64,000 bases of DNA from Fimbriosthenelais zetlandica (lineage: Eukaryota): positions 2,914,001-2,978,000 of the forward strand of contig OZ365112.1 of assembly GCA_977030845.1 (NCBI GenBank), written 5' to 3'. This document shows positions 1 to 64,000 of the stretch, in pieces (positions within the stretch are counted from its first letter, which is position 1; each line of letters opens with the position of its first letter). The notes below the pieces were generated by a model. It did not search any database. It saw only the letters and a program-made list of their open reading frames with translations, and was not told where the DNA came from. A program made the translations under genes and the position numbers.

Positions 1-62
1 TAACCATAGGCTGAAGAATTGTTTTGAAACAAACCCATAAGCATTCATAATCATTTCACACA

Positions 63-147
63 GGGCCTGTTTCATAACCATTGGCTGAAGCATGCATGAT
101 GGTTATGAAACTAACCCATAGGCTAAAGCATTGTTATGAAACAGACA
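63..147. mobile_element. Short hairpin MITE-like unit(s) (GGGCCTGTTTCATAAC...GTTATGAAAC), tandem remnants
   Basis: Inverted ends gggcctgtttcataacca / tggttatgaaactaaccc (63-117), with partial copies on both sides. The same unit recurs at 31395-31444 and 36677-36726. Confidence 0.6.
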
Positions 148-194
148 CTCATCTGATCATATCGTGTCCACGATGCTTCTCTTTCAATGGGATG

Positions 195-305
195 AGGGCA
201 ATGACTCGGGCAGTAAAGTGTTCAACTTGAATGTGGGAGGTCCCTAGTTTAGTATTCCCAAATGTGCCATTGTCCTTCTCCACACAGTGCTGCTAACTGG
301 GCTAT
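195..305 (+). mobile_element. Degenerate tRNA-derived SINE remnant
   Basis: Decayed tRNA-like head (gtaaagtgttcaact...ggaggtccctagttt...ttccc) followed by cagtgctgctaactgg, a motif also seen at ~2687-2705. Confidence 0.35.
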
Positions 306-800
306 CAAAGGCGAGAAGTCTGGCATTAGAAGTTTGTAATAGATCCATTGTTTCTCTGCTGGCAGTGTGTCTTTCTTTAGCTGATATAGTTTATTTATAG
401 CCATCCGTACATTGCTCTTCCATATTTGGGAAGGTTTTCAGCCATACAATTGTGAATAATAGTCCAGTAATTAAGTCCTGCAATAACAATAGCAGAAAGA
501 ACCCTAATATAATGTTGATTGCACGGATCAAGCACCCAGAGATCATGATGAAAACTTACTGCAAATTTAAAGGTCCTTACACTCAGAAATACCTGTTGAT
601 GTTTGACTCAAATCGGATCCTGTGTGAACGAGCCTTTAAGGAGGCTGATCGGGACTGGTAAACGCCCCCGCCCCCCTCCAATCTCCTTCCCACACTTTGT
701 CACATCACATTTATTCTCCAACCCAAAATAGAACACCGTAACCATGGTAATGCCGCCATTATGTCCACCACCTTGTACCACCTTTATATATAGCTTCACA

Positions 801-814
801 GTTCCCATGGTAAC
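801..814. promoter_or_regulatory. RFX X-box motif
   Basis: GTTCCCATGGTAAC matches the palindromic X-box consensus GTNRCC/YY-AT-GGNAAC. Confidence 0.45.
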
Positions 815-3114
815 GTTACCACGTGTTACCAGGGAGGGGGGGGGGGGGTCAGGGGGACTTGACCTTGTCGCATTAACGTAAGAGCCAAAAGGGCAAGTAA
901 AAAGACAGGAGGATACTTTAGTGGCAGGAGGACCCAGCTGGGACGTACGCTAATTTGCTTGACCCATGTCCAAACTAGAAAACAGATGGCTTTTGGCAGG
1001 AACTCTTTTCAAGAAAAAAGAGCTTCTTGAGGTTGTGGATAAGGGTTGGGAGTAATTATTTCACGTTCCTCTCCTCGTTCGTTTCTGTCTCTCGTCTCGG
1101 GCACTCGGGTTCGGGTATTGCCACTTTGTCACCTCACATGTCGTTAACCAAGAGTAGAAGACGAGAAGTGCTATGATTATGGCCTGTAACTTCTGAGAAG
1201 GATTTATGTCCGACACTTTTATCTCATTTTCCTTTCCCTCCCAGTCCTACTTTAGGTAGATGATTTTTTGAAGCAAGCACTTAATGATTTTTATTATTCC
1301 CTCAAGGAGTTGCACTCAGAGATGGGGTTCTGAGATCATGATTTGATTATTTCAAACACGGTTGAAATGGTTCAATTTTTTCCTCGCTGTTGACAAATTA
1401 TTTCAGGACTAATGGGTTCTGATAGGGCCCTTCTGGTGCGGCAAGCATTAAAGAAACCATCGATTCTTTTCCCCGCGTAATTCCTTTGTTCTCCAAGTGC
1501 ATTTTTAAAACAGTTTCAGCATTGCACGAAATGATTCAACATCATGTTTTCACCTAAATCAGATATATTCAGTTCAGCTCTGTGCTAGGATAGATCTAAA
1601 CATGCAATCTTATCCCGATGCCTTTATTCTTGCCAATCTTGTGTTTCCTAAACAAATGTGTGAGATGAATAGTGACTGGCGGAGGGAGGCCATGGAGTGC
1701 ACTCACCACAAAAGCCTGTGTTTCTTGAGGCTAAATACGCGGCTGTAATTTTGAGGAGTAGGACTTAGAGCGAGTTTTGTCGTGATTGGTAACAAGGCTC
1801 GCCCAGTCTCTCTCACAATAGTGACGAATCCAAAGCTTTCTTCACAAGAGAAGCACACGCAAGTCCTAACGTCGTCAGCCGTAGAATTTCCTTTGGCTTT
1901 TCTCTTTGGTTCTGTCTCAATGGAGGAACCAGCTGCCTTTGACTCCCTATATACCTCGCAGAAGTTTCCACTGGTTGCAAATGTCCATCCTCTCTGTCAG
2001 CCTTCTCTTAGTTTCTCTGGATCTGAGCAGAAGTTATAAGAAAGAATACAACATTCCATACCGAGACAAGCAATTATTTCAATGAATATAAACAAAATTG
2101 GACCTATTTCATTTTGACGGATGGATATGAATTTGGCCTGGCAAGCAATCTCTAGACGATTGAACATATCTAAATGGTATATATCCTCCTTCTTCATAAC
2201 AAATATTCTTTTTGGTCAAAAATCTGTCAAGGCCAAAGAGAAATCTCCATCTAAATTAGAGTCACTTCCCTACCAAATTTTGACATACTAGCAACCAATC
2301 CACAAGACTTAAAAACTTTCAACTTTAGAAAAAAAGGCAAACAAGCTGTGGTTTAGATAGATGGGTGGAAAGGTTTTGGTCCCAATAAAATAAAATAGAT
2401 TTTGACTGGTGGCGGTAAAGTTATAGCTGCCAAGTTAGTGAAGCTGGGGCGCGGATGATGGATGGCACATCCGCCATGTTTTCCCTCAGTGGCGAACTTA
2501 CCCTTGGAGAATCTAGGCTGGCTACATGGAAAATGTGCCTATAGCCGCCTATCCCAGCACTGTACCTGGAATATTAGCCTATAAGTTGCCTATCCCAGTA
2601 CTGTACCTCATTATGTGGGTAAACAGGCACAATGACCACTGTCCAAATTATCCGAGCATTCTCCAAATTTTCCAATTTTCCTGTGTCCCAGTGCTGCTAA
2701 CTGAGTTATAAGGCTGGCCATGGGTCCCTCTGTCTGTGGTAAGAGCCTTGTAAAATGCCAGCCAAGTCTCCCAAAGGCAATCAACAGAACCATGCAATAC
2801 TGTCCATTGAACTGAACGGGTCATTGTGTGTCAACAACTTGATATAATGTGAATATCAAACATCCATCTTTTAACAAGAATATCTATATTAGGCTATTTA
2901 TAGGTAGAATTCACACATCTAATTATTCATCAATATTTAAGGGAATATCACGGACCTATTTTTGGTGATTGGTCTCGTCTTGAGTAAGCCACTCAGTGAA
3001 TCAGTACAGGTAGAACATTAATTAGTATTGGCAATTGGTTTTACAGGGAGTTAGTTGTAATAATTAGCTGTCATGTTGGGTGATGGAGGAGGGGATTTGG
3101 AGTTTCTCTGACCG

Positions 3115-3132
3115 TCTCTCCTCTCTCCCTCC

Positions 3133-3178
<46 letters not shown>

Positions 3179-3203
3179 CTCTCCTCTCTCTCTCTCTCTC
3201 CTC
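3115..3203. repeat. (CT)n/(GA)n microsatellite
   Basis: Interrupted CT dinucleotide run; explains the RE-rich ORFs at 3051-3279. Confidence 0.95.
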
Positions 3204-3770
3204 TCCCGGGTGCTTGGTCTCCAGGTCTCCAGTGATCCCCCCGTTCACCGTGTCTGATTAATTGGTCTGCCTCTGTCATGCTTTACTGCCCATAAGAGTT
3301 ACTTAACACTATCAAATCCACTAAATATGATTTTCTGATACTTTCCAAAACACTTTTCTACCAATTAAACATCAATTACCAGCGTTTGTAAGATAAAAAG
3401 TTCAATAAATGAACCGTCATTTATTTTGGGGTGGACAAAACATCAGTTATAAATTCCAAATATATTTTACTTCAACCAACGCACTACTGCAATAGCTCAT
3501 TTAGTTTATTTTGCAAATACTGAAACTTTGAACTTGGCAGAATTAATATTGAAATTTTTGCAATCTATGTACTGAAGGTAATTGGTGTTATTCTTTGTTA
3601 TTTGCCAAAATATTATTGCATCCGGGAAAACTTTTTCAAGACAACAACAAAATATATAGCAATTTAATTTCTATATAAAGATGTATTCTTCCGGGAGGGG
3701 AAACAAAGTTAAAAAGTTAACATTTTTGAAAGTTGGACTAATTTGAAAGTTGGCGTAAAGTGGTGGTTTT

Positions 3771-3843
3771 TCTCTGGGTGGAGTATTTTGAGTACATTAT
3801 TGGAGGCTGATTCTGGGTGGAGTATTTTGAGTACATTATTGGA
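3771..3843. repeat. Short tandem duplication (~41-bp unit x2)
   Basis: tctgggtggagtattttgagtacattattgga occurs twice in tandem. Confidence 0.85.
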
Positions 3844-5284
3844 ATGCTGATTGCTCTGATGGATCAACACTGATTGATGATGTATGAAGGTTTTGATGAA
3901 GTGTCAAGTTTTTCTGTCATTTTATGATTGATCTATCAACAAACCAGCCTCACGGATGACCAGATTCATCCACCAACGACAAAACACACTCATGCAAATG
4001 GCGGCCGCTATGCGCAGCCCGCATATTTCACAAATCCACCATTGGATTATTCACAAAACTCCCAAAGACCATCCACAAGGGAAAATAAGGCCTCCAGACA
4101 TCGCCTTTATTCTACTAATTTCTCTCCTCCCACTCAGGGCGAATCTCTATGTGTATTTTAAAATGGAAATTGGCAAGTTGAAATCCACAATGACTCAGCA
4201 AATTTCAAAAACCATAAAATGACGCTTTGTTGTGTGATAATGCACTGGCTGCCGTTGATTGGTGGAGGGATGGGAACAGTTCTGAACGGTACTTGTTTAT
4301 AGCCTCGCTTTCAATAAGTCTCATTCCCTTAAAGATGGCGTCCCCACGTGATCACTTCATTATGACGTCACAGCCTCACTGTCACAGCCACATTTGGTCC
4401 TGTCACAAAGCATTGTGGGAAGAGAGAGGGCTAAGTCATGTGATGGGAGCTGTCACGGGGAATATTCACCCCAAAGATATTGTGTGGAGAGCGTGGCGGG
4501 GTGCTGGGGAGGTAATGGGGAGCTCTTATATATTTTCGGGGACCACTAACAACTGTGCCTCCGATAATAGCGGTACTTTCCAAAATAGAAGTGTCAGGCT
4601 TGGCTTTAGTAGGGATAAATCATCTAGCAGAAATATCAATTGGCATCCCAAGGAATAGGATAATTCAGCGGGACATATCTGGAATAAATACCACCATGAC
4701 TGCAAACAAGCCAGGGAAACAGCAAGAAATGCTATGATAATGATCTTGTTTTTGATATTTAGGGGCCCTGGATGTGTCTTGGAACCAACCAAGTAAAATG
4801 ACTGTCTACTGGATGAAAATATTTCCGTGGGTCATTGACCTAGAAGTCAACTTTAACTCTCAGGAAATTGTGTCTGAAATTGGTATTGTGAGAGTTACCG
4901 ACCTGTAGGCTGTGTCACAGCTGGCAGGGGAAGCTTGGCTCGTCTGACAATACCAAGTGTTCACCCATCAGTATAGCTAGCGTATGCAATTTAGTCCTAT
5001 TTTGCTTTTAACTTTTAAACTCTTTTAGGAAGTTCCATTTCCAAGAATCTGTAGGAAAATATTGTGGCTGACATTCATTGAGATAAAATGTTAGTTGGAT
5101 CCAGGAATCATATAAATCCTAGAATTGTGTAAAGTGGGTTCTTGTTTTGTCCATCTGCATAAAACGACAATCTCAGTATTCAATCACTAAATGGTCTGAA
5201 CTAAATGCCTCATTCAACTCTTCTAAGGTATACTCGCTAAACTGACCATTATATAAGGGCCACCTTTAGATCAAACCAAGGGGT

Positions 5285-5504
5285 GGTCGTATTCGACAGA
5301 TTCCAGTTTTTGAGCCAATTTAGAATAAAGAAATTCAGACTAATTGATCAATTTGGGAAGCCAGACTTCTTATAGTACATCTCCTGTAGGTAGAGTTGAT
5401 GACGGTCGCATTAGAGATTTCACTTTTTGAGCTAATTTAGGATAAAGAAATTTAGACTAATTGATCAATTTGGGAAGCCAGACTACTTATTACTCCTGTA
5501 GGTA
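5285..5504. repeat. Tandem duplication (~118-bp unit x2)
   Basis: tttttgag..aatttag.ataaagaaatt.agactaattgatcaatttgggaagccagact...ctcctgtaggtag occurs twice. Confidence 0.85.
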
Positions 5505-6231
5505 GCGATAATGATAGTTACGATTGATAACGATCATCGCATGTGTGCCCATCCACTCACGTTGTCAATGACTCCATACATTCTTCATGGCGATCGGCTT
5601 TCACTCATTGCCCAACTCCACTTTTAAACCATTTTCTCTGTTTTTTCTCACTGGTCCATCAATGCTGTAAAGTTTTGATAATTGAAAGAGCGCTTTGCCA
5701 TTAATTATCGCCTCTCCTTTGTTCCCTTCTGACGGATGTTTTTTTTCACCTCCGGTGCATCAGCCTCTCCTGCCTTTTTTAAACCTTTCAAAATGGTGTA
5801 GATTGGAAATTGAAGCACTGGCTGTGTAGTCATCGCCACATGGAGGTAAAAATAGCCCTGCCATTTGTACGGGCCAGGTAAAAATTACCTTCCCTCATTG
5901 CACCTATCGATCAATCTTCCTCATGTTTTTGTAGCTTCAAAAACAACCAACTTTCACTGAAGGCCCGAATGAGACTAGATTAATGCTTTACAAAGGCTTC
6001 TATAACATTATATTCTATATATAATATATACATATATGTATATATCTCATGTTGCTTCACATCTTAGCATGAATAATGTAACTGCCTCTATAGGATATAT
6101 CAGAACACTGAGATGACTCAATAGTTTCCTCTATAAATGTTTAAAACAAAAATAATGAAAAACACAAGTCATACATATGGTTCCCCCAAATCCAAGGATG
6201 CTATCTTTAGTCTATAGGGTCTGGAATTGCT

Positions 6232-6780
6232 ATAGTACTCGTTTTCCACTCTAATTGTTAGAGTACTCATTTGCCACTCTAATTGTTTGAGTACTCATTT
6301 GCCTCTTTGGCTACTAGAGTACTCATTTGCCTCTCTCATTGCTAGAGTACTCATTTGCCTCTCTCATTGCTAGAGTACTCATTTGCCTCTTTAGTTACTG
6401 GAGTACTCATTTACCACTCTAATTGCTAGAGTACTCATTTACCACTCTAATTGTCTCTCTCATTACTAGAGTACTCATTTGCCTCTTTAGTTACTGGAGT
6501 ACTCATTTACCACTCTAATTGCTAGAGTACTCATTTGCCTCTCTCATTGCTAGAGTACTCATTTGCCTCTTTAGTTACTGGAGTACTCATTTACCACTCT
6601 AATTGCTAGAGTACTCATTTACCACTCTAATTGCCTCTCTCATTACTAGAGTACTCATTTGCCTCTTTAGTTACTGGAGTACTCATTTACCACTCTAATT
6701 GCTAGAGTACTCATTTACCACTCTAATTGCCTCTCTCATTACTAGAGTACTCATTTGCCTCTTTAGCTGTTGCTAGAGTA
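6232..6780. repeat. Minisatellite, ~28-bp unit (agagtactcatttgcctctctcattgct and variants)
   Basis: About 19 tandem units sharing a GAGTACTC palindromic core; variant units recur in ordered blocks. Confidence 0.95.
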
Positions 6781-6928
6781 TACCCACTTAACTCTATATG
6801 GATATTTGGTGAACCCTCAAATATATCATCCATGTACTGATCTGACTGTACAGAGGTCATCTAAACAGTTTGATTACCAGTAACCATTGCCCGTTCCCTC
6901 CACACATCCCAGCACTGCCCTCTCCATA

Positions 6929-7001
6929 CCCTATACATGTATTAGACATAGCGACCATGCCTCTCTCTACCCTATACATGTATTAGACATAGCGACCATG
7001 C
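6929..7001. repeat. Short tandem duplication
   Basis: ccctatacatgtattagacatagcgaccatgc occurs twice. Confidence 0.85.
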
Positions 7002-7019
7002 TCCCAATCTCAACCTTCC

Positions 7020-7420
7020 CCACTCACCACGGACTCGCTTTTCCGGACTCCTGACATCACCAAGATGGCCGCGCTTACAGTGGCCCCCGGAGACCCTAGC
7101 GGTGGTGAGAGACACTTACAGGTCACGTGCCCCCCTGGGGTTTGTTGGGGGACGATCGGAGGTGGAATCCCCACGGGGAAGTTTCTGTAGAAGCGAAGCG
7201 GCGAGGAGACACGATTAAAGATTTATATTCTGCCGATTTGATCCCGGCTCACGGGCTTGTATGGCTCCCCCGAGGCCGGGCGAGGAGCGATTCATACAGT
7301 CCACAATAAATACTGACTCCAACATGGCGAGAGCGGCATGAAGTTCATAGCCGACTCGTCTTAACTTCAGGTGTTTAGTTTAGTATTAAAGCTAACCCCG
7401 AGTTTGTGATCGAAGCAGAT
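7020..7420. promoter_or_regulatory. CpG-rich promoter / first-exon region
   Basis: GC- and CpG-rich island in an AT-rich background. YY1-type CAAGATGGCCGC at 7061-7072 overlaps an ATG (7065). Donor-like sites occur on both strands (+7105 GTGAGA, +7122 GTCACG, minus-strand GTGAGT at 7027). Confidence 0.5.
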
Positions 7421-7469
7421 CATACAAAAAATCATTACAGATAATTTCTCTATTGATTTGCCATTGACA

Positions 7470-7596
7470 AATCGGCGCCGACCCCAGACTTTGACATCCA
7501 TTGGCCTGATCTGGGCGATCATTTGGTCTCCCGATTGCTTGTGATCGCTTTAGATCGCAAAATCGGGATGAAAATCGGGCCAGTGTATGTCGGGCT
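7470..7596. mobile_element. MITE right-end remnant (Harbinger-like)
   Basis: GC-rich gatcgc/atcggg motifs ending cagtgtatgtcgggct-TAA, abutting a Kolobok-like end at 7600. Confidence 0.3.
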
Positions 7597-8453
7597 TAAA
7601 GCAGCTCTATCACCTCTCAGTGACGAGCATTGAGCTTCCCACTTATAGGCTGATATCCGGATCCAGATGTCAATGTCTGTAATCCAGATTTATGCGGTTT
7701 TACACAGGACTTATTTATTCAGAACAAAAAAGATGTCCGTATGAAAATACAAGTTTGAATATGTATCCATGCAAATAATGATAATGTCTGAAGTGCTGTA
7801 TGCCAGCTTTAAAATATTCTCCTGAAAACCAAGCCGGTCCTTTACTTTGTAATTTATAAAAACCGTATGTGAAATGGATGGATTTTAAATGGATGAACCT
7901 GTTTCTACAAGAGCTAAATGAGAATGAAGCTTTTTATGAAAACAAATTAAAATTTGAAACACCGCAATGAGCCATTGCGCCCACGGCCAGTGAAACTTAA
8001 TATGACTTAATATTTGCTTGGAAAATGGCTTTAAAATGTGATTTTTATCAGCATTGTCCTCAGACTTGTGTAGGAGATCATGTTTCCACCTTCAGGGCCT
8101 TTGTCATTAGTGGTAATTTGTATTCCTCTATCGCCAGTCAATGCAGGCTTTCTGTATGATCTCCAACGATGCAAATGGCTTGATTTCGGTCATAATTTTG
8201 ACATTTTCAAGAACATTTCCTGATATTCATAGCCAAAACTTTTAATGAAGAACTTTAAATTTAATATACATCACATAAAAATCACCGTCGATCTTTTTTG
8301 CTTACCTGATGTTTTGCCTTCATGTTCATAATGTTCTTTGTTTGAAAGAAATAACTAATTAAACCTTTTAAAATATTGATTAAGACTTTTTACCTGATTT
8401 GGCTGTTTTATTTTCAAAGAATTTAACTAATATATTTTCTCTTTCTTTTACAG

Positions 8454-8513
8454 GTATGTATTGCCATTCTTTGCCACTCAATGGTCAGCACTTGTCATTA
8501 CAATCATATCCAT
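8454..8513 (+). other. Candidate 60-nt internal exon of a + strand host gene (begins with a donor-like GTATGT)
   Basis: Branch-point-like CTAAT, polypyrimidine tract and TACAG acceptor; GTAAGT donor at 8514; open in all three frames. Confidence 0.55.
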
Positions 8514-8797
8514 GTAAGTAATCATATGTCCTCCCTGATATCTTCAATCCTACAATTGACAAAAACATTGGATGATTCTAAGAAATCTAAGTAGAAAACC
8601 CTGCAGAGATATTTGAGTTATTCCCAGGTCATTTCCGGGTCCTTTGTAAATAGCACCGACGTAGAAAGTCCTGCCCAGTCCGGTATTTAGCTAATTTCCG
8701 TTGACCATTCTACCATAATGTCCCTGATCAGTCATTCACATGAGCAGAAAGGCAGAGGAAATGCTAAGACAGAGCCCCAGGTGTGGAGGCTAGCTCT

Positions 8798-8811
8798 GTT
8801 GTCATGGTAAC
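8798..8811. promoter_or_regulatory. RFX X-box motif
   Basis: GTTGTCATGGTAAC. Confidence 0.4.
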
Positions 8812-10463
8812 TGTCTTTTGGGGTCTATTTTCGAGGATTGTGAAGCGTAAGGATACATGGACCCACACCTGAGTCCCAAGGCATGTATTCCTACACCCGT
8901 CTGAGGTCAAAGGTCACCCCGTGTCAGCTTCAATCTATCACTACAGACCTACTTTTTCATTCTCATTGTCAAAGGCCAGCTTTTTCTCCTATATTATATA
9001 ATATAGGAGAAAAAGCTTGTGGAACATATGGGCAGAGATATAAAATAGATGACTAATTACAATAAATTCATCTGCATGTTGTACTTTAAAAGCCCCAATT
9101 TTGCGTTGAAATCACAAGGATCAACATAGACTACTCTTCATGCTACAGGATATTATGATCTTGATCTGTGAGACAAACAAGTGAAGTTATAAAAAGACCA
9201 CCCCCCCCCTCCCACCAACTACTATACTGGTGACACATGGTGATGACTCAGTACATTAAAACATGAGGAAGCTATCAAAGCTGTCCCATTATGTCACTCC
9301 TTAATGCACCATATCCACTAAACCGACATTTCAACCGATACCAGGAGAGAAAATTCACCAGAAAGTCTTAAATGGCACTAAATTTGCTATAATTGACCAT
9401 GATCATGCCTCCTGAGCCCATTAACATTGCTCTGTGGAGTTCAGTGCCTCTGGCACTAGTTTTTAGACCCATAAAAAAAAATCCTGCTATCTGGCCCCCT
9501 GGAAGTTGGCAGCCATGGAAGCATGAATCTCAGGCACTGCAACGCGATAGAACCTGTCACATATGCCAAAACTTCCATCTGAAAATACAGCAGTCACTTT
9601 ATAAGTTTGTCGCTTTAGTAGAACCCTATAGCATAAATAGCACCTGCCAGAGCCTTACAAGTGCCACCTCTCGACCTGAATTATACATGAATGATCTCTA
9701 CTCTCCTTTATGTGTCATCTCAAGACCAGACAGTCCCTCCTCAATGCTTAATGAATGGCATCCAAAACCAAGCATAAACTTGGTGCTTATGAATCAGCAG
9801 ACTCACTAACTTCCCCTTCTTCTTCCCACTCCATGTCTCCTTATCTCTTCCTCCATCAGAGGAGCTGTTCAGTAAGAGAGTAATCCATCTTGTGGTTCTT
9901 TTAAAGAAGCAGAATCGATGGTTGATGGATGAATGGGATATGTAAATGTACTGAGTTAAAATTCAGGTTGGGTCGTGTAGAGATAATATATGCTTAATGT
10001 ATGAATGAATCCAATATAATGATGATTGTTATCGTGGCTATTGTTTGTACAAAGTTCTCTAAGTGCCAGCTATTCATCGTGGAAAGTAAATTGCTTCCTG
10101 CGTCAAAACGTAAGCTGCAAATGGCTTTCCTTGTCAAAATTGCAACTACATTCCTTTGTCAAAACATACGTAAGATGCAACTGACTTTCTTTGTGAAAAC
10201 AAAAAAAAGCAAATGTCAATAGAAATATGATATTATTAATGCTATTATCATTGTTGCAGAATTTCACATACTGAATTTCTTTTTCAAGACGAAAACTTGC
10301 AACTATCATTTTCTAATATCAGTAGATATCTAAGTTGCTACTATCATTTTTTGCAAATTTTCACCTCAACATCCCACCCCACATCCGCAGCCCCCACCCA
10401 AGACACATACTTTTATTCCCCAATCCATTCCCTATGTGACAAACAGTAGAATATCACAGTTAA

Positions 10464-10674
10464 AGCCGGGACTCCTCTGCTGCGATTTTGTTTGCGACAC
10501 GTCTGCGACAAAGGTGATGCTTGTGTTTCAATGATAAATTTACCATTGGAGGACGGCCTTAAGGCCTTGGACACTTGACCCACAATTTATAAATTTTATT
10601 CTTACACAACTTCACAAGCATCGCCTTTGTCGCAGTAGTGTCGCAAGCAAAATCGCAGCAGTGGAGTCCCGGCT
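10464..10674. mobile_element. PIF/Harbinger-like MITE
   Basis: Long near-perfect TIRs (AGCCGGGACTCC.CTGCTGCGATTTTG.TTGCGACAC) and TAA target duplication (10461-63, 10675-77). Confidence 0.85.
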
Positions 10675-11689
10675 TAATGCATAATGATCATATATGATCA
10701 CTTACTCAAAAGTGGGCTAACTTGATTTACCACTGAACAAAGATATAAATCAAGATAAGAGCGTGTATAAATCAGAACCTATAGGGGGAGTGTCAGTATG
10801 GTTGATACCAGGAAGGATACGTCCCCTAGCGGGGCTTATTTATATAGAAGCCCAGTCCCAGGAAGCCACCCCATGAACGGAACTCTCAAACTGTCACCTG
10901 GCTTCCTAAAATGGCAGCAATTTGATGGAAAGCTGGAATAGGAAGATTCTAATAGGAAAACATATATCAAAATAAAATAAGCTGCTTCTACTGTGGTCAT
11001 ATTACTGTAGAGCAATATAGTTATCTATATATTAATTGGAAGATATATCATATTTGAATGGATATGAAAATCACTGTCCCTAATTTGAGTGTGAAGGGAG
11101 CTCCTACAATGTTAAATTGTGTCCCAGTCGACTCGCGTTTCCCCATGCAAAGCCAATATTTTTATTGTATAAATACCATAAAAGCTTGATATTCTTGCTA
11201 TATGACAGCTGGCATTTCTTTATTGATTCAATAACTTCCCTTCTCCTAAAAAAAACCTCCTTTGATATATACAAAGCAACAAAGTGGCCAGTATTTCTTT
11301 TCATGGGTTTTTAATGTATCTGGGGGAGATGTGTAAAGTAGCAGCATCTTCCTTGCCATCCATTCAATCTATGATGATCACCTCTGTAGTGTGTCTATTG
11401 CTATATAAAAAGAGCACTCGCCGGTGAGTGCTGAGAGTGGGAATATCGTGAAGGGAAGTGCCTATAGAAAATGTGATGACAGTGTGGGGAGCGGGGTGGC
11501 AATCATCTCAGAGATCAAAGGCAGTGTAAGATTCATTGAGAAACAGAGAAATAACGACCATACAGAAGTCACAGGCTCAGAACTCACCCACGCTCCTGTG
11601 ATGATGGGTTTTCCCACTACGTGACGCTCTGGTGCAGACCAACACCTCAGAGCCGCAGCGTTTGCTAGAAGGAGGACCCAGTTCCTCTC

Positions 11690-11990
11690 CTTCTCTTTCC
11701 TTTTCCCATTCTTTCTCTACTTGTTTCTCTATCTCTCACACCTTGGCATGTCTCTCCCCTCTGTCCCCCTGTCTCTTAATTCTCCATCCCTGTCCGTCTG
11801 ACTCCCTTTTTGAACAAAGTGTGTTCTCTCTCTATCGCTTCCTTGTCTACCTCTACCTCTCTCTCGCTTTGTCTACCTACCTCTGTCTGTCTCCTCTCCT
11901 CCTTCCTCTCTCTCGCACTCTTTCTCTCTCGCTTTGTCTACCTCTACCCATCCCTCTCTCTCTCCCCTCTTCTCTCCACCTCTCTCTATC
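11690..11990. repeat. CT-rich low-complexity tract
   Basis: Degenerate (CT)n; explains the SL-rich ORFs at 11632-12051. Confidence 0.9.
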
Positions 11991-25718: not shown

Positions 25719-26200
25719 TCAGGTCATGTCATACATTAACCTGGCGTATTGCCCTTCCGATTTGAATAGGGGAATATATTTTTCATATCCTAAACGCCGC
25801 ACTATGTGTTCTTGGTTTGTTTCGACAAGTGCTAGTAGGAAGGCATTGAAGCGCCACAGTGGTCCTGTTTTGATATGATCAATAAAGGCTCCATTTTTTT
25901 CAAAATCGGTCGTCTCACTCTGTAACCAAATATTCAATTCACATTCAGACTTAACTTCTGAACAAACAACATTAATTTCTTCAACAATTTGATATACAAA
26001 CTGATATACCTTAATTATCTGCTTGATCTTCATGTCTACAACATCATACTTCTCCATAGTGGACCATGCAGGACGCAGTTGCATTTTCTCTTCCAAATTG
26101 GGCTTCTCATTTTTCAGCAGATTCTGTAATTCGCCTGATAGTTCTCTTTGCAGCTCTGGATTGTCACGATCCAGGAGAAGCATGCCTGTTTCCTTAGGTT
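25719..26200 (-). CDS. Terminal coding exon of CARD-domain gene; C-terminal CARD (death-fold) domain
   Basis: Acceptor cattgtcag|AA. The 160-aa open frame ends ...TTDFEKNGAFIDHIKTGPLWRFNAFLLALVETNQEHIVRRLG, matching the CARD helix 4-6 pattern (LLdiL..rG..AF.aFl.AL.eT.Q.hl..lL, cf. caspase-2 CARD). Minus-strand AATAAA near 25290. Confidence 0.75.
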
Positions 26201-26443
26201 CTGACAATGATGATGTTTAAATGCTTTTAAAATTGTTATACATGTATACAACGGGCATTGACGGGAAAACGTGACATTTTTGGTGAATTTTAGGTAACAG
26301 CACTGGTCATTTGTCCATTGGATGTTCAACTTTTGTTCCGAATCCACCAGAAATGATAAAACATTTCTAATCCGTGATATCAGGGGTATAAATATTTACC
26401 CTCCTTGTCTAAAACGACTGATACACTTTTGATTCTGATATAC

Positions 26444-26645
26444 CTTCACTGAACGGGGTCATGGGGAGACGGAGCAATGTTATAAAAGGTTCTAATTCAT
26501 TAAAACTGGTTAAAAGTACTGTTAGAGCCATTATGATAGGAAGCCTTCCCCAACGCTTGAAAAGCAAAAACCAAGGGTCAGAAGCCCATTTCAAAACAGC
26601 ATTGATAATTTTTCCTTTGAAACATACACCAGATTTGTCTAAACT
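26444..26645 (-). CDS. Candidate internal exon 5 of CARD gene
   Basis: Open frame (SLDKSGVCFK...PMTPFSE) after a pyrimidine tract; donor GAAG|GTATAT is phase 1, matching the terminal exon. Confidence 0.4.
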
Positions 26646-26833
26646 CTGCCACTTGCACTCACAGACAGACATGAGAAGAGAGAGTGATATATGTGTTATT
26701 GCCTTTAGTACACGTTACTGACGATTTTATATCTCAATATGTCTTTATTTATTAAATTTATACCTGTTTTATATGAATAAATCCTATTTATTTTTTTTTG
26801 TAAATCAATTTTATTCAGTAGGTGTACTGTTAC

Positions 26834-26907
26834 ATATAGTAGATATACACGTAACAACACAACAAGCCATCTCAGGGCAGAAAAAGCCCTGGTTTTCGTC
26901 CGGCTTC
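26834..26907 (-). CDS. Candidate internal exon 4 of CARD gene
   Basis: Acceptor ttgagctcag; phase 1 in, phase 0 out (TAT|GTAACA); keeps the frame (GSRTKTRAFSALRWLVVLLRVYLLY). Confidence 0.3.
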
Positions 26908-27220
26908 CTGAGCTCAAAATAAATAATACAATATGCGCGGGGTTAGTTCACTAATCACTGATAAATAAAAATAAATAAAAGAGAAAAGATGGTTTAAAAC
27001 AATGGTCTATAGTTGTCCATATATATATGCTTCCAGTCAGAAGCTACCACTTCCACTCCACTGACCAACCGTTAGAAATTATATAACTTTCCAATTGTAT
27101 CGATGCACGTCTCTATATAGACCCTAGACATTTCTATAATATATGTAATAATACGGCGAACCGTGGACTAAATACATTTAGTAGGGTATAAAGAATAACG
27201 GTAGATGTGACTATACTCAC

Positions 27221-27634
27221 CTTTTACATTGTAGCTGGAAACTTCTGACGGGTAGACGGGTATGTCTGGGTAGACGGGTATGTCTGGGTAGACGGGTATG
27301 TCTGGGTAGACGGGTATGTCTGGGTAGACGGTATGTCTGGGTAGACGGTATGTCTGGGTAGACGAGTCTACCTGGTGTTTGTGGGGTACTGAAATATTTT
27401 TTTCAAGTTCCTGAACTCTCGAATGGAGCTTGTAAAGACAAGCAAACCCAGCTATGCCTGCGCCATATTTGAGTAACTTTGAAACACCAACACCCTTGGG
27501 TTGTGTGTCACTCTTGGGTTGTGGGTAACTCTTGGGTGGTGGGTCACTCTTGGGTGGTGGGTCACTCTTGGGTGGTGGGTCACTCTTGGGTGGTGGGTCT
27601 AAATTGAGGTTCTCCAAACGTGATGTGATGCTGC
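27221..27634 (-). CDS. Exon 3, 3' part (downstream of CACTA insertion): Pro-rich PPPKSD repeats, hydrophobic segment, YPDIPV repeats
   Basis: ORF 27168-27617; donor AAAG|GTGAGT at 27221/27220; joins 30424-30460 in frame after removal of the element. Confidence 0.7.
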
Positions 27635-27636
27635 TA

Positions 27637-30423
27637 CACTGTTAAAATTTTGGAATTGATAACAGTCTGACACTGTTCCTGCAGAGAAAGTGCCACTGTT
27701 CTTGCTTGCCACTGTAAATTGGCCTTCATAACAGTGGCGCACTGTTGGTGTCGACACCGCTCACTTGCCACTGTTCCTGCAAGCTAGAAACAATGGCAAT
27801 CCCGCTGAAAACAGTGGGGCACTGTTCCTGTCATATGGTCTTGCCACTGTTACTGCACCTATAGCCAAGTTTTGCTTTCATAACAGTGGCCCACTGTTCC
27901 TGTCATAGTCTTGCCACTGTTCCTGTCATAGTCTTGCCACTGTTCCTGCAGCTATAGCCAAGTATTACCATTGCCACTGTTGATGCTCACTATCACTAAT
28001 GTCTTAATTAGCAGCCGCCATATACCAAGCCAGATAGTTTAGCATTAGACATTTTTGGGGATGGTTTGAATAGCAAGTAATATATTATTGTTAACATGTA
28101 TGTACATAATGTGCCATCAAGCATTAACACCTTTTTAAATTGACGAATTATTTGAGAAAATAGCTACAATACGTCTGGCTTGTACTGAACAAGTCAATAT
28201 AATTATGCCCCACTTCCCTCCACGCCAAGCCTGACCATGGATGTGGCTTTATAATGGCAGGGGTGAAAGCTAATTACCCTGAAATATTTAATTTGGAATT
28301 TATCAGCTTTTTATTTATTTTGTGATTCTTAAATTCGCGTTTTGGCAAAGTTTTCGTATTCCAGTTGATTGAAAGACTTTAATCTCGCGTGTCTTAATGT
28401 CACAATATGTTTTTAGTGCGGAAATCACGAAATTAAAGGGCACGCGAAATGTTAATATTTTACAGTACATGTGTACATATTTAATAAAGCTATAGGACAA
28501 TGGACGGATTAGTGTAGGCTTTATGTAGGAATGATGGGCCGTTGGTCAGTTGTACTCTGACTATTGAAGGGACAAGAGGTCTGTGGCGGACAAACATGGA
28601 CAATGAACATGTACATGGTAAGCATACTACTTTAAATAGCATACATTTGATCTTCAATTTGCTCATATTTTGGGCTTTTATTGTAGCTATAATAGACTCT
28701 ATGCGCATATCTTTTTTTCGTTTTCAGATTCAATGCCCCTCCATATTAATGAAGAATTGGACAACCACCCTCACAATCGATACTAGAAGTTAGACATGGT
28801 TTGTATATCTAATTGGGTAATACTTCCTATAGCTGTAGCTTATACTAGCATGCCGTGAGTTTAGCTCACACATTAAGTTCACACTTCCGGATGTACATAT
28901 GTATTTCTCTGAGTTCGTAAATCTGTTTTCTCATATTTCTGGCAGGAATATTAATGAAATTTGTTATATATCATTTGTCCATTTTGAAGAGGTATCTCAA
29001 TATAGAATTAAATAATAGTGAATTTTTAATTATAAAATGCATTGATGCTGGGGCGCGTCGGTTACAGAGGTGGGATTATGGTAATCCCCCAACAAGACGG
29101 TTCCTTTGAAGATGCCGGCTTTACACCCGCCCCCGCCATGTCCCACCTCTTCGGCGCCAAATTTCCCTCCACTTCATTCAATTGAATGTGATAGGCACAA
29201 CAGACATTTGAATTCAGCTAGTATGGGGTATATTTTATAAAGTTATGAACCGCCTCAATTAAAGAGTTAATTCACCTGGATTTAAAACAACGAATCTACA
29301 GGCGAAGGTCTCTATTATAATTAGTAATGAAGTGTACTTATTGGTATTTTTACAGGATGGAACTAAAGGAGTAAGGAAGAGAACTGCAAAGTTAAATGAA
29401 CCCACAAGCCTAAACCAATTCCTTCACCAAACAGATACAGAGGTGAGAAAGCCTAGGTCATTATTCTATTTTAAAGTCTGTCTGGAATACTTTTTTTTTT
29501 AAATCTAATGAAATTATCTGGCAATTCAGAAGGACAAAGATTACTAATCATATTTAAGAAAAGAATTATTCGTACAAATCAGTTGTTTTTACATTTCGGT
29601 GATTGAAAGATTGAACTGTCATCCTTCTTTACCCACCCCCGTGTACCCACCCCTTCATCACCCGGGCCTACTGGTGAGAAAGCTTCGTCCCACGGGAGAC
29701 TACATAGATGGAAACACAATAGGGCTGGCGAAATGGAGGTAATTATACATTAATATTATTTTTTAACTTGTCTGGGTTAAACACATAATGCACACACCTT
29801 TCTAGGAATTATGAATTTGCAGATAGAATTGTAAAGTTTCCCACTATTATTCATATCTGGCAAATAATCCTACTAAGAAGACACATATTGTATCATGTAC
29901 ACTATATTATCTTGCAGGGAAAGAACCACTCTCCAATCTACTTCACAAGGAAAATGACTCATATTAAATTATGGGAAAATGATGAAATGATGAATTATGG
30001 TGAATAATAATGATGTTCCCCAAAATAAAGATTAATCCCCTGGAATAGAACAGCGGGAGGGGAGGGAGGGAAGGGAAGGGATAACTGGGGTGCAAGAACA
30101 GTGGCAATACTAGTCCCAGAACAGTGGCATATAGGCAACACTAACAATGGCAAATAGATGACACCAACAGTGGCAAGTCGGAGACGCCAACAGTGGCAAG
30201 TAGGAAGCACCAACAGTGGCAATTAGTAGACACCAACAGTGGCAATTAGTAGACACCAACAGTGGCAATTAGTAGACACCAACAGTGGCAATTAGGAGAC
30301 ACCAACAGTGGCACCATAACAGTGGCACTTCCCTTGCAGGAACCATGGTAATTTCTATCCCGATTTTGCCACTGTTGGTGCAGCTGCACCAACAGTGTCC
30401 CACTGTTAGGAATTGTAACAGTG
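27637..30423. mobile_element. Non-autonomous CACTA/EnSpm (CMC)-like DNA transposon, 2,787 bp
   Basis: Termini CACTGTTAAAATT / CACTGTTACAATT (reverse complement), 12/13 match. TA duplicated at 27635-36 and 30424-25. Dense subterminal CCACTGTT/AACAGTGG repeats at both ends (27637-27985, 30095-30423). No transposase ORF recognised. Confidence 0.85.
29356..30007 (+). CDS. Spliced cargo ORF inside the CACTA element (exons 29356-29442, 29610-29738, 29918-30007), unknown product
   Basis: Three AG/GT-bounded exons, all phase 0 and open: DGTKGVRKRTAKLNEPTSLNQFLHQTDTE / IELSSFFTHPRVPTPSSPGPTGEKASSHGRLHRWKHNRAGEME / GKNHSPIYFTRKMTHIKLWENDEMMNYGE*. AATAAA at 30024-29. Confidence 0.5.
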
Positions 30424-30460
30424 TAACTTCCCGTGTGTGTGCCGCTTGTGATGTTGTTGA
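30424..30460 (-). CDS. Exon 3, 5' part (upstream of CACTA insertion)
   Basis: Acceptor tttttaccag|TCA; reads STTSQAAHTREV and continues SSITSRLENLNLD at 27634 once the element and one TA are removed. Confidence 0.7.
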
Positions 30461-30946
30461 CTGGTAAAAACATTCGATATGGACGAAAAATATATGATTT
30501 TAATGTAGGGAAATGTGAAAATGGAGGTCATATCAAGTAGGAATGGAAATAAGAGGAGAAAGAAATACAATTACACTGTAAAAACATCAATGCTAAGAGA
30601 AATAAATACCTTGCGCACAAAGCTTTCAGGTCTGTAGCGTTGAATGTGTCAGTGCGACTTTAGAAGTATTACATTTTAGTGGAAACACATCACATATATA
30701 ACTAGACATGATGTAGGAATGGGCTTTGATAATCAAATAAAAAAGTGTATAAGTCTACGATTCCAATAAAATAATTATGATATGATTGTTCGTTAAAAGC
30801 AAGATCATACCAAATAAAACATATTAAGATAACTTTGTTGCTTAGTTTCAAGGTCATGTAGATAGCTGTTTTAATTCGTTCTTCACATTTTACATTAGAA
30901 ACCCCACTAATAATTTCCAGGATAATACAAATAAAAGATAAAATAC

Positions 30947-31201
30947 CTTTTTTGCCCCGAGCTTGGTCTCATCCAATACAAGTGTTCGCCAGAGCATGGC
31001 CTCATCCAATTCGTTTGTTAGCGCGACCTTGACGTCATCCGCGACTACATAAGAATCTAGTTTATTTAGATATTTGAACACTAGAGGCAGGACCATAGTC
31101 CTGCTTATATAGTCGCCATTCGCCTCTATTAGCTTCTTTGTTCCATCTGGAAGTTCTTGCTCCTCGGGATTAGTAGGTGCCCCCGTAGATGAAGCCATCA
31201 T
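30947..31201 (-). CDS. First coding exon (exon 2) of CARD gene; N-terminal CARD-like helices
   Basis: Acceptor tttctacag at 31204, ATG at 31201, donor AAG|GTATTT (phase 0). 85 aa, including KKLIEANGDYISRTMVLPLVFKYL, which loosely resembles CARD helices 1-2. Confidence 0.65.
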
Positions 31202-31384
31202 TTCTGTAGAAAAAGTGAATGTTGCTATGGGTACATGTTTTCAGAATATGATTGAATTATGCCATATCAATTTTTTACAGTAATATTTTCTCGTGAACGT
31301 ATATATTTTTATTTATTTATATAAGCTTGTGTATTGTTGGAATCCACAGTGAAGTAACCAATACAATGATAGAAGTATACTTAC

Positions 31385-31530
31385 CTTTCCGTCAGGAGCC
31401 TGTTTCAAAACAATTCTTTAGACTATGGTTATGAAACAAGTCCCAGATCCCCTTACTACCGAATTTTCTCCCCAGGAACTTAGTTGACTCGATCTCCCTG
31501 AGAAAGATACAGTATAACTGTACGGGTAGA
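31385..31530 (-). other. Probable non-coding exon 1 of CARD gene (5' boundary approximate)
   Basis: Strong donor AAG|GTAAGT at 31385/31384; contains a short hairpin MITE at 31395-31444. Confidence 0.45.
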
Positions 31531-34421
31531 AAGCAAAATGGCGGACTCTATGGAACAATATCCGAAGTTGATATAGGCCTAGATTGAAAGACATGCTTCA
31601 GGCTATTTCTAAGTTTTATCTATATGTGTCATCTATATTTGTTTTGTGTGTTGTATACATGTGCGAGTGGGGGAAAGGGGGGGGGAGGGGGGGTTACACT
31701 GTGGGGAACCGATTAGAATTAGCTAGTGGCATTTTACCGTTAAATCAGCGCCGTTTTTAAGAGTGTATCAATATGGTATTCACTGACGTTACGAAGATTT
31801 CTGTTAAAACACGAAATGAGCAAATGAGTGAAATGCAAGGTACTAGTGCTGATGTGGCGTATGATGTTATAAATAATGATGTCGAAATTGCTTTTTGCAA
31901 TTTTTTAGCATTATGACTGTACATTATAGACAATGCATGCTCCCTCTCTGACCACACTCCAACAAATTATACATTCTCCCCACCATATATTTAGACCGCT
32001 TTCCATCCATAGGTCTACAGCATAAAGATCAAGTTGAACTTATGAAGCTATGTACAGGGGAAATGAGAGCCGTAAACTCCATAGAATCGCATTGACAATG
32101 GTCACTAGGTCTTTAATTTGCAAAGCCAAGATATAATCTCCCTGCCACAAACAATGCGACCCAGAGGCAATATTTCAGTCAAGATGGGTTGAATATTTTC
32201 ACCTGCATCGATGTTGACGGCCACCAGGATCGCTCAGCTGCGTGGAATTTCTTAATGATTTGTGAGAAGATTCTGGATGAGATATCAGATCAGTGGGCGA
32301 AAGATCAGACTTCAGGGCTCAGGACTTCCGAAGATCACCGGCATCAAACATAAAAAGTGCCATCAGGCAGATTGTCCAGAAAAATCGCTTTGAGTGTCTA
32401 AGGCAATGGACACCGTTTGGAATGAGCGAATCACCAATGAAGACTTCATATCCAGCACAAAGCGATGTCTTCTGAGACCTATGGATGGAAAGCGGTCTAA
32501 ATATATGGTATGTGTGTGTAGAAACTGGACCATTGGATACCTGCCTAATTAGACACTGCATGATTGGACACTAAAGACTATATTAGACACCGTTAAATAG
32601 GACACTCAGAAAAAGTTGACACCTAGAAAATGGCATATATGTACTGTAATGAATCGTGGAAGAAAAACCAAACACCTGCTACTCCTGGAGATGTCCTCTG
32701 ATATCCTCAGATGTCCTCGGCTGACGAGACTGTCTGGATCTTACCAACGGAGGACTTTATGTGAGATAATTATGTCATAAAACTCATATAATCTGACCGG
32801 CACTTATTAAATAGGTGAAATATGGGTACAATATCCAGAGATCATATAAAGAGAAAGTACATGAGCTTCTTATCATGTCTTATCTACATTATGTTGACAT
32901 AATGACACGAGGATCTGGCATTTCTTTATAATCAGAAGTGGCCTTGTGCTGGCGGTGATGGGATATAAGGCCTGGGGGTTGGTAGCTACTGATAGCTAAC
33001 AGGAGTGGGTGGGCGGGGGGGGGGGGGGGTGAGGAGGTTGGAGGAGGTAGCTTGGTGGGTGATAGGTGCAAGATATGTTGTTTTTTCATCATATGTTACC
33101 ATCTGAAAATATTGAGATGCAATACAGGAGATATTGATATTTAGCTCATATCTGTATTTGAATAGATGACTTGGTCGGCTCTGTGTGCAGCACCAACCCC
33201 AGTTTAATTTTCATGCCTTTTTCTATCTGGTCATGCATGAATGTGGTCACGGATGGTCATGAATGGTCATGACTCTTGTGTAATATATCATGTAATAGGT
33301 GTATTTGGTCATTTGTACTTCACCTTCTGACCATTAAATCATGGAATCTGGTATTTCTAATGTCTAATGTAGCGTATAATGATTATGATAACACAATCTA
33401 AAGATTTTCAGACATAAGTTGGTAATAATGTATGCTCTGACTCATGATATTTACCGTACTGGGCGGCCATCTTGGTTTTTAGGTTAGTTTCCGAGTACAT
33501 TTGTCCTTCAAATCACTTGACCTTCAGATATGAAAAACTTCAATCTATACATGAGGTTTCTTTGAAAGACAACATCTGAATATAATTCAAACAAAGTAGG
33601 AGGTGTCTATTTATATTTTTGGATCTAATTATCGCAGGAAGACCAACAAAACGCCTAAATGCATCATTTTGTAATGCCTATTACTTGCCATTAACACTGA
33701 GCCATGGAATTTTAAAGTTTCAAATGTACTTTGCTTGACTTGGGGGCATTTTAATAACGGCATGGTAACATGAGCCATGTACCTATCTTCATTTTTTGAT
33801 AAAGGCCTCTTCGTATCAGAATGAACTATTTTGGACTTTTCGTGAAAATTACGTCAAAATCCGTGCATAACTTTTCCTGTAATGTTGCTAACTAACACTG
33901 AATACATTACCTCCCCAGCGGAGGTAATTATATTTTTAGTTTCAATTATATTCATCATTAATTTATTAGCAGTATGGAATATTGTACATTAGTTATGGTA
34001 TAGCCCTACTATGAAACACTGCCCTTTTTTAAAATGGGACATTTTATTTGCCTATTAGGAATAAGAAGCAGAAGGAATAAAATAATAATGCAGTCTATAC
34101 AGAACTACCTGCATTAATAACTTGGTTTAAGTTAATCCACGGCATGTATTTCTATACTGATTTTGTTACATCTACATGTATACATGTATGTATGTATGTA
34201 TGTATAAGACACGATATATATTATTATCTGAATGTAAACAGCACTATTAAAAGAAACCCCAGTAAACGTACCCCATTATCTGACCACTAGTTGGTCCCCT
34301 TTACTTCCAGTTGATTGGTCACCAGGTCACCCCAATTCCCGTCATGCACCTCAGTGCACACAACTGCGTGCACTGTTTAGTGCTTAACTGTTTAGCCCAT
34401 CAAGTATTCGTCACATTTATA

Positions 34422-34915
34422 CAGTGGATACTCACTAAATGAGTATCTCACTAAACCGACCATTTCAACAAAGCGACCATTCCACTAAAGCCAAGTCTCC
34501 TACGACATTAAAGCAGAAAGGGTGAGAGTTATAGATGATAGAGTTCGCTATGCACTGTTCACTAAATAGTCTGAACCAAATGTTTCCTCTTTGTTATTTC
34601 ATACTCACGAAAATGACCATGGATATTATATGATCACTAAAGTCTCATTTTGGGAGACTCATCGGCTTACTAATGCAAACGTACCCCTTGAAACTGAACC
34701 TTTAATGCTCTTATATAGACTGTTCAAACTAAGTTGGTCCGAAAGCGCAGTACAAATGTATGGTGGTTTCAAATAAACTTAGTTTGGACAGAGTGTCATT
34801 TGTGGGCTGCTTCAGAGAATAGTCCTATGTCTATGTGGTGTTATTACATTTGGTTGTGAACAGTATAAGTGAGGTGGTCGCTTTAGTGGGGAGGTGGTTA
34901 AGCGAGGTCCCACTG
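34422..34915. mobile_element. Tc1/mariner-pogo-like MITE (paralog of 22369-22867)
   Basis: TA|CAGTGG...CCACTG|TA. Confidence 0.75.
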
Positions 34916-35181
34916 TATACTGGCATTCAGTGGGCGTGGCTGGCATTCAGTGGGCGTGACTGTGAATGTGGCGGGACTAATGTGCCTAGTAACCACCAGG
35001 TGGCTTCACATCCTCTCCTGTCCTTTCAATGTCATCCTGGAAGTTGACACTTTAGGAAAGAATGTTCACACTTGTGACCAAGATGGCTGACTTTTCAAAT
35101 GTCACTCCCCAACCTCTTCAATCGTTCTGTCTTTCCAATTACTTCTTCATACCCACGCCTTCCCCTGCGTGACCACTTTTA

Positions 35182-35380
35182 TGCCGGACCCATACAGACG
35201 CGATTTGCCCAGGCGATGCAGAGCGATAGTATATTTCGATTCACACCCAAAACTTGTAATTTTGTCAGTGGTTGGTCTTAGCTAGGTGTAAATGACTTAA
35301 AATTTCAAACATTGGTTGTGTAAAGAAATATACTATCGCTCTGCATCGCTTGGGCAAATCGCCTCTGCCTGGGCTCGGCA
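35182..35380. mobile_element. PIF/Harbinger-like MITE (paralog of 23368-23568)
   Basis: Same TIRs with TTA flanks. Confidence 0.8.
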
Positions 35381-36676
35381 TTACAGGCATTTCCCATTCA
35401 AGATTCTCAATTTGTATTTTACATTTAAATATCACTAAACAAATCCAGAAATATAGGTCTGTCATTGATTTTTTTAGTACAGAAACAAATATCTTTACCC
35501 CGTTTGACTTCCTTTACCCCTTTTGACTTCCTTTACCTCTTTTCCTTTAATTCCAAACTACATATTCTCTCTGAGCCAAGAAACCATGTGGAAAAAGCCT
35601 TCCGCACTTCTGGTTGTAGATATATGTACTAGAATTGTACCCGTATTTCTATATGTTCAACTTAAGAATAGGATCATATGAACCTAAAGCACTAAGGCAG
35701 ACTACTCTCTGTAAGAGGAAGCAATCATACCCTTGGAATGAACATTTCAGCCATATAGTAAGGCGCAGTACTAAGGTAATATAATTGTAGTGACTTACTT
35801 TAAGCGCTCTTGTCCCCCTCTTATTTCATTTACCAGACACTTACATCTAAGATGAGAGGCACTCTCCTATGTGAACTACCAGAAAAGGCGAATCAGATGC
35901 CATCTTTCCTGAAGAAAGTGCTTTATTTTGAGCAAAAGGCTTTAACTTTTCATGAAAACAGGCCATTACAATTGTGCAAAAGACGCATTGTCTTAAAAAT
36001 TGTCCTGAAAACTGTAATGAAAGACACATATGTTTGTCTGAGATTTGAGAAATATATTTGGTCTTATTTGTGGTCTCATAATATTCGGAAATGTAACTCA
36101 TTTTCCATCGTATTCGGTAGTAATATGATACTTACTTTTGACAGGAAAGCCAGACGCAAAAATGTGTTTTGAAAGATAGGGCCTCGGCACTGAGATGCCT
36201 TCTCCGATGCGGGAATTCTACACCCAACGACCAAAAAACTCAAGGAATCTCATTAAGCATCTCTTGAATTTTGTGGTGGAAATTTGCCTTTGATATGAAC
36301 ATATCTGTGATTTTTTCGCGGCCATCTTTCCCGGTCTCCTCTTTCTTGGAGGGACTGTGGCCGGGGAAATAATTACATCAATTAATCTGTGAGAGCGTGG
36401 TTTCACGCTTCATTGAGCACGCCTCTTCTCCCGCCGTTGGGCATTGATTACCTCCAGGGTCCTGATCATAACTTGTTTTTCTCATTTTCCGGCTGGCAGC
36501 GGTAAACAACTTAAGCTAAACATAATATAGGTGGTGTGCGGGGAAGATGGCCAAGTACCCAACTCTAAAGCCGGTTTGCTTGATTATATGCTGATCCTGA
36601 AATAGCCGAGTACAAAGGAAGATTACCAGGAATACCTTCATGAAGTGTAACTTGTAAATGCCTCCAATAGCAACGA

Positions 36677-36726
36677 GGGGCCTGTTTCATAACAATAGGC
36701 TACGACATTGTTAAGAAACAAGTCCC
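36677..36726. mobile_element. Short hairpin MITE-like unit
   Basis: ggggcctgtttcataacaat...attgttaagaaacaagtccc inverted ends. Confidence 0.55.
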
Positions 36727-37679
36727 TGGGACTTACAAAAGCAGTTATTTCCATGGCTTGTAAGAGACATTTTGTCCAATATATTTTATATGTATGAGAT
36801 CCTAGACTAGTCCGGTCATTGCACATCTAATGCTTCAGCCAATCGTTGTGCAATGATCCCTCGATTATAGCTGCTTACAAAGATATGTTGAGGTGCTGCC
36901 AATTGTGGCCTGGCTTACTATAGTTAAAGAGTTTGTTATATCAGTAGCCTATAGATATATTTGAATATTTTCCCCTACTTGCACTATATGGCTGCGCAAC
37001 AATGATCTATCTTATGGTTGTACAACGGCCTGTATATTGGACAATACATCTCTTACTTGTCTGTATAAAGGGAAATATATGTCTTGCTACTCTGTGAAAT
37101 ATTAAATACTTGCATCTAATCCAGCCCCTAATCTCACATAGAAGCCATTCCATATACCTGTCCTCTCATTCAGTATGATAAAGTCTGAGATATGCTTTGA
37201 GCATCTGAGAAGGGCATGATAGTGGGGTGATAGGCTACACTCCAACAAAGAACTCCCTCTCTTTGTTATCCCCAAACGAGCCCAGGGAAGAGACACTTGT
37301 GACTTGCTTGCCATTCCCTAATTGCCATTGTCATGATAGATAGAAAGATAATTAAGTAACTCTATCTCACATCAAAGGTGGTTATTTATCAGGACTTGAG
37401 GTTGGTATCTCACGTTTTTCTCCACCATACCATCTCTCCTGACTATTTCCATGACAAAGTTCTGCTCCGTTGCCAGACCGGGGTTCCTTTCACATCAAAG
37501 TGAGCGATTTAATAATGCAATGTCGGTGCAATAGATACTCGGTTTCTTTTGATTTGAATCTTTTCTTATATTGTGTTGGTTTGAACTGGAATACATGGCT
37601 CTAATAGAGTGATGGGGCACCTCTATATTATGGACAATGTTTAGGTTAAATTTAACATTAAATTGATGGATTGATGGTC

Positions 37680-38135
37680 TTGTAGACACGCTCCACTTGC
37701 AGGAATCACTGCAAGAATCACCAGGCAATGATCCCTGGTGGGTACTTCATTAGAATACCAGCTCATTATCAATACCCACTGGTTATTCAGGACTTGCAAT
37801 TCTTGCAAAGTTTGATACCCGTCTCCTCCAATGTCTCCCCAAACAGTTGGGGAGGGGGGTTACAGATGCCAACCAACAACATGTTCTGGGGGTGGGAGGT
37901 CCAAATTCTTTCGAGGGAGATCTCAATTTATGACTTTTGCTTTCTGGCAGTAATTAGATGCAGAACTTTGTGGTCGAGGGTCTTGTAGACAAGCTCCACT
38001 TGCAAGAATCACTGCAAGAACCGCAAGGCAATGACCCCTAGTTGGTGGCCAATAAGTGTACCAGGTCATTAAAGATATCCACATGATATTCATGATTTGC
38101 AATTCTTGGAAAGTTTCATACCAGTCTCCTGTTGT
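37680..38135. repeat. Dispersed ~150-bp module x2 (third copy at 41640-41775)
   Basis: gtagaca.gctccacttgca.gaatcactgcaagaa...ttgcaattcttg.aaagttt repeated; the ends are imperfectly inverted. Confidence 0.8.
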
Positions 38136-41100
38136 GTCAGATTAGAATCCCAGTTCATTCGAGATATCCACTTGAATGATTCAAGTCTAGCCCCCTCAAG
38201 TATCACTTGCATTTAAACTTCACTTTAACGATCACCCTGCTAATACAGACACTTTCCCAAATCCCATTTTCAATCTTAATCTACAGTTCGACCTCACTAA
38301 CACGACCTACAGGTATAGGTGAAGTTCACTAACTCGACCACCTCAGTAATACGTTAATAGGATGGCTTACCTGTACAAGGATTGCTTTAAGACTCGCCTG
38401 ATGTACCTGGGCGCTATAGGTGATAGATGTTTTGGTAGACGCTTGAGGTGTTACCTCCAGCTGTTAGCTGCTCACCTGTCACACCTGTTACAGGTAGAAA
38501 CTTACCTCAGGTGTACACATAAACATACCTGCCTATTTACCTCTCAATACAACAGGTGCTGCTTCCAAACATATAGCCTTACTTCCTCTCTATATATAAT
38601 CTATTGTCTATACCTAGAATGCCAATTTTGTTGTTTAGCTCCTTTCAAGTCAACACATGCCTTTCCCATTACTGGTAATTTGACAATTGGTCATTGGCAA
38701 TTTTGGTACTAGGTACCGTTAATTTGGAAATTGGAAATTTCGCTATCATTTGCTTAATTTGCCTTCCTTTAGTTTTATTTGTTACAGTTTCCCTTGTCTG
38801 TTATCCCGATTCTCGTCTCTATGTTCCATTTTAAGCTTTCTCAATTATTCTCTTATTCCTTCTATTCCCCCTTTGCACTGTAAGTGTATCTCTAATTCCC
38901 GAGTGCTGCTGTTATTTGGATCTATCCTACTCTACCAATTACCTGCGCACACAATATAAACCATTAGCTAACCACCATTAAGTCAATTTCCATCGATCAC
39001 CAAGCTTGGCATAGAAAATCACACATTTGTTAAAAATCGGATCAATTTGAATACCTGCAATGCATCTTTGTTCCAGGAACGGAAGCAGCTTATTTGTACA
39101 TGCACCTGGGACAATGAATCTATAAGAAGATTAACTTCATTTGCACTTAATTGGTGGAAAAAGGGAAAAAATTGATTCTGACACAATGAGGAGTTTTTGC
39201 CCTGTCGCAGTATCAATGGTGCGGTTTCTGGATACCGCTTTTGTCAATACTAAAGGGGTTTATAGTAAGAAGCCCATATGATTGAGTTGCTGTCTCCTTA
39301 ATTGGATTTTCATGTTTGATTTATTATGGAATGAGGTGGGGATGGGGCACGGAGCTTATGGGAGATCACTTACATCACAACGTGCTGGCAGAACCCTTGT
39401 ATGAACCGGCCACACGTCCTCGCCAATGCTTTACTTTATGGAAATGGGTTGATGGGTCGCCCATGTATATATCCCCCCTCCCATCTATCTCCCAAAGCTG
39501 TGACCAAAAATAACCACCCATATTTCATCCTTAGACCTCCGACCTGCACTTATGTTATTTTTTGTTCTTAGAGGTGTTAGGCTGTGAAGCCTGATTGTCG
39601 GGGAGCATCTATAGTAGCTTGTATTCATCCGGTACATCCCTAAGTTTGGTCTGGGGGAATTAGGCTTTGTAAAGAGTAAATGTTGGTAAATTGTAACTTG
39701 GCAGTTGTTGGTAATTGTGCCGGAGATAGATGGAATAGGAGGGAATGAGTGAATGACAGTGCTACTTTATATGTCACTTAGCTGTCAGGGGTAATTTATA
39801 CTCTGCTCACAAAAGTTAGAGATATGCAGAACTGCCATTACCTAAACATTACCTTTGTAACTTTGCCAAATATGCACTTATAAAGGTAAATGACTACTCT
39901 AGCTCAGATAGGCGAGATGGTACTCTAGCAATGAGAGAGGCAGGTGAGGAATCTAGCAAGAAAAGAGGAAAATTAGCGCCTGAAGCAATGTTTTTCTCTC
40001 AACTTGCAATGGTAAAGTATAGTAAAAAATACACTTTGACTTACATAAGCATAATAATTCCTTTCATTGAGAGCCATTTTCACATGTTCGTGTGCTGAAT
40101 TAAGTGACCCCTCCCCCCACCCACCCACCCACTGACAAGTTTATTTGTCTGTCTAGAACAAACTTTTATTTTGTCTTCACTTGGAAATATCTCATTCTGT
40201 TTGATAAGAAAATGTTGGATAAGTCGCCAACCCACTTGAGATATTAATGTGCAGCCTTTGATGAATTATCTCTTGGGAGATAAGAAGGGATAAGAATCGC
40301 TGGCAGAAACTTAGAGATATCCTTCTAAAGCAGAATGATTTATCAGTCAATATTGTGGCCATATCAAAATAGAATCAATGAAGCTCCATTTAAATGGAGA
40401 TGAAAATGCATACTCGATAAAAGCCATTCCAATAATTAAATGCTTTTGCTCCTTCTTCCCTTATAGATCTTTTAAAAATAATATGCTCAATAAGAACACG
40501 GAAAAAATAGGCTTTTGATTTACCCTCCCCATACTTCTTTACAAAGGCCAATGGCAATGTAATTAAGTCGATATCCCTCCGCCTCCCGCCTAATCACTCA
40601 ATCCGGAAATTTTATATTCCTACTCCTCCGCCTAAATGCCAAAGAGAGACGCACAGACTTTTGGGGTTTCTCCTAGATCACAAAAATACTCTCGTTGACA
40701 TTTCCAAACGTCTCTTTTAATCTTGGATTTTTCCGAATCTGTTGAGACTGACTTCCCTTGTCAACCTCGGTGGAGACTGAATGTCAAATTTACAGGTTTT
40801 TGGCGTTCGACTCTCAGACAATTTCCCCCTGCAAAATGTCAGGGAATAGTTCTAGAAAATACCTAGGAAACCTGAAGTGAAAAACTATTTAAAATGTAAA
40901 AGAAGGCATGTTGGGGATGTATTCAGCCCTCCTCCAGTGGAGAGTTCCAGTGTGTTTTGGAGCTATTTTGAGGTTAGCAAAACGATGCATTCTCGTGTGA
41001 GGGGACAGAGTCTCGCGAGAATCTCGTTTCTTGACGAGATCTTAGAATGAGTCTGGAAAGTGCAAGCGTCAGCAGAATTGATAGGAATATGAGGCTGAGG

Positions 41101-41639
41101 TAATGGTTGGAGAATACAGCTCTAACTCTGCCCGTCTGATCATCCTCTACTAACGTTATTGCCAACCCATCAGCAGAAAGTTTTCTCATTCCCCAGTCTG
41201 GGAAAAGTCAGGGAATTTGATAATTATGCCTTAAATCAAAAGGAAAAAATCTAGGAATTAGATTGGCAAAAAAAGAGACGAGGGTCAGTTTCATCATGTT
41301 CATTTCAAATACCGTTCTGTTCTTATTGAAAATGTATCCACTTTGAAATCGAACAAGGTAATTTAAAGAACTTTCAGAAGTTCATCGGGAAGAAAATGAC
41401 GAATTTTCATTTTGTAAAATGCTGGGAACTCTCATTAAAAAGAAATCAGTGGGAGACGACAGACGTTAAATGAGGGTTTGCCCTGACAGTGATTTAAAGT
41501 GATTATTGTGTGATTAATCACTTCATCTTTAATGAGAAAAGGTTTTTAAAGTCTCCCACCCCCTCTCTCTCTCTCTCTGTTTCTCTCCTCTCTCCCTGGG
41601 CAAAATTTTGAGACTATCAGTCTTGCGGTTCATGGTCCA

Positions 41640-41775
41640 ACAGACTAGCTCAACTTGCAGGAATCACTGCAAGAATCACAAGGCAATGGTCTTTGGTTAG
41701 TAATTAATTAGGATACCAGCTCTTTAGAGATATCCACTGGTTATTCATGACTTGCAATTCTTGCAAAGTTTCATT
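41640..41775. repeat. Third copy of ~150-bp module
   Basis: acttgcaggaatcactgcaagaatcac...gacttgcaattcttgcaaagtt. Confidence 0.8.
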
Positions 41776-44700
41776 TGCGGTTGATGGTATTGTAGACAAG
41801 CTCAACAAGTTTGACACCCATGTCCCCCAACATTTCCCCGCACAGGAAATCCCAAGAAATTGTTGACTGGACAATAAGCAACTATTTCTTGGGGAGTTGG
41901 TATTCACTTTTGCATTAGTATATTGTTCTGGTCCAGCTACAAAGTTGCTATAATTCTTTAGACCAAGAAACCCACGCTGCACCTGTAGAGATACCAGCAT
42001 CAAAATCTAATGACGAGGACATAACCTAACTCTGAGATGCACTATTTTACCCTATCATGGCAGGACATCCCCAGTCAACCAACCAGGCGGGGGGAGGTAC
42101 GGCTGGGGAAGAAATCTATGGTATTGGATTGGGAGGGAATATGTAGTTGTTGATTTCTCTGGCCCTGGGGACCGCCGGTAATCTACGGTGCCATGTCCTG
42201 GGCAAGATAAGGTTTGTAGCCGAGTCGATAGCTCTGTGATGGCCAGATGAAAACTCCGGTAAATACCCGACCTGGAATGACCATTTAATCCGACTTCAAT
42301 GTCCCCCTGTTCCTCCTAAAACTGAGGTTTTCCCTTCAGTTTTTGTCCATTTTAATCCATTAAATTCCCACTCCTCTTCAGGCGATCTTGTCCTTTGTAA
42401 CCCCTTTTTTGATCAACGGCTTTACAGTCTATTCTATCTTTGGGTTCCAATTTCTAAAATTATGTCCTAGTTGTTTGAGATAGACACGATGAAAGTATTG
42501 TCAAGAGGTCAACTATATTCTAATCAAATGATATAAAAGGATTCCTCTTACGGATATACTTGTAAAAGAAGGTCTAAGGTTGGTGTGAGGGAAGAAGGAT
42601 CCCTGAATGATCCCAGAGAAAACTGGTGTCAACCTTAAAAGCATTTTACTTTGCGGCCAATTTACCTTCACAAAAACTTCTTTTGATCCAGTCCTCGCTA
42701 GACCGAATCACTCAGCCTCGTTTTCATGTCCACCAGACAGAGACTAGAGCCTCGTTCTGGTGTTTTCACACCCTCCTGCTGCCCCCTCCTGGCAAGTTCA
42801 AACACTATATCTCCTTCTCTCCCCTGCGCTTCGTGACACCCTTCTAATTCTGTCAATTTTTCATGGCGGCTTTTTAGATTAGATTTTTCTGGGGTCAGGC
42901 GCCCCACTTGGGGTAGAGTTTGTCACTTTGGACTACCTAGAGCTATCTGTCACATAGAGTTGGTGACAACCCGGGCTCGAATAGAATTACACTTGTTTGT
43001 GAGACTTTGCCATTCTGCTTTTACCCCTATCTGTCATCCCAGGCCTCGGACGTCATGGAGCGGTGTCAAAACAAGGATTCATGGGTCACAGGTGACAGTG
43101 ACGTCATATGGAGACGCTGATTGGTGGAAACGTGACCTTTGACCCTTGTCTCTGGCGTTCTGTGTCACAGTCAGACACCAGGTAATCCTAGCTAAGGTTT
43201 GATTTATGACTCTTCACGCTGATTCTATGGTGGAATGTCGCATGATGGGTCGTGAAAACGTTAGGCTGTCACATTATGTGCAACTCTACTTTTAGGTATT
43301 TGGAAAGGGAGGAGAGTTTGAGGGAAAGGGAGTATGAGGGAGAAAGAGAGGAGGGAGAGAAAACGAAAGAGATAAAGAAGGGCGAAGAGATGGAAAGAGG
43401 GAGCAAAAAAGATACAGGGCCATTGTACAATCATATGCTAAAGCATTGTGCAACGCAGCCAGTGTGATAGGAAGAGAGGGAGAATGAACGTCCATGGAAA
43501 GGTCCAACCATTGCAATGTAACAGCCACCGTATTCCACAGTTCTTTAAGGAAAAAAACTGTCGCATTTACTGTGGGCATAAACCATGCATTCATGGCGTA
43601 GATACGGTGAGAAAACTTACATATTACAGACAGCATTTACAACTGAAAGAAGCCATGATGTTCCTATGTAACCTCCGTCCAGTAATGCTTTGGTCTGACA
43701 TGCAGCGATTCTCTACGCTGGAGCACACTCAATTGAACCTGGGACAGGCATGCATGGAATGGAGCCCACCATCTCCTTTCAACTGTCATCTCTCACTGAT
43801 TCATGAAGAGAGATTTGGCAGGAGTTCAGGCCTCCCTGTCATGTCCTCCGTGAGGGTTTGGCTTAGAGTAGCGTTCTGATGAAATACACGCTTTCAAATA
43901 TTTGGATTAAAGCCCGTTTGTGAAGTATGGGGTGGGTTGGGGGTGTGAGGGAATGGGGTGGGTGGGATGGATTGGGAGGGGGGAAGAAAGAAGAGGGATT
44001 GGTGGAAGGGATAAGCAATAAAATAGGAGGGAGGAATGGGAGACTCTGCGACTAAGTTTGCCAAGATACATGTTACCAGCTTGGTGTCCAAAGTAAGGTA
44101 CCATTCAACATACAGTCACAACAAAGTTGTGGAAGCTTACATTCTTGAAGAGTTTAGCTGATTAATTGATAGTAGCTGCGACAGGAAATTGACAGCATTA
44201 TTGTTACCAGTTAGTTTTCACTTCAAATTTCACTTCAAAGCCACTATAATGAAATGAAATGGTTTTTTTTATCAATAGAGTGCACGTATTGACAGTAATG
44301 TGTCTTTGAAGGCCATGTTGGGATGCCAATATGGCGAATTACTGTTCAATAGCATCTCGTGAATTTAATCTTAAATTTGATTTTATTGGTCAAAGCTTCC
44401 TTTATCTTTTATCCTAAAAGCGGGGATTAACTCTCGGGTATTTAGGTGCACGCAATCTCTGGAATTTTCTGATCTCTCCTCAATAAAAGTTGAAACTATT
44501 GCCAAGTAACTCTGAGTTGGAAATGGCTCTTTAAACGAGCAATGACACTTTTTTCCATGCACTTATTGGAGGCATCAATCGGTCCAAGCTACATCTTTGT
44601 TTATTCTGATATTTTTCTGTTTTTCAAAATATGAATATTATTATAAAACGTAGCTTTTGCTCGGTATTGCTTCTTTTGAACTTTTACACTCTTAGGAATG

Positions 44701-44947
44701 GCTGTAAATTGCTGGTAGATTAATGTATAATTTAAATGTAACTTGGATCTTCTTGACTACATAGCAAAACCATATGCAGTATCTGACACCAGTAGATGAG
44801 TATAAAATGCCTCTATGACTTGACTCCTCCTATAGCTAGCCTGTAATAATATAAAGCAAGATCATCTGTAGCGTTAATCATCATAAAACGACAGGCTACC
44901 ACCATTCACATAGACGCTACATGCTAGCCCGATCATTCCTCATGCTG

Positions 44948-45125
44948 GGGCTCATTTCATAAAACATCTTCCCCTATGTCATAAGAAATCTTCCCCATTT
45001 CATAAACGATCTTCCCTTATAGTTTATGACCTATGTCTTTTATGATACCACTAAGTTTGATCAGCTGGTGGTACAAGTCTTTTTACCCCAAATTACATTG
45101 CCACAAATATATTATGAAACACCCT
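44948..45125. mobile_element. MITE with GGGG..TTTCATAA ends
   Basis: ggggctcatttcataa / ttatgaaacacccc inverted ends; resembles the short hairpin family. Confidence 0.5.
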
Positions 45126-45904
45126 AGGATGGCACATGTTAATAGCAATTTTTCTTATAAAACATGTATGGCTTGTTAAAAGAAAATCCTTTGGAATATC
45201 AGTAAATTCCTCGGCTAATATAGTAATAGGATAGAAATCTTTTTATTCAACAGAAATCTTTTTATGCAACACCCCCCGATGACGATAACACGTATCGCGA
45301 TCAAACACTGCCCCTTACGGTGATCATTATAAAGAGCCCCCTGGTGGTGAATGAGGAGTGAGTGTTGGGGGGGCAGGACCTGTGGCGTTAGCACGAACTC
45401 TGTGGCGGCCATCTTTGACTCTTTATTACCACAGGCCTGACCTTAGCCACATCGTTATTCCTATAACTAATAGCTCAGACATCTTTTATCGAAACATTCT
45501 CCCTTCTCGATAGGAAGGTCAGGGGTGAGGTTTGAACTACCTCTTAAAGAACACAGCAAGACAGAAGCCATGGGAGCAGGCACTTTTTCCTTCTCCAAAT
45601 GCCACATTTAACCTTTTTTCTTCAAATCTCTAAGGACGTCTTTTTTGAAAACGTCGAAGTGGCATGTCTGGCTACAACGGAATGTAGGGTTGGATGGAGG
45701 GAGAAGAAAAAGTTAAACCTCAAAGTAATTTTTAAGTTTGGCACCTGGCTGGCAGGTTGGGGAAGCAGCTGTTGACCAGGTGTTGGGTCTGTGTCACAAA
45801 TATGAGGACATTTCACAGAACACGTTCTCAGTTCGTGGTTTTCCATGAGTCGTCATCCCAGGCCCCAGACCACTAATTCTGGTTGATTGTCAACATTCCC
45901 CTCC

Positions 45905-46375
45905 ATGACCGTGTTGTGGCCTCATCTTTTCTATGACGTTGTTTGTTTTTCCATGACTTTCTCTTCTCTATGACCTTGGTCTGGTCCCTCTGACCTTGTC
46001 CTTTCCATGACCTTGTTTTGGTTTCCATGACTTTGGTGTGGTCTCTCTGATCTTTCCACCATGACCTTGTCATTTCCATGACTTTTTTACATGCCATTTA
46101 CATGTAATTTGCCCTATGACAACATGATGACCTTTGTATTCTTCCATGACCTATTCCCTTTTCCATGACCTTGTCTTTTCCATGACCTTGTCTTTTCCAT
46201 GACCTTTTCTTTCCATGACCTTGTCTTTCCATGACCTTGTCTTTCCATGACCTTATCTTCTCCATGACCTTGTCCTTTCCATGACCTTGTCTTTTCCATG
46301 ACCTTGTCTTCTCCATGACCTTATCTTCTCCATGACCTTGTCTTTCCATGACCTTGTCTTTCCGTGACCTTGATT
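45905..46375. repeat. 17-18-bp minisatellite (ttccatgaccttgtcttt)
   Basis: Tandem units; explains the KVMEKTRSW ORFs. Confidence 0.95.
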
Positions 46376-46679
46376 TTAACATTATAAGAACTCGCTCAGT
46401 GTACACCTCTATGTATAGGAGCATCTCGCTGTAGTATACAAATGTTACTAGTATTGACGGCGGTCCAGATGGCGGCGTTCCCACACTCTGTGTTAGTCTA
46501 CACCCCCCCCCCCCACCCCTGTAATGACACTTCTACAACAATATATCGATCTTTATCTCCCACAAACATCCCCCTATACCTCCACCCATCCGTCTGTTTC
46601 TAGTTAGAATTTTTATCGAGCCAACTTATGGGGCAAGCCAGCTCGCTGACTTGATGTCTTAAGTTTTTTTCTGGATATT

Positions 46680-46835
46680 CAGCTGGGGACTTCCCCTCTG
46701 TACAGCAGACATTGTTTGTCCTTTGCTAGAATACCCAAGACATATATGCAAAACATTGAGGGGGGGCAGTGAAAATGCCATGGGCAGCCTGGGAATTGAA
46801 CCGCTGACCCTTTGATCATTGATAACTCCCCGATG
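46680..46835 (-). mobile_element. tRNA-derived SINE remnant
   Basis: B-box-like GGTTCAATTCC on the minus strand, followed by a non-tRNA body. Confidence 0.35.
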
Positions 46836-46903
46836 AGTTGACAGAAAGATAACCTTTGCATCTGATATAAATCGAAATATATCCATTCATCCTTATGTCC
46901 ATC

Positions 46904-47123
46904 NNNNNNNNNNNNNNNNNNNNNNNNNNNNNNNNNNNNNNNNNNNNNNNNNNNNNNNNNNNNNNNNNNNNNNNNNNNNNNNNNNNNNNNNNNNNNNNNN
47001 NNNNNNNNNNNNNNNNNNNNNNNNNNNNNNNNNNNNNNNNNNNNNNNNNNNNNNNNNNNNNNNNNNNNNNNNNNNNNNNNNNNNNNNNNNNNNNNNNNNN
47101 NNNNNNNNNNNNNNNNNNNNNNN
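46904..47123. other. Assembly gap (220 N)
   Basis: Run of N. Confidence 1.
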
Positions 47124-47323
47124 TAATGACATGTGAATCTTTCATTATTTACTACCGATTTATTTGCTTTTTGCTGATCAATGTTTTCCTTTTGTCTTCC
47201 AGGTGAGATATTGATAGAGTGGACTGAAGCCACTTGAATTAGTGCTTCAGTGAGAATGGAAGGTCGTGAGTATGAAATATAGGCTAAAATACATGGATAT
47301 CTCAACAGATCCTCAAACCGTAA

Positions 47324-47512
47324 TGCTGGGCCCCGACAGAGGCGATACTCCAAGCGATAGCTGCGCGAAACTATACTTCTAGTCACACCAAATGTTTGCA
47401 ATTTTAACAGTCCTTTACACCTAGGTAAGGCTAACCACTGACAAAATTACAAGCATTGAGTGTGATTAGAAATATAGTTTCGCGCAGATATCGCTTGGAG
47501 AATCGCCCGACA
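47324..47512. mobile_element. PIF/Harbinger-like MITE, same family as 23368, inverted orientation
   Basis: TAA|TGCTGGGCCCCGACAGAGGCGAT...; interior is the reverse complement of 23420-23520; TAA at 47513. Confidence 0.75.
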
Positions 47513-49331
47513 TAAGAGACAAATCCCTTAAAGTGTATAGTTCAGTGTATAGGAGCGTGCAGCTATTATAGGTCTATTTTAAAGCTGGAAACCCGGAGGG
47601 AAACAAAAGCCTCAGCCCTGACGCTGGGGGAATGCCTGGGACGCTCCTCTCACCAAAATGACGGATGAGCTGCTCCTGTTACTATTTATAGCCTGGCTGG
47701 CTGTGAGGGGGAGGCGATGTGAAGAGATAAGGTTGTATCAATTGGCGGGGCGTTAGAAGCCATCTGAGATGGCTCTCCGCCCTCAATGCCGCATCTTGTA
47801 TGACTTAATGAATGGCTTCCTCCAGCACTGTGAAATTCAAAGCTCACCTTTGGGCTTTTTTTCTACCCATGCTTTTGTACAAAAATGAGGTGTTCTGGCT
47901 TATACAGGCTTTAGTGGCCATGTTCTGTATGTGTAAGGATTGAGGCCAGTGAAGAGAAGGTGGGAGCTGTTTCCTTATTAATGAATTCTTCTATGACTCC
48001 GGGTGCAGAAATGTGTTGCTTCATATATCCTTACATTGGCTTGGCTTCTGCCCAAGAAGGAATCTACAAAATATATATGTAGTGATATCATATTTCAAAT
48101 ATGGATAATTAGTTTGAGGGCATGTAAGGGTATGAATGATCATTGCAGAATCATTTGAGGCATTAATTTACAAGCAAAGATGTACAATATTGTCTTGGGG
48201 CTTCCAATTTGAATGGCCAAAAGCTTGCAAGACAACCAAAATGTTGTTCTTTGAAACCACGTACATGTATTAGATTTGATTTGAATTTCGAGCAACCACA
48301 TTATTGGAGAAACGCCATGAAAACAAAATATACCTGGTTACGACCTTTGCCCTCCTTGTTGCTGAATGGACACCTCTGGGGTTGATTTTGTGCATTTCTA
48401 CCACTATTTCCCTATGAAGCCACCGCTGGCGCTCTTTTACCAGTTTCTCGCACTTTCTCGTGTTCTTCCTCCAACTCTCGTCATGCGAGCTCAGTGTTTG
48501 TGATCTTCTCGTGGAATGTATCTCTCTCATTCATCATCTAGCCTGAAGGTGGCGCCAGTAGTGGGCAGATCTTATTAACCGCCCTCTGGCGGGAGGAGGA
48601 AGTGATACTGGCGATGTCTATAGTCATCTATACCTCCATGCCATGTCTCTTAATAGATACGCCTTATACAGATATAGCCACGGGCAAAGTGACTGACTAA
48701 AGTGACGATTGAAATTCAAATTGATTTCACTCTACATTCTGTTTATTTGATGAATATATATCCTAGAAATTAAAAAAGTACTTTCGCTAGTAATTTATTG
48801 GTGATATTATATTCTAATATTCATTGGATTAATACATATCCTAGAAATTAGTAAAAAGTACTTGAAGTAATCTATTGATGATATTAAATTATTTCTTATA
48901 TTTAAAGTGTAAGCGTCTCTGGGAAATACATGCACCCAGGTAGGAGAATATAGGAGTACCCACTGTCTTTTGTCCCACTGGCATTTAGTTGAACTATATA
49001 ATATTGCTATTGAGCCTGGCAATAGTTCAATAAGTGTTTTTGCATTTTCTGAACTATATTGGAATTATGATTTATTGGTCATCTATAATGTATAATTCCA
49101 CTATATTAACTTCCCATATGAGCACTTTTTATACACATACAGGTCTATATATAAATCAGTGTTTGACAATCTATACCCGGGCTCCCCAGCCTCCCTCACA
49201 GCCCGACAATGATTGATCCCAGTACAAAATATAAAATGATCCCCCTCCCCCTCCCCCCCCCCCTACCCCCTACCACCGCCCCCCCGCCCCCCGCCCCCAC
49301 ACAACCATCTCCCCATCCCTCACCGAGCATT

Positions 49332-49345
49332 GTTCCCATGGAAAC
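49332..49345. promoter_or_regulatory. RFX X-box motif
   Basis: GTTCCCATGGAAAC. Confidence 0.4.
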
Positions 49346-62087: not shown

Positions 62088-62949
62088 GTAAGTACTGAGA
62101 CCTTCCAAAAAATCTACTTAATTAGAAATCTGTTTTACCTTTTCTCTGAATATTCTGTGTCATATTTCATTTTCAGTTTTGTGGGCCTTTGTGGGTATTA
62201 TACACTACATTGATTGAACATCACTACATTGTCACAAACGGCTTTTACCAAGAACATTATCATGTCCACTATTATGGCCAGATTTTCTGATCGTCAAGGT
62301 ATATTTTATATATTTGTTGTATTGCCATTCCATGTTCTTATGCCATTATTGACATGAATGTGAATTGTGCCAATATAGACGCCTTTGTAAATGGCCCTGG
62401 TGTTCTCTGCAAAGGATATAACCATGAACAAGCAATCCTTGACCTGGGAGTTAGATTTTCTAAGCAATTTGTTTCCCCATAAATTTTGAGAATCACCATC
62501 TACGATAAGAGTTTGTTTTTATCAGACTGAGTCTCCCTGGAGCATCGTGTCTTATGATTCCCGTATCAGCAGGGTGGAGAGGTTAAGGGGAGCTGCTATG
62601 TGTCTTTTTATAAATTGATTATCTTAAGTACGCTTCATTGGAAGCTTGGGGAGTGTGGGCACGGGCGGCTGTCAGGCCTCGACCAGATATGATTAATCTG
62701 TGGAATAAGATTGATGTCATGTAGCCTCCTGTCAGGGAGAAATGGGTGAACATCCCAGCCTAGATGCATCACTCTGCTGTCTTAACATTTTAGGCCAGAA
62801 AAAAATCTTGGTTTTATTCAAGCAACTCTCTCTCCACCAAAATGCTCCCAGGTTCAATTCCCCAAGCATTCTTTGAATTTCTCATTGTCTTTCCCACCCA
62901 GTGCAGGTAACTGGGATGTTTAAGGCCAGCCATATCTCCTACTGTTTAT

Positions 62950-63235
62950 AGTGAGAGGCATGCAAAAGACCAGCTATGGCTCTCTGACTGTCTGTAGTGA
63001 GAGGCATGTAAAATGCTAGTCATGGCTCTGACTGTCTGTAGTGAGAGGCATGTAAAAGGCCAGTCATGGCTCTGACTATCTGTGGTGAGAGACATGTAAA
63101 AGGCCAGTCATGGCTCTGACTGTCTGTAGTGAGAGGCATGTAAAAGGCCAGCTATGGCTCCCACTTTCTTTGATGAGAGGCATGTAAAAGGGCAGTCATG
63201 TCTCCCACTGTCTGTGGTGAGAGACATATAAAACC
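62950..63235. repeat. ~43-bp minisatellite (gtgagaggcatgtaaaaggccagtcatggctctgactgtctgta)
   Basis: About 6-7 diverged tandem units. Confidence 0.9.
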
Positions 63236-63822
63236 ATTGCTGCCAACAGAGTATTTCATTCTGGGATGGCTCGAGAATTGCCGACTGGGCGATAAACAAC
63301 ACTGTACATGTATATTGAAAGTACTTTGAAATCACATCTACGATTTCCACACACTTCAGTAGCTTGGTATAGAGATTATTCTGGTTGGAGACCCAATGTG
63401 AAGCGTGATGGTAACAGGGTTTATAAAGCTTGCTTTACACGCTCACAAACAGACGTTGAAGTATTGGTAGACATAGAGATATGACAGGGTAGTTACTGTA
63501 TAAATGATAGCATGGAATCCAGCCCCGCAAACCCTCACACCATCCGGTACTCTCCTTTCATGCAAACAAACTGACTACTTTATAAATGTCCGGAGAAGAT
63601 GGAGTACAAACGATATCAGTGATAGATTGTCCTAATCAAAATACCCACAATAGGAAGTGAACGTTAGCAACCGCATCTTGATTATGTTCCCCAAGATATC
63701 AACCATGTGCATCTTTTGCCCATCACCGTCCATCACTGCTTGTAATTACAGATATTAGTCCGACTAATACACGGTCAAGGTTTCCTGAGTGAAAGCCCAG
63801 AAATGCCATCTCATTGCTTATT

Positions 63823-63891
63823 ACCGGAAGTGCTTATTTAGGCATGCGCAGATCGCGTCTAGTGACGTCACAAGATGGCGGCATGACGTCA
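63823..63891 (+). promoter_or_regulatory. Dense ETS / NRF1 / CRE / YY1 / CRE motif cluster
   Basis: ACCGGAAGTG (63823), GCATGCGCA (63842), TGACGTCA (63863), CAAGATGGCGGC (63871), TGACGTCA (63884). Confidence 0.55.
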
Positions 63892-64000
63892 TTATGACCG
63901 GAGGGTTCTGGTGGTTGTTAAGGAGCCATTGCTTAACGCACAGAAAATAGACTAAATCCATTGTCTTTTAGAGGCTTGAATAATCTTTTCTCTAATTCTT

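What the first reader, a model, noticed from the sequence alone, without database searches (positions are those of the whole stretch)
25719..31385. Reconstructed ~487-aa CARD - Pro-rich linker - hydrophobic segment - CARD protein
Exons 31201-30947, 30460-30424+27634-27221, 26907-26834, 26645-26444 and 26200-25719 sum to 1,464 nt, in frame with compatible phases. The C-terminal CARD motif is convincing by eye; the N-terminal CARD-like segment is weaker. The first half (CARD-like, proline-rich repeats, then the hydrophobic stretch GVGVSKLLKYGAGIAGFACLYKLH) loosely recalls the CARD/Pro-rich/membrane-anchor layout of MAVS. A second CARD placed after that segment is not an architecture I recognise. 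It could be a lineage-specific innate-immune adaptor or decoy. Exons 4 and 5 are the least certain.
Basis: partly seen in the sequence, partly recalled or inferred. Interest (0 to 1): 0.8.

Follow-up and report, generated by a model that had tools for sequence, protein, structure and literature searches.

The report
Divergent CARD gene, over-assembled model
The last two exons encode a real but very divergent CARD, a small protein-docking domain used in innate immunity and cell death. The proposed 487-aa "CARD, proline-rich linker, membrane segment, CARD" protein does not hold up, so this is an ordinary lineage-specific CARD gene with an uncertain 5' half.

Summary
The model itself fails at four places.

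1. The last "exon" contains an unrecognised 90-nt phase-0 intron (26009-25920). A homologous gene (L001) has an intron at the identical codon.
2. The join 30424|27634 is not a splice. It is the empty site of a 2.79-kb terminal-inverted-repeat transposon.
3. Exons 4 and 5 each have one very weak splice site. They are dispensable, because 27221 to 26200 is already in frame.
4. The N-terminal "CARD-like" exon failed six of seven tests; the seventh, a structure model, was uninformative.

The hydrophobic stretch is below the usual transmembrane threshold and is not C-terminal, so it is not MAVS-like.

The solid part is a 124-aa CARD unit (ATG 26183; 26183-26010 plus 25919-25719). It belongs to a very sparse family. 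The only relatives among 1.8 billion proteins are the N-terminal CARD of a probable CARD-NACHT gene and a tandem-CARD ORF.

It is unresolved whether the unit is a stand-alone CARD-only protein or the C-terminus of a 365-aa protein broken here by the transposon. No sequencing run was listed. Another scan note (s1-184602) had already flagged the transposon on this same stretch.

The parts
25719..25919 (-). CARD exon b: helices 4-6 with the motif GPLWRF..FL.AL.ET.QEHI..LG, a 24-aa tail, and stop TGA at 25721-25719
   Evidence: phmmer hits to P0002 and P0003. The acceptor sits 18 residues before GP.WRF, exactly as in L001.
25920..26009 (-).
   Evidence: 30-aa insertion relative to P0002. L001 has an intron after the same ..VVD.K.KQ.IK codon.
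26010..26200 (-). CARD exon a: acceptor at 26201-26202, ATG at 26183-26181, helices 1-3 of the CARD
   Evidence: Aligns to residues 9-70 of P0002 and to L001 9455-9667. L001 also has an acceptor a few nt upstream of its ATG.
26444..26645 (-).
   Evidence: Acceptor 0.77 bits, rank 151 of 329. No family or homologue. Dispensable for the frame.
26834..26907 (-).
   Evidence: Donor TATGTAACA scores 0.75 bits. Dispensable for the frame.
27221..27634 (-). Repeat-rich ORF exon (DPPPKS array 27491-27599, hydrophobic stretch 27494-27423, PVYPDI array 27250-27364) ending in a consensus donor AAG|GTGAGT. Either a coding linker exon or a 5'UTR exon of the CARD gene.
   Evidence: Tandem repeats. Donor 12.1 bits, one of only two at or above 11.9 bits in 5.9 kb. 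In frame with 26200. Hydropathy 1.24.
27635..30423 (.). 2.79-kb non-autonomous TIR DNA transposon inserted at a TA inside the putative exon, with subterminal arrays of the CCACTGTT/AACAGTGG motif
Evidence: 10-nt perfect and 44-nt imperfect TIRs. 23-nt subterminal repeats.
30424..30460 (-). 37-nt stub of the putative exon upstream of the transposon
   Evidence: The frame continues across the empty site. Acceptor 3.45 bits.
30947..31203 (-). Exon 1: strong acceptor 2 nt before ATGATG, 85-aa helical ORF with no detectable family
   Evidence: Acceptor 9.41 bits, rank 5 of 329. No CARD signal (uninformative).
31385..31420 (-). 3' end of a probable 5'UTR exon with consensus donor AAG|GTAAGT after 31385. 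Its start was not determined.
   Evidence: Donor 11.9 bits.
25293..25306 (-). ATTAAA and AATAAA, candidate poly(A) signals about 420 nt after the stop
   Evidence: Pattern scan.

Best explanation
The only demonstrable protein domain at this locus is one divergent CARD. It is encoded by two exons, 26200/ATG 26183-26010 and 25919-25719, separated by a 90-nt intron. Translated from its own ATG it gives a 124-aa CARD-only protein.

It belongs to a sparse, fast-evolving invertebrate CARD family. The genome is annelid according to another scan note, which I did not test. The family's other known members are the N-terminal CARD of a probable CARD-NACHT (NLRC-like) gene and a tandem-CARD ORF.

By inference from how CARDs work, it acts through homotypic CARD-CARD binding. 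It would either bridge an NLR/RLR-type sensor to a CARD effector or cap and compete with that assembly, as human CARD-only proteins do.

The 487-aa model is an over-assembly. It includes an intron, two unsupported exons and a join across a transposon, and its N-terminal 'CARD' and 'membrane anchor' are not supported. In this assembly the upstream ORF is interrupted by a 2.79-kb transposon. The CARD therefore cannot be reached in frame from the upstream ATG through either of the two GT..AG site pairs tested at the transposon ends. A third in-frame pairing exists but uses a donor of -1.59 bits and an acceptor of 0.27 bits, so it is unlikely.

Shown here: homology, intron position, transposon, splice-signal strengths. 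Inferred: expression, start codon, function.
For: The exhaustive phmmer search found only P0002 and P0003 as real hits. P0002 carries Pfam CARD at 40.2 bits against a cut-off of 23.9, and its two halves score E 7.2e-4 and E 2.9e-5.

The spliced unit scores 167, 147 and 79 against L001, P0002-N and P0002-C, where shuffles give about 27 +/- 5. hhalign of the family against the P0002 C-terminal CARD gives 95% probability, E 3.9e-8, over 108 columns. Profile A1 against the PDB gives MDA5 2CARD at E 2.4e-4, followed by BCL10, cIAP1 and CED-3 CARDs. In the ESM Atlas feature search, 47 of 100 neighbours are CARD clusters.

The intron position is identical in L001. Both homologues begin at a Met about 10 residues before the WDKRNP motif. 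L001 has an acceptor 9 nt before its ATG, compared with 17 nt here, so the phases differ, as expected for a UTR.

In L001 the CARD donor at 10337 is in phase with an acceptor at 12017 leading into a NACHT ORF (Pfam E 1.7e-7). That ORF itself ends in a 12.65-bit donor.
Against: There is no direct Pfam CARD hit for the window's own sequence, tested only in unspliced or split form. A profile without the P0002 C-unit found nothing in the PDB, though that profile was contaminated by the intron-derived insertion. The AF2 model was uninformative, with pLDDT 51.

No transcript evidence exists, because no run was listed.

The consensus donor at 27221 is in frame with 26200, and the ORF stays open across the transposon's empty site back to exon 1. 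This fits a longer 365-aa protein in a transposon-free allele. The codon that aligns with the homologues' start ATG is AAG here.
Confidence: 0.5

Rival explanations
1. This is a single gene encoding a 365-aa protein. It has an unclassified helical N-terminal domain (exon 1), a Ser/Thr- and Pro-rich repeat linker with a weakly hydrophobic patch and YPDI repeats (30460-30424 plus 27634-27221), and a C-terminal CARD. The assembled haplotype carries a disrupting transposon insertion in the linker exon. Transposon-free alleles would make the full protein, an adaptor that brings an unknown N-terminal function to CARD assemblies.
For: The only two donors at or above 11.9 bits in 5.9 kb lie at 31385 and 27221, where about 0.1 is expected by chance. 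A strong acceptor lies 2 nt before the exon 1 ATG. The five-piece model is 1,098 nt and open, and 27221 to 26200 is in frame without exons 4 and 5. The frame is continuous across the TA empty site. P0002 shows a family CARD placed after a Pro-rich linker.
Against: The repeat arrays are open in two or three frames, and the PVYPDI array has 17-nt units. Exon 1 has no homologue or domain anywhere. The unit most similar to ours is N-terminal in both relatives. Neither GT..AG site pair tested at the transposon ends restores the frame, and the only in-frame pairing uses very weak sites.
Confidence: 0.35
2. One reading: a 487-aa protein with CARD, Pro-rich region, membrane anchor and a second CARD, acting as a MAVS-like or decoy adaptor.
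For: The model is open and in frame. A weak co-linear resemblance exists between exon 1 and the family N-terminus (MAS..G, NPE.QEL, YVV). P0002 is a genuine tandem-CARD relative.
Against: 30 of its residues are intronic. Exons 4 and 5 have near-zero splice scores. Exon 1 fails the tests: Pfam none, Atlas 0.44, no family-HMM hit at E<=50, shuffle p 0.12-0.30, hhalign 1%, no CARD among PDB hits (best E 0.72). Hydropathy is 1.24 with two lysines, and the segment is internal rather than a tail anchor.
Confidence: 0.03
3. The locus is a decaying or silent remnant. The CARD unit is an unexpressed duplicate of an NLR N-terminal CARD that has lost its NACHT exons, and the upstream ORFs are chance products of repeats.
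For: No NACHT lies downstream in the window. A transposon sits in the upstream ORF. The ancestral start position reads AAG. No run holding the sequence was listed. The surroundings are rich in satellites and repeats.
Against: The CARD ORF is intact across both exons, with conserved core motifs and conserved intron boundaries despite only about 35-40% identity to relatives. An in-frame ATG with a purine at -3 is available at 26183.
Confidence: 0.1

Closest known systems
N-terminal CARD of NLRC/NOD-type (CARD-NACHT) receptors. Annelid NLRC proteins are described in PMC11508797.
   Same: The nearest relative (L001) is a CARD whose exons are followed, in phase, by a NACHT exon. It has the same intron position and the same GP.WRF..FL motif.
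   Different: No NACHT or any other domain follows the CARD in this window. The ORF stops 24 residues after the CARD.
Tandem CARDs of RIG-I/MDA5 (2CARD) and the MAVS CARD (Pfam CARD_2, PF16739)
   Same: The family profile's best solved-structure match is the second CARD of MDA5 at E 2.4e-4. The relative P0002 is a tandem CARD with a short Pro-rich linker and a faint CARD_2 match at E 0.036. The Atlas lists MAVS-like clusters.
   Different: There is no helicase here. There is no C-terminal tail anchor. A second CARD is not detectable in this window.
CARD-only proteins (human CARD16/COP, CARD17/INCA, CARD18/ICEBERG). This comparison rests on my own knowledge.
   Same: If translated from ATG 26183, the product is a 124-aa protein consisting of one CARD. 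It appears to derive from the CARD of a larger signalling protein, as the human COPs derive from the caspase-1 CARD.
   Different: No sequence relationship to the human COPs was shown. Whether it is expressed alone is unknown.

Membership tests
CARD / death-fold superfamily (C-terminal unit 26183-25719) | Significant match to a CARD sequence profile | tested here: met
   The match is indirect but consistent. hhalign of the family against the Pfam-positive CARD unit of P0002 gives 95% probability, E 3.9e-8. Profile A1 against MDA5 CARD2 gives E 2.4e-4. Direct Pfam scans of the unspliced or split window sequence gave no CARD hit.
CARD / death-fold superfamily (C-terminal unit) | Six-helix bundle fold | tested here: inconclusive
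   The AF2 model, made with the intron-derived insertion and a 5-row alignment, has pLDDT 50.7. Foldseek matches on it are meaningless.
CARD / death-fold superfamily (exon 1, 31201-30947) | Sequence or fold match to any death-fold family | tested here: not met
   Pfam none. Atlas top score 0.44. Family HMM no hit at E<=50. Shuffle p 0.12-0.30. hhalign 1.15%. No CARD among PDB hits, best E 0.72. AF2 gives 3 helices at pLDDT 55.
MAVS | N-terminal CARD | tested here: not met
   Exon 1 is not detectably a CARD (see the row above). The real CARD is at the 3' end.
MAVS | C-terminal transmembrane tail anchor | tested here: not met
   The best 19-residue Kyte-Doolittle mean is 1.24, below 1.6, with two Lys inside. 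The segment is followed by about 70 to 200 residues depending on the model.
MAVS | Proline-rich region between the CARD and the anchor | tested here: met
   DPPPKS is repeated about six times. It derives from an 18-nt DNA tandem array, and TRAF-binding motifs were not shown.
Tandem-CARD (2CARD) proteins | Two CARDs in one polypeptide | tested here: not met
   Only one CARD-family match exists in the whole window, by six-frame HMM and tblastn. The relative P0002 does have two.
CARD-only proteins | Stand-alone transcript and ORF of one CARD | not testable with these tools
   No sequencing run was listed. The ATG at 26183 and the homologues' N-terminal position are compatible with this.
NLRC (CARD-NACHT) | NACHT NTPase downstream of the CARD | tested here: not met
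   tblastn of the L001 NACHT ORF against the window found no hit. There is a stop at 25721-25719.
TIR DNA transposon (27635-30423) | Terminal inverted repeats and a target-site duplication | tested here: met
   The 10-nt perfect TIR occurs only at the two ends; 0.17 occurrences are expected by chance. There is a 44-nt imperfect TIR with inverted subterminal motif arrays. TA is present on both flanks. The superfamily was not determined.

The most novel reading that the evidence does not exclude
In transposon-free alleles the locus encodes a 365-aa adaptor. It would combine a lineage-specific helical head whose N-terminus faintly echoes the family's CARD N-terminus, a repeat linker with a membrane-associating patch and five YPDI (YxxPhi) motifs, and an NLR-type CARD. 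That would be an annelid-specific, MAVS-analogous platform architecture, with a segregating transposon-disrupted null allele.
Probability: 0.12. Interest if true: 0.55.

Novelty: new member of a known kind. Interest (0 to 1): 0.3.

Why it matters
The finding adds one member to a very sparsely sampled invertebrate CARD family. An exhaustive search of 1.8 billion representative proteins found only two real relatives. It links that family to a CARD-NACHT gene, which is useful for annotating death-fold adaptors in annelid-type genomes, where standard Pfam scans miss them.

It also gives a concrete caution for ab initio exon chaining. Repeat-derived ORFs, a transposon empty site and an in-frame intron together produced a convincing but wrong "novel architecture".

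If the 365-aa form is real, the locus would be a natural transposon-disrupted allele of an immune adaptor.

Tried and rejected
- **RNA-seq validation.** Two run searches (rna, any) listed nothing.
- **Word-indexed homologue searches.** Searches with the CARD ORF, P0002 and exon 1 gave nothing new.
- **JGI metagenome scans.** Scans with CARD exon b and with P0002 found no relatives.
- **Structure prediction.** AF2 of the CARD ORF could only be given by reference, so it included the 30 intron-derived residues, and it scored pLDDT 50.7. AF2 of exon 1 scored 55.5. Both were too poor, and the Foldseek hits were meaningless.
- **Spliced sequences.** I did not type the spliced 124-aa or 365-aa sequences into Pfam, AF2 or PDB tools, to respect the typed-sequence rule. 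The spliced forms were analysed only inside scripts.
- **Profile without the P0002 C-unit.** It gave no PDB hits, but its match states were contaminated by the insertion. A fragment-wise alignment (A3) misaligned and was discarded.
- **Missing helices 5-6 for exon 1.** I searched intron 1 and the whole window. Only a 22-nt candidate (..DLKALCAR) in the wrong phase turned up, and I rejected it.
- **Tandem duplication of the two units.** No DNA similarity was found between them.
- **Splicing around the transposon.** GT..AG splicing at 30428|27633 or 30428|27630 shifts the frame. The only in-frame option, 30428|27611, pairs a -1.59-bit donor with a 0.27-bit acceptor.
Full report
**Observation**

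The arithmetic is therefore right.

The window is eukaryotic, AT-rich and repeat-rich DNA. Another scan note calls the genome annelid; I did not test that. Inspection of the junctions shows the model is not a set of normal exons.

**Junctions**

- The join 30424|27634 has CA.. and ..TA at its borders, not GT..AG.
- The 2.79 kb between them (27635-30423) is a terminal-inverted-repeat element.
  - TACACTGTTA occurs only twice in the window, at the two ends in inverted orientation; 0.17 occurrences are expected by chance.
  - The ends form a 44-nt imperfect inverted repeat, and arrays of the CCACTGTT motif lie inverted on both sides.
  - TA flanks both ends.
This agrees with scan note s1-184602.
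- The two GT..AG site pairs tested at the transposon ends remove 5 or 8 nt and break the frame. The only in-frame alternative pairs a donor of -1.59 bits with an acceptor of 0.27 bits.

**The 3' ORF is a CARD, but it contains an intron**

Pfam gave no CARD hit for any piece by reference. An exhaustive phmmer search of 1.84 billion representatives gave only three hits.

- P0001 is low-complexity and spurious.
- P0002 is 259 aa.
- P0003 is 124 aa and corresponds to L001 10001-10375.

P0002 carries Pfam CARD at 40.2 bits against a cut-off of 23.9. Its two halves score E 7.2e-4 and E 2.9e-5, so it is a tandem CARD with a short Pro-rich linker.

tblastn of P0002 against the window shows a 30-residue insertion in our ORF. 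That stretch is 26009-25920, bounded by AAG|gtatat and ttacag|AG, 90 nt long and in phase 0.

In L001 the homologous gene has an intron after the same codon..VVDLKKKQQIK|gt, compared with ..VVDMKIKQIIK|gt here. In both genes the next exon starts exactly 18 residues before the GP.WRF motif.

The spliced unit from ATG 26183 is 124 aa. The supporting evidence is as follows.

| Test | Result |
|---|---|
| Smith-Waterman vs the L001 gene | 167 (shuffles about 27 +/- 5) |
| Smith-Waterman vs P0002 N-unit | 147 (shuffles about 27 +/- 5) |
| Smith-Waterman vs P0002 C-unit | 79 (shuffles about 27 +/- 5) |
| hhalign, three N-type units vs the Pfam-positive P0002 C-unit | 95% probability, E 3.9e-8, 108 columns |
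| Profile A1 vs PDB | MDA5 2CARD (7dni) E 2.4e-4, then only CARDs (BCL10, cIAP1, CED-3) |
| ESM Atlas feature neighbours | 47 of 100 in CARD clusters, including mollusc CARD-only and MAVS-like clusters |

Caveats apply.

- A profile without the P0002 C-unit found nothing in the PDB, although the insertion had leaked into its match states.
- The single sequence alone finds no CARD.
- The AF2 model was too poor to use.

I put the CARD assignment at about 0.9.

**Relatives and what they say about the architecture**

In L001 the CARD starts the protein. An acceptor lies 9 nt before the ATG, with no ORF upstream. The donor of its second exon (10337, 10.05 bits) is in phase with an acceptor at 12017 leading into a 525-codon ORF with a NACHT domain (Pfam E 1.7e-7). 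That ORF ends in a 12.65-bit donor. The closest relative is therefore probably a CARD-NACHT (NLRC-like) gene. Annelid NLRC proteins are reported in PMC11508797.

Our window has no NACHT and no second copy of the CARD. The ORF stops 24 residues after the CARD. ATTAAA and AATAAA lie about 420 nt downstream.

**Exon 1**

It has a strong acceptor (9.41 bits, rank 5 of 329) 2 nt before ATGATG, preceded by a consensus donor at 31385. It is probably a real first coding exon. It is not a detectable CARD.

- Pfam: no CARD hit.
- Atlas: top score 0.44.
- Family HMM: no hit even at E<=50 among 3,538 six-frame fragments.
- Shuffle tests: p 0.12-0.30.
- hhalign: 1.15%, aligning only the NPEEQE motif.
- PDB: no CARD among the hits, best E 0.72.
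- AF2: three helices at pLDDT 55.
- Word-indexed search: no homologue.

By eye there is a co-linear echo of the family N-terminus (MAS..G, NPE.QEL, YVV, LWR). It is not statistically supported, and helices 5-6 could not be found.

**Linker exon and "membrane" segment**

The DPPPKS and PVYPDI repeats are 18-nt DNA tandem arrays of 94-97% unit identity. The second array is open in all three frames and begins with two 17-nt units. The same DNA is therefore first read as STQTYRLPRHT. ORF length here says little about coding.

The hydrophobic stretch (27494-27423) reaches a Kyte-Doolittle mean of only 1.24, has two lysines, and is internal. It is not a MAVS-type tail anchor.

**Exons 4 and 5**

The exon 4 donor scores 0.75 bits and the exon 5 acceptor 0.77 bits. 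Neither has any homologue. Together they are 276 nt, so the direct splice from 27221 to 26200 is in frame and gives an open 1,098-nt, 365-aa model.

**Which gene model?**

In 5.9 kb of this strand only two donors reach 11.9 bits, at 31385 and 27221, where about 0.1 is expected by chance. A spliced transcript with an exon ending at 27221 is therefore likely, and 26200 is its natural acceptor. Two readings remain.

- (i) The repeat exon is the 5'UTR exon of a stand-alone CARD-only gene.
  - This mirrors L001.
  - The acceptor phase differs between the two species, as expected for a UTR.
  - In both relatives the unit most like ours is N-terminal.
- (ii) Exon 1, the repeat exon and the CARD form one 365-aa protein.
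  - The frames match at three junctions.
  - P0002 shows a family CARD placed behind a Pro-rich linker.
  - The codon aligned to the homologues' ATG is AAG here.
  - In this reading the assembled haplotype is a transposon-disrupted allele.

No sequencing run was listed, so I cannot decide between them. I give (i) 0.5, (ii) 0.35, a silent remnant 0.1, and the original 487-aa two-CARD model 0.03.

**Mechanism (inferred)**

CARDs signal by homotypic CARD-CARD oligomerisation. Given its kinship to an NLR N-terminal CARD and its MDA5-CARD2-like profile, this unit most plausibly docks onto CARD assemblies of NLR/RLR-type sensors. It would act either as a bridge or, if CARD-only, as a competitor or cap, like the human CARD-only proteins (my own knowledge). 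MAVS-dependent RLR signalling through CARDs is conserved in molluscs (PMC8998645, citing Huang et al. 2017).

**Verdict**

This is a real, divergent, lineage-specific CARD gene, which is a new member of a known kind. The striking architecture that motivated the finding is not supported. Interest 0.3.

Noticed in passing
window 27635-30423: A 2.79-kb non-autonomous TIR DNA transposon with TACACTGTTA termini, TA flanks and dense subterminal 23-nt repeats carrying the AACAGTGGCAA motif. It is inserted in the putative linker exon. Its right end carries strong acceptor-like sites (27678 at 10.99 bits, 27776 at 9.79 bits) that could trap splicing.
   Followed up: partly
window 22192-23770 and 34245-35685: Direct repeats of about 1.5 kb at 92-98% identity, 12 kb apart, bracket the whole locus. 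Each contains a 20-nt satellite and a 94-nt internal inverted repeat. No gag/pol-size ORF lies between them. These are probably two copies of a repeat element rather than LTRs of an intact retroelement.
   Followed up: partly
window 23874-24714: A long 21-nt satellite (about 40 units, 60-77% identity to the reference unit) lies about 1 kb downstream of the CARD stop on the same contig.
   Followed up: no
YPDI fits YxxPhi sorting motifs, and alternate units have ITAM-like spacing (YxxI-x8-YxxI). This could be meaningful only if the exon is coding and the preceding patch is membrane-associated. The array's 17-nt units argue against coding constraint.
   Followed up: no
L001 9455-13518: An ENA contig (ERZ25767047) carries a probable CARD-NACHT gene. 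Its CARD exons are 9455-9667 and 10118-10337, and an in-phase acceptor at 12017 leads into a NACHT ORF that ends in a consensus donor at 13514. Downstream are a zinc-knuckle gag-like ORF and an RT/RNase H ORF of a retroelement.
   Followed up: partly
P0002 (ENA ERZ26222911, no DNA available): An uninterrupted 259-aa ORF encodes two CARD units of this family joined by a short Pro-rich linker. Each unit starts with W...[NH]P..Q. Its neighbours include a kinase fragment and a BTB/pentapeptide protein.
   Followed up: partly
window 46904-47123: A run of 220 N, either an assembly gap or masked sequence. It was left untouched.
   Followed up: no

What the first reader, a model, noticed from the sequence alone, without database searches (positions are those of the whole stretch)
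27221..30460. CACTA-like transposon inserted inside a coding exon; excision restores the frame exactly
The element 27637-30423 has matching CACTG termini and a TA duplication. Deleting it plus one TA joins 30460-30424 to 27634 and gives an uninterrupted frame (STTSQAAHTREV-SSITSRLENLNLDPPPKSD...). That frame lies between a canonical acceptor and a GTGAGT donor and matches the phase of the upstream exon. Since the flanking exon is still open, this is probably a young, possibly polymorphic knockout of an immune/apoptosis-type gene. Inference: perfect excision, or splicing-out of the element (known for maize En/Spm insertions), could switch the gene back on.
Basis: partly seen in the sequence, partly recalled or inferred. 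Interest (0 to 1): 0.85.

Follow-up and report, generated by a model that had tools for sequence, protein, structure and literature searches.

The report
Transposon inside a probable CARD-gene exon
A 2.8-kb defective cut-and-paste transposon of the CACTA type sits in what is probably, but not provably, a coding exon of a fast-evolving invertebrate CARD (cell-death/immune adaptor) gene. This is an ordinary kind of mutation, and no data were available to show whether it is young or reversible.

Summary
Window 27637-30423 is a real 2,787-bp non-autonomous DNA transposon with these features:
- CACTGTTA...TAACAGTG termini and a TA on each side.
- All 19 GCCACTGTT motifs of the 64-kb window lie in its two ends (0.39 expected by chance).
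- No transposase.

Removing it plus one TA gives an open 150-codon exon. That exon's phases fit a 5' exon with the ATG and a 3' pair of exons encoding a divergent CARD domain, 365 aa in all.

- Exons 1 and 2 have no homologues anywhere.
- The piece upstream of the element is only 37 nt, so the "exact" frame restoration has roughly a 1-in-5 chance expectation.
- The only relatives (CARD part only) start with Met exactly where exon 3 begins, so a CARD-only gene is a live rival.

New here:
- The element's own end (…TTTTAACAG|TG) gives an in-phase acceptor. Exon 1 could splice past the element to yield an intact 354-aa ORF, much as maize dSpm termini do. The allele therefore need not be null.
- Read-through instead stops after 148 aa.

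Youth, polymorphism, excision and transcription could not be tested: no sequencing runs, orthologues or other copies were reachable. Other first-stage notes of this scan overlap this stretch.

Verdict: a new member of a known kind, of moderate to low interest.

The parts
27635..27636 (.). TA flanking the element (putative target-site duplication, copy 1)
30424..30425 (.). TA flanking the element (putative target-site duplication, copy 2)
27637..30423 (.). 2,787-bp non-autonomous CACTA/CMC-like DNA transposon. Its longest open segment is 91 codons, it has no Pfam domain, and there is no second copy in the window.
27637..27649 (+). Terminal inverted repeat CACTGTTAAAATT (3' end of the element in the gene's orientation). 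Its reverse complement ...aaaattttaaCAG|TG forms an in-phase acceptor; the exon would start at 27638.
30411..30423 (-). Terminal inverted repeat CACTGTTACAATT (12/13 identical to the other terminus)
27650..27992 (.). Subterminal region with 8 exact GCCACTGTT motifs (6 on +, 2 on -), four AACAGTG-N3-CACTGTT palindromes, and a 23-bp repeat of 2.5 copies at 27891-27948
30083..30410 (.). Subterminal region with 11 exact GCCACTGTT motifs (10 on -, 1 on +), including a 23-bp tandem array of 8.4 copies at 30120-30313
30947..31203 (-). Predicted exon 1: acceptor ctacag|AA, ATG at 31201, 85 codons, donor AAG|gtattt, phase 0. It has no homologue and no domain.
30424..30460 (-). Putative 5' piece of exon 2 (STTSQAAHTREV plus 1 nt) behind the acceptor tttttaccag. 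It is the only in-phase AG in the open stretch upstream of the element.
30269..30271 (-). First in-frame stop if exon 2 is read into the element (truncation after residue 148)
27221..27634 (-). 3' piece of exon 2: 138 open codons with no in-frame ATG, PPPKSD x5 and VYPDIP x4 (18-bp tandem repeats), a short hydrophobic stretch, donor AAG|gtgagt, ends in phase 1
26010..26200 (-). Exon 3 (acceptor ttgtcag|AA; G+AA gives Glu): N-terminal half of the CARD-like domain. It holds an in-frame ATG at 26183.
25920..26009 (-). 90-nt in-frame GT..AG intron inside the 162-aa ORF. Its removal improves the alignment to P0002, and the same intron position is seen in locus L001.
25719..25919 (-). Exon 4: C-terminal half of the CARD-like domain (GPLWRFNAFLLALVETNQEHI) and the stop codon

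Best explanation
A defective (transposase-less) cut-and-paste transposon of the CACTA/EnSpm-Mirage-Chapaev (CMC) type inserted at a TA. The site lies 37 nt inside the second coding exon of a lineage-specific four-coding-exon gene on the minus strand. The gene encodes an orphan N-terminal region, a Ser/Pro-rich repeat linker with a short hydrophobic stretch, and a C-terminal CARD, 365 aa before insertion.

In the present allele there are two possible outcomes:
- Use of the normal exon-2 acceptor (30460) reads into the element and stops after 148 aa, before the CARD.
- The element's own terminus, ...TTTTAACAG|TG, offers an in-phase 3' splice site. Exon 1 could then join exon 2 just past the insertion, giving a 354-aa protein in which 12 linker residues are replaced by one Cys.

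The allele is therefore more likely hypomorphic or isoform-shifted than a clean null.

Shown: the element's anatomy, the ORF arithmetic, the splice-signal positions and phases, and the CARD affinity of exons 3-4. Inferred: that exons 1-2 are coding and joined to the CARD exons, which acceptor is used, any mobility, and the age of the insertion.
For: Element:
- Termini and TA flanks.
- 19 GCCACTGTT motifs against 0.39 expected, all in the two ends and inverted between them.
- Tandem and palindromic subterminal repeats.
- No ORF over 91 codons and no Pfam hit.

Superfamily features in the literature:
- Animal CACTA elements with CAC..GTG termini and a 2-bp TSD (PMC6004678).
- A 2-bp TSD in SmTRC1 (PMC1636069).
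- CMCT lineages share CA..TG termini and 2-5-bp TSDs (PMC12730594).

Gene:
- The empty-allele CDS is 1,098 nt with one terminal stop.
- Exon 2b has 138 open codons, no in-frame ATG (so it needs an upstream ATG exon), and a GTGAGT donor whose phase continues the CARD ORF.
- The acceptor at 30460 is the only in-phase AG upstream of the element and the best-looking acceptor, with C at -3 and a T-run.

CARD:
- phmmer hit to P0002, E 2.7e-6 library-wide. P0002 carries Pfam CARD at 3.4e-10.
- The spliced domain aligns to P0002 at 36% identity, E 4e-16.
- A profile that includes this window's exon 4 hits the MDA5, BCL10, RAIDD and CED-3 CARDs in the PDB, best E 8.5e-5.
- Atlas neighbours are CARD clusters, commonest in Mollusca.

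Rescue route: acceptor at 27638 is in phase, and the resulting ORF is intact at 354 aa.
Against: - Exons 1 and 2 have no homologue in 5.8 billion clusters.
- Exon 1 matches no domain or structure.
- Half of exon 2b is 18-bp tandem repeat, which inflates ORF length.
- The upstream piece is only 12 codons, so frame restoration is weak evidence (about 0.2 by chance).
- P0002 and the L001 homologue start with Met exactly at the position of this gene's exon-3 start, and exon 3 has its own in-frame ATG at 26183.
- No transcript, read or orthologous empty-site evidence could be obtained.
- Only one copy of the element was seen, so mobility and age are unknown.
Confidence: 0.5

Rival explanations
1. 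The real gene is a CARD-only gene (exons 3-4, translation from ATG 26183, about 123 aa). The upstream 'exons' 1 and 2 are 5'-UTR exons, another transcript, or chance ORFs. The transposon then lies in non-coding sequence and knocks out nothing.
For: - The only relatives found, P0002 (MASAGNKPLWDKRNP...) and the L001 gene (MATGGQLPPWDKRNP..., acceptor 9 nt upstream of the ATG), begin with Met at the residue that aligns with this gene's exon-3 start.
- No ORF resembling exon 1 or 2 lies upstream in L001.
- Exons 1-2 have no homologues.
- The exon 2b ORF is partly tandem repeat.
Against: - 138 open codons end at a consensus AAG|GTGAGT donor in exactly the phase that continues the exon-3 ORF.
- A further ATG-started 85-codon exon sits in a compatible phase behind a 5'-UTR intron. 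My rough estimate is about 0.02 by chance for the exon-2b ORF and its phase match alone, given a real donor.
- A 700-nt multi-exon leader with long upstream ORFs would be unusual.
Confidence: 0.25
2. Exons 1-2 are coding, but the element is intronic. Exon 2 has always started downstream of it (27611, ttggag|AAC, or an AAG in the PPPKSD repeats), or the element-borne acceptor at 27638 has long been the normal one (an exonised transposon end). The open 37-nt piece is then coincidence and the insertion may be old.
For: - In-phase AGs exist at 27638, 27611, 27584 and further on.
- The present allele gives an intact 354-aa ORF through 27638.
Against: - The downstream acceptors are poor, with G or A at -3 and weak pyrimidine tracts. 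The one at 30460 has a T-run and CAG.
- The TA, termini and subterminal arrays show no decay, although a single copy cannot be dated.
Confidence: 0.15
3. Classification rival, independent of the two above: the element belongs to another superfamily that makes or targets TA (Tc1/mariner/pogo, or a PHIS/ISL2EU-type element), not to CMC.
For: - TA flanks are the hallmark of Tc1/mariner (general knowledge).
- Harbinger-related lineages with TA TSDs exist (PMC12730594).
- No transposase is present to decide.
Against: - The termini are CACTG..CAGTG (the CAC..GTG of CMC), not the CAGT-type start I recall for Tc1-like elements.
- About 340 bp at each end carry roughly ten short motifs in both orientations, as in En/Spm, rather than the 2-3 sites of an IR-DR.
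- Animal CACTA elements with a 2-bp TSD are documented.
Confidence: 0.2

Closest known systems
Animal CACTA/EnSpm (CMC superfamily) non-autonomous elements, e.g. TRC elements such as SmTRC1, ENS1_Cis and CMC-NA MITEs (PMC1636069, PMC6004678)
   Same: CAC...GTG termini, 2-bp flanking duplication, no transposase, and a short TIR followed by repeat-rich subterminal regions.
   Different: The core is CACTG rather than CACTA or CCC. At 2.8 kb it is much longer than a MITE. No autonomous partner, second copy or transposase link was shown here, so membership rests on end anatomy alone.
Maize dSpm/En-I insertions in exons of a2 and bz. [quoted passage not shown] 1990, cited in PMC4219821; the paper itself is not held, so details are from memory).
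   Same: A defective CACTA-type element in an exon whose terminal sequence, read in the gene's direction, ends ...YAG|TG and can serve as a 3' splice site, so that most or all of the element can be removed from the pre-mRNA.
   Different: Here only the acceptor is convincing. No good donor lies at the element's 5' end, so the predicted rescue uses the upstream exon's donor and drops 37 nt of exon. Nothing is shown at the RNA level, and the host is an animal.
Invertebrate CARD-only and tandem-CARD proteins (P0002; Atlas CARD clusters commonest in Mollusca), and more distantly the BCL10, MDA5, RAIDD and CED-3 CARDs
   Same: The C-terminal 100 residues share the helix 4-6 motif GP.WRF.AFL.AL.ET.QE.I. 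The profile hits solved CARDs.
   Different: There is no direct Pfam CARD hit. The N-terminal 235 residues (exons 1-2) are orphan sequence not seen in the relatives.

Membership tests
CMC (CACTA/EnSpm-Mirage-Chapaev) DNA transposons | Termini 5'-CAC...GTG-3' (CACTA/CACTG core) in short TIRs | tested here: met
   CACTGTTA...TAACAGTG, 8/8 then 12/13
CMC (CACTA/EnSpm-Mirage-Chapaev) DNA transposons | Target-site duplication of 2-4 bp (2 bp in animal CACTA/TRC elements; PMC1636069, PMC6004678, PMC12730594) | tested here: met
   TA at 27635-27636 and at 30424-30425. Caveat: TA is a palindrome, there is a single copy and no empty site, so a TSD cannot be told from a TIR extension.
CMC (CACTA/EnSpm-Mirage-Chapaev) DNA transposons | Subterminal regions packed with short repeated motifs in direct and inverted orientation (En/Spm-like; general knowledge) | tested here: met
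   19 GCCACTGTT against 0.39 expected, all within about 350 bp of the ends; palindromic pairs; 23-bp arrays
CMC (CACTA/EnSpm-Mirage-Chapaev) DNA transposons | DDE transposase with a Transposase_21-like core, either in the element or in an autonomous partner sharing its ends | not testable with these tools
   The element has no such ORF. The rest of the genome was not searchable. Other first-stage notes mention CACTA elements in this genome, but these are unchecked.
CMC (CACTA/EnSpm-Mirage-Chapaev) DNA transposons | Mobility: several copies at different sites, or an empty site | not testable with these tools
   No second copy in the window. Metagenome scans were blank. No sequencing runs were listed.
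Tc1/mariner | TA target duplication | tested here: met
   TA on both sides
Tc1/mariner | Family-typical TIRs (CAGT-type start, few transposase sites per end) and a DD(E/D) transposase | tested here: inconclusive
   The ends start CACTG and carry about ten motifs each. The comparison with Tc1 ends is from memory, and there is no transposase to test.
CARD (death-fold) domain proteins | Significant match to the Pfam CARD model (PF00619) | tested here: not met
   No CARD hit for the exon-3/4 ORF or its pieces, even at E up to 10. The spliced domain could not be submitted by reference.
CARD (death-fold) domain proteins | Transitive or profile similarity to bona fide CARDs | tested here: met
   Match to P0002 at E 4e-16 pairwise and 2.7e-6 library-wide. 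P0002 carries Pfam CARD at 3.4e-10. Profile A1 hits the MDA5, BCL10, RAIDD and CED-3 CARDs.
CARD (death-fold) domain proteins | Six-helix death fold | tested here: inconclusive
   The single-sequence AlphaFold model was helical but had mean pLDDT 45 and included the 30 intron-encoded residues. It was not used for fold search.
Exon insertions rescued by transposon-terminal splice sites (maize dSpm type) | Element lies in an exon and its terminus provides a usable splice site in the gene's orientation | tested here: inconclusive
   An in-phase ...ttttaaCAG|TG acceptor is present and the resulting ORF is intact. The exon status of the site is unproven.
Exon insertions rescued by transposon-terminal splice sites (maize dSpm type) | Transcripts that use that site | not testable with these tools
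   No RNA runs were listed.

The most novel reading that the evidence does not exclude
An animal CACTA-type element whose conserved terminus (...YYAACAG|TG) doubles as a functional 3' splice site. Exon insertions would then be spliced around and give in-frame hypomorphs rather than nulls. This would be an animal counterpart of the maize dSpm terminal splice sites, acting here on a rapidly evolving CARD immune/apoptosis gene and possibly segregating as a presence/absence allele.
Probability: 0.15. Interest if true: 0.6.

Novelty: new member of a known kind. Interest (0 to 1): 0.33.

Why it matters
If the exon model and polymorphism were confirmed, this would be a natural, possibly reversible or leaky, allele of an invertebrate CARD gene. 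It would also be a handle on an active CACTA-type family in an animal genome, where such elements are far less studied than in plants. The in-phase acceptor in the element's terminus would make a testable parallel to the classic maize Spm-suppressible alleles. As it stands it is one well-formed defective transposon in a poorly supported gene model, which is common in repeat-rich invertebrate genomes.

Tried and rejected
- Sequencing runs for 25700-31400 and for 25600-26200: none was listed. Read laying could therefore not be used, and there is no test of transcription, junctions or the empty allele.
- Exhaustive HMMER search of exon 3/4 against 1.84 billion representatives: only 3 weak hits, one of them (P0001) a spurious repeat protein. 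The species' own proteins are evidently not in the collection.
- Exact-product look-ups of the exon-1 ORF and the ATG-started exon-3 ORF: not on record.
- Homologue searches with exon 2b and exon 1: nothing.
- Metagenome scans with the 24-nt terminus and with three spaced subterminal motifs: 0 hits.
- Pfam on ten ORFs inside the element: nothing.
- Rfam on 25000-32000: nothing.
- The bacterial promoter/terminator scan is irrelevant and at shuffle level.
- AlphaFold of the unspliced exon-3/4 ORF: pLDDT 45, discarded.
- Exon 1 as a CARD (claimed in a sister note): no support from the Atlas, Pfam, hhalign against the CARD profile, or the PDB.
- A possible 48-nt micro-exon in intron 1 (about 30657-30610): rejected, because the phase-0 frame has a stop (read).
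- A 52-nt intron in exon 3: rejected, because it would shift the frame. The 90-nt intron fits instead.
- Earlier-findings look-ups by sequence and by motif word: blank.
Full report
**1. What is at the coordinates**

Read on the minus strand, which is the strand of the proposed gene, the sequence runs ...tttttaccag|TCAACAACATCACAAGCGGCACACACACGGGAAGT-TA-CACTGTTACAATTCC... and, 2.8 kb later...CCAAAATTTTAACAGTG-TA-GCAGCATCACATCACGTTTGGAG....
- The two ends are inverted copies: CACTGTTA is 8/8 identical and the first 13 nt are 12/13 identical. Each is flanked by TA.
- The 9-mer GCCACTGTT occurs 19 times in the 64-kb window against 0.39 expected from shuffles, and none of 100 shuffles reaches 19.
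- Every copy lies within about 350 bp of one of the two ends: 6+/2- on the left and 1+/10- on the right.
- The right end holds a 23-bp tandem array of 8.4 units. The left end holds 2.5 perfect 23-bp units.
- Five sites are head-to-head palindromes, AACAGTG-NNN-CACTGTT (family D6).
- The 2.1-kb core is AT-rich. It has no open segment longer than 91 codons and no Pfam match in its ten longest ORFs. Rfam finds nothing.
- There is no second copy in the window.

This is the anatomy of a non-autonomous cut-and-paste transposon, and it cannot be a chance inverted repeat.

**2. Which kind of transposon**

No transposase is present, so only the ends can be judged.
- CAC...GTG termini, a 2-bp flanking duplication and motif-rich subterminal regions fit the CACTA/EnSpm branch of the CMC superfamily.
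- The literature held here documents animal CACTA elements with exactly these features:
  - SmTRC1 has a 2-bp duplication (PMC1636069).
  - The wider CMCT clade has 'CA..TG termini ... 2 to 5 bp TSDs' (PMC12730594).
- TA flanks are also the hallmark of Tc1/mariner. TA-duplicating Harbinger relatives also exist.
- I put CMC at about 0.7. The rival can only be settled by an autonomous partner.
- Other first-stage notes of this scan mention CACTA-type elements elsewhere in this genome, one of them said to be complete. I could not check them.

**3. The gene model**

On the minus strand the model is:
- a 5'-UTR exon ending GGAAAG|gtaagt at 31385;
- exon 1, 31203-30947, with acceptor ctacag|, ATG at 31201, 85 codons, donor AAG|gtattt, phase 0;
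- the interrupted exon 2;
- exon 3, from 26200, with acceptor ttgtcag|AA;
- exon 4, ending with the stop at 25719.

Splicing phases:
It starts in phase 0 and ends in phase 1. The leftover G joins AA of exon 3 to give Glu and continues the long ORF.

The 90-nt intron:
- The 162-codon ORF holds an in-frame 90-nt GT..AG intron at 26009-25920.
- Removing it raises the BLASTP score to P0002 from 45 to 59 bits and cuts the gaps from 37 to 7.
- The homologous gene in locus L001 has an intron at the same position.

Predicted products:
- The empty-allele CDS is 1,098 nt, or 365 aa, with one terminal stop.
- Read-through of the element stops after residue 148, at 30271-30269.

**4. What the gene is**

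Exons 3-4 are a divergent CARD.
- Pfam does not hit them directly.
- The exhaustive search finds P0002, which Pfam calls CARD at 3.4e-10.
- The spliced domain aligns to both halves of P0002.
- A small profile of this window's exon 4 with P0002 and P0003 hits the MDA5, BCL10, RAIDD and CED-3 CARDs and nothing else in the PDB.
- Atlas neighbours are CARD clusters, commonest in Mollusca.
- 'Immune/apoptosis-type' is therefore fair.

Exons 1-2 are orphan sequence.
- Exon 1 is not recognisably a CARD or anything else.
- Exon 2 is an orphan Ser/Pro-rich linker. More than half of it is made of two in-frame 18-bp tandem repeats.

**5. Is the element really inside a coding exon?**

For:
- Exon 2b has 138 open codons and no in-frame ATG, so if it is coding it must receive its start from upstream.
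- It ends at a consensus GTGAGT donor in the phase that exon 3 needs.
- In the reconstructed empty allele, the frame stays open for only 13 codons above 30460. The only in-phase AG upstream of the element is the one at 30460, and it also has the best acceptor context.

Against:
- The upstream piece is 12 codons, so the 'exact restoration' is expected by chance about one time in five.
- Nothing homologous supports exon 1 or exon 2.
- Both relatives of the CARD part begin with Met at precisely the residue that aligns with this gene's exon-3 boundary: MASAGNKPLWDKRNP and MATGGQLPPWDKRNP against ..E-PKETGMLLLDRDNP.
- Exon 3 has its own ATG at 26183. A CARD-only gene with a non-coding leader is therefore a serious rival.

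About 0.1 is left unassigned.

**6. How the present allele would behave**

- No GT within 200 nt of the element's 5' end matches more than 5 of 9 donor consensus positions. Clean removal of the element as its own intron is therefore unlikely.
- The other end, read in the gene's direction, is ...attccaaaattttaaCAG|TG-TA-GC... . The AG lies 2 nt inside the element and is in phase 0.
- Exon 1 could therefore splice straight to 27638 and give ...LGAKK-C-SSITSRLENL.... That ORF is intact at 354 aa, with 12 linker residues lost and one Cys gained.
- This is the same logic as the splice sites in the termini of maize dSpm. The title of Menssen et al. 1990 is cited in PMC4219821. The paper itself is not held, so the details are from memory.
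- It is a prediction only. If used, the allele is leaky rather than null.
- Excision needs a transposase source, which was not shown. By general knowledge of cut-and-paste elements it usually leaves footprints. In this repeat linker any net change that is a multiple of 3 would probably be tolerated, so 'perfect' excision is not required. Retaining both TAs (+2) would shift the frame.

**7. What could not be done**

- No sequencing run was listed for the locus. Transcription, junctions, heterozygosity and empty alleles are therefore untested.
- The species' proteins are absent from the protein collections.
- Metagenome scans for the element's ends were blank.
- Age cannot be estimated from a single copy.

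**8. Verdict**

The feature is a well-preserved defective CACTA/CMC-like transposon, a new member of a known kind. It lies in a plausible but unverified coding exon of an orphan-plus-CARD gene. The one point that goes beyond the ordinary is the in-phase acceptor in the element's terminus, which is cheap to test with RT-PCR.

Noticed in passing
window 25920-26009 (minus strand); L001 7668-8116: The 162-aa ORF of the CARD exon hides a 90-nt in-frame GT..AG intron. Removing it makes the spacing between the VV and GPLW motifs identical to P0002 (29 residues). The homologue in L001 has a roughly 450-nt intron at the same codon.
   Followed up: yes
window 26183-26200; L001 7446-7460; P0002 residues 1-15: Both relatives of the CARD part start with Met (MA[ST][AG]G...WDKRNP) exactly where this gene's exon 3 begins, a few nt after an acceptor. 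This suggests that an ancestral CARD-only gene either acquired new 5' coding exons here or has a long non-coding leader.
   Followed up: partly
window 22192-23582 and 34245-35394: Direct repeats of about 0.7 plus 0.5 kb at 93-95% identity bracket the whole CARD locus. There is also an inverted 210-bp piece (23362-23569 against 35386-35181). This was already flagged by another first-stage note (s1-184632).
   Followed up: partly
window 28500-29750, + strand (inside the element): Several consensus-like donors lie on the strand antisense to the host gene (for example GAG|gtgagaaag twice, ATG|gtaagca, CC|gtgagttt) next to short open segments. None has a Pfam match. This is the subject of another note (s1-184662). 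It could be remnants of the autonomous element's spliced transcript or a captured fragment.
   Followed up: partly
window 23888-24669; 6230-6780; 52623-53310; 22835-23155: Further tandem-repeat blocks, some giving long spurious ORFs (for example EGPDI... repeats at 23874-24149 and PTQCQ repeats at 22835-23138).
   Followed up: no
window 46904-47123: A run of 220 N (assembly gap or mask), left untouched.
   Followed up: no
window 30610-30657 (minus strand, intron 1): A GC-richer 48-nt stretch between ...ctaaag| and CAAG|gtattt looks like a micro-exon but has a stop in the phase that exon 1 requires. It is probably not used.
   Followed up: partly
P0001 (687 aa): The top hit of the exhaustive protein search is a repetitive 'protein' (7 matched stretches, no Pfam). 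It looks like a translated tandem repeat and is not a relative.
   Followed up: partly
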